From a virus (lineage: Duplodnaviria; Caudoviricetes): a stretch of 55,998 nucleotides of DNA. How positions within the stretch are numbered: position 1 is the first letter of the stretch; each line of letters begins with the position of its first letter. Below the pieces are notes generated by a model, which saw only the letters and a list, made by a program, of their open reading frames with translations, was not told the origin of the DNA and made no database searches. Made by a program: the position numbers and the translations under genes. The DNA lies in IMG/VR virus record IMGVR_UViG_3300006802_000116, positions 1-55,998 of that record; one strand, 5' to 3'. This document shows, in pieces, positions 1 through 55,998 of the stretch.

Positions 1-179
1 ACCTCTTACAAGGGAAGAGAGAGCGGCGCGATGCTCCTCATCGGTGTACCCATGGGCGGGGGCGAGCAGGTAGACCTCGCCATCGATGGTGTCGACCAGT
101 GGCATGAGCCGGCGTAGTTGCTGGGCGTAGAGATGGGCGAGTTTGGCGACGGGCATGACAGTCGAGGAATCGGGCTAGC

Positions 180-497
180 GTGAAACAAAACGTGAGAGAC
201 GCGATGCACCCGCACCAGTTGGAGCGAGACAGTGATCGCGGCTTTGAGCCGACGGTGGACGAACACCTGCGCTTGGGTCGCTTTATCGCGGCGCTGGATC
301 AGGCCAGCGAGTCGGAGCTCAGGCAGATCGCCAAGATGATGGCGCAGCAGGTGCTGATGACCTACCCGGCGGCCATGCGCTGGCTAGCTAAAGAGGCTGC
401 GCGGAATCTAGGGGGAGGTGCGTGGAGGGAGGAAGCGTCGGAGCGTCTACTGGAGGCACTGCAATCGCCAGCGAATGAGGGGCGATCGTACGAATAA
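180..497 (+). CDS. Small helical protein, possibly a divergent NblA-like phycobilisome degradation protein
   Basis: Two-helix pattern PTVDEHLRLGRFIAALDQASESELRQIAKMMAQQVLM...MRWL loosely matches NblA spacing; weak similarity judged by eye. Confidence 0.35.
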   Translation: MKQNVRDAMHPHQLERDSDRGFEPTVDEHLRLGRFIAALDQASESELRQIAKMMAQQVLMTYPAAMRWLAKEAARNLGGGAWREEASERLLEALQSPANEGRSYE

Positions 498-652
498 ACG
501 ACGGTGATGTGAGGATATGCACAAACTGCATAAAACCACCGTCCACGTGTAGCGCAGAGCACCACTTGGACGCAAAAGCAGCGCCAGATCGAGCCTCTAG
601 CGCTGCTGCAGGTTGCGGCATTGTGCTGCAACGACGCATGTTTGGTGGTGAT

Positions 653-1363
653 TTACCAACCAGCGGCCGGCATAGCCTCCAGATCAGGGGCCGTAGCGAC
701 CTCGTGATCGGCGCCCATCGGGTCCCGGTGCGTGGGTGGCAGACCCTCGGGGCGAGCGGTGGCGGGCTTGCCGGAGAACGGATCAGCGCCGACATAGAGG
801 GCGGGCAGCCAGATCGATTCCGCCACTTCGGCCCAGCGCTTCTCGTCCGCCTTGGTCGGCGCCTTAAGGGTGGGCGTCAGGTGCCAGTTGGTGTTGAGCC
901 CTTCGCCGGCGCGCTTGATCGTGGCGTAGAAGTTGAACATGCCCGAGGGCAGCGGCTGCTTGTAGTCCTCCATGTCGAGCACGGTCTCGAGCTGCTCGCG
1001 CAGTTTCTTCTGGTTGATCGTGAAGACCATGAACTCATCGCTCTCCTTGACCAGGGCGCAGAAGGAGAGGAAATACTGGGGCTTGTCCTTCTCGCCGGTG
1101 CCCTTGGTGCGGCCCTCGTAGGTCAGGCCGATGTCCTCGAGGTAGCCCTCAGGGAACTTGGGGAAGCGGCGCGGCTTGCCTTCGGCGGTGAAATACTGCC
1201 AGCCGGCAATCACGTGGCCGCTGTCGTGGGTGCCGCAGAGGCGGAAGGTGACGGACTCGCCGTCTTTGATGCGCTTGGTCTCGAAGTAGCGGTTCTTGCG
1301 GTCGTGGCCGGTGGATTCGGGGGCGGCGGTAGCGGCGCGGTAGTCAGTCGGGAAGAAGCTCAT
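653..1363 (-). CDS. Phage ssDNA-binding/annealing protein (putative)
   Basis: 236 aa, strong phage codon bias, YFETKRIKDGESVTFRL N-terminus, low-complexity/acidic tail, adjacent to SSB. Confidence 0.55.
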   Translation of the reverse strand: MSFFPTDYRAATAAPESTGHDRKNRYFETKRIKDGESVTFRLCGTHDSGHVIAGWQYFTAEGKPRRFPKFPEGYLEDIGLTYEGRTKGTGEKDKPQYFLSFCALVKESDEFMVFTINQKKLREQLETVLDMEDYKQPLPSGMFNFYATIKRAGEGLNTNWHLTPTLKAPTKADEKRWAEVAESIWLPALYVGADPFSGKPATARPEGLPPTHRDPMGADHEVATAPDLEAMPAAGW

Positions 1364-1383
1364 GATCAGGCGAGGGAAGTGGG

Positions 1384-2058
1384 TTACCAGATGGCAGGCA
1401 TGTCCGGGCAGCTGAGCCCGTCGGGTTCGGTGAAGTCCTCGTGCGCGTAGCCGACGGCGGTGCTGCCGGCAGCGGGGCCGCTGGAAGCCCCTCCGCCTTT
1501 GCTGTTGCCGTGGACGCGCAGGACGCGCACCTTGACTTCGCAGTAGGGGCTGCCTTCGCGGTTGGTGCGCTGCTCGAGCGTGCCGTTGATGGAGACCAGG
1601 GCCCCCTTGCCGGCTTTCTCGAGGCGGTCCTTGGCGGCACCGTAGCCGCGCAGCTTAAACCAGTCGGTGTGCTCTTTGTCCGCGACGTAGCGGTTGACGG
1701 CCAAGGTGCGGGTAGCGGACTTGCCGGACTCGCTGGACTTGGCTTCGTTGGTGAGGCGGCCGACGAGGGTGACCTCGTTGACGTACTGGTCGCGGGTGGC
1801 ATCGCACAGCACAAAGGCGGCGAGTTGAGGGACGTTGTTGTCGTCATCGAGAGTCAACGACCCCGATGCGAGGAGAACATCCCCGGGCTGTTTGACGGCG
1901 AAGGCCTTGGCGACAGCGGAGTTAGCGGTGCAGCGGAGTAGGACATTGACCGGGTCGCGGCCAACGGTGGCGGCGAAGGCTTCGAGAGCTTCGCGTCCAT
2001 CTACTTGTGCACCAACAGGCGCTGCCGCCAGGGCCACAACGAGCGTTGCGGTACTCAC
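1384..2058 (-). CDS. ssb: Single-stranded DNA-binding protein, probably with two tandem OB folds
   Basis: C-terminal half VNEVTLVGRLT...TLAVNR...TDWF...KGALVSINGTLEQR is a classic SSB OB fold; N-terminal half (KQPGDVLLASGSL) looks like a second OB fold. Confidence 0.8.
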   Translation of the reverse strand: MSTATLVVALAAAPVGAQVDGREALEAFAATVGRDPVNVLLRCTANSAVAKAFAVKQPGDVLLASGSLTLDDDNNVPQLAAFVLCDATRDQYVNEVTLVGRLTNEAKSSESGKSATRTLAVNRYVADKEHTDWFKLRGYGAAKDRLEKAGKGALVSINGTLEQRTNREGSPYCEVKVRVLRVHGNSKGGGASSGPAAGSTAVGYAHEDFTEPDGLSCPDMPAIW

Positions 2059-2144
2059 AAGTGCGTGCTGGGGCGCACGTCACGCTAGCCACGTCGTGCG
2101 GCTTGGAAACCGGAAGAAAAGGTTGGGATCTTGCGGGCCCCGAT

Positions 2145-2765
2145 CTAGGGATTGGCGGCAAAGTCCTGCACCCACTGCGGCAGGGGCGGCACCGGCTGGG
2201 CGGTCTGCGGCATCACCAGGATCATCACGTCAAGTCCCTCACCATGCAGGCGCAGGGGTCCGCCATCGAAGGCGCTGAGGACCAGCGATTCGCAGAGGTG
2301 CCCGGCGGACTTAATCGCCTTCTCGAGGTAGAGCGTGTCGTAGCGCCCGGCGGTGCTGCTGAGGGCGGGGGTGGCGGACCAGCGCTGGATGCAGGCGGAC
2401 ACGGCGCGATCGAGCGGCGGGAAGGGGGCGGTGGCGTAGCTGATCGGGAACCGTTTGACCTCCGAGCTGGTGGTCTTGCGGTAGGTCGTGACCGCTGCGG
2501 TGTCCCCGTCAATGCGCACGTCCCGCTCAGCACTCTTGATGCCCGCGCAGGCACGCAGTAAATCAGGGGAGGCGAGGATGTCGCAGGCTTGATCGCCGCG
2601 TCCTTTGGCGTCGTAGCCGAGCATCGACACCTTGCCGCCATCGCTGGCAGCCACCAGCACCCCCTGCAGATGGGGCTGCAGGTGCACGCTCTGGTAGGGG
2701 GCATAAGGGCCAGTGAAGGCGCCAGCTAGGGCGAGCAGGGCGGAGTTGAACTGCAGCATGTGCAC
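2145..2765 (-). CDS. DNA polymerase III beta-clamp-like protein (truncated/divergent)
   Basis: VAASDG..., PFPPLDRAV and terminal ILVMP echo the ATDG / FP.y.rvi / LiMP motifs of beta clamp; only 206 aa. Confidence 0.5.
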   Translation of the reverse strand: MHMLQFNSALLALAGAFTGPYAPYQSVHLQPHLQGVLVAASDGGKVSMLGYDAKGRGDQACDILASPDLLRACAGIKSAERDVRIDGDTAAVTTYRKTTSSEVKRFPISYATAPFPPLDRAVSACIQRWSATPALSSTAGRYDTLYLEKAIKSAGHLCESLVLSAFDGGPLRLHGEGLDVMILVMPQTAQPVPPLPQWVQDFAANP

Positions 2766-2962
2766 TAGGCCGAGGTCACAAGCAGCGCCGTGCCGCTGAG
2801 ATGGGCGGTCTGGGGAATCCAGCGCCAGGTGTAGTGGAGATTGTTCTTGCGCATCAGCGCATTGGCAGGCTCGAGCTCATCGAGGGCGAGCATCGGCTGC
2901 CAGGCGGGATCGATGGGTTCACCGGTGGCGGTGTCGACCATCTGCGCACGGCGGTGCGTCAT
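2765..2962 (-). CDS. Hypothetical protein
   Basis: 65-aa ORF abutting the next gene in the minus-strand run. Confidence 0.55.
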   Translation of the reverse strand: MTHRRAQMVDTATGEPIDPAWQPMLALDELEPANALMRKNNLHYTWRWIPQTAHLSGTALLVTSA

Positions 2963-3246
2963 ACCAGGATGGCGTGGCCCCTCAAGCTAGGGAGCGCAGA
3001 AGGTGAAGAGTTTTTGCTGATCGCCTGAGCTGAATAGACTGGAGGCGATGCACCAGGGGCCATGGATGCGCATGAAATGGACCTGCTGGATCGCGCCTAT
3101 CTGCGGCGATCGGAGCTGCTGAGTCAGGCGGACGTGCGCTGGGTGCGGATGGTGATCGAGCCGCGCGGTGTGCTGCTGACAATTGGCGAACGCGATGGCG
3201 GCGAGCGCAGCGAGCACCTGAGCCGCGCCCCTGGCAGGGAATAGCG

Positions 3247-3507
3247 ATGCCGACCTGGCTGTGGCGATCGATCGTCGGTGTCTCTGGGACAATCGCCCTA
3301 CTGGCGGTGCTGCAATGGGGGAGTTGCACCTACTACGTGATGCCCAAGATCTGGCCCTGGTATGCGCGCTATCGCGGGACGGATGTCGGGAAAGAGGTGC
3401 AAATGCCTCAGATTGGATGCGAGGATGCCAGTGGTCGATCCGTGGCGTCGTTGATGGCGTTGCTGACGACGCTGATATCGCTTAGCCGGCAAGCACGTGA
3501 TGACTAA
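3247..3507 (+). CDS. Small membrane protein
   Basis: Two hydrophobic segments; part of a plus-strand island (with 3062..3244 and 3497..3799) downstream of TAGACT at 3035. Confidence 0.55.
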   Translation: MPTWLWRSIVGVSGTIALLAVLQWGSCTYYVMPKIWPWYARYRGTDVGKEVQMPQIGCEDASGRSVASLMALLTTLISLSRQARDD

Positions 3508-3799
3508 ATCTGAGGGCTCGGGTATAGCAGTGGTGACAGCGGACTTGAGCGGCCATGAGCCCGTGGCCTGCCATACGCAAGACGGCCTGACGATTTGCTA
3601 CTACGACGTCGAGGGGCAGGCGTACCTGGACTTCAACTGGCAGAACGGCAGCGAGTGGGACGTGCTGGCCAATGAAGAGACGCTGCGCCAGGTGTCGTGT
3701 GACCTGATGCAGCGTCTGACGGGGCGTGCCTACGTCGCAGCGGATGAATGGGACGTCTTGCTGGCGGGCGACGAGTCAGGCGAGGCCAGCGCGTTGTAA
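3497..3799 (+). CDS. Hypothetical protein
   Basis: Acidic 100-aa ORF overlapping the upstream stop. Confidence 0.55.
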   Translation: MMTKSEGSGIAVVTADLSGHEPVACHTQDGLTICYYDVEGQAYLDFNWQNGSEWDVLANEETLRQVSCDLMQRLTGRAYVAADEWDVLLAGDESGEASAL

Positions 3800-4141
3800 G
3801 TAGGGCTCCAGCAGCGCGAGCCATTGCTGGGCACTCCAACAGCGGCCACTGCGGCGATTCAGGGTGCGAGTGGGTGAGCTGATGCCCAGCCGGAGCCCGG
3901 CGGCTTCATGAGGCAGGATGGCGCCGAACGCCAACAGCTCGCTGCGCCGTAGCTGCAGCTCAGCGGCTCCAGCGGGAGGTGTCACAGGGGTAGCGGAAGC
4001 GGCCGCCATGGCTGTAGCGGATGTGGAAGGGGATGGCATTGTCGCGGCAGGTAGTGATGATGTCGCGCAGTGTCTGCCCGTCGCGCAGTTCGAAGCTGGC
4101 GTCGGCGATGGGGTGATCGGGGTAGTGGATTTGCATGGCAA

Positions 4142-4342
4142 TCAGGAGTCAGCGAGCAGTTGCTCGACTTCGTGGCGCAACCAGTCGGCGGTTTCACCGG
4201 GATCGAGGTCGAGGCCCTGAGCGCCGCGCTGTTCGATGTGATCGGCGATCAGGGAGAGGATGGCCGCCAGCTGGTCCGTACTGGGAGCTCGATAGGAGAG
4301 CTGCGGCTGGAGGGCTAGCTCCCGCCAGAGGGGGCTGGTCAT
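4142..4342 (-). CDS. Hypothetical protein
   Basis: 66 aa, ATGA-coupled to the upstream gene. Confidence 0.6.
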   Translation of the reverse strand: MTSPLWRELALQPQLSYRAPSTDQLAAILSLIADHIEQRGAQGLDLDPGETADWLRHEVEQLLADS

Positions 4343-4539
4343 GGGCTGCCCTCCAGCTCAGTCGCGACAACAATGGCGCTACGGCGCTCGGAACCGCAAC
4401 TCGGGCAGAAGTTGAAACGATGGCGGGTGCCCTTCAGGTGGGGCATTCGATACGTGCCTTCTGTATCTACGAACCAGTTCGCAGAATCTGCCCAGCTTTC
4501 CCAGGCTTCGCAGCAGGGAGGTGTAGTTTGCTCAGTCAT
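4339..4539 (-). CDS. Small Cys-containing (FNFCPSCG) zinc-ribbon-like protein
   Basis: CC and CPxCG motifs; ends ...ATELEGSP. Confidence 0.6.
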   Translation of the reverse strand: MTEQTTPPCCEAWESWADSANWFVDTEGTYRMPHLKGTRHRFNFCPSCGSERRSAIVVATELEGSP

Positions 4540-4714
4540 TAGAGCCCTCCAGCTCGGCGGCGATGGCTTGAATCTCTTCTAGGTCTTGATTAAACTTGAC
4601 ATAATGTCCGCAGTTGTCGCAATGAAGATCACCAAAGATGGCGTCATTTAGATCAAGGGCTTTGTAGTGACCTTTGCCGCATCGGACGCATGTTGCGCCT
4701 GTATTGTTAGTCAT
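4532..4714 (-). CDS. Small zinc-ribbon protein (CxxC...CxxC)
   Basis: Likely start MTNNTGATCVRCGKG at 4714; HCDNCG; ends IAAELEGSND. Confidence 0.6.
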   Translation of the reverse strand: MTNNTGATCVRCGKGHYKALDLNDAIFGDLHCDNCGHYVKFNQDLEEIQAIAAELEGSND

Positions 4715-5189
4715 TGGCACCCTCCAGCTCGGCGGCGATGGCGAGGAGCGCAGCACGGATAGAGGGCACTGGCTCGCTTGGCCAGATCTTGGATCCTCCA
4801 GGTGTTGTCTCGTATTCCGGCACCACCTGATCCGCAGCAGCACGCAGGGCGGCGGCGATGCTGGGGCAATCACGCAAGTCAGGCACAGCACGGAACGCAT
4901 CCAGCACCGCCTGGGCGGACTTGGTCAGCGTTTCTTCCGCCAAGCTCAGTGGCTTAGGACGCATGATTTGCCTCAGTGCATCACCAGAGGGCGAAACAAT
5001 GAGCTCGTGAGTATACAAAGCGTTTGAGTCCAGCCACTTAGCGTCTTGTTTAAGCTGCTGATCAGCTCCCCAGCGGGCTGCTTGGGTGGCGATGTAACCA
5101 GCGATGCCAAGCTCGTCATCTTCTGGGCTGTCCTCCAGCCACTGCTGCACCAGCTCCGGTGGTGGGGTGATCGGGCGGTTAGTTGTCAT
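4707..5189 (-). CDS. Hypothetical phage protein
   Basis: 160 aa, ITPPPELVQQW...AARWGADQ pattern; ends IAAELEGAND. Confidence 0.65.
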   Translation of the reverse strand: MTTNRPITPPPELVQQWLEDSPEDDELGIAGYIATQAARWGADQQLKQDAKWLDSNALYTHELIVSPSGDALRQIMRPKPLSLAEETLTKSAQAVLDAFRAVPDLRDCPSIAAALRAAADQVVPEYETTPGGSKIWPSEPVPSIRAALLAIAAELEGAND

Positions 5190-5382
5190 CAGTTTTCTCC
5201 AAGTTGGAAGCTGTCAGCTCTGCCCACGCCAACAGGTCACGCACGCGGACCAGTTGCTCGCCGGCGGTGGTGTGTGTTACGCGCCAATGGCAATCGGCGG
5301 TGTCCTTGAGGGCTGCGTGAATGACGGCACGCACCAATTGAGCGCGTACCTGATTGAAGCTATGCCAGTCGTTTTCAGTCAT
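5179..5382 (-). CDS. Hypothetical protein
   Basis: Coupled ORF in the minus-strand array. Confidence 0.55.
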   Translation of the reverse strand: MTENDWHSFNQVRAQLVRAVIHAALKDTADCHWRVTHTTAGEQLVRVRDLLAWAELTASNLEKTDDN

Positions 5383-5677
5383 GGGTTGTATCGGTAGGGA
5401 GAGATGAGCGGCGAACCGTCAGGAGATAGTCCGCAGTGCGCTGCCGATCGGCAGGCGGAATGATGTGGCAGTGGGTGATCTGCGCGCAGCAGAGCAGGCG
5501 TTCGCGCTCGGTAATGAGAGCAGCAAACCGCCGCAGCTTGTCCATCTGCTCGCGCTCCAGCTCGCTCCAGCCCGCAGAGATGTCGTCGGCCGAGTGATCT
5601 GGGTCCACCAGGGACCAGCAGGTGGGCAGGCACAGCCCGGCGGTGAGGGCGGCTTCGAGGATTTGGCGATCAGTCAT
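5375..5677 (-). CDS. Hypothetical protein
   Basis: Coupled ORF in the minus-strand array. Confidence 0.55.
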   Translation of the reverse strand: MTDRQILEAALTAGLCLPTCWSLVDPDHSADDISAGWSELEREQMDKLRRFAALITERERLLCCAQITHCHIIPPADRQRTADYLLTVRRSSLPTDTTHD

Positions 5678-5873
5678 GGCCCCAGCGCGAGAGGATCAGG
5701 CGGGAAGCGATCAGGAAGTCCTGCAGATCGATGTGCGCCTTGGAGAAGACAAGGGAGGCGTGCTGATGGAACACTTCCTCGAGCTGCGTATCGGTCGGCG
5801 CGGAGGGCGCCGGGGTAGTGGATGGGTCAGTCATTGAGGTAAAGAACACCAAGAGCGATGGCCCAGACGACCA

Positions 5874-6677
5874 TCAGGGCGGCGAGGGTGATGTCAGGGC
5901 GCACGATGAGACGGAAGTGAGCGGGCGAACCGGCCGCTGGTGCGAGTAGCCGCTGAACAGTCCGGCGCTGCGGCGTGCCTGAATGGCTCGACCGGCCTCA
6001 GAGCCCTTCGGCTGGGTGCCGTGGACGAGGTGGGCGAAGTGCTGCGGCGTCGCGCTGTAAGCTAGGGCGTCGCTGAAGTCGACCGGCAGGCCCAGAGCGT
6101 AGGCCTCCTCTTGCGTATTGACCACGCGTGCCGTGCGAGGAAAACGGCCGTCCGTCAGGAGATGGTCATAACGTCCGCCCCAGCTGGCAGTGAGGCGCAG
6201 GTTCTCCGGCAGAGGCAGTGGTTGTTGCCCCTGCAGCCACAGCGGCAGGTTTTTGCTGTAGAGGTAGAAGAGCAGTTGCGGGTGGCGCCGGGCCGTGGCG
6301 ATCAGAGCGTCGCGCAGGGCGATGGTCGGACAGTCGCCGGCGGTGAACCAGCGGACGCGCTCGGTGTAGGCACGGACCTGGGCGCGCAGGGAGAGATCGA
6401 GCAGGTCGGCGATGGCGGTGCTACCGAGGGGGCGGATCAAATCCCAGTTGTGCCAGCGCGCTTGGCGCACGGACGGACGGACCTCCTCGCTGGCGGCGCT
6501 ACAGCGAAACAGGGTGTGCGGTCCGTCCTGCAGGCGACCGGTGCGTGGGTTCACCAAGGCCAGGCACTGGCGAGCGCCGGGGCAGGTGTGCCCAGCCGGC
6601 AGGGCAAAGGTCATGGTGCTGGAGGGCAATTTGGCGTTGCCGTGGCCAAATTTGAGTAGCCGTTGCTGTGCAGGCAT
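5874..6677 (-). CDS. GP88-like phage protein (Cys-containing, radical-SAM-like fold)
   Basis: GNAKL...FALPAGHTCPGA..C, VRW...GD, FYLYSK, P.NLRLTAS motifs typical of the GP88 family. Confidence 0.65.
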   Translation of the reverse strand: MPAQQRLLKFGHGNAKLPSSTMTFALPAGHTCPGARQCLALVNPRTGRLQDGPHTLFRCSAASEEVRPSVRQARWHNWDLIRPLGSTAIADLLDLSLRAQVRAYTERVRWFTAGDCPTIALRDALIATARRHPQLLFYLYSKNLPLWLQGQQPLPLPENLRLTASWGGRYDHLLTDGRFPRTARVVNTQEEAYALGLPVDFSDALAYSATPQHFAHLVHGTQPKGSEAGRAIQARRSAGLFSGYSHQRPVRPLTSVSSCALTSPSPP

Positions 6678-7009
6678 CAGCGGCTCTCGATACTTTTGTT
6701 GGTGATGGTGCGCAGCTGCTCGAGCTGGAACTCACCGATGGCATTGGCGCGGGCCAAGCCGGCCTCGAGTTGGTTGATACCCAGGCGCAGTGCAACCTCG
6801 GTGTTGTCATCGAGGTCGGGTGACGCTTCCTCTTGGTAGTAGGCCAGGAGCCCGAGCAGCTCGTAGTAGAGGATTTCGGCCTGCAGAGCGCAGCGCTCTA
6901 GCTGCTCGAGCACGTGCTGGGGCATCGTGAGCGTGAGACGACGGGGGCGACGGAAATCAGGGTTCGGAGAAAGGATTGCGCACACGGCGATTAGAAGTAA
7001 GGCACGCAA
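6677..7009 (-). CDS. Hypothetical helical protein
   Basis: ORF abutting GP88 start; true start probably the internal Met (MPQHVLEQ). Confidence 0.5.
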   Translation of the reverse strand: MRALLLIAVCAILSPNPDFRRPRRLTLTMPQHVLEQLERCALQAEILYYELLGLLAYYQEEASPDLDDNTEVALRLGINQLEAGLARANAIGEFQLEQLRTITNKSIESR

Positions 7010-7040
7010 AAAGCCGCCCCATGCGTGATGGGACGGCGGG
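7008..7040 (-). terminator. Rho-independent terminator
   Basis: ccgcccc/ggacggcgg hairpin followed by a T-run on the minus strand. Confidence 0.5.
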
Positions 7041-7428
7041 AGGGGACGGGCACTGACGGGCGATTGCGCCTTGCTGCGCCCGAGCTAGAAGAAGACGCGC
7101 ATTAAGGGCGGCGGTTCCGGCGTGCTGCGCTGGTGGGTAATGGCTTGCTCGAGTACAGCGGTAAGGCGGTCAATCTGAGGGCGGTCGGATGGGCGCTCAT
7201 AGCTGTAGGCCAAAAGCGCATCACGCAGCAGGGTCAGGTCGCTAAGTTCCGCTGCAACGAGATGGTCGATTCTGAGCATTGGAAAGGAAGGGTGAGGAGC
7301 GTGTCGAGCTGATGGTCAATCCAGTGCTCGACACGGGTTCGCTGGGAGCCATGCGAGAGGCAGAGGATGGATCCATCAGGCAGGAGGATGTCGATGCGTT
7401 GATTGGAGAGCAGATCAAGTTGCACGAC

Positions 7429-7875
7429 TTAGATGGCGTAGAGATTGCATTCAGAGGCGAATGCAGGATCGAGTTCAGCCTCGGGAAACCCTAGGCGGCA
7501 AGACTCGCTCCAGTGCTGGCATTTGTGGCAATGCTGAAGAGCGCGATCGGTGTTGACATAGATGAGGTCGCGATAGGTGCGCCCCAGGCGGATGTCTGCA
7601 ATCGCACCGCGCGAGACGTTGTAGCGGGATGCGAGTTGTCCGTAGCTGTCTTTGGAAGCGCGGATGGCAGCAATCTCCTTGGGGGAGAAGCGGCGGCGGC
7701 GATGCTCGGTGTATCGGGGTAGGTCAATGCGGATGGCCTGGTGTGTATTGCCGCGGCGTACATCGCTAACGGCCTGCTTGCTGACGCCGAGCCTGGTGGC
7801 CAGACGGGTGTTGCTATCGGCGGAGGTGAGAATGAGCACGACCTGCTCCTCGCCGAGAAGGTCCTTGGTGAGCAT
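7429..7875 (-). CDS. Tandem helix-turn-helix DNA-binding protein with C-terminal Cys cluster
   Basis: Two repeats, LATRLGVSKQAVSDVRRG and LASRYNVSRGAIADIRLG; C-terminal CHKC...C...C. Confidence 0.7.
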   Translation of the reverse strand: MLTKDLLGEEQVVLILTSADSNTRLATRLGVSKQAVSDVRRGNTHQAIRIDLPRYTEHRRRRFSPKEIAAIRASKDSYGQLASRYNVSRGAIADIRLGRTYRDLIYVNTDRALQHCHKCQHWSESCRLGFPEAELDPAFASECNLYAI

Positions 7876-8572
7876 GGATCAGTAGAAGGCGCGCTGACGG
7901 ATTGGATAGCCCTGCTGCTCGAGTTGCTGGATTTCGCGCCGGCAGAGGTAGCGGAGGGCGAAGGCCGCGGGCAGCAGAGAGGTGGCAAGCAGCGCGTGCC
8001 GTTGGGCCAAACCGTGAACGACGGTGGAGACGCGCATCAGGCGATCGAGGCGTGTCTTGGCTCGCAGCAGGGGGTAGAGGCGAAGCATGGCGTCAGGGTC
8101 CAGTGTCAAGTCCGTTGGCGTAGTGGCGCGGCCCTAGCTGCTGACCAACCGGATGGGGAGTGAGTAAGGCTATGGTGAGGGCAAGGAGGGCCGCCAGCTC
8201 AAGCAGCCGTCTGCTGGCGTGCGGTCGTGCTGTGTGGGCGCCGTGCGGTGACGACTCGCTCCTGCGGCATGGCGCCATAGCGCCAGTAGAACCAGAGCCG
8301 GAAGGTGGGAGCGGCCGGATCCCCGGGCGCGGCAATGGCGGCAAGCTTGGCAATGTGCTGCGAGTAGGCATCGATGTCCTGTTCGGAGTAGGGGATAGCG
8401 CGGGGATCGGTCACGGGGGAGGGGTCTCGTGGACGCGGAAGTGCTGCGGCAGGGGACGGCAGGCCGGGCCATCCCTCACCAACGTCGACATTGTGTACGG
8501 CGTGCCGTGCATGCGCAAGAGAAAGGGGCTGTTTTGCAGCCCCTTGTCACGCAGCAGTGGTGGTTCGGTGCC

Positions 8573-8947
8573 TTAGGACACCAGACGGTTGCCAAAGGAC
8601 CAGGGGTAGCCGCAAACCTCCGGCTGCTGATAGGTGCGATATTGCGCCAAACGGCAGATGGAGGACTCGGTCAGGCTGTATTCGCGGGCCAGGCTCAGCA
8701 GTTTTTCGCCTTGGGCGCGTCGCATGCGGATTTGATGCACCTGTTGGTCCGAGAGGAAGGAATGCCCGCGGCCGCGGCGGATTGGGTCCTGCTCGAGCGG
8801 CGGGCGACGCCTGACTCGTCGGATCACGCTGGTGATCGAGACAGGGTGGACGTCAACGATGCGGGCAATGGAGTCGTAGTCGTAGCCCTGGCAGCGGAGG
8901 TGCCAGATGCGGTCCTCGCGTTGGATGGAGATGCGGCGGCGTGGCAT
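8573..8947 (-). CDS. Helix-turn-helix protein
   Basis: GYDYDSIARIVDVHPVSI and LSLAREYSLTESSICRL. Confidence 0.65.
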   Translation of the reverse strand: MPRRRISIQREDRIWHLRCQGYDYDSIARIVDVHPVSITSVIRRVRRRPPLEQDPIRRGRGHSFLSDQQVHQIRMRRAQGEKLLSLAREYSLTESSICRLAQYRTYQQPEVCGYPWSFGNRLVS

Positions 8948-8965
8948 GGCTAGCGTGGGGTGAGT

Positions 8966-9532
8966 TCAGGGTTGGACGGTGCCGTTGATGTAGGTGGTGA
9001 CAGCGCTGCGCTCCAGGCCCAAGGAGGCGAGCAGTCCGTCGGAGATCAGCATGTGAGAGCGGAACTCCGCCAGCGAGGGCTCACTGGTGAAGGTCTCGGT
9101 GAGCAGCTGATGGGCCCGGCCGCGGTAGTAGAGATCGCTCAAGTCGGCGAGCAGTTCCTCGAGGTGACCCATCGAGGCGCGTGTGGCCAGCAGGTGGCGG
9201 CGCATCATCCGGGCCAAGGTGGTTTGCTCTGAGCCGCTGAGCTGGTCATAGGGCTCGCGCTCAAGGGCCAGGCTGCTGAGCTGGTCGTCGAACTGATGCT
9301 CTGCCTCGCAGAGCAGATACATCGCCGAGGTGAGGATCTGGATCAGGTTGGTGCCGTTCTTGGAGCGATGGATCAGTTGCGTCAGGCAGAACTGCAGATC
9401 GCAGGGACCGCCCTCCATCCCGCCGAGATCGACGGACGGAATGCGCTCGCTCTCGGGCAGGAGGTTGTGGGTGCGCAGGAAGGCGCTGAGGGCCTCCGGC
9501 GACACCGCGTCAGGGAAGTGGGAGTCGCTCAC
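8966..9532 (-). CDS. Hypothetical protein
   Basis: 188-aa ORF, GTGA-coupled to the upstream gene. Confidence 0.65.
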   Translation of the reverse strand: MSDSHFPDAVSPEALSAFLRTHNLLPESERIPSVDLGGMEGGPCDLQFCLTQLIHRSKNGTNLIQILTSAMYLLCEAEHQFDDQLSSLALEREPYDQLSGSEQTTLARMMRRHLLATRASMGHLEELLADLSDLYYRGRAHQLLTETFTSEPSLAEFRSHMLISDGLLASLGLERSAVTTYINGTVQP

Positions 9533-10122
9533 AGAAACTGGGGTTCCAGGTCGAGAGCGCGGCGGAGATTGTTGACGGCGATCTCGAGGTCGTCCCGCGT
9601 CCCGCCGATGGCCTCGGCGTAGATGCGTTGAAAAGGGGCGTCCTGGTTGTTGCCCGTGAGCAGGTAGAGATCGAGGAAATTGGCGATTCGCTTGGGGTCG
9701 GAACCGCCGGTGCCGCGCCTGGCACTGATTTTGCCCGGCGTGTCGCGCATGTCAACCTGAGGCGCGCTATGGGTGAGGGCGCCAAGAATCGTGCGGACGT
9801 GCCATTGCAAGGGTGTGGCGTAGCAGGGCAGTGAGATGACGCGCAGCAGCAGAGGCACCTCGCTGTAGAGCTCGAGGTCGAGGTAATCGCGCTCGGAGCG
9901 GCGCTTGACGAAGCAGTCCTTCAGGCCAAAGAACACGACGCTGTCGTCTTCGCCGAGGACCCGTTCGGGCTTGGCAGCACTGGCGCCGTACTTGTAGAGC
10001 TGGCCAATCTGGTTGATGCCATAGCGCTGAATCTGGGGCTCTGGCGGACGTGGGGCAATGCCGTCGTCATCGCAGACCAGGTAGGCAAGGGCGGAGGTGT
10101 CGCGAGGTGCAAGTGCGCTCAT
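9529..10122 (-). CDS. Hypothetical protein
   Basis: Likely start MSALAPRD at 10122, 19 nt downstream of the conserved early motif. Confidence 0.65.
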   Translation of the reverse strand: MSALAPRDTSALAYLVCDDDGIAPRPPEPQIQRYGINQIGQLYKYGASAAKPERVLGEDDSVVFFGLKDCFVKRRSERDYLDLELYSEVPLLLRVISLPCYATPLQWHVRTILGALTHSAPQVDMRDTPGKISARRGTGGSDPKRIANFLDLYLLTGNNQDAPFQRIYAEAIGGTRDDLEIAVNNLRRALDLEPQFL

Positions 10123-10165
10123 GAGAAAACAGATAACTGCAATGCACCGCTGAAGAGGTGCATGC

Positions 10166-10197
10166 AAAAAGCCCCACCCTCAAGCGAGGGCGGGGCC
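10166..10197 (-). terminator. Rho-independent terminator
   Basis: gccccaccctc/gagggcggggc hairpin plus T-run on the minus strand. Confidence 0.65.
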
Positions 10198-10250
10198 AGT
10201 GCTGAACGGCTGCGCTGCGTAGACTAGGCGGACGAGGCGCAAGGCGCGGC

Positions 10251-10769
10251 ATGTACGCAATGGTGGGTGGGATGCAGGAGGCGACCTTGAGCGAGCCGAT
10301 GACGCCAGAGACCACGCCCGCCCCGGAGGTGGGGCGGCTGGTGCAGCTGCTGATCACGTTGGCCTCGATGCTCAAGGAACTGGAGACCCAGAGCCACCTG
10401 ACGCACCTCAACTATGAAGGGGAGAACTTCCTGGCGGTGCATGCCTTCCTGAAGGAGCAGTACGAGGCGCACCTCGAGCAGTTCGACACGGTGGCCGAGT
10501 TCGTGCGCAGCATGGACTACTGGATGCCGTTGTGCAGCTGCGGTCTGAAGGACGCGCTCAGCGGGTTCCAGAACATCTGCAGCCATGACGGCCGCGAGAT
10601 GCTGCTGACCTACTACGGCAACCTGGATGCGCTGGGGTTCCTGGCGAAGGAAGTGGAGCGCGTGGCCGCAGAGGTTGGCGCTCCTGATGTGCAGAACTAC
10701 ATGGCGGAGCTGGTGGGCGCCGCGTTCAAGGCGGGCTGGTTCTTGAAGGCCACGCTGCGGGGGTGCTAG
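10251..10769 (+). CDS. dps: Dps/ferritin-like DNA protection protein
   Basis: SHLTHLNYEGENFLAVHAFLKEQYE...FDTVAEFVRSM matches the Dps ferroxidase signature; C-terminal K..WFLKA. Confidence 0.85.
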   Translation: MYAMVGGMQEATLSEPMTPETTPAPEVGRLVQLLITLASMLKELETQSHLTHLNYEGENFLAVHAFLKEQYEAHLEQFDTVAEFVRSMDYWMPLCSCGLKDALSGFQNICSHDGREMLLTYYGNLDALGFLAKEVERVAAEVGAPDVQNYMAELVGAAFKAGWFLKATLRGC

Positions 10770-11269
10770 GCCGCGGTCCGTTGCTGCGGCAGGGGCGTTG
10801 AGGCGCCCTGTCTGACTGGCCGCAGGTACGGCACCTCGATCCAGCCACTGCGGGGTTCGCCGTAGAGGTAGGCGCGAGGGTTGTCGGTCGGCGTGCCAAG
10901 CCAGAGGAGGGCGTTGTCGTATAGCTCCTCGATCTGACTTTCGCCGCGGGCGACAACAGCCCGTGCGCAGCGCTGGTAGCGGCAGAGGTCCAGTACGAAT
11001 CCGTGGGCTAAGGGGCCGCACTCCTCGATGGCGTAGAGGTAGCCGCCATCCCACTCGGCGCGAACGGGATCGTTCTGCCAGGCAACGATCTGCTTGGGCT
11101 CCCAGGCTGGGATGCAGAAGTGTTGGCGCTGCCACTCGAGCGGCAGCCCCTGCCCCTTGCGTTGGAACTGGATGATGTACTGATTGCCGCCGAGGACTTG
11201 GCGGCGAGCGGCACGGAAGCGACGAGAGACTTCAGTGCCAGAGAAGTGGGTCTTAGGCGCGGCGGGCAT
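10766..11269 (-). CDS. Hypothetical protein
   Basis: 167-aa ORF with phage codon bias. Confidence 0.6.
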   Translation of the reverse strand: MPAAPKTHFSGTEVSRRFRAARRQVLGGNQYIIQFQRKGQGLPLEWQRQHFCIPAWEPKQIVAWQNDPVRAEWDGGYLYAIEECGPLAHGFVLDLCRYQRCARAVVARGESQIEELYDNALLWLGTPTDNPRAYLYGEPRSGWIEVPYLRPVRQGASTPLPQQRTAA

Positions 11270-11508
11270 CAGTCGTCGTGGACATTGGTGAGGGTGACGT
11301 CACGGGCGGCGAGCCATTCGTGCTCGCCCTCGATGAAGTCGATCAGGCTGTCCTCCAGGGCGGAGGGTTGCTGGTCGCGACCGGTGTGCAGCCGCAGACG
11401 GTGGCGGGTGAGAGAGAGATTGTCGGCGAGGGCTTTCGCCAGGTCGAGACCGGTCATTTGATTGAGGATCTGTCTGGCGTCGAGGTCGACGGTGATTAAG
11501 CGCTCCAT
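11269..11508 (-). CDS. Hypothetical protein
   Basis: 79-aa coupled ORF. Confidence 0.55.
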   Translation of the reverse strand: MERLITVDLDARQILNQMTGLDLAKALADNLSLTRHRLRLHTGRDQQPSALEDSLIDFIEGEHEWLAARDVTLTNVHDD

Positions 11509-11521
11509 GTGGGAGTTGTGG

Positions 11522-11758
11522 CTAACGGTTGGGGGATGGCCGCCTGCGTCGAGACATGGCTCGTTCCTCTGCTCGGGCAGCGCGGTTGGCTTGGACGTAG
11601 AGCTCGTATTGGGTGGGCTTGCGGCGGTTCTTGGCGAGTGCCTTGATGCCGCCGCGCTCGATCAACAGGGCGCAGAGCTTGAGGGCCGCGGCTGCGGCTT
11701 CGTGCTCGTTGGGGCTCTGGCTGAGGGCCAGGAGTTTCTCGAGGCGCTCGATGCTCAC
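11522..11758 (-). CDS. DUF2786-like protein
   Basis: IERLEKLLALSQSPNEHEAAAAALK; GTG start overlapping the upstream stop. Confidence 0.7.
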   Translation of the reverse strand: MSIERLEKLLALSQSPNEHEAAAAALKLCALLIERGGIKALAKNRRKPTQYELYVQANRAARAEERAMSRRRRPSPNR

Positions 11759-11970
11759 GGCTGGGGCGGATGGTGAATAGAGGCCCGCTTGAGGGCGGCC
11801 ATGGTGTTGCGTTCGGAGCGGGGATGTCGCTTGCGCCCGAAGGAGATGATCGTGTGGCCGCCGTTGGGGTGGGTGGCATGCCAATGGCGCCGGCCGGGCT
11901 TGATCGTGAACCCCAGCTCGAGCGCATAGCGGAGCATGGGGTCTTTGCGGAATAGGTGATTGGACGTCAT
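11755..11970 (-). CDS. HicA-like small basic protein
   Basis: ALELGFTIKPGRRHWHATHPNGG...ISFG...N..AALKR fits the HicA/dsRBD-like pattern with a conserved His. Confidence 0.55.
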   Translation of the reverse strand: MTSNHLFRKDPMLRYALELGFTIKPGRRHWHATHPNGGHTIISFGRKRHPRSERNTMAALKRASIHHPPQP

Positions 11971-12575
11971 GAGTAGTTCATTCCCTTCTCGTCGTTCTCG
12001 TCGAGGTTGACGCCGCGTTGCTTGAGCCAGGGGATCATGCAGGTGACGACCAGCTTCTGTGCCTCCATGGCGCGGGGCTTCTCGGCGGTACCGATGCGAC
12101 GGCAGGCGTAGTTGAAGCCGGCGCAGGCTTGATCGAGCAGCATCAGGAGATCGATGTCGATGTTGTGTTCAGCGGCGCGTGCGGCAGCGTTCTGCTTGCG
12201 CACCGTGGCGGGCCTGAGGCCGCGGTTGGGGATGACGGGCCGCTCGGCGACGGCGACGAGGGCCTGATGGTCGGCGGGTTCAAGGGCAGCGAGATGGTCA
12301 GGGTCGGCCCAGCCTTCTTCTCCAGGAGGGAGAGCAGGATCCCCCGTTGGCGGTTCGTCAAAGTCGAGTTCGAGAAGTGAAGCCTTGATCTCGTCGTCGT
12401 AGCGGAGGGCGGCGTCGTCGAAGACAAAGCCCTTCTTGACGATGCCGCGCAGGGACCTGGGGATGAGGGCGACGCATTCGCTGCCAGCTGCGGTCTTCTT
12501 GTTGAAGTAGAAGAAGTCGTAGTCGGGGTTGCGGGAGGAGGGCTTGGGATCAGAGGTGGCGATGCGGACGGCCAT
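11967..12575 (-). CDS. Hypothetical protein
   Basis: 202 aa, strong codon bias. Confidence 0.65.
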   Translation of the reverse strand: MAVRIATSDPKPSSRNPDYDFFYFNKKTAAGSECVALIPRSLRGIVKKGFVFDDAALRYDDEIKASLLELDFDEPPTGDPALPPGEEGWADPDHLAALEPADHQALVAVAERPVIPNRGLRPATVRKQNAAARAAEHNIDIDLLMLLDQACAGFNYACRRIGTAEKPRAMEAQKLVVTCMIPWLKQRGVNLDENDEKGMNYS

Positions 12576-12767
12576 GATCTGAGGTGGTAGTGGAAAGAAC
12601 GGAGGACCTTCTGGACAAACGCCGCAGCCGCTGAATCCAGAAGGAGAAAGCAGCCGATACGGCGATAAAGGTCGGGGGGATCACAGAGCTCGCGGAGAAC
12701 GAGGTGAGCGCGGTTGGTCTGAGGCGTGATCAGCGTGTGGCCGCTGGGGGATTGGGAGACCAGGAAG

Positions 12768-12980
12768 TCAGTCCGAGCGGCGGAAGAAGGGCGAGTCCGG
12801 CCCGTACTGATTGATGTAGTGCGGGAAGGCGGCGTGGATGCGCCGAGCGTTGTCGTTGTCGGCGCGGGAGATGGCGACGGCAAGGGCTGAGACAAAGCCA
12901 CCGCCGTAGCAGCGCATGGCATTGACGATGCCGGGGCGGTGGCGGATGAAGGTGTCGTAGTCAACAGAGGGGATGATCAT
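12768..12980 (-). CDS. Hypothetical protein (YGGGFVSALA motif)
   Basis: 70-aa coupled ORF. Confidence 0.6.
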   Translation of the reverse strand: MIIPSVDYDTFIRHRPGIVNAMRCYGGGFVSALAVAISRADNDNARRIHAAFPHYINQYGPDSPFFRRSD

Positions 12981-13675
12981 TTGATGGACCAGCTGGTGCG
13001 GGTGATCAGGCGGGCGCCGGCAATCTCCTGTCCGGCCTTGATGGCGGCCTTGATCGAGGCCTTGTCCGGTTCGCGGGTGGACTTGACCCGGAACATGTCG
13101 TCGGGGATCAAGTCTTCGTCGTCGATCTCGACAGACTCGCTGCGGCGCGAGCGCAGTTCGTGGGTGGGCAGGGAGAACTTGCTCTCACCGGGCTGCAGGG
13201 CGGTGAGCACCTTGAGCATGTAATCGGTGAGGGACTGGGCGCGGCGCTGGTCTGCAGCGGCCAGGTCGGCGAGGCGCTTGGCCTGGTCCTTGCGGAACTG
13301 AGCGACGGCCTGCAGGTGGTCGATGTAGCGGCAGATGTTGTCCGCCTTGTCGGCCAGGGCTGACTTGGTGTGCTGGGCGGCCTCGAGGTACTGCTCGATC
13401 AGGGCGATGGCCGTTGACTCCTGGGTGGGGTCGTCGGTGTCGAGCAGCTCGGCGGCGAGGGCGAGCTCACCGTCAATCACCTGGGCCTGGATACCGAGGG
13501 CGTAAAGGGAGGTGCCGCCCGTCGCTCTGGATTCAGCCGACGGGTTGAGCGCTGCCGGTGACGATGGCGCTGGGCCAGTGGTCGGTGTAGCCGCGCCGGA
13601 GCTGGCTGAGGTAGTGGTTGCGTTCCCGTTGACTGGAGAAATCGCAGCGCCAGGTGAGGCTGGTGCGGAGGTCAT
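12977..13675 (-). CDS. Siphovirus Gp157-family protein
   Basis: KADNI, coiled coil, RRSESVEIDDEDLIPDDM...PDKASIKAAIKAGQEIAGARL. Confidence 0.85.
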   Translation of the reverse strand: MTSAPASPGAAISPVNGNATTTSASSGAATPTTGPAPSSPAALNPSAESRATGGTSLYALGIQAQVIDGELALAAELLDTDDPTQESTAIALIEQYLEAAQHTKSALADKADNICRYIDHLQAVAQFRKDQAKRLADLAAADQRRAQSLTDYMLKVLTALQPGESKFSLPTHELRSRRSESVEIDDEDLIPDDMFRVKSTREPDKASIKAAIKAGQEIAGARLITRTSWSIK

Positions 13676-13701
13676 AGACGTAGGCGGAGAGGCGGTGGGT
13701 G

Positions 13702-13911
13702 CTAGTGGTGCGCCGGACGAGATAGCGATGACCGGGAGCGCTGGAGTTGACGGTCAAAGGTCGCCAGTTGCTGGCGGAGTCGTCGGATGGAGTCCCGGTC
13801 CTGGCTGGGGTCGCCGCGCTTGAGGGCGCGCTCGGCGTCCGCCAGGAGCTGAGCAGTCGCATCCCGCAGGCGAACCATCGGGCCAAGTCGGCGATCGGCG
13901 TCATTGGACAT
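13702..13911 (-). CDS. Hypothetical protein
   Basis: Likely start MSNDADRR. Confidence 0.45.
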   Translation of the reverse strand: MSNDADRRLGPMVRLRDATAQLLADAERALKRGDPSQDRDSIRRLRQQLATFDRQLQRSRSSLSRPAHH

Positions 13912-13949
13912 GCTGCATGCCGTGGCGTGCGCATTGTGGCGAGGAATCA

Positions 13950-13992
13950 AGAAAAAGGAAGCCCCGGCGGGCGAAACGCTCACCGGGGCGTG
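13950..13992 (-). terminator. Rho-independent terminator
   Basis: gccccgg...ccggggc stem plus T-rich tail on the minus strand. Confidence 0.6.
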
Positions 13993-13997
13993 CGGAC

Positions 13998-14384
13998 TCA
14001 GGCGGTCACCGCAGCAGGTGCGGGGGCAGGCGTGGCGGCGACCACGGCTTCCGTGGCGGTTTCAGCAGCGGCGAGGCCGTGCTTGACCGCCTTGGTGTAG
14101 AGCGCCTTGGTGTAGACCTCCTTGGCCGTGATCGCGTAGACGCCGGTCGGGGTCTGGACGATCTTGCCGAAGTGGAGGGTGCCAGTGTCCGGGCACTCGA
14201 AGGTGTCAGCTGGATTGTCCTTGCCGACCATGTCGGTCAGGTGGTCGGACTTGAAGCCGGCGTTGATCGCCGTCTCGCGCCGGGCCATGCCACCGTTGCG
14301 GTTGCTGACCCAGGCGGCTTCGGCGTGCGTCCAGTTGGAGCCGGAATACAGACGCAGGGCGAGAGGACCGAGGTTGAGTTCCAT
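13998..14384 (-). CDS. Hypothetical protein, probably highly expressed
   Basis: Likely start MELNLG; has its own upstream motif and downstream terminator; strong codon bias. Confidence 0.65.
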   Translation of the reverse strand: MELNLGPLALRLYSGSNWTHAEAAWVSNRNGGMARRETAINAGFKSDHLTDMVGKDNPADTFECPDTGTLHFGKIVQTPTGVYAITAKEVYTKALYTKAVKHGLAAAETATEAVVAATPAPAPAAVTA

Positions 14385-14459
14385 GATGAAAGAAGAGAAT
14401 GAACGAAGCAGGCCCCTTCCATGCACTGCTGAAAGAGGCCATAAACAAACAGAACTAGA

Positions 14460-14990
14460 ATGCGAGTACGCAATGCCATAGCGACTGCCATGTTTGGCGT
14501 TCCTGAGCGAGTAGGCGCTCTCGATGACAAGATTCGCGGCTACTTCGCCAACCAGCAGCGGATTGGGGAGGCGGCTAAGCGCAAGGCGGTGACGGCGGAT
14601 GTGCTCAGCCAGCTCAAGAGCAATCCCGATACGGCTGCCAAGCGCGTGGGTGCGCGCTATGGCGTATCAGAGGGTGGCCTTGCTGATCTCAAGGCGATGC
14701 TGCTGCGGCAGCCTGGCGCGCGGTCGGCTGAGGTGTTTGCGCCGAATCCCGACGTCTTGATTCAAGGCGTCGCCGACCAGGCGGCAGCGAGCGATCCATT
14801 GAATCGACTGCGCGGCATGCTGGCTGGGACCAGTCCGACTGAGCGCGCTGGCCAGGTGGCGTTCTACGGAGCAACCGGCGGCGGCGCGGTTGCCGGCCTG
14901 ACCGCAGCAGGGCAGGGTCTGATGGCGCTGATGAGCTACCTGCAGCAGGGGCAGGAGGTCGAGGCCGAGCGGGAGCAACCGCTGGCCTGA
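14460..14990 (+). CDS. Ala/Gly/Gln-rich hypothetical protein (resembles late internal virion proteins)
   Basis: Plus-strand island after TAGAAT at 14456; C-terminal GGGAVAGLTAAGQGLMALM; exact start uncertain. Confidence 0.55.
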   Translation: MRVRNAIATAMFGVPERVGALDDKIRGYFANQQRIGEAAKRKAVTADVLSQLKSNPDTAAKRVGARYGVSEGGLADLKAMLLRQPGARSAEVFAPNPDVLIQGVADQAAASDPLNRLRGMLAGTSPTERAGQVAFYGATGGGAVAGLTAAGQGLMALMSYLQQGQEVEAEREQPLA

Positions 14991-15352
14991 TGGAGATGCC
15001 GGCGCGCTGGGAGTGTGCGCTATGGCTGCGTGTCAAGGCAGCGCTAGAGGCGGCTGGCAAGACACGGACGAGCTATTGGGTGATGGCGGATGAAGCGGTG
15101 AGGTTGTGCAGGATGGGCCGACGTGGATAACGACTTCCCGACGTTGATGGCTGGCGAGCGGCTGGGATTGCCGCCGCTGCGCCTCAAGGAAGGACTTCAG
15201 AATGGCAGCCTGCATGGTGAGCTGATGGCGATGCGGATTGGTTCGCTGATGGCAAGTAATCCAATGGCGCCGGAGCAGAGTTGGCCGGGCTACAAGTTGA
15301 GCGGTGAAGTACAGCCCGAGGTGACCTACGGGGCGTGATGCACTGGGCGTGT

Positions 15353-15390
15353 AAAAAGAAAGCCCTGCCCGAAGGCCGGCAGGGCGGGCG
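15353..15390 (-). terminator. Terminator closing the Ubl operon
   Basis: gccctgcc/ggcagggc hairpin plus TTTCTTTTT on the minus strand. Confidence 0.7.
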
Positions 15391-15394
15391 GTGA

Positions 15395-16039
15395 TCAGGC
15401 CTGGATGCGGTCCAGGCGGTCGTTGATCTCGTTGCGTAAGTGGCTGATGGCGGTGTTCAGGGAGTGGCAGTGGTCCCGCAGCTCGGAGATGCGCTGCTCG
15501 GCGCGCGTGCGGTAGTCCTCGTCGCTGGGGACATCGAGCAAGCTGCGCAGATCGCTGGCGTCGTAGAGGCCGGCCAGGGCCGCGCGCAGGGAGTTGCGCA
15601 TGACGCGGGAGAGTTCGCCGTTGGGATGGTTCAGTTGCGTGCCGATGGCGACGTCGAGACTGGTGCGGAAGTCCGGTTCGCAGAGGCATTCGCGCAGGAC
15701 AAGGCGGACCTGTTGGCGCAGGTTGTCGCTAGCGCGCTCATCGAGGTTGCTGCTGAGCCGGCGCAGTAGCCAGTGGTCGCCGCCTTGGCCGCTGGTGTAG
15801 TAGGTCTCAATCTCGTTGCGCAGGGCGGTCACCGCGAGCTGAGCGAGCTGTTCTTGCTGCGCGGCGGACTGGAGTAGGCGCTGGGCGATGGCGCTGGCCT
15901 GCTCGTCGGTGAGTTCGAGCTGCTCGAGTTGCTCCTTGGCCTGCTCGAGGATGGCGGCGTAGGCGGTGTGCAGGTTGTCGAGTTGAAGGACGATGCCGTT
16001 GATGTCGGTGGTGGCGGGCTTGGTGGCGGTAGCGGTCAT
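15395..16039 (-). CDS. Coiled-coil protein, last gene of the Ubl operon
   Basis: Start MTATATKP at 16039, 1 nt after the E1 stop; heptad-rich. Confidence 0.65.
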   Translation of the reverse strand: MTATATKPATTDINGIVLQLDNLHTAYAAILEQAKEQLEQLELTDEQASAIAQRLLQSAAQQEQLAQLAVTALRNEIETYYTSGQGGDHWLLRRLSSNLDERASDNLRQQVRLVLRECLCEPDFRTSLDVAIGTQLNHPNGELSRVMRNSLRAALAGLYDASDLRSLLDVPSDEDYRTRAEQRISELRDHCHSLNTAISHLRNEINDRLDRIQA

Positions 16040-16040
16040 G

Positions 16041-16748
16041 TCAGGAAGCGGAGAGTTGGAAGGTGCGACCGTTGAAGAACAGGGAACTAGCAGCGCTGGG
16101 CAGTTGGTCGTCGAGGATGTTCTGAACCACGGCCAGCGTGAGAGTGGCGGCCATCGCATTGGCGGTGATCAGTTGCGGTGAGCTGACTTGCTCGAGCATG
16201 CAGCCGCCATCGCGGGGGATGACGTCTTGCGGGCGCTCGATGTTGGGGAAGACCAGGGCAGGATTGATGCCGTAGGTGTGCGGGCCGACGCGGCCGTACC
16301 AGAGGACGTTGCCTTTGATCGCAGCCGCTGGATCGTCAGCGCCTGCGTTGCCGGGCGTGACGAAGAAGAAGTCGGCGTCCGATGCTTCGAGGTTGTCGAG
16401 CAGCATCTTGCGGGTGGCGTCGTTGTCGACCGAGGCCACCACCAGCAGGGTGCCGGTGGTGGTGCGCAGGATGGCCTTGAAGTAGTCGGCGTCGAGATAG
16501 CGGGCGCGGGTGTCAATGCGCAGGCCCTGGCTGGCGCAGAGGGTCTGCAGCCATTCGACCTTGGTCAGGCCGACGGCTGCATCGCCGCAGGGCTGGCGGG
16601 TGGCGTTATGGGGCTCAAAGCTGTCGCCGTCGTGGATCGTGATCGAACTGCCGCCGGATGGGTGGTACTGGAGCAGGCGAGCCAGCAGCGGGATGAGGTG
16701 TCCGCCGGTGCCGCCAGCGCCGATGACGTGGGTGTGGGTGATGTTCAC
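16041..16748 (-). CDS. ThiF/E1-like ubiquitin-like-protein activating enzyme
   Basis: VIGAGGTGG nucleotide loop, DGDSFEPHNATRQ, K, VDNDATR, candidate catalytic Cys in GGCMLEQ followed by PQLITAN. Confidence 0.9.
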   Translation of the reverse strand: MNITHTHVIGAGGTGGHLIPLLARLLQYHPSGGSSITIHDGDSFEPHNATRQPCGDAAVGLTKVEWLQTLCASQGLRIDTRARYLDADYFKAILRTTTGTLLVVASVDNDATRKMLLDNLEASDADFFFVTPGNAGADDPAAAIKGNVLWYGRVGPHTYGINPALVFPNIERPQDVIPRDGGCMLEQVSSPQLITANAMAATLTLAVVQNILDDQLPSAASSLFFNGRTFQLSAS

Positions 16749-17824
16749 AGGGCGGGTGTTGGGGTGCTGAGTTGGAGTTGGCCAAGGATCTGACCGTTGA
16801 GCAGAACGCCCTCGTTGGTGTCGGCGATGGCGTCGAACAGCCAGCAGTGGCCGTCGGGCAGGGGATCACCGACCCAAAGGGAGCGGGTGGAGCCGTCGGG
16901 CAGGGTGACCTCCTGCCAGGTGGCGGGTAGGACGGCCAGATCGCCGATGATGCGGGCGGATTGGGCGGTCGCCAGGAGCAGGAAGGATTGCCGCAGGGCC
17001 GGCGTAGCGCGGCAGTAGATCAAGGCGTGCTCGCTATCGCTCAGGAGCGGAAAGAGCAGGCCGTCGTAGCTGAGGCGTGCGCAGTTGACCTCCGAGCGGA
17101 TCTCGGCGGTGTAGTCCTCGTGATCGCTGATCGTGAGCAGGTCCTCATTGCCGGGGATGGAGGCATAGGCCTCGGCGGCGTCAGCGAGCGAGCGGGGCCG
17201 GACGCTGTAGTGCCCCCAGCAGACTTCGCCGTAGGGGTCGTAGACATTGAGGACCCGCTCGGCGGTGGTGAAGAAGTAGGGACCGGTCTCGCCGTCGGAG
17301 CGGTAGCCCTGCATGCGCACGCACCAGGGAGAGTGATCGAGCTGACGGGAAGGCGTCAGGCTCTGGGCGTCGAGGTAGAGCGAGAAGCGGATGTTCTCGA
17401 AGCTGACGTCCTCGCTGCCGGTGAAGTCACCGATGTCCTCGCCGGCGAGGCACGGCCATTCGACACCCCTGAGGCCGTCGGTGTAGCAGGGGCAGGGCGA
17501 GGCGATGCGGACGCGGGTGGCGCAGCCGTAGATGCTGGCTTCCTCGCCGTCGTATTCGATGTCGCAGCGGACGTCGGAGTCGTCTGCCGTGACGTATTCG
17601 AAGTAGTACTTGCAGCCGTGGCAGTTGTCCTCGAAGAACTGATCGCGTGTGCTGCTGACATTGGCTGCGGCGAGGGTGCGCCAGGGGCCCTGGATCCAGG
17701 CGTCGATGCGCAGCGGGTGATCCAGGACGCCGTCGTCACGGGTGATGCCGGCCAGTGATGCCCCCTTGGGGAGGGGCATGATCTGGACCAGGGGCGCTTC
17801 AGTGATGCAGAAGGGTGTGGTCAT
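16745..17824 (-). CDS. Prokaryotic E2-like conjugating protein with Cys-rich N-terminal region
   Basis: LNVYDPYGEVCWG matches the E2 active-site pattern (P)N(V/I)xxxGx(I/V)C; lies between JAB and E1. Confidence 0.65.
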   Translation of the reverse strand: MTTPFCITEAPLVQIMPLPKGASLAGITRDDGVLDHPLRIDAWIQGPWRTLAAANVSSTRDQFFEDNCHGCKYYFEYVTADDSDVRCDIEYDGEEASIYGCATRVRIASPCPCYTDGLRGVEWPCLAGEDIGDFTGSEDVSFENIRFSLYLDAQSLTPSRQLDHSPWCVRMQGYRSDGETGPYFFTTAERVLNVYDPYGEVCWGHYSVRPRSLADAAEAYASIPGNEDLLTISDHEDYTAEIRSEVNCARLSYDGLLFPLLSDSEHALIYCRATPALRQSFLLLATAQSARIIGDLAVLPATWQEVTLPDGSTRSLWVGDPLPDGHCWLFDAIADTNEGVLLNGQILGQLQLSTPTPAL

Positions 17825-18827
17825 CGGCGGTCTGCGGGGTATCGATGGTGTCTTCCCAGGTCTCGTTGACCAGGTCGTTGAGCAGATCGGTGAGCTGCCA
17901 GTGCAGTTCCTCGAGCTGGTTGATGTCGCGCTGGTTGTAGGTATGGCCCGGGCCTGGCTTGAGTAGGGCGCCGATGGCGGCGCGCAGGCCGTCGACCGGT
18001 GACGCGGCAGGCGGGCTGCCCTGATTGGTGGCGATCAGGTCGTCGTCGTCAAACCAGGCGCCGCCGTAGAGGTCGTGCCAGTGGTCATGCCAAGAGCCGG
18101 CCGGCGGCGCGCTCTGGCGTTTGGGCAGCCAGGAGTAGGAGGGTGATCCGGTGGCGACGAGGGGCTGCCACTTCGGGGTCTCGAGCTTGATGATCTCGAG
18201 GACCGAGGGATGGGGTTTGACGTCCGGGACGGGGGTGGTGTCGATGACGGCGTCGTGGGGGATCAGGAAGCGGCGGTGGTTGGCGGTGACGGAGGCTTTG
18301 AGGGTGTAGTTGCGCTTGGTGGTGTTGATGTCACCGATGACGACGTGCAGGCCGGGATCGCCCAGCTCGAACTTGTCGTCGGTGCCGGAGAAGAAGCTCG
18401 ACATCGTGTTGTGGCTGTGGCTGGAACCGCAGGGGATCCAGCCGGCCGGCGGGTAGTGCTCGATGACTTCGCCGGTTTCGATGTCGATGGCTTTGTCGAA
18501 GGAGCTGACGCGGACCGAGGCGCCGGAGACCTCCTGCTGGGGGACCAGGATGCGCCACTGGGAGCGGTCGTCTTCGTGGCGCAGCAGTCTGCAGGAGACC
18601 TCCAGGTTGCGCTTGTCCCGCTCGGTCATCTGGAAGCAGAGCTGAACCCAGCGCTGCCAGAGGTCGGCGGGGATGGGGGTGATGTCGTCTCGCAGTTCAA
18701 AGCCCTTGAGCTGCTCGTCGGTGATGATCGTGTCGGCATCGGGGTCAGGGATCTGCCGCAGGAATGTGCCCCAGGAGTTGGTGGCCAGTTCCCAACAGCC
18801 GTCGTGGGCGGTGCGCAGGATGGTCAT
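17799..18827 (-). CDS. JAB/JAMM (MPN+) metalloprotease
   Basis: E...HSHNTMSSFFSGTD is an exact HxH-x7-S-x2-D motif; also VPQQEVSGASV and GLHVVIG as in PRTRC-type JABs. Confidence 0.88.
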   Translation of the reverse strand: MTILRTAHDGCWELATNSWGTFLRQIPDPDADTIITDEQLKGFELRDDITPIPADLWQRWVQLCFQMTERDKRNLEVSCRLLRHEDDRSQWRILVPQQEVSGASVRVSSFDKAIDIETGEVIEHYPPAGWIPCGSSHSHNTMSSFFSGTDDKFELGDPGLHVVIGDINTTKRNYTLKASVTANHRRFLIPHDAVIDTTPVPDVKPHPSVLEIIKLETPKWQPLVATGSPSYSWLPKRQSAPPAGSWHDHWHDLYGGAWFDDDDLIATNQGSPPAASPVDGLRAAIGALLKPGPGHTYNQRDINQLEELHWQLTDLLNDLVNETWEDTIDTPQTADDHTLLHH

Positions 18828-18840
18828 GGAATGGCGTGAG

Positions 18841-18875
18841 CAAAAGAAAAGGCCCCCGGCGCGCGGGAGCCTGGT
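18841..18875 (-). terminator. Internal terminator/attenuator between the Ubl and JAB genes
   Basis: ggcccccg/cgggagcc hairpin plus TTTTCTTTT on the minus strand. Confidence 0.5.
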
Positions 18876-18884
18876 GAGTGGTGG

Positions 18885-19160
18885 TCAGTGGCGGCCCTTG
18901 GATTCCGAGCCGACGGCACCGCGGTAGATGGTGCCGGGCTCTGGCGTGGCAGTGGCGTCGACGATGCGACCGGCTGCCACGTAGCGGTTGATGCGTGAGG
19001 TATCGCCCAGCTGGCTGGCGAAGAGGGTGAACAGCTCGCTGATCGTCTTGCCCTTGGCCTGCTCGGCCGGGACGGTGACGATCTCCTCGTTGAGGGCCAG
19101 CTGGATGACGGAGGTGTCGGTGCCGCTGGCGCTGGGGCGAGCGAAGTTGAAGAGGCCCAT
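18885..19160 (-). CDS. Ubiquitin-like (beta-grasp) protein with C-terminal ...SESKG-RH
   Basis: 91 aa, beta-beta-helix (GKTISELF)-beta pattern, Gly two residues before the end, first gene of the JAB-E2-E1 cluster. Confidence 0.72.
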   Translation of the reverse strand: MGLFNFARPSASGTDTSVIQLALNEEIVTVPAEQAKGKTISELFTLFASQLGDTSRINRYVAAGRIVDATATPEPGTIYRGAVGSESKGRH

Positions 19161-19289
19161 GGGACGAAAGAACGAAGACAGGTGCGGTGTGTTGCCTGGC
19201 GTGGCGTGCGGCCAGGCGCGCAGGATGGCATGTTGACGCGCGGTCCGCCAGAGAGCGGCTGCGGATTGAAACGCGCAGGCGTCGTCATG

Positions 19290-19523
19290 TCAGAGGTGGC
19301 TGACGGGGAGGCTGTAGCGCTGCTCGAGCTCGTAGTCGGCGATGGCCTCGAGCACCTCCAGTTGGTCCGGCGTGTAGTCGTCCAGGTCGTCCTCGTCGGA
19401 GGAGACCAGGACCTCGCCGGGGAAGAGCTGTTCGAGGACCAGGCCGATGGGCTCGAGCTGGTCGGGGGTGCCGCGCACGGAGAGGCGGACGCGGCGATCG
19501 GAGCGGTATTGCGTGAGGACCAT
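19290..19523 (-). CDS. Small acidic hypothetical protein
   Basis: Likely start MVLTQYRS; DEDDLDDY tract. Confidence 0.6.
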   Translation of the reverse strand: MVLTQYRSDRRVRLSVRGTPDQLEPIGLVLEQLFPGEVLVSSDEDDLDDYTPDQLEVLEAIADYELEQRYSLPVSHL

Positions 19524-19524
19524 G

Positions 19525-19782
19525 TCAAGCGAGAGCGGCGGGCTTGGCTTTGGCGGTGCGGCGCTTGGGCTTGGCAGCGGCCGGCGCGGCGTGATGGACG
19601 CGAATGGAGCGAGCGGGGACGGGGACGGGAACACCCTGGTACGGGTGAGACTCACGCGACTCAGGCAGGGAGTCGGTGAGGCCCGGGAAGGCCTGCTCGA
19701 TGGCGGGTTTCAGTAAGCGCTGCCAGGTGACCACCGCAAGGGCGATGGTCCAGGCCGCGATGGTGATCAGGTGTTGGCGCAT
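19525..19782 (-). CDS. Small membrane-anchored protein with basic tail
   Basis: Likely start MRQHLITIAAWTIALAVV. Confidence 0.55.
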   Translation of the reverse strand: MRQHLITIAAWTIALAVVTWQRLLKPAIEQAFPGLTDSLPESRESHPYQGVPVPVPARSIRVHHAAPAAAKPKRRTAKAKPAALA

Positions 19783-19899
19783 GGAATCAGCCGGCGCGAG
19801 CCGGGGCGAAAGAACGGAAACGAAGCGGGGCGCCTGCATGCACTGCTGAACAGGCGCATGAAAAAGCCCCACCCAGCAGTGCCAGGTGGGGCGCAGGGA

Positions 19900-20397
19900 T
19901 CAGAACGGCACCTCGTCCAGGGTGGGCTCCTGGCCGAAAGGCTCCTCGATGGGCAGCTCAGCGGCAGGTGCCGAGTTGAGCACCTCGATGCGCTGAGCGC
20001 GGAGCTGTCTGCGCTGGCAGACGGGGTAGCCGCGGTCGTTGCGGACGATCTCGCCGTAGGTGGTCCAGTAGCCGCTGATGGCGACGCGGGCCCACTCGGT
20101 GTTGTTCGCGATCGAGAGAATCTGGCTGGCGATGGGCACACCGTTGTCGGTGGCGATGATCGAGTCGATGGGCAGGTCGACGCGCAGCTCCTGCTCACCA
20201 CGCCGCTCGGAGGCGGAGTTGGTGAGGATGGCGCAGACCGTGCGCTTGCCGTCCGGTCGCGTGATGTCCTTGACGGCCTTGAGCATGCCGACGAGTCGGG
20301 TCATGCCGGCCGCCTTGGGATCAGCGGGTTGGGCGGCCAGTTGGGATTCGAGCTCGGCGATGCGAGCTTCGAGGTCGGCCTTGGTGGCGGTTGCCAT
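19900..20397 (-). CDS. OB-fold/SSB-like protein with DEVPF C-terminus
   Basis: N-terminal coiled coil, RLVG...RVAISGYW...LRAQRIEVL beta pattern, acidic tail ending DEVPF. Confidence 0.55.
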   Translation of the reverse strand: MATATKADLEARIAELESQLAAQPADPKAAGMTRLVGMLKAVKDITRPDGKRTVCAILTNSASERRGEQELRVDLPIDSIIATDNGVPIASQILSIANNTEWARVAISGYWTTYGEIVRNDRGYPVCQRRQLRAQRIEVLNSAPAAELPIEEPFGQEPTLDEVPF

Positions 20398-20527
20398 GGT
20401 GATTCCCGGGTGTGCCGGGGCGAAAGAACACCGGTGCCTCTCGTCAGACAGCGCCAATGCACTGCTGAAGAGGGGCAATAAAAAAGCCCCCACCCGCAGA
20501 AGCGAGTGAGGGCAGGGGCGGATGGCC

Positions 20528-20800
20528 TCAGAAGGGGCAGACATCCAGCTCGAGTTGGTGGATCAGCGGCCGGTTGCGGACCGCGATCTCTCTGCAGTAG
20601 TCGATGTGACGGCGCTGCAGGTCACCGAGGATGTGACCGTCCATGAGCTGGTCGATCATCTCCTCGAGATGCAGGCGTGCCGTCTCGACTTCCTGCAGGA
20701 TCTCGCCGTGGAGCTTGCGGCCGTCCTCGGCGAGGACGACGCCGCTGCGGGCGAGGAGGCGGAGTTGCTGGCTGAGGCGATAGAGGGTTCCTTCGGACAT
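20528..20800 (-). CDS. Hypothetical early protein
   Basis: Likely start MSEGTLYR; forms its own cassette. Confidence 0.6.
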   Translation of the reverse strand: MSEGTLYRLSQQLRLLARSGVVLAEDGRKLHGEILQEVETARLHLEEMIDQLMDGHILGDLQRRHIDYCREIAVRNRPLIHQLELDVCPF

Positions 20801-20918
20801 GGACCGAACCCGGGCGACCCGGGGTGAAAGAACGGCCGGAGTCAGGCCGCGCGAATGCACGGCTGAAGAGGGCCAATGAAAAAGCCCCCACCCGCAGATG
20901 CGAGTGAGGGCGTCGGGG

Positions 20919-21086
20919 TTAGAGGGCGAGAGGCGGCGCGTCCACCGCGGTCATGTACTCATCGAAGCTGAGCACGTAGGGGCTGTGGTACTCGGCCTCC
21001 TCTCTGGAGTTGTGGAGCCGTGCGGCCCAACCGCAATCGGGATCGGTGGGATCGACGGGCTCGTAAGCGACGAAGAGCGTGGACAC
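20919..21086 (-). CDS. Hypothetical early protein
   Basis: GTG start 18 nt after the early motif. Confidence 0.5.
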   Translation of the reverse strand: MSTLFVAYEPVDPTDPDCGWAARLHNSREEAEYHSPYVLSFDEYMTAVDAPPLAL

Positions 21087-21169
21087 CGGCGTGAGGCAGC
21101 GCGCATGCACTGCTGAGAGAGGTCACGCAAAAGAGCCCCCACCCGCTGCGGCGAGTGAGGGCAGGTGCG

Positions 21170-21349
21170 TTAGCGCGCCGCGAGGTAGGTGCGGCAGAAC
21201 TCCATGTGGGCCGCGTGCTGATGGACGGGCCAGTCCTGGCGTGCGCATTGATCCCGCGTGGCGCGATCGAGGTGCGCTGCGGCGGCGTGGAGTGAGCCCA
21301 TCAGGAGAACGGGCGCGGTAATCAGAAGCGCGATGAAGGTGCGCGTCAT
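21170..21349 (-). CDS. Small secreted/membrane early protein
   Basis: Start MTRTFIALLITAPVLL 17 nt after the early motif; two Cys. Confidence 0.55.
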   Translation of the reverse strand: MTRTFIALLITAPVLLMGSLHAAAAHLDRATRDQCARQDWPVHQHAAHMEFCRTYLAAR

Positions 21350-21389
21350 CGAAGTAGGCAGCGCGAATGCACTGCTGAAGAGGGACACA

Positions 21390-22070
21390 AACGAACCTCC
21401 GAATCGGTTAAACTGTGAGCACAGAAGCGCATACCCCCGCGGGCGTGAGATTTGACCCCGCCGCGGTCGAGTGTGTGCAAGAGTAGGACGAAAACGCAAC
21501 GCGAATGCGTGCGCGTGCGCGTGCGGCGTTGCGGTTGCAGAGGTGTAGCGCGGCGAGGGGCGTTGGACTTCCGCAGTTAGGAGAGGGGCGATAGCGCGCA
21601 AAAGTAAGCGGTTGAGCGATAGATAGCAAGCGCACATGCGAGGCGTGATTGATACTGAAGCAGCGCATCTGCTAGCGCGTGCGTCATCGCGTGTCAGCAG
21701 TGGCTATGCACATCGCGGCGCTCATTACTGCGCTCGCTTAACCTACGCTCACTCGGGATCATTGCGCCGCAACGCATTTCGCGACGCGTTGCGTGCTACT
21801 GCTGCTACGGCTGGGCTTCGCTGCTGCGCAATCTTTTTTTTGTTTGCCAACCTCCCTAACTATGCGCGGGTGTTTGATGTTTACCGCGCGGCGCAATAAA
21901 AAACTGACCCTTTCCAGGGGAGCGGCGCCCATGAACGGCTTGATTCCTAGGGGTAAATTTCGCGTATTTCTGCGCACTTCAGTTGCGACGCGCTCAGTGC
22001 GGCAAAAACGGCCAGCGCGATGCGGAGAATGCGGCAGATTGCACTTCTTAGACTGATCTCACGAAAAGAA
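21390..22070. other. Non-coding divergence region (candidate genome terminus or origin)
   Basis: No credible ORF; GCGT/GCGC iterations, inverted repeat at 21768-21793, A/T runs; point of strand switch. Confidence 0.45.
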
Positions 22071-22074
22071 CGGC

Positions 22075-24810
22075 GTGTCGTACATGGATCGCGGTATCGG
22101 CGGGATTGGAAGTATCCGCGACATTGGCGATCCATACGATCCGCGGCGCGGGCTGCCGATCATTGAGCAGCGCAATATCCCAGGGCTCGTGGCCGGAAAA
22201 AGCGCGATGCTCTACACGCCGAGCTACCTCGACGACGTGGCCGGCTACATGGCGCGGGTCGCCCAGGCGGCCGGGCGTGGCTCGCTAAGCAATGCGGATC
22301 CAGCGGCCGGTGTCTATGTCCCTAGCAGCGGGCAGCTCTCGCTTGGTATCCGCCCCGGGCGTTCGACACCTGAGTCAGTGCTCATTCCGCAGTCTGAGCC
22401 GCTATTGGAGCAGGCGGTCGCAGCGGCCGAGCAAGAACGAAGGGCGCGACCTGATCGGGTAGCCAGGCCGGCAAGAGGTGACGATGCGGGGCGGCCTTTG
22501 GGCATTCTGCTTGGGGGCGCCCCCGCGCAGCTCGAGTCGGGGGCAGGGCTGGTTGACGCGCTCAGAGGCAATCCCGCCGCGTCGGTACCTGGCGACCAAA
22601 TTGTGATCGCGCGCCCTCGTACGGAGCTGCCTGCCGATTCGCGCCTCCTGGACAGGGATCGTTTCACTGGTACCACTGACTGGTCGGATCCCAGTCGCCC
22701 AGGACCAGCACGTGAAGCCGACCGCGTCGCCGCCCGTGGTCGCGCAGCAGCTGATGCCGTCATCGGAAATTGGTCCGGAGTCGTCAGGGACGCCAACCTC
22801 GGTGATTACGAGCGCATTGCTAATGAGCTGCTTGGCGAGGAGCCGATTTCCGTGCGCAGTGTTGACGAGAGCGTCAGTGATAACGAGCGCATCGGCGCCT
22901 TCACATCCGAAGACCCAACCGAGTCCGAGGGACGCAAGCAGCCATCCGGCGACATCAACCCCTACTACAGCGTCGAGGTACCTGCTCGCGTAGCCCGCGC
23001 TGATGGACGAGGACTGAGCTGGACTGTCGACACCGGGCGCGGCTTCCGCCCTGCCTCTGCAGTTATTGACCCCTCGCAGATCAAGGAGACTCGGACTCAG
23101 AACCCGATGCGGAAGCAAGGAACCCGCGGCGGCTTTGCGAATGAGTCGGACAACACGGCCTCTTTCCAGCGTGAAAAGCAGATCAATATCGGCGATCTAG
23201 TGAAAGAGGCAATGGAGCAAGCCAAGACGCCGGTCATCACCAAAAGTGCCCTCGAGGCTGCGCGTGCAGCAGGGCGTGCACGAGCAGCTGCACCGGAAGA
23301 GCGTGACCGCAACCTGGTCGGCTACATCATTCCACCCGGTCAGACGGAGGAATTGCCTGTTTACGCGGTCACGGAAGGGCGTGGCGGCCCGCGGAAGACG
23401 ACTGCGGTGCAGCGCCCTAGTGCCGACGACCCCTTGCGAGGGGTGGACAGCGTTGACGAGGAGTACTTCCGGATTGGTAGCCCGACCAATCGCGATGCAA
23501 CGGCTTTGCGTAATGAGCTGAGGCGCATCCTCGGAGTGGATGCGGCCAGTGAAACAGGCCCCGCACCGCTGCTGGCCAACACGTGGGACCGCCGATTCGC
23601 GGAAGAGAAGCTCGGATCGCCTTCGCTGGAGCAATTTGCCAAGGAATTGGAGGGTGGAGCCTTCATGCAAGACCCCCAGGAGGGGGCGTCGGTGTATAAG
23701 AAGCTGGCCCGAGCCCTGGAAACGGGCTACTTGGAGGTGCCTGATCGCACGCGTGGCGCCCGGCCCGGTGCGATGACCGTGGTTCCGATCGATCGCGGCA
23801 CCATCTTGGGCCTCTACTCCGGTCTGTCGGGGCAAGACACCCCTGAAATCGCGGCCGCAAAGCAGTTTCGAGCCTTCCTGCAGGAAGCTCCGAGGCCTTT
23901 GACGCCACAAGAAGGGGTGGACGCCGCAACACAGTTCGCCGCTCGCTGGGGTGTAGACACCAATGCCGTACTTCGCGCAGCCGCGGAGAGGCAAGATGTT
24001 GAAATTCCGCTCCCAGGTGCGGCCGGTGGGGTGAAGAGGGTCTCTGTGCCGGCAAACGACCCGGGTCGCCCCCTCTTTGCGCCCGGATCCGCGGCAGAAG
24101 AGCTCCTAGGTCAGGCGCTGCGGGAAATTCGTGGTGGTCGGGAGGTGGACCTGTTCAAGGAGCCGCCCTCTGAAGGGGAAATCGGCGACCCGCTTAGGAC
24201 GGGGGACCTCGAGGAAGCAGTGATGGCGGCGGCGGGCGCGGAAGACCTCAACGAGAAGGCGGCAATGGTCTTCGGGTTTGACCCCGAGGACGACTTTTCC
24301 GGCATGGCGGCCGGCGGGGCCCCTCGGCAAGCGCGTTATGGCGACTTTGGCGACGCAAACAGTGGTATTTCGGTGCAAAAACTGGGTGCCCAAGCCGATG
24401 ACCCGCTAACTCGCGCCGCAATCGCCCTAACTGGGGATGTCAGTCAGGGTGTCTACCTTGCGGACGCGGCAAGGCGAAATGCGGCACCGGGTCGCGTGGC
24501 GCCCGTGAATCAATACGGCAGCGCGGTTGGAATCATTGAGGATCTGCCCGCGCGTGACCCTAGAGCGGTCCTCATGGAGCTTGCCGGCCGCCGCAGTCCG
24601 GTTGAGATCACGCCCGGACCGCAGCAGTTGCGTGCGAAATACCAGGGTGATTTCGCCTCTACCAGTGGGCAAGGGAAACCGGTGCTCGGGCAGAGGGGTT
24701 ACCAGATGATGGCCCAGGCCCTAGGTGGTGATCCCGGCTCGGCGGCCCACGAGAGAGCGATGCAGCTCCTGGCATCACGGCTGGCGGGCCGTCGCGGAGG
24801 TGCGGCATGA
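22075..24810 (+). CDS. Large hypothetical protein, putative internal virion/ejection protein
   Basis: 911 aa, first gene of the late arm, no recognisable motif. Confidence 0.6.
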   Translation: MSYMDRGIGGIGSIRDIGDPYDPRRGLPIIEQRNIPGLVAGKSAMLYTPSYLDDVAGYMARVAQAAGRGSLSNADPAAGVYVPSSGQLSLGIRPGRSTPESVLIPQSEPLLEQAVAAAEQERRARPDRVARPARGDDAGRPLGILLGGAPAQLESGAGLVDALRGNPAASVPGDQIVIARPRTELPADSRLLDRDRFTGTTDWSDPSRPGPAREADRVAARGRAAADAVIGNWSGVVRDANLGDYERIANELLGEEPISVRSVDESVSDNERIGAFTSEDPTESEGRKQPSGDINPYYSVEVPARVARADGRGLSWTVDTGRGFRPASAVIDPSQIKETRTQNPMRKQGTRGGFANESDNTASFQREKQINIGDLVKEAMEQAKTPVITKSALEAARAAGRARAAAPEERDRNLVGYIIPPGQTEELPVYAVTEGRGGPRKTTAVQRPSADDPLRGVDSVDEEYFRIGSPTNRDATALRNELRRILGVDAASETGPAPLLANTWDRRFAEEKLGSPSLEQFAKELEGGAFMQDPQEGASVYKKLARALETGYLEVPDRTRGARPGAMTVVPIDRGTILGLYSGLSGQDTPEIAAAKQFRAFLQEAPRPLTPQEGVDAATQFAARWGVDTNAVLRAAAERQDVEIPLPGAAGGVKRVSVPANDPGRPLFAPGSAAEELLGQALREIRGGREVDLFKEPPSEGEIGDPLRTGDLEEAVMAAAGAEDLNEKAAMVFGFDPEDDFSGMAAGGAPRQARYGDFGDANSGISVQKLGAQADDPLTRAAIALTGDVSQGVYLADAARRNAAPGRVAPVNQYGSAVGIIEDLPARDPRAVLMELAGRRSPVEITPGPQQLRAKYQGDFASTSGQGKPVLGQRGYQMMAQALGGDPGSAAHERAMQLLASRLAGRRGGAA

Positions 24811-25046
24811 GCGGCGAACAGCGCGCCAAGGCCAAGGGATTGGCCCAGGCTTTCCGCAAGATGGACAAACCCGCCAGTAAAGGCGGCACCGGTGGCACGT
24901 TCACAGCAGCGGCCACCAAGGCGGGGCATGTCGATAGTCCCGAGGGGCGCAAGGCATTCGCCGACCAGGTGCTGAGTAGTCCGGACAACTACTCCGACAA
25001 GATGGTGAAGAAGGCCAGCTTTTACCGCAACGTAATCAGCAAATAA
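24807..25046 (+). CDS. Small basic protein
   Basis: 79 aa, ATGA-coupled. Confidence 0.6.
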   Translation: MSGEQRAKAKGLAQAFRKMDKPASKGGTGGTFTAAATKAGHVDSPEGRKAFADQVLSSPDNYSDKMVKKASFYRNVISK

Positions 25047-25080
25047 CGGCCGCTAGACTGAGCTGAGGCTGAAGAGAGTT

Positions 25081-25383
25081 GTGGCATTCCCCCTGGGCCA
25101 GCGAGGAAGCGACGCCATTGGCAGCGCCCTGGACCAGGCTGTCAACAGCAAGCAGGAACTAAGGGAGCGGCCGGTCACGTTCGGCTATGAGAATGGGGCG
25201 CCGACGCGGTTCGCTGGCGACACGTTTAAGAATATGGGGATGGATGGCGATTTTGGTCCCATGACGGGAGATAAAAAGAACAAAGAGGCGCAGGACTATA
25301 TGAAGGACTGGGTAGGTCAGCTGATGAATGGCGCCTATTCGCCGTTGCAGGATGGCGGACCGCCGCCAGGAGGAGTGGCCTGA
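25081..25383 (+). CDS. Hypothetical protein
   Basis: 100 aa, downstream of TAGACT. Confidence 0.6.
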   Translation: MAFPLGQRGSDAIGSALDQAVNSKQELRERPVTFGYENGAPTRFAGDTFKNMGMDGDFGPMTGDKKNKEAQDYMKDWVGQLMNGAYSPLQDGGPPPGGVA

Positions 25384-25889
25384 TGAGATTTGCTGGCGCG
25401 AAGAACTTCCTCAAGGAAGTCATTGATGCCGTCAAGCCCAGCGGACTGGGTGACGCCGCGATGCGATTTGGCCCTGACCTGTTCATGGCCGGTCTAGCCG
25501 CCGCAAAGGCTCCGCAGGGGACTGACGCTACAGGTCGTGCGTTGATCGGCCTGGAGGACGCAGGCATCGGCTTGGGGAGCTCTTTGCTGATGGGCGGCCT
25601 GGCGCGGGCGGGGGCGCGCAGAGGATTTGCGCATTTGGCCCCTGAACTGCTGGAGCGGCGCGTCGATCAGGCAGGCATCGCCGGAGACGTTCTGGCCATG
25701 GTGCCGACAATGACTCTGCCGCGCCCGGCATGGGACGCTGCTGTCGAGAAGGCGATCCGAGGGCAGTCCAATCAAGAGGAGTTTCAGCAGCAGGCTGAAC
25801 AAGGCGACCTGGAGGCCCATCTGCTGGCGAGCTTGATGCAGGGCACGGCGCTGTTGCCGCAGCCTCAGGCGGCGAACCTGTTGATGTGA
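25383..25889 (+). CDS. Putative virion protein
   Basis: Ala/Gly/Gln-rich, coupled. Confidence 0.6.
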   Translation: MRFAGAKNFLKEVIDAVKPSGLGDAAMRFGPDLFMAGLAAAKAPQGTDATGRALIGLEDAGIGLGSSLLMGGLARAGARRGFAHLAPELLERRVDQAGIAGDVLAMVPTMTLPRPAWDAAVEKAIRGQSNQEEFQQQAEQGDLEAHLLASLMQGTALLPQPQAANLLM

Positions 25890-27253
25890 TGGCGGACGCA
25901 GGCGGCTGGGACTACCGCTCAATTCTCGAGCAGGCGGCTCTGGCGGATCCAGGGAATTACACGCGGACGCTGAGCGATCCGTCGATCCTGGAGGACGTCT
26001 TTGGGCGCTCCCAGGCGCTCGACCTGCTGCGGCAATACCTGCCCGAGAACCTTGGCAGTACACGAGTTGGCCAGCAGCTGGCGGCGTACATCCCCGCAGG
26101 GCCGGGGTCGGAGTCGTTCCGCGAGAAGGCGCGTCGGGCGCTGAACGCGACACCGCTGGGCGGGTACTCGGCCAAGCGCATGGAGGAGTACGACTTCGCC
26201 CGCGCCCAGGATGACAAGCTGCGCCGCGAGACCGTCCGCGCCGGCAAGGTGCCGACGACGGGCTTAACCGGCGAAATCGACACGCCGACACTGCGGGCGG
26301 GTGCGACCCAGGCCGCTGGTGCCACGTTGGCCGATGCGACGACGGATGGAGCGCGAAACATCTGGTGGTTCCTGAATGCGCCTCAGGCATTGGCCACCTT
26401 GGCGGTTCTCCATGCCGTGCAGAGCGCCGGAAATGACTTCGAGATGGAGCGGCCCGACGGTGCCAAGGGCCCACTGCTCTCAAAGCGTGGATTGCGCCTG
26501 GCTGCGGCAGTGCCGGCCGTGATCGGAATGTCGCTGGCGGTCGGCAATGCTGCGCGGCAGCCCGGGTATAAAGCAGTCGTGCCGAGTGAAGCTGACCCGA
26601 CCCAGAGCGCGGACCCCCTGGGCGAGACAGTTTCGAGGTACTTCCTTGGTCGCACCGGTGCACTGCTGCCCTACGACGAATTCGTTAAGGAACGCCCGGA
26701 TGTCAGTCGCTCGGAGTACGAGGAATACAAGGCGTACCTCTTTGGTAATGCCCTGCCAGTGAAAGCGACGCTGGAGGGTATTCACGGCCCTGAGGTGACG
26801 TTCATGGGCAAGAGCATTCCCGTGGCCACAGGGATCCTGCCGGCGGTGGCTGCAGCGATCGGCGCGGGCATGGGCGTGCGCAAGGCCGGCATGCGCTTGA
26901 AGGAGGGCGGTCAGTTCAAGCTCCTGCAGCAGAAGCAAGAGAGCCTGTCGGAGGCGAAGTCGGCTCTGTATCGCACGGGAAATGATCCGTCGTCCTCGCC
27001 TGCGGCCATGGCTGAGGCCAAGGCGGCCGCTGTTGGCGCGCAGCGTGATTTCGACCAGCAGCAGAAGGACAATGACCTGGAGCTGTTCAAGCACGCCGCA
27101 GGGCAGAGTGCGCTGTGGATGGCAGGTGCTGGCCTGGCCGGGCAGACTTTAGAATCGATTCGCCGGGCCCTGAAGGGTAGGGCTGAGATTGAAGAGATAG
27201 ACCCAGAGGAACAGCAAGTGCCCCTGACCGGTAAGCCTGAGGTGATGCGATGA
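25886..27253 (+). CDS. Putative internal virion protein with hydrophobic segments
   Basis: 455 aa, coupled, Ala/Gly-rich amphipathic helices. Confidence 0.6.
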   Translation: MMADAGGWDYRSILEQAALADPGNYTRTLSDPSILEDVFGRSQALDLLRQYLPENLGSTRVGQQLAAYIPAGPGSESFREKARRALNATPLGGYSAKRMEEYDFARAQDDKLRRETVRAGKVPTTGLTGEIDTPTLRAGATQAAGATLADATTDGARNIWWFLNAPQALATLAVLHAVQSAGNDFEMERPDGAKGPLLSKRGLRLAAAVPAVIGMSLAVGNAARQPGYKAVVPSEADPTQSADPLGETVSRYFLGRTGALLPYDEFVKERPDVSRSEYEEYKAYLFGNALPVKATLEGIHGPEVTFMGKSIPVATGILPAVAAAIGAGMGVRKAGMRLKEGGQFKLLQQKQESLSEAKSALYRTGNDPSSSPAAMAEAKAAAVGAQRDFDQQQKDNDLELFKHAAGQSALWMAGAGLAGQTLESIRRALKGRAEIEEIDPEEQQVPLTGKPEVMR

Positions 27254-27615
27254 GGGTTCCAATCGCGGGATTTAGTCCAAGTCGTGATAGCGAGATCTTC
27301 ACAGACACGTCAGATGTCAACCAGGGCATCAGCGGGTCATTGGCCGCCGGCGGAATTCGCGGGCTGGCACGCCTCAGGGCTGCGAACTACCTTGCCGATG
27401 CGCAGCTAGCGGCCGCCAGGGGCGACGCGAACACTTCGATCCTGAATGGGGCGATCGGCGGCCTCACGAGTCTGGGAGCGGGGGCATTTAAGGCATGGAA
27501 GGCAAACGCGCCAACCACCGGCACTGGCACGCCAGGCGCTCCGTCAATTGATGTCGCGAACCCGACCGCGGGCGAAAGGGCCCTGATGGGCGCAACCTAT
27601 AAGGGGTGGCTGTGA
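27250..27615 (+). CDS. Putative virion protein
   Basis: Gly/Ala-rich, coupled. Confidence 0.55.
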   Translation: MRVPIAGFSPSRDSEIFTDTSDVNQGISGSLAAGGIRGLARLRAANYLADAQLAAARGDANTSILNGAIGGLTSLGAGAFKAWKANAPTTGTGTPGAPSIDVANPTAGERALMGATYKGWL

Positions 27616-28112
27616 TGGCATCCTTTTTAGACCAAGCACGGCGAGATCTGATTGACAGCGGCTTCAAGCGGCAGGCATTCACAGATCAGACGTTCACAAC
27701 TTCGCCCCTGGTGAATGCCAAGGGGTATCGGGCGCAATCGGGTAGCGAGGCATCCGAAGTCGCCCCCTTGCTGATGGATCCTGCTTTGCGGAGTACGTCC
27801 GGTAGCGACGCACTGGGGGCTAGGCCGCTAAAGAACGCAGCACTCAGTGGACGCTTTGCTGGTGATGCCCTGCTGGGTCTAACGCAGGCGGAGGAAGCAC
27901 GTCGCCAGGCGGAGGCACAAAAGGAGGCCGCCGCCGCTAGGAATCGGGGGAGCACGATCGGGACAGTCTTGCAAACGGTTGGCACGATCGCAGGGCTGGC
28001 GTTATGCGATGAGCGGCTGAAGTGCGACATTGCGCCTCTGGAAAGTGTGCATGCGGGTGATGAGCTGAGCGATTTGGCTTGGGCGGTGAAGGAAATTCGT
28101 GAGCGCTCTTGA
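27606..28112 (+). CDS. Putative virion protein ending in the N-terminal motif of an S74 chaperone (CDERLKCDI)
   Basis: CDERLKCDIAPLE resembles SDxRLKxNIxxI. Confidence 0.6.
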   Translation: MAVMASFLDQARRDLIDSGFKRQAFTDQTFTTSPLVNAKGYRAQSGSEASEVAPLLMDPALRSTSGSDALGARPLKNAALSGRFAGDALLGLTQAEEARRQAEAQKEAAAARNRGSTIGTVLQTVGTIAGLALCDERLKCDIAPLESVHAGDELSDLAWAVKEIRERS

Positions 28113-28323
28113 GCGGGTACTAGCGCTTCAGCCGATTCAGTTTCGGTATCTGGAATCAGTTGATGCCTCGGGGCTCGAGCGCGCGGGATTCAGTGCGCAG
28201 CAGGTGCGAGAGGTGATCCCAGAGGCCGTGATCGAAATCAACGGCATTGTGGCGCTGGACCTCGGTGTGATCAGGCAACTGGTCGAGGAGGCGCGGAAAG
28301 AAATGGCGCAGATTGGTTCCTAG
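28099..28323 (+). CDS. Stand-alone peptidase S74/intramolecular chaperone body
   Basis: SALERVLALQPIQFRY...GFSAQQVREVIPEAV; AAGGA RBS before GTG. Confidence 0.72.
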   Translation: MSALERVLALQPIQFRYLESVDASGLERAGFSAQQVREVIPEAVIEINGIVALDLGVIRQLVEEARKEMAQIGS

Positions 28324-28360
28324 AATCGAAAGATAGAACCGCGCCGTTCAGTAGACGTCG

Positions 28361-29104
28361 ATGACTCTGTATATCGAGGAACCTGGTAGCGGGCTGCTCT
28401 TGCCAGGCGGTGTTCGACAACCGCGATCGACGGAGAGTAACAGGCCATTGGATGCCGCCGCCGCGGCGCTCAATGGAGCGGATCTATGGGCCAGAAAAGC
28501 CGGCGACAAGCTTTTGGGTTTGATCGGAAAGCCGAATGCGTCGGGCGGCTGGAGCCCCCGCTATGGGCGATTGGCAGGTCTTGGCACATTGATGGCCCTG
28601 GCCTCCGCTGCAAGTGAACTGAATGACCCGACAGAGTCGGCGGGCCGCAACGTGGCCCAGGCTGTGGGCACTGGCGGAGGGAGCCTGGCCGGCGGGGCAC
28701 TGGGTGGCGCTGCTGCGGGCGCGATGCTGTCTGGCCCCTTGGCGCCAGTGGGCGCGTTGGTCGGCGCCGGCCTCGGTGCGGCACTGGGCGGAACGGCTGG
28801 TCGCGGCCTCATGGACGCACTAGCTGGTGTCGTGGAGGGCAGTCCCGAGGAGCAAGCCTTGCGCTTGGCGCAGAAGCAGGCAGATGCACAGCTTGCGATG
28901 GATCTCAAGCGCGCGCAGACCATGCTGCCAGTGCAGAACATGGCATCAGAGCTGGCGCTGCAGAACGACCGTCAACGCGCGGAAATTGCGGCTCAGCTTC
29001 AGTCCAGGCAGATGATGCAGCAGACGCTGGCCAATGCTTTATTGGCGCAGCAGCAAGCTGGCGCGAATCAGAACGCTCTCCTCACGCAATCGATCCTTAG
29101 CTAG
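28361..29104 (+). CDS. Glycine-zipper protein, putative ejection/membrane-penetrating virion protein
   Basis: GGSLAGGALGGAAAGA...GALVGAGLGAALGG followed by a Gln-rich coiled coil. Confidence 0.6.
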   Translation: MTLYIEEPGSGLLLPGGVRQPRSTESNRPLDAAAAALNGADLWARKAGDKLLGLIGKPNASGGWSPRYGRLAGLGTLMALASAASELNDPTESAGRNVAQAVGTGGGSLAGGALGGAAAGAMLSGPLAPVGALVGAGLGAALGGTAGRGLMDALAGVVEGSPEEQALRLAQKQADAQLAMDLKRAQTMLPVQNMASELALQNDRQRAEIAAQLQSRQMMQQTLANALLAQQQAGANQNALLTQSILS

Positions 29105-29106
29105 TC

Positions 29107-29550
29107 ATGGCATTCGACGGCGGCATCGCAGCCTCTTATCTGGCGAGTTTCCGTCCGGTCACGCCGGTCGAAGGCTTTGACAGCGTGCTGAGCAATACGG
29201 CGACGAGCACCTTTGGCTTGATCCCGTTCAAGAACATGGAGCTGCAGGGTCAACTCGCCAATACGGCACTGGCAGAGCGGGGCGCGACCAACCGCCAGCA
29301 GATTGTGTTGGACGCCCAGGCTGAACAGAATGACATCACGCGCCGAGCCAATCGGCGGACGGCGGCGCTGCAGCTAGCGGGGCAGATGTTCGGGATGGGC
29401 GCTGGGGATATTGCAACCGCCGACCCCTTGCAGATGAAGGAGGCTGTTGATGCGCTACTGACGTCAGCACGTGCTCGACGAGCAGATAGAACCGCCCGAC
29501 CGTATGCGGGTGTCGCAGCGGCGTTGCGTTCGCTGACGCCGTTGTCGTAG
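29107..29550 (+). CDS. Putative virion protein
   Basis: 147 aa in the late operon. Confidence 0.55.
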   Translation: MAFDGGIAASYLASFRPVTPVEGFDSVLSNTATSTFGLIPFKNMELQGQLANTALAERGATNRQQIVLDAQAEQNDITRRANRRTAALQLAGQMFGMGAGDIATADPLQMKEAVDALLTSARARRADRTARPYAGVAAALRSLTPLS

Positions 29551-29594
29551 CGAAGCGTCATTAGGATGGGTGTACGAGATATTCTCAGCGGCAA

Positions 29595-30179
29595 ATGGCG
29601 GACTTCTGGGGTGACGTAGGGAGCGCCTGGAAAAATAAGCTGTACGAAACGTTCACCGGTCAGTCGGCGCCCGGCACCAATACGCGCCAACTGAGTGATC
29701 TGCAGCGAACCCTGCAGCAGACGGTGCTCCAGTCCGCACTGGATGAGGCGAAAAAGAAGAATCCGCAGATGACCCCTCAACAGCAGCTGGATCTGGCTGT
29801 TGAGACCGGCAGTCGGATGAACCAGCTCGCTGTGGACAAGGGGCTGGCCGACCTCAAGCTAGCCGGTGGCACGAGCCTACTGGATGTCCTGGGCCAGAAA
29901 ACCGACATAGCTGATCGCAGCTATGGCAACAGGCTGAGTAGCGAGACAGCCAGCCGCAAGGACCTGATGGGCGCAGAGGCCGAGCAGCGTCTTCGGCTGA
30001 TGGGCGGAACCCCGGTTGAGCTGGAGAAGTACCTCGCCGATAGCGATGCTTCTCTCGCTCGTGACTACATGGCCTACGCCAGTCAAACCCAGGATCGGGG
30101 CATCAAAGCGCAACAACAAGGCCGAGTGCTGCCTTTCATTGGCGGTCTCCTGGCCACTGCGGCCAGCCTCTTCGCCTGA
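29595..30179 (+). CDS. Putative virion protein
   Basis: 194 aa, hydrophobic C-terminus. Confidence 0.55.
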   Translation: MADFWGDVGSAWKNKLYETFTGQSAPGTNTRQLSDLQRTLQQTVLQSALDEAKKKNPQMTPQQQLDLAVETGSRMNQLAVDKGLADLKLAGGTSLLDVLGQKTDIADRSYGNRLSSETASRKDLMGAEAEQRLRLMGGTPVELEKYLADSDASLARDYMAYASQTQDRGIKAQQQGRVLPFIGGLLATAASLFA

Positions 30180-30191
30180 CGGAGTCGAACG

Positions 30192-30911
30192 ATGTCTTAC
30201 GCAAATCCGAACAGGCAGAACCGGCAGGACGCCCGCCAGAGGGCCCAGAGCCAGCAGAACAGTCGGCGACGGAACCGTGGCGGTTCTGGCCAGCAAGCGC
30301 CCGCGGCGACCACGCCAAGCACGACGCCCGCGGCCGCTGCAGCCTCTTCCTCTGGCACGGCACCCGCCGCAGTCGCGAACGCTCCTGCTGCCACTCAATC
30401 GAGGCAGGGAGGCGGCTCGTTCTCCACGGTGCCAGGCGAGCTCATCAATCAGGGCCTGGGTGGGCTCACCCAGTGGGGCAACACCTACGGCAAGGACAAC
30501 GAGACGGTTGGCGGACTTGTGCATGGCGCAATCGCTGACATCTACAAGACGCAGGCGAATACTGGTCTGGCTATTCAGTACAACGACGCCTTCCTCGGCT
30601 CCCTGGGTAAATACCAGGCCGGTCAGGAAGACCTAAAAACCGGCAATACCATGAAGCTCATGGGCCTCGAAGGTGCACTCGCCAGCAACCTGCTGGGCCG
30701 GCAAGGGGAAGAGCAACGTGCTGGCTACCGTGTGCAGGGAGAGGAGCAACGTGCTGGTTACCGCACACAGGGAGAAGAGCAGCGCGCCGGTTATCGCACG
30801 ATGGGCGAGCAGGAACGTCTCACACAAGGCGATAAGACAAACCAAGAGTTGCGGCTGCGAGCGGATGCCAGGGGCGCGATACGTTCACAGGGTGCTCGCT
30901 TCTATGGTTGA
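30192..30911 (+). CDS. Putative virion protein with 11-aa tandem repeats
   Basis: QGEEQRAGYR(V/T) x3 plus a partial copy. Confidence 0.65.
   Translation: MSYANPNRQNRQDARQRAQSQQNSRRRNRGGSGQQAPAATTPSTTPAAAAASSSGTAPAAVANAPAATQSRQGGGSFSTVPGELINQGLGGLTQWGNTYGKDNETVGGLVHGAIADIYKTQANTGLAIQYNDAFLGSLGKYQAGQEDLKTGNTMKLMGLEGALASNLLGRQGEEQRAGYRVQGEEQRAGYRTQGEEQRAGYRTMGEQERLTQGDKTNQELRLRADARGAIRSQGARFYG
30702..30818 (+). repeat. 33-bp tandem repeat (3 copies plus a partial copy)
   Basis: ca(a/g)gg.ga.gagca.cg.gc.gg.ta.cg... units. Confidence 0.8.
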
Positions 30912-31420
30912 TGACGACAACGCCTGAAGGACCGGTCCCCATTTTCCTGGCGGCCCTCGATAGCGACCGCCGCGAAGGATTCCTGAATTACGCCGAGCAC
31001 ACATACTCGATCTACGAGATCTGGCTGTATGCGACGGTGCTCGGGTATCAGGACAGTTTCACGGCGCTGGAGAAGTGGGTCAATAAGTTCTACCGGAAAC
31101 TGAATCGCCGCGAACTGCTGCTGGGCGAGATCTGCAAGCTGGAGGCGGACATCGACTTTCTGCGGCAACAGGTGCAGGCCGACCTGGTCAAACCTGATGC
31201 GGCCGCATCTCGCATCGCGCACCTCTCCAAGGAGCTGCGCGGCCATGTCGCCGAAGTCGAGCGAATGAATAGGACCACTGATCGACGCGGCTTGATCATG
31301 GCCGGGGCTGATCGGGTGCTGCGCGAGCTGAAAGTGATCTTCAAGGGTAATGACGACATGCTCAACGCCCTGGATCTGGCCGGAGAATCGGTATGGAAGC
31401 TGCTGACGGACGAGGGTTGA
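30908..31420 (+). CDS. Terminase small subunit (putative)
   Basis: 170-aa helical protein directly upstream of TerL; call is positional. Confidence 0.5.
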   Translation: MMTTTPEGPVPIFLAALDSDRREGFLNYAEHTYSIYEIWLYATVLGYQDSFTALEKWVNKFYRKLNRRELLLGEICKLEADIDFLRQQVQADLVKPDAAASRIAHLSKELRGHVAEVERMNRTTDRRGLIMAGADRVLRELKVIFKGNDDMLNALDLAGESVWKLLTDEG

Positions 31421-31456
31421 GCAGGCGCCTGCCGCGTCGGGTGAAACGGGTAGATT

Positions 31457-33001
31457 GTGGCTATGCCCGCAAGCTCAGCCGCACTTGCCTTACGCCGTAG
31501 CGCGCAGCTGGCGGCACGGTCGATCGTCAAGGAGGTGGAGGTCGAGATTGAAGAGACCCCGCCTCACATCCTGAAGGCCCGCGAAAGCTTTAGCCATTTC
31601 TGCACGCTGATGGGCAAGCCGCCTGCGCGGCACATGAAGGAATGGCACAAGGCATTTCTGACCGGGCAAAGCAATGACCACCTGCTGGATATAGCCGGCC
31701 CGAACACTTGCTTGCTCGCGAGCAGGGGTAGCGCCAAAAGTACGGTGCTCGGCTTATTGCTGGGTTGGCTGATTGGCCGCCATGCAATGGCCAAGAAGCT
31801 GTTGCGGATTCTCTACGTCTCGTACAACGTTGACGTAGCCCGGAACAAGAGTGCAGCAATCAAGAACCTGATTCTCTCGAAGGAATACCAAGAGGTCTTC
31901 CCGAGTGTTCGCCTGTCCAAGACGAGGACGTCGGATGAGCTATGGAGCATCGACTGGGAGCACGCCGAGGTTGACGTGCGTGGTGAGGATGCCTTCACGA
32001 TCGCCTGCGCTGGCCTGAAGGGCACGATCACCTCCAAGCGAAGTTCGTTGATTGTGGTGGATGACGCGATCAAGAGCGCGGCCTCGATCGCCAATCCAGA
32101 CATTCGCCGCGAGATGGAGACGAACTGGACAAACGTGATCGTGCCGACCATGTTCCAGGGTGCGCGGGCGATCGCCCTGGGCACTCGATTCCACTTCGAC
32201 GATCTGTTCGCGACGATCTTCACGGAGAAGAAGGGCTGGAAGATCATCACCCAGTCCGCCCTGCGCTACGACGATGACGGCCGCCCCCGCTCTTACTGGC
32301 CGGAGATGTGGTCGACCAAGTACCTGCTGAAACTGCAGCAGGACGACCGCATCGCCTTCTCGTACCAGTACCTCAACCAGCCGGTGCGAACGGCAGAGCT
32401 AGGCGTCAGTCCGGAATTATTCGTGCGCGGAGAGGTGCCCGACACCTACGACACGATCGGCGTGGGCATTGACCTCTCGGCCGGCATGAGCGAGCGCAAC
32501 GACTGGACCGTGTTCACGTTGGCTGGCCGCGTCGATGACAAGTGTTACGTGATCGACTACAAGCGGATGCGCTCGATGGGCAATCTCGAGAAAGTCGAGG
32601 CCCTCTGCGAGCTCCTGCTGGAGTGGAATCTGCTAGCGACCAACGACGCAGGCCAATACTTCCCGACGAACTCGCCGGTAGTGATCTGGCCAGAGGTGGT
32701 GGCGTATCAGAAGAGCTTCGAGGGTGACCTAAAGCGGGTGCTGTTCAACGAATGGGGGCTGCACAACCTGTCGGTCTCACCGGTCAAGGGCTTTCGCGGC
32801 GACAAGCTGGCGCGGCTGCGGGGCATCCTGGGTCTATTTCAGGCCAAGAAGATCATCTTCAACAAGTACCGCGACTTCAGCTGCATGATCGATGAGATCA
32901 CCAACTTCGGCCATAGCCCACACGATGACTGTGCCGACAGCTTGAACATCGTGGTGCAGGGCCTGATGCGCCGCGGTGCTGCGCAAGTTGAGTGGACCTA
33001 A
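31457..33001 (+). CDS. terL: Terminase large subunit
   Basis: ASRGSAKST Walker A, LIVVDD Walker B, GTRFHFDDL, GIDLS nuclease, HDDCADS. Confidence 0.93.
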   Translation: MAMPASSAALALRRSAQLAARSIVKEVEVEIEETPPHILKARESFSHFCTLMGKPPARHMKEWHKAFLTGQSNDHLLDIAGPNTCLLASRGSAKSTVLGLLLGWLIGRHAMAKKLLRILYVSYNVDVARNKSAAIKNLILSKEYQEVFPSVRLSKTRTSDELWSIDWEHAEVDVRGEDAFTIACAGLKGTITSKRSSLIVVDDAIKSAASIANPDIRREMETNWTNVIVPTMFQGARAIALGTRFHFDDLFATIFTEKKGWKIITQSALRYDDDGRPRSYWPEMWSTKYLLKLQQDDRIAFSYQYLNQPVRTAELGVSPELFVRGEVPDTYDTIGVGIDLSAGMSERNDWTVFTLAGRVDDKCYVIDYKRMRSMGNLEKVEALCELLLEWNLLATNDAGQYFPTNSPVVIWPEVVAYQKSFEGDLKRVLFNEWGLHNLSVSPVKGFRGDKLARLRGILGLFQAKKIIFNKYRDFSCMIDEITNFGHSPHDDCADSLNIVVQGLMRRGAAQVEWT

Positions 33002-33010
33002 AATCAACCA

Positions 33011-35212
33011 ATGAGCCAGCCTAAATCCGAGCGTTTCCGGCGCATCCTTGAGGCCGCGCGCAAGCGTGACGGCAACAGCGGCACGGACACGATGATCGTG
33101 AACTCGCATCTCGCGCAGATGCGGATGTTCATGCTGCGACAGGGGCTGGAGTTCTACCCGGCTCAGGATACCTTCGGCTTCCGCAAGTCGTTCCTGGCTG
33201 CCCTGATCGAGGAGAACGAGATTGACGCTCGCCTCGAGGGCATCGTCGATGACTTCCTGATTGACGGTAAGGGGCTCTGGTATTTCCGCCCGGTGCGGGA
33301 CACCTACCGGCTGATGTGGTTCAGCCGCGACAACTACCGCGCCTATTACGACGCCGCCGGTCAGCTGGAAGAGGTAGAGCTGATCTACAGCTTCTCGGTG
33401 CGTGACGGCATGGGCGGCATGGCGGCCTTGGCGGGCGATGGTGGTTCGCTGCGCTACGTCAAGCTGCAGGTGCGTCGTGACGTGATCAAGGAGTCGATCA
33501 CCACTGAGAAGCCGAGCTTCGACGTGGGCGTGAGCAGCCTGAACTACGCCCCGACCGGCACCCGTACGCTCACCAACAGCCTGGGCTTCATCCCGGCGGT
33601 CGAGGCGTTCAACAACATGCGCTCGACGGGCATGGATGCCTCGGGCGAGTTTGACTGGCTGAGCGACCACATCGTCACGCACGACGACCTGGTCAAGAAC
33701 ATCCGCGCCAACATCACCTTCTACGGCAACCCGACCCTGGTCTCAAGCCGGCCCAAGCAGGATCTGGTGGAGGCGGGCGATAGCGAGGAGTTCCGCCCGA
33801 CCATCTCGTCCCAGGCCGGCTTCTACGCCGCCAATCGTCCATCGACGCGGGTGAGCAGCCCACTGGGGAGCGGCACGGGTCCTGGCATGCGTGTGCCGCG
33901 GATCATCGCCAACATCGAGGCCACCGACCGCGTTGCTTACATCACGCCCGATGCCGTCTCGGGCGATCAGAACCTCTACGCCCGGCAGTACCGCGAGGAG
34001 CTGCGCAGTGCCCTGGGCGGCGTGGATGAGCTGGGCGTGAGCACCGGCGCGACCGCCTATGAAATCAAGTCGCTCTTCGGGCGAGCGGCAACGACGGCGT
34101 CACGCAAGTGCCGCGGTCTACTGACCTACGGTTTGTGCAAGCTGCTGGCGCTGATTCTCTTCCACGAAGAGCAGATCTTCAAGGATTCGTTTGCAGCGGC
34201 CATCAAGCTCGAAAAGCCGCCGATTCCCCTGCGGGAGGAGTTCCCGGACGCCCAGCAGTTTGAAGACGCGGTGGCGCAATTCCGCGAGGCATTCGCATCC
34301 TTTGAGCAGGCTCTCGACCAGAAGATCGGCGAGGCCGTTCAGAACCGCTCCCTGCCGCCCGGCGTGGTTGGTTTGATCCCCGACGGCGATCGCAAGGTGG
34401 ACTGGCGTTGGCTGGGTCCGGTGTTTGAGGAGTCCACGGAAGATATACTGAACTCAAGCATTGTCGTGCGCAACCTTCAGGAACTCGGCGTCAACAGCAT
34501 CGAGGCCCTGAGGTACCTCTTCCCGGATAAAACCGACGAAGAACGCAGCTCGATGCTCAGTGGCTACCCATTCCGGATGGCGCAGGCCACACAACAAAGC
34601 ATTGGCACCTTCCTGACGCTGATCCAAAACATGCGTCAGATCCCGCATCCACAGGCTCCGGACCTGCCCCTGTTGGCGGACCCCAAACTCGATTTGACGC
34701 CCTACGTCTATCGAGCCCTTGATTTCCTTAAGCGAGAACTGACCTATGCAGGACAGTACAACGATGGCGACGGCAGTGGCGACCCCGCAGCCCTCGATCC
34801 CATCCAGCGTGGCCGCGCCGACCGTGGCCTCCCCGCAGCAGACAGCGGCCCAAGCTTCGTACCCGACGGCCCAGGCCTATACACCGGAGGCGCCGGTTTC
34901 GGCACCCCAGGCCAACCCATGGCAGGCGGCGTACCAGGGGCTCCTCGCCAGTCTGAGCGGGACGCAACCCTCCCAGCCCCAGGCGTACTCCTCGCCGCAG
35001 ATCCCACAGGCGGCCCCTATCCCGGCGGCCTACCCGCAGGCAGCAGTGAGCTACCAGGCGGCTCCATCCGTTACGGCGCCGCTGACCTCGCTGTACCCAC
35101 AAACGCAGGCCTATTCCCAGGCGACTCCGGCACAGGCTCCGAGCTACAGCAGCGCGCCGAGCGCAGCCGCGAGCGACGAGTATCTCCAAAGCGTCAGCAA
35201 CGAAAGCCTTGA
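33011..35212 (+). CDS. Portal protein
   Basis: Follows TerL; large protein; DWRWLGPVFEE-like and NSIVVRNLQELG segments; low-complexity C-terminal extension. Confidence 0.75.
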   Translation: MSQPKSERFRRILEAARKRDGNSGTDTMIVNSHLAQMRMFMLRQGLEFYPAQDTFGFRKSFLAALIEENEIDARLEGIVDDFLIDGKGLWYFRPVRDTYRLMWFSRDNYRAYYDAAGQLEEVELIYSFSVRDGMGGMAALAGDGGSLRYVKLQVRRDVIKESITTEKPSFDVGVSSLNYAPTGTRTLTNSLGFIPAVEAFNNMRSTGMDASGEFDWLSDHIVTHDDLVKNIRANITFYGNPTLVSSRPKQDLVEAGDSEEFRPTISSQAGFYAANRPSTRVSSPLGSGTGPGMRVPRIIANIEATDRVAYITPDAVSGDQNLYARQYREELRSALGGVDELGVSTGATAYEIKSLFGRAATTASRKCRGLLTYGLCKLLALILFHEEQIFKDSFAAAIKLEKPPIPLREEFPDAQQFEDAVAQFREAFASFEQALDQKIGEAVQNRSLPPGVVGLIPDGDRKVDWRWLGPVFEESTEDILNSSIVVRNLQELGVNSIEALRYLFPDKTDEERSSMLSGYPFRMAQATQQSIGTFLTLIQNMRQIPHPQAPDLPLLADPKLDLTPYVYRALDFLKRELTYAGQYNDGDGSGDPAALDPIQRGRADRGLPAADSGPSFVPDGPGLYTGGAGFGTPGQPMAGGVPGAPRQSERDATLPAPGVLLAADPTGGPYPGGLPAGSSELPGGSIRYGAADLAVPTNAGLFPGDSGTGSELQQRAERSRERRVSPKRQQRKP

Positions 35213-35726
35213 GGTCCTGCAGCACTTCGGTGCAGAAGCTCCGGCACTGCTGAACCGCTACGCCTGTGTCGTCGAGGATGCCCTGCTGGCTCAGGCCCGT
35301 CAGACGGCCGAGACGATGCAGCAGCTGCAAACCCTGCAGGGACAGCTGGGCCAGTCGCACGGTGTCATCGCCGCCGCCGCTGAGGACAATGCCGCGTATC
35401 ACACGCTGCTGACCAACCCGGACCTGCTGGCTGATTACGTCAACGAGTTCTACGGCCCGAACGGTCCCTACCCGACCGAGACCTCGCAGGACCGCCTGGC
35501 TGCAGAGGTGGCCGCCAACGAGCGCGTCATGCCCGCAGCAGCTCCGGCCTACCAGCGCCCGCAAATGCCGATGCCCTCTCCTGAAGTGCAGGCCTCCTCG
35601 GGTGGCGATGACTTCTGGTCCGTGTTCTCGCAGATCAGTGATCGCAATCCCGCCGCCGCCTGGCAGATCCTGTCGCAGGCGACCCCCGAGGCCCTGCGCT
35701 CCAAGGTGCTGGTCTCCGAGGGCTGA
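34746..35726 (+). CDS. Capsid scaffolding protein (putative)
   Basis: P/Q/A-rich N-terminus, coiled coil, located between portal and capsid; overlaps the portal 3' end. Confidence 0.6.
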   Translation: MQDSTTMATAVATPQPSIPSSVAAPTVASPQQTAAQASYPTAQAYTPEAPVSAPQANPWQAAYQGLLASLSGTQPSQPQAYSSPQIPQAAPIPAAYPQAAVSYQAAPSVTAPLTSLYPQTQAYSQATPAQAPSYSSAPSAAASDEYLQSVSNESLEVLQHFGAEAPALLNRYACVVEDALLAQARQTAETMQQLQTLQGQLGQSHGVIAAAAEDNAAYHTLLTNPDLLADYVNEFYGPNGPYPTETSQDRLAAEVAANERVMPAAAPAYQRPQMPMPSPEVQASSGGDDFWSVFSQISDRNPAAAWQILSQATPEALRSKVLVSEG

Positions 35727-35765
35727 TTTCGTCGTGTCACGCCCCGCTGCGGCGGGGTCTTCCCT

Positions 35766-36095
35766 ATGAACCTCCCTCGTATTAACCCCGACGCACTGGG
35801 CATGAACCAGGCTTCGGGTTCTCCGTCTGCTGAGCAGCTGCGGCAGTCCATGCAGCAGCTGGCCTCCAAGCAGCAGGCCATGCAAGTGCCCGCCCAGACG
35901 CAGGCAATTGCTGGCCTGCAACAGGCGGCTACCCAGCAAATGGCGGAGGTCAACACCCGTCAGCAGCTGGCTGAGCAGGTCCTGCAAAACGCCAAGCTCA
36001 AACTGATGGAGCGCACGGGTCCAATGCCTGGAATGGGTGCAATTGCGGCTCATCAGGATCCCCGCGCACTGCTTGCCGCCATCGGGATGGGTTAG
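35766..36095 (+). CDS. Gln-rich hypothetical protein
   Basis: 109 aa. Confidence 0.55.
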   Translation: MNLPRINPDALGMNQASGSPSAEQLRQSMQQLASKQQAMQVPAQTQAIAGLQQAATQQMAEVNTRQQLAEQVLQNAKLKLMERTGPMPGMGAIAAHQDPRALLAAIGMG

Positions 36096-36135
36096 ATCCG
36101 ATCTCGTTAGATTAGGTCTACTGCGGACAACGTGA

Positions 36136-36429
36136 ATGCGATTGGCCGGTAGCCCCGAGGTTTACGATGCCCTGGCTCGGCAGTACGTCGGTCAGGGCAT
36201 TCCTCGTGTCGCGGCTGATCATCTCGCCGCAGAGGTGCTCACCGATGGCGATGCCGTCGATACGCGCACGGACACCTTTTTCCGTCTCTACGAGCTATTG
36301 CAGTCCAAGGGCTACAGCGAAAATGCTGCTCAGCATCTGGCCGTAGAAATGATGGAAGGCCGTGAACCCATGGCCGCTAGTACCCGCCGCTTTGCCGGAA
36401 TTTATGGCGACGCATCCGCAGACGCTTGA
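36136..36429 (+). CDS. Hypothetical protein with internal duplication (AADHLAAE/AAQHLAVE)
   Basis: 97 aa, downstream of TAGATT. Confidence 0.6.
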   Translation: MRLAGSPEVYDALARQYVGQGIPRVAADHLAAEVLTDGDAVDTRTDTFFRLYELLQSKGYSENAAQHLAVEMMEGREPMAASTRRFAGIYGDASADA

Positions 36430-37570
36430 TCGTGCCTGTGAGCTGATCGAGCGTTTCGAGGGGATCGAGACCGAGGCGTATCTTGACCCGGTTGGCGTAC
36501 CGACAATCTGTGCGGGTGTCACGCGCTACCCGAGCGGGGCGCCGGTACGCATGGGAGACATCTGTGATCCACGCATCTGCCGCGCACATTTGGAGTCGCT
36601 GCTGAAGAGGGAGTACCTCCCCGCTGTCTGCTGCATCCCGGGCTGGGGCGAGCTTGGCCGCGAACGTCAGGCCGTGCTGCTCAGCTTCGCGTGGAACATG
36701 GGCGCACGGTTCTATGGCGCGGCCGGCTTTGAGACGATCACGCGCGTATTGCGTGATGGCGCCAAGCGGCCCGAGATCTATGGCCAGATGGCCCAGGCCC
36801 TGGCGTTGTACGTCAATGCCGGCGGTCGCCCCCTGCAGGGTCTGATCGAGCGCCGCAAGCAGGAAGGTGCCATTTGGAATTCAGAAGACAACGGAACCAT
36901 GAAATTCATCGCCAATCAGGACACACTGCTCAAGAAGGCTGCCATCGACAGCCACTACCTCTCGGATGCGGGCAAGCGGCCCTACGCAAAAGGCGAGGTG
37001 TTAGCGGTGACCAAGCTGGAGGAGATCCCGGCTGATAGCCACGCCTGGCTGACGCTGAATGGCAGTGGCGAGCGCTGGGCTGCGTACCTGCCCCACTGGC
37101 GAGAGGAACAGGCCAAGCCAGCGCCGGCCGCAGCCAAGGGAATCGACTGGAGCGATTTTGCCTGCCCCGTCGGTAAGTACATCACCGTTGGCGAGGTCCT
37201 GCAGTACGACGCCCGCAGAAAGCCGGTGCCAGGCAGTGAAGTTGAAAAGGCGATCATTGGCGTCTGCCGCGAGTTTGATGCGATCCGCGAGGCCTGGAGC
37301 GGCCCTCTTGGGGTCACCAGCGGATACCGCCCTGAACCGATCAATAGCCAGGTCGGCGGTGTGCCCAACAGCTATCACGTCAAGGGGATGGCGCTGGACA
37401 TCTATCCGATCGGCGAGTCGCTGCAGAAGTTCCACGAATGGCTAGTGCAGCGATGGAGCGGCGGTTATGGCGATGGCCGCCCGAAGGGCTTCATCCACAT
37501 CGATACGCGCAATGGCGGCAAATTCAGCGCCCGTCCAGGCGTGCGTCCCTCGGCGGTCTGGGATTACTGA
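36404..37570 (+). CDS. Endolysin: GH24 lysozyme plus peptidase M15 domain
   Basis: FEG...AYLDPVGVPTI, LLSFAWNMG, GLIERRKQE; C-terminal TSGYRP..N..VGG..SYHVKGMALDI...FIHID. Confidence 0.88.
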   Translation: MATHPQTLDRACELIERFEGIETEAYLDPVGVPTICAGVTRYPSGAPVRMGDICDPRICRAHLESLLKREYLPAVCCIPGWGELGRERQAVLLSFAWNMGARFYGAAGFETITRVLRDGAKRPEIYGQMAQALALYVNAGGRPLQGLIERRKQEGAIWNSEDNGTMKFIANQDTLLKKAAIDSHYLSDAGKRPYAKGEVLAVTKLEEIPADSHAWLTLNGSGERWAAYLPHWREEQAKPAPAAAKGIDWSDFACPVGKYITVGEVLQYDARRKPVPGSEVEKAIIGVCREFDAIREAWSGPLGVTSGYRPEPINSQVGGVPNSYHVKGMALDIYPIGESLQKFHEWLVQRWSGGYGDGRPKGFIHIDTRNGGKFSARPGVRPSAVWDY

Positions 37571-37599
37571 TCTCGTTAGACTTGCTTTATCTGGCGTAA

Positions 37600-38061
37600 T
37601 TGCGGCGCGCTGTTATGGCGGTCATCGACAAGGTTAATCGCAGAGGCTCCTCTGGCAAGCGCGTACTCACCGGCCCTGGCGAGCTGGTGGGCCCGAAGCC
37701 TGCTACGGCGGCTGTCTTCAACTCCGTCACCCGCATCAACGGTCCGGTCGATTTCTACGAGATCACCGACGGCTCCGGTACCGGGATCGGTAACTACACC
37801 GTGACGATCCGCCCCTTCAGCGAGAACGGCTTTGCCGGCACCTTGAACGGAGTCGGTGACGTAGCGCTGATCAAGCAGACCAACGGCGTCACGACTCCCA
37901 CGGCGGCTGCAACCTTGCTAGGCAAGAAGCGTCCCCGCAATAGCAAGGCATCTGTTGCCTTGGGCCCCTTCACGATGGGCACCAACGACCGCTTGTTTGT
38001 GGCGATTGAGCGCAATGCCGTTTCGACTCTGAAATATCAGATCGAAATCGACAAGGCCTGA
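37600..38061 (+). CDS. Putative structural protein
   Basis: Beta-rich 153-aa ORF. Confidence 0.55.
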   Translation: MRRAVMAVIDKVNRRGSSGKRVLTGPGELVGPKPATAAVFNSVTRINGPVDFYEITDGSGTGIGNYTVTIRPFSENGFAGTLNGVGDVALIKQTNGVTTPTAAATLLGKKRPRNSKASVALGPFTMGTNDRLFVAIERNAVSTLKYQIEIDKA

Positions 38062-38195
38062 TCAGCGCCCCTGACCGCGACTCTTCTTGCGTCCGTGGCT
38101 GGCTTTGCTACTGCGGACGCTTTGCCCTTGACGGGTCTTTTTGACCACCGGATCCTTGTGAATTGCGGCGGTCGGTGATTTCTTGGGCTTGGCCA

Positions 38196-38612
38196 TCAGA
38201 CGAGGCGGATGGCGAGTGCGCCTGAGTTGAACTGCACGGTGTCACCTGCAACCACATCGACTGAGGTGGTCAACGAACCCGATGCCAGGAAGTTGCCGGC
38301 AGTTACCGCATCCCAGACGCCAAAGTGCGTCACGGTCGCACCAGCCGAGGCGTTGGTCGTGATCTGAACAGAGCTGCCGTTGGTGATCTGGAAGCCACCA
38401 CCGGAGGCCGCGCCGACCACGCTGAAGGTCGAGGTCGTGATGGCGGTGCGGTTGGCACTGCCTGTAATTGTGGTCTGTACGTTATTCGCAGTCCCTGCGG
38501 TGCCGGGGTCGCCGGAATGCAGGCTCACGTAGACAGTCGACAGCGCAGTCGGGAAGGTCGTCCCTTTGATCCAGACGAGAATCTTGTCGGCAAGATACTG
38601 GGAAAACGCCAT
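38196..38612 (-). CDS. Phage tail/fibre-associated small beta protein
   Basis: FSQYL...VYVSLHSGDPG...VTHFGVWDAVTAGNFL..G.L...V.AGD pattern common in phage tail proteins; TAGAAT upstream on the minus strand. Confidence 0.7.
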   Translation of the reverse strand: MAFSQYLADKILVWIKGTTFPTALSTVYVSLHSGDPGTAGTANNVQTTITGSANRTAITTSTFSVVGAASGGGFQITNGSSVQITTNASAGATVTHFGVWDAVTAGNFLASGSLTTSVDVVAGDTVQFNSGALAIRLV

Positions 38613-38672
38613 GTCCCGTCCGGACTACCTATGGGCAACAGTTGGATTCTAGGAAGCCAGATCGAGTGCCGA

Positions 38673-39503
38673 TCAGTAGCCGTAGCCGCCGCCGCCTGAC
38701 GCTGTTCGTGTCAGCGTAGCCGTGCTGGTATTGGCTCCAGATGCAGTGCCATTCAGGCGCCAGTTCATCATCAGGCGCCCAGAGGGAAGCCCCTGGCCAA
38801 GAGCAACGCCGCGCATGATGGCCAGCGTGACCAGAGTGATAGGCGCAGAGCCTGTGGCCGAAGTACTGGTAGAGAGGTTCTTGATGGTGACCGGCCGCAC
38901 CAGGGTGCCGCTGGCTGGCGCAGTACCAAGCGCGGGACCTGCAACCTTGCTGAGCGGGAAGCGGCCGGAGGGAGTAAACGTGCCACCTCCAGTGCCCGCA
39001 AGCAGCGCGTAGCGACCCGCGTAAACCGTGATGGCGTACGGCAGAGGTTGCCACTGATCGCAGGCCACCGTGACGTAATACACGCCTGCGGGGAGCCGAG
39101 CATAGGACTCGTCAACATCCGTGTTGTGGATGTCGTTGAGGAAGGCGTAACCGTCCTCCGTGAGTGGCAGTGGGCGCCGATCGCCGTCGAGGACGCCAAC
39201 GCGGACTAGGCGGTCTGTCGTTGCGCCGGTCGCACGCTTGCGGACCCGCAGCTCCAGGTCTCGAGCCAGTTCGACTTTGACGTAGATCGTGTTGGTGCCG
39301 CTGTGGCCGCCGACTGTTCCCTCAACATCGGCAATCAGGATTTCGGTGCGGCCGAGGTCCTTGGCTTTGGTGACGGCGTTGTACTGAACGTAATACGGCC
39401 TGAGGAAGGATGACGATGTGACATCACTGCCGCCGTAACTGGTGCGTATGGCTTCGTACGTCTCTGACTGCGATGCTGTCGTCATAGGTCGTACACCAGG
39501 CAC
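38673..39503 (-). CDS. Putative structural protein
   Basis: 276 aa, LPAGVYYVTV beta-sandwich motif, Thr/Gly-rich tail. Confidence 0.55.
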   Translation of the reverse strand: MPGVRPMTTASQSETYEAIRTSYGGSDVTSSSFLRPYYVQYNAVTKAKDLGRTEILIADVEGTVGGHSGTNTIYVKVELARDLELRVRKRATGATTDRLVRVGVLDGDRRPLPLTEDGYAFLNDIHNTDVDESYARLPAGVYYVTVACDQWQPLPYAITVYAGRYALLAGTGGGTFTPSGRFPLSKVAGPALGTAPASGTLVRPVTIKNLSTSTSATGSAPITLVTLAIMRGVALGQGLPSGRLMMNWRLNGTASGANTSTATLTRTASGGGGYGY

Positions 39504-39646
39504 TCTGGCGCTGATGGATTGTCATCGCAGAAATCCAGGAACTTACGCCTGAGACCCGAGTCTTCGCAGACATTGGACTCCCTCTGCCGGGCAGGTTGCG
39601 CTGCTCCGTCGGGCTGATCATCCACCGGTAGCGCGCGACCCGACAT
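39482..39646 (-). CDS. cp12: CP12-like protein (C-terminal domain only)
   Basis: FCDDNPSAPECLVYD is the CP12 C-terminal Cys-pair motif; no AWD.VEEL core; likely start at 39646. Confidence 0.7.
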   Translation of the reverse strand: MSGRALPVDDQPDGAAQPARQRESNVCEDSGLRRKFLDFCDDNPSAPECLVYDL

Positions 39647-39825
39647 ATAATCCCCGGGTATATGGCGCCATGCTAAAGGAATAGGCGGCGACTTCCGCAA
39701 AACCAGGCGCCGCCGCACGCTGATCAGACGCACGGCGGATCACTTTCCAGTCCGGGGAAACGGCAAAAATCCGGACTCCTGGGAGTAAGGCCCCTGACGC
39801 CGTTCTTCTTCGGGGCATCTCTACG

Positions 39826-40416
39826 CTAGCGACGGCGTGATGGCAGCACATAAAGCGATGGCGTTCGGTGCGGCGGCAAGTACGGGCGCAGCCAATTCTT
39901 CACTTTGGACGTCTCTTCGATCGGGAATGAGATTGTTGATGCCGGTCCCTCGACTTCTCGGTTGTCGATCGGAATCCCCTGCGCCTCAAGCCAGCGGCAT
40001 ACGACATCGCGGTCATCTTTAAGACGGCGATGCTCGATGTGCAGCCCCTTGCTCCGCTCGCAGCCACCCTGGGTCCATAGGGCGGCGACTAGGTGGCGAG
40101 CGCCAATCTCCATGGCCTCCGCGCTCAGGTGGCGGCAGTCGCGTGGGTAGAGCAGCTCATACACCCGGTAAAGCTCTGGACTATGAAAGCGCAGGCGATG
40201 AACGTCGTAGAAGCTCTCCCCAGGCACGATGTCATACACCAGATCCAAAGGGCCGTCATGCGCTGAACGAAGCCGCCGACCGATGTAGCGCAGATAGGTT
40301 CGATCGCGCTCGCAGAGGCGAATCTCAAGCCATGGCCGCTTCTTCGCGCCCTTCAGTGCAAGCGTCCCGTAAACGGCGCTGTAGCTCAGTGCGAGCGCTA
40401 CGAAATGCGCTGACAT
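39826..40416 (-). CDS. Degenerate free-standing LAGLIDADG-like protein
   Basis: RFHSPELYRVYELLYP...HLS.E.ME...AALWTQGG resembles the I-SceI-type fold; acidic catalytic residues absent. Confidence 0.55.
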   Translation of the reverse strand: MSAHFVALALSYSAVYGTLALKGAKKRPWLEIRLCERDRTYLRYIGRRLRSAHDGPLDLVYDIVPGESFYDVHRLRFHSPELYRVYELLYPRDCRHLSAEAMEIGARHLVAALWTQGGCERSKGLHIEHRRLKDDRDVVCRWLEAQGIPIDNREVEGPASTISFPIEETSKVKNWLRPYLPPHRTPSLYVLPSRRR

Positions 40417-41017
40417 CCCAGATGCCCTCTTGGAATAGGTGCTGACGAGTGATCGGTGCGTACGGTTTCAGGGCCTGGCGGATCTTGCTGCATTGCTCAG
40501 CAGGGAACGCCAGCCTTGGCCGCACAAGGGCCAAGCTGACCTCGGATCGAGCCCCGGTCAGCATCACTAGCCAGTCGCGTACTAACTCGGCCTCCTGCTG
40601 ACTGCCCCCGACCCGGGCGAGTTGTGCGCTGCCGTCTTTGCTCAGCCGAGCCCCCTCCGACCAGAGCCACGCCGCCGCCTGCGCCCCCAGCATCTCAAGC
40701 GCGGTCGACGTGATAGACCGCTGCCGGCCCGGGTAGAGCAGGTTGTAGATCGGGAACAACTTGGCCGATGACACCCGAAAGCGCAGCGCCAGGGTGCGCT
40801 TGCCGTTGTCCCGCAACGTGCACCCGTAGGGGACAATTTCCGCCTTGGTCGGCAGGAATTGGCGGAATTCGGCGACCTTCTCCTCCAGGAACGCCGACTC
40901 CGAGACCCCCGCTGTCAGCGTCAACTGGACAAAACCGCCGCCTGGACTGCGATATGGGACGAGGTTGCCATCAGCAAGGAGCAGGCCAAGCAGTCCGCGG
41001 ACGTCTGCTGGGTCCAA
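40325..41017 (-). CDS. Free-standing LAGLIDADG homing endonuclease-like protein
   Basis: GLLGLLLADGNL first motif; FRVSSAKLFPIYNLLYP...ITSTALEML...AAWLWSEG second motif. Confidence 0.72.
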   Translation of the reverse strand: MDPADVRGLLGLLLADGNLVPYRSPGGGFVQLTLTAGVSESAFLEEKVAEFRQFLPTKAEIVPYGCTLRDNGKRTLALRFRVSSAKLFPIYNLLYPGRQRSITSTALEMLGAQAAAWLWSEGARLSKDGSAQLARVGGSQQEAELVRDWLVMLTGARSEVSLALVRPRLAFPAEQCSKIRQALKPYAPITRQHLFQEGIWDVSAFRSARTELQRRLRDACTEGREEAAMA

Positions 41018-41110
41018 ATTTGTACCCTATAAAACTGCACTATAGTAAGGCGCAGAGGGCAGCTCGCCTGCTCTCTCGCTCGCCTTACCCTCTTCGGAGC
41101 ATTTGATCCC

Positions 41111-44027
41111 ATGTGGATTGACAATGACTTCCCGAAGCTGTTAGGTGCCGAGCTGTACCGGCCTCACCCGAGTTATATCGTGGAGATGGCTGTTGAGCCT
41201 GTCGTAGTACACGACTTTGCAAAACAGCCGGGGCAGACTGTACAGCTTGACCGTTAATTGACTGGTTAGCGGTCATTAAATCCCGTGAATTCAGGGAACC
41301 CCTCCTAAGCTTTAATCGGCAGTAGCCGAGAACCTCGACAAGGAAAGCCGGAATATCGGCAGCATCTTTTATGCATCTCGGCTCTGCCTGGATGTTGGGG
41401 AATCCTGAGCCAAGCCGCCTGGGAACAGGTGGAAGGTGCAACGACTAGGTCATGGAGTCCAGGACGGACGGTAAAGACCCACGAGCGCGGGACGGTCGCA
41501 CGGCCGAAGAGATAGTCTGACCTGCATCAATGGAAAAGATGCAGAACCATCGGATAAAGAGCCGATGGGGTAACAATGTGTACCGCTTCTGGGGAGCACC
41601 GGGCACCAAGGACAGCCGTGAACGCACGGCTGATCAAACCCTTGGCACCGCCTCTTCTCGCAGTATTGTCAAGGACAAGGTTCTTGTATCCCTTAAGGAA
41701 TACACGGGCCCCGCAGATCCTACCGATACTGCTGCACCGAGCACTTTCAAGATTGCTCGCGAAACCCTGCTTACCGCCCAGCGTCTTCTGCTGGATACCG
41801 GTAACCTGAACGTCTTCCATCAATCGATTGGAAGTCTAACTCTGCTTGATGACTCGGCCGAAAGGCTAGTGGTCGCCTAGGCGGAAACGCTTAGGGCAAT
41901 ACGGGGTGAATTGCTGGGAGCCCTTTCCGATCATGCCAGCGATCGGAGGAGGGTCAGGAGCTACAACGCAGCCCGGAAGGGCAATCGTGAACGCCTGAAA
42001 ATCCTGATACCGCATGGGTTATCAGCAGCCAAGCCAGACCACAATCTGGAAGGTTCAACGACTAGGTCCCGAGAGGCAACTCGGTAACGGACCCACGAGC
42101 GCCCCGCACCTGTACCTTGTTAACTGAAGAAGATTCTGTACTTTCGTTCAAGACGAAAGACCCCCTCCGTCGTGCCTTCGTAAAGAATGCGAGCCAAGGC
42201 AATGGCGTTGTCTGCATACCAACGCAAGACGTAGGTATTGCGGTCGCGACCCAGGGACGTTGCTCGCGGGAGGACTGAATCAGCCCACGCTTTGCAGCCG
42301 AGAGCGAAATGCTCACTGGCTGTAGTGATCTGGGCTGCCAATGCTCCACACGAGCGCCGCCCCACGGAACCGTCGCCATCGAAGACCCCCCTGACGTAGT
42401 GACTGACAAACTCACTCGGCAGATCCGGCCACTCGAGGGTTCGAGACTTCCGGGGCGTGACACCATGCCGGATCAAGTCTGCTGCCATTGCTGGACTAGT
42501 GAATTTCACCTGCAGCATCGGCGACCCTTTTCGGGTTCGCAGAGGCACGCCAGGGAAGCCCACGCATTCGGCATATTGCTCTAGAGCTTGGCGATCTCGC
42601 TCGTGGAGGGCAAAGCCGACTCCTCGAGGTACGTTGTTCTCGGTCACGATCCAGCCATCGGCGGATAGGAAGCCGAGCCAGTACACCTTCTGGGGCGCGT
42701 CAAGCTCCCCGAAGAAGTCCTCGTGGACCTCGCGGCGGTAACTCACGGCTCGACGGGCTCCGGGCTTTCGCTCATACGCATCGTCGTACTTGCGGCGTCC
42801 GTGTTTCTGAGCGAAAGATCGCACACCGGCCGCCTTCCGATGGTGGGTAGCAGCAGTCCGGGACAGCCCGTACAGCTCTCCAATCTCCTTATCGGAGAGC
42901 ACGTCGGTCAAGCCGTCAAGCGCCTCGCGCGAAAGGGCATTTAGAGGGATCTTCAACAAGACAAGAATGGTGAAGATATAGTCTAACCTTGCTCGATGAC
43001 AAAGAGCAAGCGTGCGGATAAAGAGCCGCGCGGCCCTTTGGGGCACTGGTGACCGTCGCTGGCGCGACCGTGTATTCGCCGATGAGCTGTTCAAAGCTGA
43101 AGCCAATGGCGCAGCTGACAGCACCAAGGGTGGTTACTACTACCCGCTGAAAAAGGCAAAGGCCGCTTCTGCGCCTTTCCTGACCTACGCAGCCGGTGAA
43201 TCTGCCAAGTTTGATGTCAAGACCGACCTCCTCGAGGTGGTCAAGGACATGCGGAAGCGTAACGTGCCTGGAACATGGGCCTGTACGGCGTGAGTCGTAC
43301 AGCAAACAGGGTGAATTGCTGGAACCCCTCCACTACACGGGGAATCAGCAGCCAAGCCAGACCACAATCTGGAAGGTTCAACGACTAGGTCCCGAGAGGT
43401 AACTCAGTAATGGACCCACGAGTGCCCTGCTACTCCATCGAGTAGATGAGATAGTCTGACCTCGCAGGATGGCAAACTGCGAGAACCGAGGGATAAAGAA
43501 CCCTCGGGGTAACAAAAGTGACGTTCGCTGACGGCTACTACCGCTGCATCGCGGATCCTACCGCGATGATGCACCTGCGCCAGAACGATGCGTTCCGTGA
43601 GATCGCTCGTTACGCTGGCAACGGCATGGTGAACCCCATGCAGCCCGAGTTGGCTCCTAACGCCAACTTCTTCCGTGGCATGGGTCCCGCCTATGGCCAG
43701 GCCGGCTTTGTTGCTGGTCAGCCCGTGATGCCGTCTGGCTTTTTATTTGAGGGCGTCCGCTGGTTCGAGAGCACCAACCTGCCCGAGAAGAGCCTGCAGG
43801 TGACCATCACCGACGCGTCGATCACCTCGACCGTCACCACTGCTGCTCCGATGCTGTTCTTCGGTCCTCAGGCCGTGGGCGTGGGCATCGGCGGCAACAA
43901 CGCTCAGATCCTGCTGAACAACAACGACGATTTCAGTCGTTTCATCATCATGATCTGGTCGCTTTTCGCCGGTTTCGAGATCCTGAACAAGGACTTCGTG
44001 ACCGTCGCTTACTCCTTCGTTTACTGA
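41111..44027 (+). CDS. Major capsid protein, 4 exons: 41111-41254, 41581-41854, 43052-43269, 43521-44027 (380 aa spliced)
   Basis: Exons total 1143 nt in one frame: MWIDNDFPKLLG...QPGQTVQLDR|YRFW...LLDD(Y)RRWRDRVF...KRNVP|TFADGYY...FEGVRWFESTN...AYSFVY. Confidence 0.88.
41255..41580 (+). ncRNA. Group I intron 1 in the capsid gene (no ORF)
   Basis: Exon ends in U, P1 gaccgU/Gcggtc wobble, P4 gaattcagg/cctgag, R acgactag, S aagagatagtc, terminal G. Confidence 0.9.
41855..43051 (+). mobile_element. Group I intron 2 in the capsid gene, carrying a homing endonuclease gene
   Basis: P1 gacU/Ggtc, P aattgctg, Q atcagcag, R acgactag, S aagatatagtc, terminal G at 43051. Confidence 0.9.
42120..42959 (-). 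CDS. Intron-encoded double-motif LAGLIDADG endonuclease, antisense to the intron
   Basis: YWLGFLSADG and YVRGVFDGDGSV motifs; N-terminal HTH-like SDKEIGELYGLS; probable TTG start at 42959 or 42956. Confidence 0.85.
   Translation of the reverse strand: MLKIPLNALSREALDGLTDVLSDKEIGELYGLSRTAATHHRKAAGVRSFAQKHGRRKYDDAYERKPGARRAVSYRREVHEDFFGELDAPQKVYWLGFLSADGWIVTENNVPRGVGFALHERDRQALEQYAECVGFPGVPLRTRKGSPMLQVKFTSPAMAADLIRHGVTPRKSRTLEWPDLPSEFVSHYVRGVFDGDGSVGRRSCGALAAQITTASEHFALGCKAWADSVLPRATSLGRDRNTYVLRWYADNAIALARILYEGTTEGVFRLERKYRIFFS
43270..43520 (+). ncRNA. Group I intron 3 in the capsid gene (no ORF)
   Basis: P1 gccU/Gggc, P aattgctg, Q aatcagcag, R acgactag, S gagatagtc, terminal G at 43520. Confidence 0.9.
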
Positions 44028-44043
44028 TAGGAGGTAACGAATC

Positions 44044-44691
44044 ATGGCGAAGAGCATCTACCCCGGTAACTACGTCAACCGACTGAGCTCCTACCAGGGC
44101 CAGCCGGTGATCGCCCTGCCGGGTCGCGCTTACTACCATCTGACCGGCTACGCGCTCGTGACCTCCGCGGGTGCCACCAGTTTTGATGTGATCATCCCCT
44201 CGCCCGACCTGCGGGCGGATGACAAGCCCCGCGCCAACATCACCGGCCTGGTGGTGCCCGTGGGTGCCAAGGTCTACCAGCTGGGCATTCGCGTGCCCGA
44301 CATGCGCAAGGATCGCGGCGTCGGCACTGCCACTAGCGGCCTGGTTGGCACTAACACCAACCGGCTGAAGCTGGCGAGCGCCGTCGGCACGACCGCCACC
44401 GGTCAGATCGCTGCAACCGCCCTCGGTACCGACTCGTCGGCCGTGGCCGTGGCGAGCACGACCGTGGCTCCTGTGCAGAGCGCCTTTGGTGCGATCACCC
44501 CCGTGGCGATCACCGGCAGCGCCCTGACCCTGAAGGTCTATGTGACCGACAGTACCGGCACTGCGGCTGGTTCCAACCTGACCTCGACCCAAACCGGCGG
44601 CACGCCGATCATCGTGGAAGTCGCGTACTACCTCGATGACGACATTGCCGACCTGAACGAGGTGGCTGTGCCTTACATCACTGAGAGCTGA
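44044..44691 (+). CDS. Capsid decoration/minor capsid protein (putative)
   Basis: Strong RBS (aggagg) right after the capsid gene; Thr/Ala-rich beta protein. Confidence 0.6.
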   Translation: MAKSIYPGNYVNRLSSYQGQPVIALPGRAYYHLTGYALVTSAGATSFDVIIPSPDLRADDKPRANITGLVVPVGAKVYQLGIRVPDMRKDRGVGTATSGLVGTNTNRLKLASAVGTTATGQIAATALGTDSSAVAVASTTVAPVQSAFGAITPVAITGSALTLKVYVTDSTGTAAGSNLTSTQTGGTPIIVEVAYYLDDDIADLNEVAVPYITES

Positions 44692-44727
44692 GGCACGTGA
44701 CCCTGCTAGACGGGGTCTTTACAATGA

Positions 44728-44762
44728 GGGCGTCTGAATGATCAGGCGCCCTTTTTTGTTTC
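44728..44762 (+). terminator. Rho-independent terminator after the capsid genes
   Basis: gggcgtctga/tcaggcgccc hairpin plus tttttt. Confidence 0.7.
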
Positions 44763-44765
44763 GCT

Positions 44766-45197
44766 ATGGCGCTGTACCAGAACCTGAAGAACGGTCAGAT
44801 TGTCGAGTTCATCGCCCATCACGACAAGGATTGGGCCATGATCCGCAATTCGACGGGCTCGATCCAATACATCGCTCTCGCCGACCTGGTGTCGTACGAG
44901 CCCGGCAAGGGCCGCACCGGCGAGACGCCCAAGCCTCAGTCGGCGGAAACACCGCTCGATGAGGACACCATTCCCGAGTCCGTCATTCCCGTCGACACTC
45001 GCTTGAACATCAATGCCGCGAGTGCCGAGGCGATTGCCAAGGCCGTCAAGGGCATCGGCTACTCGACCGCGAAGAAGATTGTGGAGTTGCGCCTGAGCCT
45101 CTCCGGCGAACGGTTTAGCAACCTGGATCAGCTCAAGCGCATTGGCCGTGTGGACTGGGATCAGGTACTGGCTGAAGATCTGATCTATATCGGCTGA
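44766..45197 (+). CDS. Helix-hairpin-helix (ComEA-like) DNA-binding protein
   Basis: LNINAASAEAI...KGIG.STAKKIVE.R...F..LDQLKRI. Confidence 0.8.
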   Translation: MALYQNLKNGQIVEFIAHHDKDWAMIRNSTGSIQYIALADLVSYEPGKGRTGETPKPQSAETPLDEDTIPESVIPVDTRLNINAASAEAIAKAVKGIGYSTAKKIVELRLSLSGERFSNLDQLKRIGRVDWDQVLAEDLIYIG

Positions 45198-45233
45198 GCT
45201 TCTTAGAATCTGAAGAGATCGGCGGCACCTGTC

Positions 45234-45719
45234 ATCGAACTCAGCGAGTACGACAAAAGCCGTTGCAGGTGGCACCTCGGCTACAACTCCGGGGCGGGCC
45301 TACCTGCGGGCGATCTAGCGCGACTAGAGGAGGCGATGGCACGCGTGCCAGATAGCTACTTCTACTCACGGGTCATTGAGCACCTCGACCGGTGCGACAA
45401 GGCCTATCGCGTCTCGCAGGTATTCCGAGTCGAGGACCAGCCGCAGCCGAGCCGCATCGAGCGGATCACCGGCGATACGGACCGTGCGATCTATCAGTCC
45501 GATCCGCTGAAAGCGGCGAAGGACTACAGGGAGGTCTACCTGCGGGAGGTCGATCTCTTGGCCGAGACTCTTTACGTGGCGAATTACCGCCGCGAGGAAG
45601 TGCGCCGCTACGCCTTTGAGCGCACCGGCGCGGAATTCATCATGGCCCTCCCGGGGCCAGCAGACACAGCCGTTGGCACGCGAGTCGCGCAGGCCACGGG
45701 TTCCATGAATTGGAGGTAA
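45234..45719 (+). CDS. Head completion/adaptor protein (putative), probably with a non-AUG start
   Basis: Frame is open and coding-like from ATC 45234 (IELSEYDKSRCRWHLGY...PAGDLARLEEAM) ahead of the called ATG at 45336. Confidence 0.55.
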   Translation: MELSEYDKSRCRWHLGYNSGAGLPAGDLARLEEAMARVPDSYFYSRVIEHLDRCDKAYRVSQVFRVEDQPQPSRIERITGDTDRAIYQSDPLKAAKDYREVYLREVDLLAETLYVANYRREEVRRYAFERTGAEFIMALPGPADTAVGTRVAQATGSMNWR

Positions 45720-45723
45720 TTGC

Positions 45724-46929
45724 GTGGCGGCGCAGGGTTGGATCACGGTCCCTGGCAAGGGCAAGCGCTGGCGAGACGGCAGCGGCAAGTTGACCTACAT
45801 GCCACCGGCCTCGGCGGGCGTAGCTGCGCAGTTGTCGGCGCCGGTCGAAGCCGCGTTGAATGGCGCGGTCGATGCACTTAATCGATACGGGGTTGGTATC
45901 ACCCCGGCCGCCAGGGCGGAGTACCTTGGCGCACCCGCGGCTTCCACGGACTGGCGCAAGAACCCTGACGGGTCTCCGCGCATTGGCAACGCGGCGACGG
46001 CGGACCTGATTGCTGGGCAGAACGCCGCGATCAAGGCTTACGACACCCCAGCGCCCGGCCTGACAGCCCCAGCGCCGCAGGTGACGCCAGCAGTGCGGGC
46101 TCGCCAGGAGGCGGTGACCACAATGGCGCAGCAATACGCGCCGCAGGACTACTGGAAGAGCCAGACCGGTGCCGCCCTGGCCGAGGCTGCCAAGAGTGGC
46201 CCTCGCGCCGGAGAGGCGGGTTACGCCCAACGCGCCGATATTCAGGCCTGGATCGAAGCCAATAAGAACGCCCCCAAAGGCGCTGATGGCAAGAACATCG
46301 TCGAGCGCTTCCTCGAGAAGCAGCGAGCTCAGGGCCTGCTCGATGCCTCTGGCGGCGGTGAGGCGTTCTTGGGCGAGCGCGTGGCAATGCCCGTCGACGC
46401 CGAGAGTGCAGCGCAGGCGGCCCGGCGAGGGCTGGTTGGCTTCGAGGGCAATGCCTTGGAGCAGGCCCAGGCCGACGTGGCGCGCCTGCAGGCTGGCGAA
46501 CGCGGCGAGATGATCAGCCGCGCCTTCTCCGGCCGGCTGAGTAGCCCGGAACTCGATCAGCTGCTCGCTAAATACCGAGTCTCGGGCGCCGATCTTGGCG
46601 CTTACGCCGATGCCTTCACCATGAAGCCGAGCGACGTGGCGTTCAACGGCACCGTCAACCTGTCTCCGGGGCAGGGCATGTCCATCGGCCAGCGACCGAT
46701 TGAAGCCCCAGAGGTCCGACAGCACTCCCTGCAAGCAGTCGCTCCTGCGCAACCGGCGCAGGCTGCGTCGACTGGGGCAAGCGGTAGCTTGGGCATGCAG
46801 CCCACCAGCGCCAGTGCCTCTCAGGTTGGCGTAGCGCCGGCACGGAGCGCGGACCCCGTGAATACGCCGAATCCGGCTGACGAACTCGCGCGGCTTCACC
46901 TGACCCGGGCCGCCCGACTGGGTTACTGA
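45724..46929 (+). CDS. Hypothetical virion protein
   Basis: 401 aa, Ala-rich. Confidence 0.55.
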   Translation: MAAQGWITVPGKGKRWRDGSGKLTYMPPASAGVAAQLSAPVEAALNGAVDALNRYGVGITPAARAEYLGAPAASTDWRKNPDGSPRIGNAATADLIAGQNAAIKAYDTPAPGLTAPAPQVTPAVRARQEAVTTMAQQYAPQDYWKSQTGAALAEAAKSGPRAGEAGYAQRADIQAWIEANKNAPKGADGKNIVERFLEKQRAQGLLDASGGGEAFLGERVAMPVDAESAAQAARRGLVGFEGNALEQAQADVARLQAGERGEMISRAFSGRLSSPELDQLLAKYRVSGADLGAYADAFTMKPSDVAFNGTVNLSPGQGMSIGQRPIEAPEVRQHSLQAVAPAQPAQAASTGASGSLGMQPTSASASQVGVAPARSADPVNTPNPADELARLHLTRAARLGY

Positions 46930-46939
46930 GATCATCACC

Positions 46940-47452
46940 ATGACACGCAAACCCGCAGCGAACGCCGCTCAGCCCCTGCCGAACGGGTGGCAGCTAGATC
47001 AGGCGCGTCAGGCGATGGCGAGCAAGTTCTTCACGACGGGCAACGGCGATGGAGTGCCGAAGTCAAACCCGCAAAACTTTGAGTCGTTCCTGGAGCGGCC
47101 CAACCCCGTGGCGCCTGGCTACTCCGGCAACGAATTCGTTCGGGCCAACCCCTACGGAGACGCCATGCAGGCGGCCGTGCTGGACACCCCGCAGTTAACC
47201 CGCCCCGTGCCCGCAGCCGCGCGAGTCATGGCCCCGTCTCCCGCTCCGGGCGCGGAGCAGCAGGTCAACACGCCGGGTTATGGCTTCAACCCGCAGCAGA
47301 GCCCGCTGAACCGGATTGATGTCGCTGCTTATCAGAACGTGCCCCCACCGTTGGGGAGCGGTGGGCCTGCGCAACCGCTTGGGATGTCAACGGGTGTGTC
47401 GCTGGCTGGTAGTGGGCCACAACGAAACGTGCCGCCTCCGCAGGCGACATAG
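46940..47452 (+). CDS. Pro/Gln-rich hypothetical protein
   Basis: 170 aa. Confidence 0.55.
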   Translation: MTRKPAANAAQPLPNGWQLDQARQAMASKFFTTGNGDGVPKSNPQNFESFLERPNPVAPGYSGNEFVRANPYGDAMQAAVLDTPQLTRPVPAAARVMAPSPAPGAEQQVNTPGYGFNPQQSPLNRIDVAAYQNVPPPLGSGGPAQPLGMSTGVSLAGSGPQRNVPPPQAT

Positions 47453-47508
47453 CACGGGAGGATTAGACTGTACGTCATGGCGTGCAGCTGTAGCACGCGG
47501 AGGCAGGA

Positions 47509-48048
47509 GTGGCATCAACCAGTACTTCCAAGCAGCCGATGCTGGTCGACCGGCCGCTACATTCGTTCGCGACAATTGGAGGGGTGGCTGGCCTAACGAC
47601 GGCCACGAACTTCAACACTCCCGCTGCGGCGGGAATGAGTCTGCTGGTCGATTGCAGCTCAAATGATGGAGCCGTGGTCGATGCGCTGTCTGTTGTGATT
47701 ACGGAGTCAACCACGACGACTAGCACGGTACTGGTATTTCTGAGCACCGCATTGACTGCGTCAGCCGTGACTTCGGCTAATTCGGCGTGCGTCGCAAGTG
47801 TGGCGATTCCGGCGGGAAACACGGCGGGTCAACGGGTCAATGTCTCGCTGCCGCCTTTGTGCGTGCCAGTCCCAAACCTGGCGTCGCCGGCTGCAACGAT
47901 TACGACGTATCCAGCAGAGACCGACAAAAAGAACACCGGTCTTTACGTTCCAAGCACGGCTCTCCTTTACGTGGGCGTGACCGCTGCACTGACTACGCCA
48001 AGCGCGAATACGCGAGTGCACGTCTTTGCGCAAGGCGGCTTCTACTGA
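47509..48048 (+). CDS. Putative structural protein
   Basis: STSTSKQPMLVDRP...AQGGFY beta protein. Confidence 0.6.
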   Translation: MASTSTSKQPMLVDRPLHSFATIGGVAGLTTATNFNTPAAAGMSLLVDCSSNDGAVVDALSVVITESTTTTSTVLVFLSTALTASAVTSANSACVASVAIPAGNTAGQRVNVSLPPLCVPVPNLASPAATITTYPAETDKKNTGLYVPSTALLYVGVTAALTTPSANTRVHVFAQGGFY

Positions 48049-48065
48049 TCTAACGGTGAGCGGCG

Positions 48066-48998
48066 ATGGCTGAGAGCAAACAGCAAAGGGAGCAGGCCAG
48101 GAGACTCCTGGAGGACGTTGGCTCGAACCTGGGCCCAAGGGAGGCTGCGAGGATTGCGGAGAGAACGGGTCTCTCTGCCGAAAGGATTGCAGCGATTGCA
48201 GAAAACCGCGGGCTCGACACAAGAAATGCAGTACCAGCTCCAGCCCCGGCTCCAGCTCCAGCTGCACCCCCACCTGCGCAGGCTCCGGCCGCCCCTGCGC
48301 AGGCGCCTAGACCGGCATCTGCGTGGTCAGCGGCTCCGTTGTATCCAGGGATGTCGAATCCATCGACCTGGGAATCGACGCCAACAAAGTATGTAGCGGC
48401 CCCTGGGAGGCCATCCTGGGATCCGGATCGGACCACTACTCCAACTCCAACCCCAACTCCAACTCCAACTCCAACTCCAACTCCAACTCCAACTCCGGCG
48501 CCGATTGACTACAACCAGCTGTTTGCGTCATGGGCGAACGCTTTTGGCGCAATCAGTGCTGGTTCAAGGGTTCCCGACAGAAGCCAGGAGTTAGACAGCC
48601 TTAGATCTGAACTAAGTAGCGTCACGGCCGAACGAGAGGACGCTAAGGCGCGGGCGCAGGAATACGAGAGACAGCGGGAGCAAGAGCGCGGCATGAGCGT
48701 GGACGATCAGTTGCGTAGTCTGCGATCGGGCTATACCGCGTCTGGTGGCTATGGGGCGGGATTGGGAACCTTAGCTAGTGGAGGCGTCGCATATTCAACG
48801 TCGAGCCGACAACGAGAAGGAGACATCTACGAAAGTTACCGGCGCAACATTGACAACGCAGGGATGAGCGAGCGTGATTCGGCGCCAGGGGTAGAAGAAA
48901 TCGAGGTCCAACGGCGGACGCAAGGGAGTGACAGGGGCCGGCGTCGTGCGCTGGCGGCGGGCTCGGTATCGAGCTACTACAGCCGTCGCTTCGGCTGA
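48066..48998 (+). CDS. Protein with PA and PT linker repeats and a coiled coil
   Basis: PAPAPAP and PTPTPT tracts. Confidence 0.6.
   Translation: MAESKQQREQARRLLEDVGSNLGPREAARIAERTGLSAERIAAIAENRGLDTRNAVPAPAPAPAPAAPPPAQAPAAPAQAPRPASAWSAAPLYPGMSNPSTWESTPTKYVAAPGRPSWDPDRTTTPTPTPTPTPTPTPTPTPTPAPIDYNQLFASWANAFGAISAGSRVPDRSQELDSLRSELSSVTAEREDAKARAQEYERQREQERGMSVDDQLRSLRSGYTASGGYGAGLGTLASGGVAYSTSSRQREGDIYESYRRNIDNAGMSERDSAPGVEEIEVQRRTQGSDRGRRRALAAGSVSSYYSRRFG
48438..48497 (+). repeat. Hexanucleotide tandem repeat (ACTCCA)n encoding Thr-Pro
   Basis: About 10 near-perfect units. Confidence 0.85.
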
Positions 48999-50407
48999 TG
49001 GCCAAGGCTTGGGGACCGAAGCTTGACGGCGGATTCAAGCTCGGGTCCGTGCAGCGCTCGCAACGGGCTAAGGCTCCTGGTATCTATCCGTCCAAGGGCG
49101 AGGGCCTGGGTGAGTATGGATCGACGGCCTACCCAACAGTAGTTGAGCAATACAACCGGGTTAGCGACTACAGGCGCTGGCGACTCGGCCAGGAGTATTT
49201 CTTTGGAACAGGGCGAAGCTGGGGGGATTATCAGATCCACTCTCTTGCTCGCTTTGTCACTGGGGCTGTGGATGGCACCTCCAAGGAAGTCACCACGTTG
49301 TTTCCAAGCTCGACCTCGCCAGAACGAGCCTGGTACGCCTCATGCCGGACGAGAGGCTCAATTATTCTGCCCTCACCGCTGACGGCGGCGCAGGTCACGA
49401 CAGATACGTCAAGCCCCGACCCGAGCAACCATACGCTGACACTCAATGTCCTTGGGGTGCTGACCGCGGCGCAGGTGGGGGTGTTCACGATCTTCATTGG
49501 GGATCAATTTGAAGATTCAGCAACCAGCGCCTCGTATCCGGGCGGACTTGTGCAGCGTGACGTCGGCAGCGTGGCATTGACGCTGATCGCGGCAAATCCC
49601 GGCTCGCTGACGCTGGTGTTTGATTTGTCGAGGCCGGCGGGGCGGGTCGAGCGCAACGGGCGGGTGTACTGGGAGAACCTCAGTTACAACCCGGCGAGTC
49701 CGCGTATCTGGCGTACGGGCGCGGGTCGACATCTGTGCAGCAGCTTTAAGTTCTTCTGCTGCTGTCCGGACCACCTGGGCGGCGCCTTGGCCAACCTGGA
49801 GGTGCCGGACAAGGGTCAGCCCCGGGATCGTTTTCCGATGCCGAACGCAGCTCGTGACGTGAATGCGGCATGGGAGCGACAAGGGGCCGGCTATTACCGT
49901 CAGTGGCGCACGCTGCCCAGGCGACGGGACGAAAGGCGGGAGTGCAAGCACATCCATGCCATCCGCTGGGAATGCGGGGTGCCCTGGCTTGAGCCAGACG
50001 ACTATCCGATCGGAGATGATCGGGAGTTCCTGGAGTTCGCGGCTGAGAATGAGCGCCGCTTTTCGAGTGAGGAAATTCTGCAGTATTTCCGGTTGAGGCA
50101 GCTCAACTGGGACCGCTTCGCAATGACAGTGGCCGATGCTGTTGGCATCATCCTGTTCCCAGGCGGCGACCCGCGGGATGCGATCAGACCGGATGCGCGC
50201 CCCCTGCTGTGGAACGACAGCACAGAGCCCCTGGCGATCTGGTGCCGGCAGAACGACTGGTGGCTTGAGCGGGGCACGCAGCGCCTGAAGATCTTCAACG
50301 CAGCGAGCCAGAAATTTGAGTCGACAGTCACCATCGGAGCGACCAGCTATCCTCTGCTGCAGATCGTTGATGCCGGGAGCGCGGGTGCGCCCGTGATCGT
50401 GCCGTGA
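48998..50407 (+). CDS. Protein with SWIM-type zinc finger
   Basis: FFCCCPDH...ECKHIHA. Confidence 0.6.
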   Translation: MAKAWGPKLDGGFKLGSVQRSQRAKAPGIYPSKGEGLGEYGSTAYPTVVEQYNRVSDYRRWRLGQEYFFGTGRSWGDYQIHSLARFVTGAVDGTSKEVTTLFPSSTSPERAWYASCRTRGSIILPSPLTAAQVTTDTSSPDPSNHTLTLNVLGVLTAAQVGVFTIFIGDQFEDSATSASYPGGLVQRDVGSVALTLIAANPGSLTLVFDLSRPAGRVERNGRVYWENLSYNPASPRIWRTGAGRHLCSSFKFFCCCPDHLGGALANLEVPDKGQPRDRFPMPNAARDVNAAWERQGAGYYRQWRTLPRRRDERRECKHIHAIRWECGVPWLEPDDYPIGDDREFLEFAAENERRFSSEEILQYFRLRQLNWDRFAMTVADAVGIILFPGGDPRDAIRPDARPLLWNDSTEPLAIWCRQNDWWLERGTQRLKIFNAASQKFESTVTIGATSYPLLQIVDAGSAGAPVIVP

Positions 50408-50440
50408 GCGGAATTAGAATCGAAAGAAAGGCCCAAGGGT

Positions 50441-51238
50441 ATGCCTGCTAGTAACGACCCTCAGCGCAGGCCGCTTTATATCGATCGCGTCAATAAGCGC
50501 CTGCTCTCGGATCCGCTCGGGGCGGGTGCGTGGCCTGTTGAAGTCCTGCCAGCCGGAGCGTTCTCAACCGCGGGCAGTAATGTCGTCATCGGCAGGTATG
50601 GCGCATCGGGGGCGGCGCAGGAGCTAACGGCCGATGTGACAATCCAGCTGCTGAATACGGCCACCACGGAGGTGATCGCGGCGGTGCGGGTGGCGGCGGG
50701 GAGCACAAGCGCGCCTGGCGTACTGCAGCTAACGGACAGCACCAGCAGCACGAGTACCACAACGGCCGCCACGCCTAATTCAGTCAAGACGGCCTGGGAC
50801 CTGGCCAATGCGGCGCTCCCTAAAGCTGGGGGCGCGATGGGAGGGCTCATCACGTTTGCCGCAGGGCAGACAATTACCGGTTACGGAGCGATTGACGCGG
50901 CGCAGACCTGGACCCGTGGTCAGAGAGCGGAGGTAACGCTGTTGACGGATGCGGCCTCGATCACTATCAACCTAGACGACAGCAACAATTTTGCTGTCAC
51001 GCTCGCCGGTAATCGAGTTCTCAACAACCCAAGCAACATCACGCCAGGTCAGTCGGGCAGTATCTTCATTGCCCAAGACGCAACGGGATCGCGCCTCTTA
51101 TCCTACGAATCGGCGTGGGACTTTGCGGGCGGCGCAGTGCCATCGCTGAGTACAGCGGCGAACGCCGTCGATCGACTGGACTATATCGTTAGAAACTCGA
51201 CAAGCATTCACGCGGTCCTGACGAAGGCGGTGGCATGA
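50441..51238 (+). CDS. Tail fibre protein
   Basis: GVLQLTDSTSSTSTTTAATPNSVK...ALPKAGG fibre repeat; C-terminal QDATGSR...PSLSTAANAVD domain. Confidence 0.8.
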   Translation: MPASNDPQRRPLYIDRVNKRLLSDPLGAGAWPVEVLPAGAFSTAGSNVVIGRYGASGAAQELTADVTIQLLNTATTEVIAAVRVAAGSTSAPGVLQLTDSTSSTSTTTAATPNSVKTAWDLANAALPKAGGAMGGLITFAAGQTITGYGAIDAAQTWTRGQRAEVTLLTDAASITINLDDSNNFAVTLAGNRVLNNPSNITPGQSGSIFIAQDATGSRLLSYESAWDFAGGAVPSLSTAANAVDRLDYIVRNSTSIHAVLTKAVA

Positions 51239-53571
51239 GCGTGTTCCATAACAACATGCTTAGCGGTTCCTCTGGGTCAACTCCAGCGGCGTCTTATCAG
51301 ATCCAGAGGAGCCTGCGCTTCAACAGTAGTGACAGTGCCTACTTGTCCAGAACACCGAGCGTGGCGGGGAACAGGAAGACGTGGACGTGGAGCGGGTGGG
51401 TGAAGCGAACGCAGATAGGCACGTCGCAGATTATTTTTGTTTGCTACATTGATGGTAGCAACTACAGCACTTTCGAGTTCTCCGGCGATCAGCTGCGAGT
51501 GTCAAACACTGTAGGAGCCGTCGATAAGTCTGCGCTACTAACTTCGCAAGTGTTCAGGGACACAAATAGTTGGTATCACTTGGTGGTTGCGGCAAACAGT
51601 TCTTCGTCCCTAAAGATGTATGTCAATGGGGTAGAGGTAACGCAATTCCAAGTAGTCATTGGGCCAGATGCAACTGACTGGTTCTACAACTCGACAAATG
51701 CCCACAACATTGGCCGTTACTCCGCCGGATACTATTTCTCCGGCTACCTCGCCGACATCCACTTCATCGACGGCCAGGCCCTAACCCCCAGCAGCTTCGG
51801 CCAGACCGATGCCACCACGGGTGAGTGGGTTCCGATTGCTTATACCGGCACCTACGGCACCAACGGGTTCAAGCTGAACTTCTCCAATAACTCAGCTGCT
51901 ACTGCCACCACACTTGGCGCTGATAGTAGTGGGAATGGGAACAACTGGACGCCGAATAACCTCAGTGTCACCGCCGGCGCAGGCAACGACTCCCTCGTCG
52001 ATACACCCACCAGCTACGGCACCGATACGGGTGTTGGTGGGGAGGTGCGGGGGAACTATTGCACGTTGAATCCGCTTACTGGTGGAGGAGGTGCGCTAAC
52101 TAATGGAAATCTTGATTACACGGTCAGCGCTGGTACTTTCACCAGTGGCTCGATACGTGTCAGCTCGGGTAGTTGGTATTACGAGTTTTCGCTTACCGCT
52201 ACAGGGGGATCAGGGCGCTGGTGGGGGGGATTTATAGATGAGTCACAGGGCGATAGCTTTGGTTATGCCACTAAATCGTTGATGTACGCCAACGATGGTG
52301 TTAACGGCAATAATGCCGCAAGCGGAGCGACATTTACTACTGGCGACATCATAGGAGTTGCTCTTAATGCCTCCACTGGGTCTGCAACTTTTTACAAAAA
52401 CGGAGTGTCGCAATTTACGATGAACTCCGGTTTGAGCGGTGCTACTTGGCGACCTGTTGTGGGATCCGGTGGTGCTACCTGGACCGGTGTTGTCAACTTC
52501 GGCCAACGCCCCTTCGCCTACACCGCCCCCAGCGGCTTCAAGGCGTTGTGCGACACCAACCTGCCCGCCCCGACCATCGTGAAGCCGAACACGGTGATGG
52601 ATGTGAAGCTGATCACGGCAAACAACAGCACGCAGACGATCAGCGGATTTGCGTTCAGCCCTGACTTGGTGTGGACTAAATCACGATCAAACGCTTACTC
52701 TCACTATCTTTACGACACCGTTCGTGGGGTTCAAAAGCCACTGATTAGCAATGCTACAAATGGAGAGGCAACCATTGCAACATCTCTGACTGCTTTCAAT
52801 TCAGACGGATTTACCCTTGGCCCAGATGATGGTGCCAACTACCAAACGGGTACAGGTGCCGCCTGGTGCTGGGACGCTGGTTCGTCTAACGTCGTCAACA
52901 CACAAGGCACCATCACTTCTACGGTGAGGGCTAATGCGAGTTCGGGGTGCTCGATATGCACGTTCACGACTCAAAGCACCGGAACAGGAACATTCGGGCA
53001 TGGGTTAAACGTTGCCCCATCGCTTGTCATTACAAAGGCTCGTGCCGTAGCAAACGACTGGATCACCTATCACGCCTCTGTTGGTAACACTGGGGCACTG
53101 CTTCTCAACAGTACAGCCGCCACTGACACGCAGAGCTTCTACTGGAACAACACAACACCAAGCTCGACAGTCGTTACTCTTGGCACAGGTTTTGCCGGCA
53201 GTAATTCGCTTGTCGCCTACTGCTTCGCCCCAGTAGCCGGGTACTCTTCTTTCGGCAGCTACACCGGCAATGGCAGCTCAGATGGTCCTTTCGTGTTCTG
53301 TAATTTCCGTCCGCGGTGGGTGATGATTAAAAGCTCAAGCAATGCTTATTACTGGATTATTTATGATGCAGCTAGAGATGCGTACAACGCCGCGAGCAAA
53401 GAGCTATTCCCTAACGATAGTTTGGCTGAAACAGTTGTCCCTCGTGACATTGATTTCTTGTCTAACGGATTTAAGTTAAGGAACACAGGGACCACAGATA
53501 ACCAATCGGGAGCCACCTACATCTACGCCGCCTTCGCTGAATCGCCATTTCAGTTTGCTAGAGCAAGATAG
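51235..53571 (+). CDS. Tail fibre/receptor-binding protein with LamG/ConA-like and SPRY-like domains
   Basis: SLRFNSSDSAYLSRT, TWTWSGWVKR, WYHLVV, GSWYYEF, GDIIGVAL, VNFGQRPF, YTGNGS repeats. Confidence 0.82.
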   Translation: MSVFHNNMLSGSSGSTPAASYQIQRSLRFNSSDSAYLSRTPSVAGNRKTWTWSGWVKRTQIGTSQIIFVCYIDGSNYSTFEFSGDQLRVSNTVGAVDKSALLTSQVFRDTNSWYHLVVAANSSSSLKMYVNGVEVTQFQVVIGPDATDWFYNSTNAHNIGRYSAGYYFSGYLADIHFIDGQALTPSSFGQTDATTGEWVPIAYTGTYGTNGFKLNFSNNSAATATTLGADSSGNGNNWTPNNLSVTAGAGNDSLVDTPTSYGTDTGVGGEVRGNYCTLNPLTGGGGALTNGNLDYTVSAGTFTSGSIRVSSGSWYYEFSLTATGGSGRWWGGFIDESQGDSFGYATKSLMYANDGVNGNNAASGATFTTGDIIGVALNASTGSATFYKNGVSQFTMNSGLSGATWRPVVGSGGATWTGVVNFGQRPFAYTAPSGFKALCDTNLPAPTIVKPNTVMDVKLITANNSTQTISGFAFSPDLVWTKSRSNAYSHYLYDTVRGVQKPLISNATNGEATIATSLTAFNSDGFTLGPDDGANYQTGTGAAWCWDAGSSNVVNTQGTITSTVRANASSGCSICTFTTQSTGTGTFGHGLNVAPSLVITKARAVANDWITYHASVGNTGALLLNSTAATDTQSFYWNNTTPSSTVVTLGTGFAGSNSLVAYCFAPVAGYSSFGSYTGNGSSDGPFVFCNFRPRWVMIKSSSNAYYWIIYDAARDAYNAASKELFPNDSLAETVVPRDIDFLSNGFKLRNTGTTDNQSGATYIYAAFAESPFQFARAR

Positions 53572-53574
53572 GCT

Positions 53575-54126
53575 ATGTCAAGAGGACGTTTTGCAAAAGA
53601 CCTAGTTGGACAGAAGTTCAACCGCTGGACTGTTATTGCTCGCACAGATCGCCGCGCAGGCAATGGAGGTTTTTATTGGAAGGTCCAATGTGAGTGCGGG
53701 ACCGAAGGCGAGGTGTACACACAAAGCTTGACTTCCGGCAAGTCAAAATCATGTGGCTGTTACGGACGCGACAACAGCAAAAAGCGCATGACCAAGCACG
53801 GCGCTGCTAAGCGTGGATCGCCTGGCTACGAAGCCTATGTGCGCAAGATCCACGAGAAGCGGAAGTATGGGTTAACGCCGGAAATGAAACAACAGCTTCT
53901 CTGGCAACAGCATGATGCCTGTGCAATTTGCGGTTACGAGTTTGGGCAGAAACTTGGCGACTACCACATTGATCACTGCCATGAAACTGGCGTTGTGCGT
54001 GGCATCCTTTGTGATCGCTGCAATCGTGGGCTTGGGTATTTTCGTGACACACCGGATTTCCTTCGGCAAGCAGCTACCTACCTGAGCCCACAAGGGAACA
54101 CGACTTCCGGGCTTCGCCCTATGTAA
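53575..54126 (+). CDS. Endonuclease VII-type HNH homing endonuclease
   Basis: N-terminal DLVGQKFNRWTVI...W..QCECG; C-terminal CAICG...IDHCHETGVVRGILCDRCNRGLG.F.D. Confidence 0.85.
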   Translation: MSRGRFAKDLVGQKFNRWTVIARTDRRAGNGGFYWKVQCECGTEGEVYTQSLTSGKSKSCGCYGRDNSKKRMTKHGAAKRGSPGYEAYVRKIHEKRKYGLTPEMKQQLLWQQHDACAICGYEFGQKLGDYHIDHCHETGVVRGILCDRCNRGLGYFRDTPDFLRQAATYLSPQGNTTSGLRPM

Positions 54127-54142
54127 CACCGCGTTATCGACC

Positions 54143-54634
54143 ATGTTTCTACTCGATGGCAGGCCACTATCCCCTGACGTGGCGTTCACGGCGACTGACG
54201 CTGAGGGCAAGGTCGTCCAGTACCCGCCTAACTGGTTGCGTCTGGCAACGCCGGAAGAGCGAGCGGCAATTGGCATCACAGAGGTGCCTGATCCGCCGGT
54301 CTACGACCAGCGCTTCTACTGGGGGTACGACCAGGACGGAAACCTGATCCCGAAAGACCACGCACAACTCGTTGCGCAGTGGAGTGCAGCGACCCGGCAA
54401 ACGGCAAATACGTTGCTGTCCCCCACGGATTGGATCATTATCCGCGAGTCCGACAACGGTGTTCCAGCCGATCAGGGCATCAAGGCCTGGCGAGAAGCTG
54501 TTCGGCTGTCGGCTGGCAGCAAGGTTTTTGAGATTGAGCAGACGACGGACACCGCCTCCCTAGCTGCCTACATCACGGGTGCCGACTACTCGGCTTGGCC
54601 GATAGAGGGCGATTCAGGTCTTTCTAGAATCTAG
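54143..54634 (+). CDS. Tail fibre assembly chaperone-like protein
   Basis: QYPPNWLRL...ERAAIGITE, LLSPTDWIIIR...WREAVR. Confidence 0.7.
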   Translation: MFLLDGRPLSPDVAFTATDAEGKVVQYPPNWLRLATPEERAAIGITEVPDPPVYDQRFYWGYDQDGNLIPKDHAQLVAQWSAATRQTANTLLSPTDWIIIRESDNGVPADQGIKAWREAVRLSAGSKVFEIEQTTDTASLAAYITGADYSAWPIEGDSGLSRI

Positions 54635-54656
54635 GCAAGACATAGCGTACGGTTCC

Positions 54657-54902
54657 ATGCCTGCGGTGCGTATCGGCGGTCGGACCTATGAAGAGGTCGC
54701 CGTCACAACAAGGTCGGGATCTCCGCTGCCGGTGTTCAGTGGCTTGCAGATCCCTGCCCACGATTACGCAAGCTTGAGCTACACCGGCAGCAATCTCACT
54801 GGCGTGGTCTACAAAACAGGCGGCGCCGGCGGGACGACCGTGGCCACCTTGACGCTGGCGTACGACGGCAGCAACAACCTGATCTCCGTCACCAAGAGCT
54901 GA
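54657..54902 (+). CDS. Small structural protein
   Basis: IPAHDY..LSYTGSNLT.V.YK.GG...VATLTLAYD. Confidence 0.65.
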   Translation: MPAVRIGGRTYEEVAVTTRSGSPLPVFSGLQIPAHDYASLSYTGSNLTGVVYKTGGAGGTTVATLTLAYDGSNNLISVTKS

Positions 54903-54910
54903 GGTAGGAC

Positions 54911-55609
54911 ATGGGCTACAAGTTCAATCCCTTCACGGGCAGCCTGGACGATTCGACATCTCCAGGCGGCAGCACAACCCAGATCCAGTTCAACGATGCA
55001 GGCAGCTTCGGCGGCGACGTTGACCTGACCTGGAACAAAACCACCAACCTGCTGACGGTGGCCGGCGATGTGAACCTCAGCGACGGCGGCACCTACACCA
55101 CCACGCTGCAGACGATCACACCGACTGCCAACCGCACGATTTCGCTGCCTGATGCAACGGGCACCGTGGCATTAGTCGGAGGGTCTAGTGGGCAGCTGAT
55201 CTACAACAATGCTGGAGTTAACGCAGGCGCAAGTAGCACGTTTGACTCCACCAACGGTGTTCGCCACATTCTCCCATTCGGCTACGGCACTGGTGCAGGC
55301 GGCACTGTCACCCAAGCCACCAGCAAGGCAACAGCCGTCACCCTCAACACTCGCTGCGGTCAAATCACGCTGAACGCTGCAGCACTGGCATCAGACACCA
55401 CAGTCTCGTTCACGCTGACCAACAGCTCCATTGCAGCTGGTGATGTCTTGATCCTGAACCACATCTCCGGTGGCACACCTGGTTCGTATCTGCTGAATGC
55501 ACGCTCAGCAGCAGGTTCCGCCACTGTCGATGTCCGCAACATCACTGCGGGCTCCCTTAGCGAGGCGATCGTCATTGCGTTCGCTGTCATCAAAGCCACT
55601 ACTGCCTGA
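54911..55609 (+). CDS. Tail fibre-like protein
   Basis: YKFNPFTG, GGSTTQIQFNDAG, PTANRTISLPDATGT, VTQATSKATAVTLN. Confidence 0.7.
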   Translation: MGYKFNPFTGSLDDSTSPGGSTTQIQFNDAGSFGGDVDLTWNKTTNLLTVAGDVNLSDGGTYTTTLQTITPTANRTISLPDATGTVALVGGSSGQLIYNNAGVNAGASSTFDSTNGVRHILPFGYGTGAGGTVTQATSKATAVTLNTRCGQITLNAAALASDTTVSFTLTNSSIAAGDVLILNHISGGTPGSYLLNARSAAGSATVDVRNITAGSLSEAIVIAFAVIKATTA

Positions 55610-55620
55610 GGAGGTTAACC

Positions 55621-55917
55621 ATGGCTCAATTCACGATTGATGTTCCCGATGATCTGGCTGCCGGCTTTGTAGCCGACATGCACGCCAGCAATGAAGGTCG
55701 TCCTGACCCGTTCCAGAGCGTCCAGGACTACGTGCAGTTCTCGGCAGTTGCCTTGGCCACTGACCGCTGCAAAGCCCACAACGTGGGTCCGAACTATGTC
55801 GGCCTGGTGCTGGTGGCCGCCAAATATAACCAGGACGGCAGCCCCGTTGCACCCGCCGCTGCTGACCCCGCAGTCGTAGTCAACGACACTACTCAGCCCG
55901 ATGGAGGTGATGTATGA
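55621..55917 (+). CDS. Hypothetical protein
   Basis: RBS gaggagg; 98 aa. Confidence 0.6.
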   Translation: MAQFTIDVPDDLAAGFVADMHASNEGRPDPFQSVQDYVQFSAVALATDRCKAHNVGPNYVGLVLVAAKYNQDGSPVAPAAADPAVVVNDTTQPDGGDV

Positions 55918-55998
55918 CGCTTGTTTGGCGGCCAGGGTTTAGTGGTCTGACCGACGCTGATGCCATTGCGTATGTCGCCGCAGTGGAGGCTGCCGATG
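55914..55998 (+). CDS. Partial structural protein (runs off the window)
   Basis: MTLVWRPG...DADAIAYVAAVEAAD; ATGA-coupled. Confidence 0.5.
   Translation, partial: MTLVWRPGFSGLTDADAIAYVAAVEAAD

What the first reader, a model, noticed from the sequence alone, without database searches (positions are those of the whole stretch)
41111..44027. Major capsid gene split by three group I introns
All three insertions follow an exon U that forms a U-G wobble in P1, end in G, and carry P/Q/R/S core elements. Removing 41255-41580, 41855-43051 and 43270-43520 gives a continuous 380-aa ORF; the intron 2 junction rebuilds a TAC codon. Phage group I introns are best known in DNA-metabolism genes, psbA, terminase and lysin genes. 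Three in the most highly expressed structural gene is unusual and makes capsid yield depend on splicing.
Basis: partly seen in the sequence, partly recalled or inferred. Interest (0 to 1): 0.85.

Follow-up and report, generated by a model that had tools for sequence, protein, structure and literature searches.

The report
Three self-splicing introns split a capsid gene
The main shell-protein gene of a freshwater cyanobacterial virus is interrupted by three genuine group I introns, and related viruses carry up to five such introns at many sites of the same gene, making it a natural hotspot for mobile introns.

Summary
Removing 41255-41580, 41855-43051 and 43270-43520 gives a 380-aa ORF. It aligns without junction gaps to uninterrupted homologues: 69% to a 383-aa ORF of Synechococcus phage S-EIVl, and 98% to IMG/VR locus L006.

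Introns 1 and 3 pass the Rfam group I gathering score (56.8 bits each). Intron 2 scores 38.2 bits (E 1.7e-7) because an antisense LAGLIDADG endonuclease gene fills its P8 loop.

The protein is an HK97-fold major capsid protein. Exon dN/dS against L006 is 0.02.

New here: 13 of 80 related capsid loci carry such introns. I mapped 11 distinct insertion sites, with up to five introns in one gene (L089). In every scanned record the introns lie only in the capsid gene. Close relatives differ in intron content.

Splicing itself is not shown. The RNA contigs were ambiguous.

Single capsid-gene introns are already published (LittleE, Tuc2009). This is therefore a new member of a known kind, with an unusual intron load and clear population-level mobility.

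The parts
41111..41254 (+). Capsid exon 1 (aa 1-48); ends in U41254
   Evidence: 83% aa identity to S-EIVl over this exon. It is contiguous with exon 2 in intronless homologues.
41255..41580 (+). Group I intron 1 (326 nt, no ORF, CDS site nt 144). In-frame TAA is its first codon; ends in G41580
   Evidence: RF00028 56.8 bits. Own-profile nhmmer E 4.8e-49. Homologous introns occupy the same site in L051, L088-L090, L094 and the L086 clade.
41249..41274 (+). P1 of intron 1: GACCGUUAA pairs with UUAGCGGUC. U41254.G41269 wobble at the 5' splice site; internal guide sequence 41269-41274
   Evidence: Rfam alignment, read against the sequence.
41307..41395 (+). Optional long hairpin extending P5 of intron 1. 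Replaced by 5 letters in variant contigs
   Evidence: joint 41306/41396, in DNA run X3 (depth 58) and RNA run X15. Shown as an insertion in the Rfam alignment.
41581..41854 (+). Capsid exon 2 (aa 49-139 plus the first base of codon 140); ends in U41854
   Evidence: 80% aa identity to S-EIVl.
41855..43051 (+). Group I intron 2 (1197 nt, CDS site nt 418, phase 1). Ribozyme 5' part about 41855-42119 and 3' part about 42960-43051; ends in G43051
   Evidence: RF00028 38.2 bits, E 1.7e-7, for the 5' part. nhmmer finds both halves, 41849-42143 at E 9e-38 and 42966-43032 at E 9e-9. Homologues at the same site: L013, L096, L097/G002, and an ORF-less 373-nt form in L098.
42120..42959 (-). Antisense LAGLIDADG homing-endonuclease gene in the P8 loop of intron 2. 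About 279 aa from TTG 42959 (start inferred); motifs WLGFLSADGW and VFDGDGSV
   Evidence: phrog_4645 endonuclease E 6.5e-36; Pfam LAGLIDADG_3 27.7 bits (cut-off 22.5). 74% aa identity to the L013 copy with dN/dS 0.056. Promoter-like match on the minus strand at 43002-42973, a consensus match only.
43052..43269 (+). Capsid exon 3 (last two bases of codon 140 to aa 212); ends in U43269
43270..43520 (+). Group I intron 3 (251 nt, no ORF, CDS site nt 636); ends in G43520
   Evidence: RF00028 56.8 bits. nhmmer E 8.7e-62. A 95-nt core stretch is 91.6% identical to intron 2. No other locus with an intron at this site was found.
43521..44027 (+). Capsid exon 4 (aa 213-380 plus stop)
   Evidence: phrog_1357 major head protein E 7.4e-12, on positions 207-344 of the 356-position profile. 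61% identity to S-EIVl by tblastn.
39826..41017 (-). Two overlapping LAGLIDADG-like ORFs (40325-41017 and 39826-40416) just upstream of the capsid gene. They are neighbours and are not shown to be linked to the introns
   Evidence: Pfam LAGLIDADG_2 E 1.8e-6 for the first ORF; weak phrog_11023 match (E 0.028) for the second. Syntenic copies occur in about 50 related loci, including intron-free ones such as L006 and L007.

Best explanation
The window is a 56-kb fragment (about 65% complete) of an S-EIV1-like freshwater cyanophage. Its HK97-fold major capsid gene is transcribed as a precursor that holds three subgroup-IA-type group I introns. Each intron folds into the P1-P9 ribozyme, with a P7.1/P7.2 extension. 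Guanosine attacks after the exon U that forms a U.G pair in P1. The freed exon then attacks after the terminal intron G. The four exons are thereby ligated into a 380-codon mRNA. Unspliced RNA meets a stop within 0-8 codons of each 5' splice site, so only spliced RNA yields capsid protein. Intron 2 is a mobile unit: its P8 loop carries, on the opposite strand, a selected LAGLIDADG homing-endonuclease gene. That enzyme presumably cuts intron-less capsid alleles of co-infecting relatives, and repair copies the intron in. Introns 1 and 3 have no ORF; they persist by inheritance, by co-conversion, or by occasional reverse splicing. Shown here: the anatomy, the boundaries, the covariation, the capsid identity, selection on exons and endonuclease, and presence/absence polymorphism. 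Inferred: actual splicing, endonuclease activity and its target, and the route of spread.
For: Boundaries and ORF. Rfam hits.

Colinear, junction-gapless alignment to uninterrupted homologues: S-EIVl 264/384 identities. 62 of 80 IMG/VR loci align as a single HSP across all three sites, with L006 at 98% aa. Nucleotide junctions match.

Capsid identity.

Exons under strong purifying selection against L006: 85% nt, 97.6% aa, dN/dS 0.021.

Structure conserved with compensation: in 14 ORF-less introns from 7 sites, 36 of 46 predicted pairs keep pairing through double changes, covering P3, P4, P5, P6, P7.1, P8, P9 and a distal P9-region hairpin. The helix names are my assignment from the order of the helices. 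All 15 mapped introns follow exon-U / intron-G once two site classes are shifted by 1 nt within synonymous ambiguity.

Endonuclease under selection: dN/dS 0.056.

Not an assembly artefact: the stretch is held at a 0.94 share of sampled words in a second sample. DNA contigs of other runs carry intron 1 (X3, X7), intron 2 with its ORF (X3) and parts of intron 3.

Mobility: a 100%-complete relative, G002, has only intron 2. L094 has intron 1 plus an intron at nt 321. A DNA contig in X7 has intron 1, lacks introns 2 and 3, and has an intron-3-like intron at nt 849. L098 has an ORF-less intron 2.
Against: No direct proof of splicing for this allele. All four runs laid were assembled contigs, not raw reads. 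The exon-exon joints seen in RNA run X15 at sites 418 and 636 carry synonymous differences. The site-418 joint stands in identical form in DNA run X7, and intron-less alleles at site 636 stand in DNA runs X3 and X7. The exon1|exon2 joint (GACCGT|TACCGC) cannot be told from rare intron-less alleles: 4 of the 62 loci uninterrupted at the three window sites already read GACCGT|TA.

Intron 2 is below the Rfam gathering score, and its ORF-less relative in L098 also scores only 41.7 bits.

The subgroup (IA, probably IA2) is judged from the P7.1/P7.2 extension and from blastn similarity of the cores to Bacillus and Enterococcus phage intron regions. It was not tested with subgroup models.

P10 pairings are short (3 bp by eye for intron 1).

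The endonuclease has no ATG start; a TTG start is assumed.
Confidence: 0.9

Rival explanations
1. The introns are genuine group I introns but do not self-splice efficiently. In this reading splicing depends on a protein cofactor, for example a LAGLIDADG maturase activity of the intron 2 protein or of the two conserved LAGLIDADG-like proteins encoded just upstream of the capsid gene.
For: Two LAGLIDADG-like ORFs sit next to the capsid gene and are syntenic in about 50 related loci at 52-64% identity, which is unlike sporadic free-standing endonucleases. Intron 2 and its ORF-less relative score below the Rfam gathering cut-off. LAGLIDADG maturases are established in organelle introns (my recall, not from a call).
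Against: The upstream ORFs are equally present next to intron-free capsid genes such as L006 and L007, so they do not track introns. Introns 1 and 3 have complete cores with strong covariation. Nothing in the tools tests protein dependence.
Confidence: 0.08
2. The capsid gene is a dead gene in a defective or decaying phage genome, and the insertions are decayed introns that no longer splice.
For: The contig is only about 65% complete. No allele-specific spliced RNA was obtained.
Against: The exons keep 97.6% aa identity at 85% nt identity to an intact homologue, dN/dS 0.021, with no frame defect after joining. The core elements and boundary nucleotides are intact. The same interrupted architecture occurs in 100%-complete relatives G001 and G002 and in several independent samples.
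Confidence: 0.015
3. The insertions are assembly chimeras, or protein-level elements (inteins), rather than RNA introns.
For: None beyond the metagenomic origin of the contig. An intein does exist elsewhere in the lineage, in the S-EIVl terminase.
Against: Read-through from each 5' splice site meets a stop after 0, 8 and 7 codons, so the insertions are not in-frame inteins. Covariance-model hits support RNA introns. The same junctions occur in independent runs and contigs.
Confidence: 0.005

Closest known systems
Group I-type intron in the major capsid gene of mycobacteriophage LittleE (Pope et al. 2013, PMC3706429; passages read)
   Same: The intron sits in the major capsid gene of a tailed phage. 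The 5' exon ends in U and the intron ends in G. A LAGLIDADG-like ORF lies on the bottom (antisense) strand inside the intron. A related ORF-less intron exists elsewhere (a BAKA tail gene). Presence varies among close relatives.
   Different: LittleE has one intron, and it is proven spliced by RT-PCR and N-terminal sequencing. Here there are three introns in one capsid gene (up to five in relatives), the host is a cyanobacterium, splicing is not yet shown, and the introns are found only in the capsid gene.
Staphylococcus phage Twort orf142 with three group I introns (Landthaler and Shub 1999; seen only as a title in reference lists; details recalled)
   Same: A single phage protein gene is interrupted by three group I introns, in a virulent phage.
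   Different: The host gene differs; I could not verify its function because the paper is not held. Exon skipping is reported in that paper's title; nothing comparable was tested here.
Cyanophage group I introns: S-PM2 psbA intron with the free-standing F-CphI endonuclease, and the Pf-WMP3 DNA polymerase IA2 intron encoding I-PfoP3I (PMC6083498 and PMC3428280; abstracts in a search listing only)
   Same: These are group I introns in cyanophage protein genes, with homing endonucleases either inside or beside the intron.
   Different: They are single introns in metabolic or replication genes, and their endonucleases belong to other families (Endo VII-like, HNH). Here the target is the capsid gene and the endonuclease is an antisense LAGLIDADG.
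Intron-rich Jug jumbo phages of the gut (PMC12880540; passages read)
   Same: Many group I introns occur per phage lineage. Essential genes such as terL are split into 2-3 fragments. For 37 of the 76 predicted introns in three Jug phage genomes, splicing was supported by metatranscriptome read mapping.
   Different: There the introns are spread over many genes (18.5 per genome on average). Here every detected intron lies in one gene: the window, 5 of 5 scanned relatives' records, and 80 flanked loci.
Lactococcal phage Tuc2009 capsid-gene intron (known here only as a citation inside PMC3706429)
   Same: A group I intron in a capsid subunit gene.
   Different: A single intron. The details were not seen.

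Membership tests
Group I catalytic intron (Rfam RF00028) | Covariance-model score at or above the curated gathering score (50 bits) | tested here: met
   Introns 1 and 3 score 56.8 bits each. Intron 2 scores only 38.2 bits (E 1.7e-7), so by itself it does not meet the cut-off; it is interrupted by an 840-nt ORF.
Group I catalytic intron (Rfam RF00028) | 5' exon ends in U that pairs with G in P1, opposite an internal guide sequence | tested here: met
   U41254.G41269 in the Rfam alignment. GACU/GGUC for intron 2 and GCCU/GGGC for intron 3, read from the sequence. All 13 ORF-less introns listed also follow an exon T.
Group I catalytic intron (Rfam RF00028) | Intron ends in G (omega G) | tested here: met
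   G41580, G43051 and G43520.
Group I catalytic intron (Rfam RF00028) | Conserved P3-P9 core maintained by compensatory base changes | tested here: met
   RNAalifold on 14 related introns gives 46 pairs, 36 with double compensatory changes, and a covariation term of -11.39 kcal/mol. The P7 strands GACUA/UAGUC are invariant and therefore give no covariation information.
Group I catalytic intron (Rfam RF00028) | Precise excision restores a reading frame colinear with intron-less alleles | tested here: met
Group I catalytic intron (Rfam RF00028) | Guanosine-dependent self-splicing | not testable with these tools
   Only assembled RNA contigs were available. The joints seen also exist as DNA or are of other alleles.
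LAGLIDADG homing endonuclease (intron 2 ORF) | Two LAGLIDADG motifs / family profile match | tested here: met
   Pfam LAGLIDADG_3 27.7 bits against a cut-off of 22.5, and phrog_4645 E 6.5e-36. The motifs FLSADGW and VFDGDGS are conserved between the window and L013.
LAGLIDADG homing endonuclease (intron 2 ORF) | Site-specific cleavage of the intron-less allele | not testable with these tools
   Inferred only. Purifying selection (dN/dS 0.056) shows a working protein, not its activity.
HK97-fold major capsid protein | HK97 fold and a capsid family profile | tested here: met
   AlphaFold model of the 98%-identical intact homologue L006: pLDDT 80.9, pTM 0.80. Foldseek PDB returns 363 matches at E<=0.001, and every listed match is a phage capsid, best 9vye_A at 4.3e-13. 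phrog_1357 E 2.6e-20. No Pfam hit and no PDB sequence hit.

The most novel reading that the evidence does not exclude
In S-EIV1-like cyanophages the capsid gene is the single arena of an ongoing intron arms race. Endonuclease-bearing introns, often with the endonuclease on the antisense strand and possibly under its own promoter, would cut the capsid genes of co-infecting intron-less relatives. This would act as interference competition. ORF-less relatives of these introns would hop to new sites of the same gene by reverse splicing guided by a 5-nt match to their guide sequence. Two pairs of sites support this: sites 51 and 144 both end in ACCGU, with related introns sharing guide GCGGU; sites 636 and 849 both end in UGCCU|AC, with related introns sharing guide GGGC. 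The result would be at least 11 occupied sites and up to five introns per gene.
Probability: 0.3. Interest if true: 0.7.

Novelty: new member of a known kind. Interest (0 to 1): 0.55.

Why it matters
The elements themselves are canonical group I introns with a LAGLIDADG endonuclease, and capsid-gene introns have precedents, so no new mechanism is claimed.

What is new is the scale and the focus. A widespread aquatic phage lineage has at least 599 capsid relatives in IMG/VR. In it, one gene, the most abundantly needed virion gene, collects introns at 11 or more sites. One gene can hold up to five introns. Close relatives in the same kinds of samples differ in which introns they carry.

This gives a natural system in which intron gain, loss, endonuclease gain and loss, and site-hopping can be followed from metagenomes. 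It can also be tested in a culturable model, because S-EIV1 and its Synechococcus host exist.

There is a practical point too. Gene callers break these capsid genes into fragments. Many 30-200-aa fragment clusters appear. Even the intron-free S-EIVl capsid gene is mis-annotated in GenBank. Capsid-based surveys of this lineage will therefore under-count it.

Tried and rejected
Collaborative homing by the two upstream LAGLIDADG-like ORFs, in the manner of F-CphI beside the S-PM2 psbA intron, was considered. It is not supported. The ORFs are syntenic next to intron-free capsid genes as well.

RNA evidence. laid two RNA runs (X15, X17) and two DNA runs (X3, X7), and all were assembled contigs. Exon-exon joints were present in RNA. 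However, they were either also present as DNA (site 418, same intervening letters in X7) or belonged to alleles with synonymous differences (site 636). For the exon 1|2 joint, intron-less alleles with the same junction letters exist. I therefore do not count any of this as support for, or against, splicing. Parts of the stretch without cover in these runs are not interpreted.

The junction pattern for intron 3 was too short. It matched 89 stretches, of which 80 were listed as loci, and none of those 80 encodes the capsid. It gives no prevalence estimate for site 636.

Pfam found nothing for the capsid exons or for the intact homologue. PDB sequence search found nothing.

Boundaries of the second, 1.5-kb insertion in L098 (near nt 849-875) stayed ambiguous, and it was left out of the site count. 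The 5'-most introns of L024, L058, L059, L062, L085 and L096 were detected, but their exact sites (about nt 9-19) were not mapped.

Literature. Five full-text searches found no report of introns in S-EIV1-like capsid genes or of three or more introns in a phage capsid gene. The S-EIV1 paper and the Twort paper are not held. Supplementary files were not consulted and might bear on this; an example is the intron tables of PMC12880540.

Full report
OBSERVATION.

I read 40900-44300 and joined the four proposed exons in a script. The exons 41111-41254, 41581-41854, 43052-43269 and 43521-44027 give 1143 nt, which is 380 codons plus a stop. The junctions are in phases 0, 1 and 0. The junction peptides are LDR|YRF, LDD-Y-RRW (the T|AC codon is rebuilt) and NVP|TFA. 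Each 5' exon ends in T and each insertion ends in G.

Rfam at gathering thresholds finds exactly two families' worth of hits in the 55998 bases. Both are RF00028 (group I intron), at 41245-41544 and 43260-43483, 56.8 bits each against a cut-off of 50. With E-value thresholds a third RF00028 hit appears at 41858-42243 (38.2 bits, E 1.7e-7 for the region and 3.1e-6 for the window). No further group I hit occurs anywhere in the window.

WHAT THE GENE IS.

Exon 4 alone matches phrog_1357 'major head protein' (E 7.4e-12), and does so on the C-terminal part of the profile. The only GenBank phage with a relative is Synechococcus phage S-EIVl, KJ410740.

The joined protein aligns to one uninterrupted 383-aa ORF of that phage, with 264 of 384 identities and no gap at any junction. 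The GenBank record annotates that stretch wrongly, as a minus-strand CDS plus a truncated plus-strand CDS.

In IMG/VR at least 599 stretches encode relatives, and 80 were fetched. In 62 of those 80 the joined protein aligns as a single HSP across all three sites. The best is L006, at 98% aa identity. The L006 nucleotide junctions are GACCGC|TATCGC, GACGATT|ACCGTC and GTGCCC|ACCTTT, which match the window's exon ends.

The intact L006 protein matches phrog_1357 at E 2.6e-20 over residues 34-377. It has no Pfam hit and no PDB sequence hit.

An AlphaFold model was built from a 27-sequence alignment with identities to the query of 25-91%. It has pLDDT 80.9 and pTM 0.80. Foldseek against the PDB returns 363 matches at E<=0.001, and every listed match is a phage HK97-fold capsid. 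The top three are cyanopodophage Pan3 9vye_A (4.3e-13), cyanophage P-SCSP1u and Ralstonia phage GP4.

Terminase and portal lie upstream in the same order as in S-EIVl.

The window's exons differ from L006 at 15% of nucleotides but only 2.4% of residues, giving dN/dS 0.021. The interrupted gene is therefore under the selection expected of a working capsid gene.

WHAT THE INSERTIONS ARE.

The Rfam alignments show P1 with the splice-site U.G, then P3, P4, P5, P6, the R and S elements (GGUKCAACGACUAG and GAGAUAGUCUGACC), P8 and P9. A long insertion lies between P7 and P3', where the P7.1/P7.2 hairpins of subgroup IA sit.

I collected homologous introns from relatives (below), aligned 14 ORF-less ones from seven insertion sites, and ran RNAalifold. 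Of 46 predicted pairs, 36 are kept through changes on both sides. They fall into helices that correspond to P3, P4, P5, P6, P6a, P7.1 with an inner hairpin, P8, P9 and a distal P9-region hairpin. These helix names are my assignment from the order of the helices. This is independent evidence that a common ribozyme fold is under selection.

Read-through from the 5' splice sites meets a stop after 0, 8 and 7 codons. The insertions are therefore not inteins, and unspliced RNA cannot give capsid protein.

Intron 2 holds a 335-codon open frame on the minus strand (42120-43127). Its first 56 codons are merely the reverse complement of the ribozyme's 3' core and of exon 3. The likely start is TTG at 42959; there is no ATG. 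The product matches phrog_4645 'endonuclease' (E 6.5e-36) and Pfam LAGLIDADG_3. The ORF fills the loop of P8. The profile of ORF-less introns matches 41849-42143 and resumes at 42966, and the stop codon abuts the P8 stem.

A homologous intron with the same antisense ORF sits at the same capsid site in L013. The two proteins are 74% identical while the DNA is 70% identical, giving dN/dS 0.056. The ORF is therefore a working gene. A sigma-70-like match on the minus strand lies just upstream of it (43002-42973). That is only a consensus match.

THE WIDER PICTURE.

A profile search over the 80 flanked capsid loci (705 kb) finds intron hits in 13 of 80 loci. All hits are on the capsid strand, inside or at the very start of the capsid gene, and none is in the flanks. 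Rfam confirms them as follows:
- 12 RF00028 hits in 8 loci, 11 at or above 50 bits.
- 4 hits in 4 of 6 further loci, all above 80 bits.
- After junction-pattern scans of IMG/VR, 21 hits in 8 more loci, 14 at or above 50 bits.

By mapping exons against the joined protein and applying the exon-U / intron-G rule, I located introns at CDS positions 12, 19, 51, 107, 144, 321, 397, 418, 636, 696 and 849. That is 11 sites.

L089 has five introns in one capsid gene, all above the gathering score. L051 has four, the first cut by the contig end. L088 and L090 have three each.

Introns at one site are 86-98% identical, whereas introns at different sites are 50-72% identical.

In five larger records of relatives, four of them 96-100% complete, RF00028 matches occur only in the capsid gene (3 records) or not at all (2 records with intron-free capsid genes).

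Intron content varies among close relatives:
- G002, a complete genome with terminal repeats and 98% identity over capsid residues 1-139, has intron 2 with its endonuclease but lacks introns 1 and 3.
- L094 has intron 1 and a 970-nt intron at nt 321 with a sense-strand LAGLIDADG ORF, but lacks introns 2 and 3.
- L098 has an ORF-less 373-nt version of intron 2.
- A DNA contig in run X7 has intron 1, lacks introns 2 and 3, and carries an intron-3-like intron after 43732, which is nt 849.
- A DNA contig in run X3 lacks intron 3.

The window's own configuration is held at 0.94 of sampled words in a second, independent sample.

This is the pattern expected of mobile introns with endonuclease gain and loss.

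Related introns at different sites share their 5-nt exon match and guide sequence. Sites 51 and 144 both have ACCGU| with guide GCGGU and are 69.5% identical. Sites 636 and 849 both have UGCCU|AC with guide GGGC and are 70.4% identical. Introns 2 and 3 share a 95-nt core stretch at 91.6% identity. This fits site-hopping by reverse splicing but does not prove it, because any intron must match its exon.

RNA EVIDENCE.

Six RNA runs hold parts of the stretch. I laid two RNA runs and two DNA runs, and all were assembled contigs.

RNA run X15 has contigs that join exon 1 to exon 2 exactly at the predicted junction, and it has joints across introns 2 and 3. The latter joints carry synonymous differences. 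The site-418 joint stands in identical form in DNA run X7, and DNA runs X3 and X7 hold alleles without intron 3. Intron-less alleles reading GACCGT|TA exist at site 144 in 4 of the 62 loci that are uninterrupted at the three window sites. I therefore treat splicing as not shown. This is the one link of the mechanism that remains inferred.

COMPARISON WITH WHAT IS KNOWN.

Pope et al. 2013 (PMC3706429, passages read) showed a spliced, probably group I intron in the major capsid gene of mycobacteriophage LittleE. It has a LAGLIDADG-like ORF on the bottom strand of the intron, which is the same arrangement as intron 2 here. That paper also cites a capsid-gene intron in lactococcal phage Tuc2009.

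Three introns in one phage gene are known from Twort, but I saw only the title in reference lists, and the paper is not held.

Jug phages carry 18.5 introns per genome on average, spread over many genes, and 37 of the 76 predicted introns in three Jug phage genomes were supported by RNA reads (PMC12880540, passages).

Cyanophage introns are described in psbA and DNA polymerase genes (abstracts only).

Five full-text searches turned up no report of introns in S-EIV1-like capsid genes or of three or more introns in a phage capsid gene. Supplements were not seen.

VERDICT.

The elements are canonical, so it is a new member of a known kind. The capsid-only hotspot, the intron load and the visible population polymorphism make it moderately interesting (0.55).

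Noticed in passing
window 41058-41580 (RNA run X15): A 552-nt RNA-run contig reads 41227..41579 and then 41058..41256, with the same 30 nt at both ends. I read this as a 522-nt cycle in the assembly graph. Its joint lies exactly at the terminal G of intron 1 (41580, ambiguous by 1 nt) and at 41058/41059 in the 5' leader. By eye, that leader position is about 12 nt after a TTGTAC-N15-TATAGT promoter-like motif at 41020-41046, which the scan did not flag. Possible explanations are an RNA circle, reverse-transcriptase template switching between a discrete 3' end at omega G and the transcript's 5' end, or a DNA duplication. The joint was not seen in the two DNA runs laid.
   Followed up: no
L001 3851-5002 (= KJ410740 60859-62010): The GenBank record of Synechococcus phage S-EIVl mis-annotates its capsid gene. 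The uninterrupted 383-aa plus-strand ORF (GTG start) is replaced by a minus-strand 'hypothetical protein' (AHV82227) and a truncated plus-strand one (AHV82228).
   Followed up: yes
L002 24080-26617 versus window 31457-33001: The S-EIVl large terminase (846 aa) carries an intein (Pfam Intein_splicing E 1.4e-11, residues 202-526). The window's 514-aa terminase lacks it. tblastx shows a gap of about 1 kb on the S-EIVl side.
   Followed up: partly
window 39826-41017, minus strand: Two overlapping, mutually similar LAGLIDADG-like ORFs (230 and 196 aa) face away from the capsid gene. They are conserved in the same position in about 50 related loci at 52-64% and 33-48% identity, whether or not the capsid gene has introns. 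This is unusually stable for free-standing homing endonucleases, and their function is open.
   Followed up: partly
window 35212-41110: The portal-to-capsid interval is about 5.9 kb here against about 1 kb in S-EIVl. It holds extra genes, including a 402-aa lysozyme plus Peptidase_M15 fusion (36362-37570) and two minus-strand ORFs (38196-38612 and 38673-39503) without family matches.
   Followed up: partly
one search hit list (proteins P0122-P0260): The 50%-identity representative library holds dozens of 30-200-aa clusters that match only a piece of the capsid protein. Many start or end at intron sites (residues 36, 48, 132/133, 138/139, 212/213, 283/284). This suggests that intron-split capsid genes are common in public gene calls.
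   Followed up: no
L094 (oriented) 4820-5789; L086 intron at site 144: Some capsid introns of relatives carry their LAGLIDADG ORF on the sense strand (L094 265 aa, L086 249 aa). Intron 2 here, L013, L096, L097 and the second insertion of L098 carry it antisense. Both orientations therefore coexist in one gene family.
   Followed up: partly

Follow-up and report, generated by a model that had tools for sequence, protein, structure and literature searches.

Can a homing endonuclease gene that lies inside a group I intron, but on the strand opposite to the intron RNA, be a working gene, and if so, how might it be expressed and what would it do for the intron? The question is raised by the major capsid gene of an uncultured freshwater cyanophage. 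The window (the whole stretch of DNA that was analysed, 55,998 nucleotides) is a viral contig of 56 kb related to Synechococcus phage S-EIVl, and its source is an S-EIVl-like phage. The earlier note matches the endonuclease ORF in orientation to an early arm. The left arm of the contig, only presumably early, has its ORFs mostly on the minus strand, one of them being Mu Gam-like, and the minus-strand ORF block nearest to the endonuclease ORF includes a homologue of a head protein.

The capsid gene and its three introns

The major capsid gene lies on the plus strand and is interrupted by three group I introns. The S-EIVl capsid protein is encoded by one uninterrupted ORF (383 amino acids), and tblastn comparison with it placed exon 1 (S-EIVl residues 1-48, 83% identity) at 41111..41254, exon 2 (residues 49-139 and the first base of Y140, 80% identity) at 41581..41854, exon 3 at 43052..43269 and exon 4 at 43521..44027. 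The limits of exons 2 and 3 were also read from the sequence, those of exon 4 from the ORF list. Intron 1 (41255..41580, plus strand, ends deduced from the tblastn exon ends) and intron 3 (43270..43520, plus strand, boundaries by sequence) contain no ORF. Both matched the Rfam model RF00028 with 56.8 bits (gathering score 50), at 41245-41544 and 43260-43483, respectively. The 5' splice site of intron 1 follows a U and its final base is G. No intron was found in the S-EIVl genome, in which the Rfam search gave no match at E<=0.01. As a side observation, S-EIVl-like capsid genes are intron hot spots, which gene callers split or extend wrongly.

Intron 2 (41855..43051, plus strand) is 1197 nt long, and its core is split at P8 by the endonuclease ORF. 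When the whole intron was searched with RF00028 at once, the match (41858-42243, 38.2 bits) closed P8 falsely within the ORF; therefore the separate searches of the two halves were relied upon. The upstream half (41858-42125) matched model positions 1-176 with 36.8 bits (E 4.6e-8, 3'-truncated match), and the downstream half (42950-43010) matched positions 182-253 with 18.0 bits (E 0.009, 5'-truncated match), both on the plus strand. The sequence and the covariance model alignment put the 5' arm of P8 (cacc tgta ccttgt) at 42107..42120 and the 3' arm (acaag aat ggtg) at 42961..42972, both on the plus strand and exactly at the positions given in the earlier note. T42120 is common to the 5' arm and the stop codon of the ORF. 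In an ORF-less counterpart of the intron (contig L093, RF00028 score 41.7 bits) the outer stem of P8 is CGCC/GGCG instead of CACC/GGTG, i.e. both sides have changed. In relatives the whole model could be matched across an opposite-strand LAGLIDADG_3 ORF, with 50.7 bits in L092 and L124, 49.3 bits in L094 and L006 and 47.3 bits in L098. The minimum-energy fold of the ORF-deleted intron 2 paired CACC with the 3' terminal GGTG and not with the P8 arm; because the ribozyme is tertiary-structured, this fold was regarded as uninformative.

The 5' splice site of intron 2 follows U41854 and the last intron base is G43051, as in group I introns. Joining of the exons at gatgact|accgtcgc yields LLDD-Y-RRW, the same sequence as in the intact S-EIVl capsid. 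On reading by eye, GACU might form a P1-type pairing with GGUC 20 nt downstream. Intron 2 is most likely self-excising. RNA-library contigs (4 runs, 3 studies) contained joints for each of the three introns, on sequences that differ from the window at approximately 5-6% of the aligned bases; these joined forms may come from intronless relatives and are thus no proof of splicing.

A helix-turn-helix LAGLIDADG protein encoded on the minus strand

The endonuclease ORF (42120..42959, minus strand) lies wholly within intron 2, where it fills the terminal loop of P8, on the strand opposite to the capsid gene. The placement of a LAGLIDADG ORF antisense within this loop, proposed in the earlier note, was thus confirmed, and the accompanying argument that the intron RNA cannot serve as its message holds as well. 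The ORF ends with the TAA at 42120-42122, and the TTG codons at 42959 and 42956 would give 279 or 278 codons, respectively. Upstream of these codons the reading frame continues without a stop as far as a TTG at 43127, which lies on the strand opposite exon 3.

The ORF matched the endonuclease family phrog_4645 (E 3.8e-36), and residues 184-223 matched Pfam LAGLIDADG_3 (E ~1.9e-6 to 3e-6, 28.5 bits against a cut-off of 22.5). Alignment located two LAGLIDADG motifs, as had been claimed: YWLGFLSADGW (42651..42683, minus strand) with the catalytic residue D101, and RGVFDGDGSV (42363..42392, minus strand, also covered by the Pfam match) with D196. Both aspartates are invariant in the 15 aligned sequences (15/15). 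In the AlphaFold model (mean pLDDT 85.3) the order of the secondary structure elements fits two alpha-beta-beta-alpha-beta-beta-alpha domains, which would form a pseudo-dimer. The model had 114 fold matches in the PDB at E<=0.001. The best was I-Tsp061I (E 5e-8), other top matches were the TliVMA intein endonuclease domain, the bI3 maturase, I-AniI and I-OnuI, and the list also included the endonuclease domains of the inteins PI-SceI and PI-PfuI and, at rank 45, the regulator WhiA. The LAGLIDADG domains are preceded by a predicted helical, helix-turn-helix-like domain (residues ~8-55; 42795..42938, minus strand), in which helices 11-18, 23-29, 34-43 and 49-53 were modelled at a block pLDDT of ~90. 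Helix-turn-helix families are precomputed on the relatives P0024, P0028 and P0030, and the relative in L094 gave a weak HTH_23 match (E 0.0089).

The designation 'intein-like' used in the earlier note is fair as a family label, in view of the LAGLIDADG_3 match and the similarity to intein endonuclease domains. The protein itself was rejected as an intein: its ORF runs opposite to the host gene and has its own stop codon, and no intein splicing (Hint) domain was detected on the 15 aligned proteins, which carried only LAGLIDADG-type Pfam families; a Talin_R4 match on one of them was at chance level.

Comparison of the window ORF with two other alleles gave dN/dS values of 0.055-0.108. Allele pairs that include the window differ at 149-159 third codon positions versus 33-60 first plus second positions. 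The coding frame is without stop over 279 codons in the three alleles, and the other five frames contain 4-14 stops. In the first 18 codons, 8 synonymous and 2 non-synonymous changes separate L007 from L006 (manual count). Judged by these substitution patterns the gene is under purifying selection and, judged also by the invariant aspartates and the predicted fold, it is a functional gene, probably for a homing endonuclease.

Since the gene faces backward, it must come from a separate minus-strand transcript. A promoter scan of 3.2 kb returned 3 sites versus 1.1 expected. The sole promoter-like candidate for the ORF, TTGTCA-18-TATCTT (42973..43002, minus strand, 9/12 matches), is antisense to P9 and J8/7 and overlaps sequence that is conserved by the ribozyme anyway. 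It is kept in 4 ORF-bearing alleles, but the -35 hexamer TTGTCA occurs as well in the L093 intron, where there is no ORF, and comparison with this intron revealed no promoter specific to ORF-bearing introns. In the introns at capsid residue 282/283 (see below) no convincing -10 box was recognized by eye. The TTG codons at 42959/42956 are not preceded by a Shine-Dalgarno sequence, and the putative start codon, TTG in the window, is CTG in L007 and L006, so that no canonical start codon is conserved. In several database proteins the N-terminus is translated from the antisense of the ribozyme core. Two RNA-library contigs fall inside the ORF (X17, 42590-42830, identical; X18, 42789-42939), at low depth and with no indication of the strand; cover over 41936-42143 was zero.

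States of the intron site and orientation in relatives

Three states of the intron 2 site were found among related contigs. The intronless state is represented by 78 junctions, the best of which is identical to the exon flanks of the window in 29/30 positions. The intron with the antisense ORF is present in five distinct contigs (the window, L007, L006, L098 and L180), and the ORF-less intron in one (L093), where P8 is a 29-nt hairpin. Duplicate records were merged for this count (L007 = L091, L178, L182; L006 = L013, L097, L176; L098 = L177; L093 = L179), and L181 was left out, as it has the exon-intron pattern without a capsid or endonuclease match. The L098 ORF is only 45% identical to the window ORF, yet its intron shares both the site and the 5' start. 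By sequence comparison, the endonuclease ORF is optional to intron 2. Five public DNA runs contain 53-98% of sampled words from 41100-44030.

The design recurs at other sites. Antisense HTH-LAGLIDADG_3 ORFs are located in capsid introns at residue 282/283 in L092 and L094, both starting with ATG; two codons before the L094 ATG the frame contains a stop. Another lies in an L093 capsid intron at about residue 290, with GGAGGG six bases before a TTG, and one in L124 in an intron of an unrelated major-head-protein gene. All four antisense sites sampled for this protein family are in major capsid genes, three of S-EIVl type plus that of L124. The wider relatives of the endonuclease are mostly in sense orientation, as far as a rough motif scan of 79 of them shows, in which genes could be classified only where the core motif was recognizable. 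Three sense relatives were resolved with both flanking exons, in DNA polymerase, tape-measure and peptidase genes, and two more lie just 3' of a terminase exon; the orientation sample is small and non-random. Capsid introns of the same phage group also contain sense LAGLIDADG_2 genes, at residue 48/49 (L090, L096) and 107/108 (L094), indicating that the capsid gene does not force the backward orientation. The rarity implied by the earlier note, which regarded GIY-YIG or HNH enzymes as more usual in phage introns, was overstated: relatives of the protein occur in 146 phage records, some of them in sense within annotated introns, and a phage capsid intron with a LAGLIDADG gene in antisense has already been published (PMC3706429).

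Probable mobility, rival explanations and precedents

We interpret the locus as a mobile group I intron in an S-EIVl-like capsid gene which carries a backward homing endonuclease and homes into intronless alleles, and estimate the probability of this reading at about 0.8. Intron 2 would be transcribed on the plus strand within the capsid message and then excise itself, restoring LLDD-Y-RRW. The protein made from the minus strand would combine an N-terminal helix-turn-helix domain with a LAGLIDADG nuclease of the single-chain, two-domain type. Its most likely targets are the capsid alleles without the intron in co-infecting relatives, which it would cut near GATGACT|ACCGTCGC. As the break is repaired, the intron would be copied together with the endonuclease gene into the cut alleles. 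With the gene in backward orientation, production of the nuclease may be uncoupled from that of the capsid protein, whose gene is transcribed and translated late and very heavily, and ribosomes may be kept off the ribozyme.

A more elaborate version, in which the backward placement was selected as a timing device for endonuclease genes residing in the most heavily expressed late gene, appears doubtful. The minus-strand promoter would be built from the antisense of the conserved P9 loop and J8/7 (TTGTCA ... GACTATATCTT) and would fire early, while co-infecting genomes are still open to cutting and repair. Capsid transcription, setting in late, would run against this antisense transcription, and the double-stranded RNA so formed would shut the nuclease off. 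In the other direction, splicing of the capsid message could be delayed by the antisense RNA.

Other explanations must be weighed against homing of the intron. The endonuclease gene could be a mobile element of its own that targets the P8 loop of ORF-less introns, the intron being its landing pad and not its vehicle. An ORF-less copy of the intron does exist at the same site (L093), related ORFs occupy P8 of related introns at three capsid sites, and the divergence of the L098 ORF (45% identity) in an intron of unchanged site and 5' start would fit such an independent history. However, intronless alleles greatly outnumber ORF-less introns (78 junctions versus 1 contig), which fits classical intron homing, and a junction target and a P8 target are not mutually exclusive. 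We consider the separate element possible, though unlikely. It is less probable still that homing was lost and the protein co-opted, whether as a maturase for the capsid introns, as a helix-turn-helix DNA-binding regulator, or with its antisense RNA tuning capsid splicing or timing. The bI3 maturase, the bifunctional I-AniI and WhiA (rank 45) among the fold matches and the additional N-terminal domain are in line with co-option, and purifying selection is compatible with any protein function. LAGLIDADG maturases and WhiA commonly lack the catalytic aspartates, whereas here both are invariant (15/15). An active mobile element is also indicated by the presence/absence polymorphism and by the spread to several sites.

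That the ORF is an unexpressed relic, or its orientation an assembly error, is hardly credible. The search for a promoter specific to ORF-bearing copies and for a conserved canonical start was negative, as such a relic would predict, but the low dN/dS, the 279 stop-free codons in three alleles and the excess of synonymous changes in the N-terminal 18 codons (8 versus 2, L007 versus L006) argue against this reading. So do the identical arrangement in five distinct contigs and the 53-98% of sampled words recovered in each of five public DNA runs. Homing of the intron with its backward endonuclease gene thus remains the preferred interpretation.

The layout is not new in kind. As published, mycobacteriophage LittleE has a bottom-strand LAGLIDADG gene (gp14) in its major capsid intron (Pope et al. 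2013, PLoS One 8:e69273, PMC3706429), and splicing of that intron was demonstrated there by RT-PCR and N-terminal protein sequencing (PMC3706429). In both systems the major capsid gene of a phage contains a group I-type intron that begins after a U and ends with a G, and the endonuclease ORF is entirely intronic and on the strand opposite to the capsid gene (PMC3706429). They differ in that gp14, as described, is an I-CreI-like protein of 177 amino acids from a phage of an actinobacterium, whereas the window protein has 278 amino acids with a helix-turn-helix domain and two LAGLIDADG motifs, and its cyanophage capsid gene contains three introns. The window series, known from sequence alone, adds to what is described for LittleE two more antisense sites as well as the states without the ORF and without the intron. 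Another antisense homing endonuclease gene, I-DirII, resides in a nuclear rDNA group I intron of Didymium iridis (PMC3073962; PMC9548176). Like the window gene it is antisense to the host transcript of its intron, and a promoter of its own is reported to drive its expression, which does not depend on the host gene (PMC3073962). The I-DirII type is eukaryotic, with a His-Cys box enzyme, an RNA polymerase II promoter, a spliceosomal intron, a poly(A) tail and an rRNA host gene, in contrast to the protein-coding phage host gene and the LAGLIDADG enzyme of the window.

Sense relatives of the protein (28-30% identity) are gp36 of Bacillus phage 0305phi8-36, within a DNA polymerase III alpha intron, and JENST_137 of Brevibacillus phage Jenst, between DNA polymerase I pieces; they are annotated as mobile intron protein and as intein-containing protein or endonuclease, and both share the strand of the split gene, unlike the window gene. 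In the psbA region of phage S-PM2 a group I intron, the endonuclease F-CphI and the antisense RNA CfrI occur at one cyanophage locus, akin to the window, but F-CphI is free-standing, extra-intronic and on the sense strand, and CfrI is non-coding. Full-text searches of the literature brought up no account of introns in the capsid genes of S-EIVl-like cyanophages, nor of cyanophage introns with an endonuclease gene in antisense.

As far as the published text goes, the layout is covered in print by a single remark on one mycobacteriophage. The window extends this by a natural series that is well documented and comprises sites free of the intron, an ORF-less intron and introns carrying the endonuclease gene in reverse, the design being repeated at three capsid sites. 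For the enzyme, an uncharacterised LAGLIDADG nuclease with a helix-turn-helix domain, a candidate target is defined, and the series supplies substrates for the question of whether that target is the exon junction or the ORF-less intron. It also bears on how a gene inside a ribozyme is expressed from the other strand, and on whether its orientation protects capsid production.

The split capsid gene and the insert in P8

The window is the whole IMG/VR virus record (55,998 bases), with a completeness rating of about 65%. In a DNA comparison the exons of the capsid region were 77% identical to Synechococcus phage S-EIVl. The S-EIVl capsid is one unbroken 383-aa reading frame (L001, 3851-5002), and an Rfam search of this phage gave no group I intron match. 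(For L001 3776-5002 GenBank annotates two CDS, one on the minus strand and a short one on the plus strand, instead of the single open frame.) With the S-EIVl capsid as a ruler, whose residues are denoted by q, tblastn placed four plus-strand exons in the window, at 41111-41254, 41581-41854, 43052-43269 and 43521-44027. The S-EIVl reading was regained across all three gaps, each starting after U and having G as its last base. Group I introns 1 (41255-41580) and 3 (43270-43520), both on the plus strand, each scored 56.8 bits with Rfam, above the gathering score.

Group I intron 2 (41855-43051, plus strand) matched the Rfam model RF00028 in two parts: 41858-42125 on the left (model positions 1-176, 36.8 bits, E 4.6e-8) and 42950-43010 on the right (positions 182-253, 18.0 bits, E 0.009). 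No single Rfam match bridged the insert when the intron was searched whole. The match breaks at P8, whose arms were found where the earlier note had put them, at 42107-42120 and 42961-42972. Between them lies the minus-strand ORF (42120-42959), with TTG codons at 42959 and 42956 and a TAA stop (42120-42122) that overlaps the P8 arm by one base. Every coordinate that the earlier note gave was right, as was its core interpretation of a LAGLIDADG endonuclease gene lying antisense within P8 of capsid intron 2.

The ORF as a gene and its occurrence among alleles

The ORF frame contains no stops, compared with 4-14 in the other five frames. Two other contigs share the intron, their ORFs being 74-76% identical, and in a three-way DNA alignment the ORF had diverged while the ribozyme parts were nearly identical. 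The differences fell mostly at third codon positions, and dN/dS for the three allele pairs was 0.075, 0.055 and 0.108. The product matched Pfam LAGLIDADG_3 and a PHROGs endonuclease family (E 3.8e-36); the motif-closing aspartates D101 and D196 were invariant in an alignment of 15 relatives. In its AlphaFold model (mean pLDDT 85.3) a small helical domain at the N-terminus and two alpha/beta LAGLIDADG domains were recognised, with a linker that was poorly predicted. The best Foldseek matches in the PDB were single-chain LAGLIDADG enzymes and intein endonuclease domains. The tie to solved structures by sequence only was weak (I-Tsp061I, E 0.001), and no intein splicing domain was found in the product.

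Alleles of intron 2 were collected from viral and metagenome collections by pattern scans for the exon-intron junction. The intron with the antisense ORF was found in the window and four other distinct contigs, in one of which the ORF was only 45% identical. One contig, L093, carried the intron without the ORF, at exactly the same capsid position and with the same first bases and P5 extension (Rfam 41.7 bits). Its P8 is a 29-nt hairpin, and the outer P8 stem is CGCC/GGCG instead of the CACC/GGTG of the window, both sides being changed. One short contig (L181) could be assigned to neither class. The intronless state is that of the majority of capsid relatives: in 66 of the 80 best tblastn capsid loci a single continuous match covered nearly the whole query, and among the 78 intronless junctions read the closest was identical to the window exon flanks at 29 of 30 positions. 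These sequences show the ORF as an optional passenger of P8.

Capsid introns and endonuclease genes in related phages

In related contigs capsid introns were located at q48/49, q107/108, q132/133, q138, q211-216, q282/283 and about q290. At least eight sites were counted across these contigs, most relatives having no intron. Together with the three group I introns in the window (41111-44027), they mark the capsid gene as an intron hot spot. The q282/283 introns of L092 and L094 have P8 filled by antisense LAGLIDADG_3 ORFs of the same architecture, 27-32% identical and with ATG starts, that of L094 having an in-frame stop two codons 5' of the ATG. Another such antisense ORF, with GGAGGG six bases before its TTG, occupies the L093 intron located at about q290. 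Whole-model Rfam matches spanned the opposite-strand ORFs in L092 (50.7 bits), L094 (49.3), L098 (47.3) and L006 (49.3). The same backward layout was present in L124 (50.7 bits), a phage whose major head protein is a different one. In this phage, unrelated to that of the window, three group I introns lie in or near the major head protein gene (953-3496, minus strand), one containing an antisense LAGLIDADG_3 ORF.

In the introns at q48/49 and q107/108 the genes are of the LAGLIDADG_2 type and lie on the sense strand. Of the q48/49 ORFs (L090, L095, L096), two are intact (243 aa) and the third is broken into 102-aa and 160-aa pieces, as would be expected of a homing cycle in its decay phase. Orientation in wider relatives was assessed by a rough motif scan of 79 loci. 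Three were antisense, and in at least 12 an intron core lay on the same strand just 3' of the ORF. Three of the latter were resolved with both flanking exons (DNA polymerase, tape-measure and peptidase genes), and two more same-strand loci are found immediately 3' of a terminase exon. In Bacillus phage 0305phi8-36 and Brevibacillus phage Jenst, too, the annotated relatives lie on the sense strand. These sense-strand genes, in capsid introns and wider relatives alike, restrict how the recurring backward layout can be read.

Just upstream of the capsid start in the window, outside any intron, are two overlapping, paralogous minus-strand LAGLIDADG-like ORFs (39826-40416 and 40325-41017), 28% identical to each other, one matching Pfam LAGLIDADG_2. 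They also occur in L007, and perhaps act as free-standing endonucleases that target the adjoining capsid gene. Between the two genes that follow the capsid, L006 (1464-1553) and L007 (1457-1557) gave sub-threshold hits for the suhB/mmgR small RNA family (29-33 bits, gathering score 41); the equivalent region of the window had no match at the gathering score.

Expression of the antisense ORF

Since the ORF is unreadable from the intron RNA, a minus-strand RNA is required, by logic rather than by observation. A consensus scan, which returned 3 sites in 3.2 kb (1.1 expected by chance), gave a single minus-strand promoter-like site, TTGTCA-18-TATCTT (43002..42973). Four ORF-bearing alleles retain it. 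The site also reads antisense to the P9 loop and J8/7, which are conserved by the ribozyme anyway, and TTGTCA persists in the ORF-less L093. RNA from this candidate would begin only 5-10 bases ahead of the TTG codons, an interval without a Shine-Dalgarno sequence. In L007 and L006 a CTG stands at the codon where most relatives begin. Over the next 18 codons the two contigs show, by our count, 8 differences that are synonymous and 2 that are non-synonymous, so this stretch is translated. Gene calls of three related database proteins (P0005, P0009 and P0016) begin '...LALCHRARLDYIFT...', the antisense translation of the ribozyme core from P9 to J8/7; the calls are over-extended, and betray the same backward-in-intron context.

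Public RNA libraries contained short contigs inside the ORF, without strand, one identical over 241 bases; these may be of pre-mRNA or DNA origin. In the joined-exon forms from these libraries about 5-6% of the aligned bases differ from the window, and their source may be intronless relatives. A self-closing 552-nt contig from the RNA-library run X15, with 41579 joined to 41058, takes in the 5' leader together with exon 1 and intron 1, and is perhaps an artefact of assembly.

For mycobacteriophage LittleE a capsid intron, probably group I, is described with a LAGLIDADG-type frame on its bottom strand, and splicing of that intron is demonstrated experimentally (PMC3706429). In nuclear rDNA group I introns antisense endonuclease genes are established, e.g. 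I-DirII with its own promoter (PMC3073962). The window shares the layout of LittleE, but belongs to a cyanophage and encodes a different, larger enzyme. Full-text literature searches turned up no account of capsid introns among S-EIVl-like cyanophages. The arrangement adds one more well-documented case to a layout that has been published but little studied.
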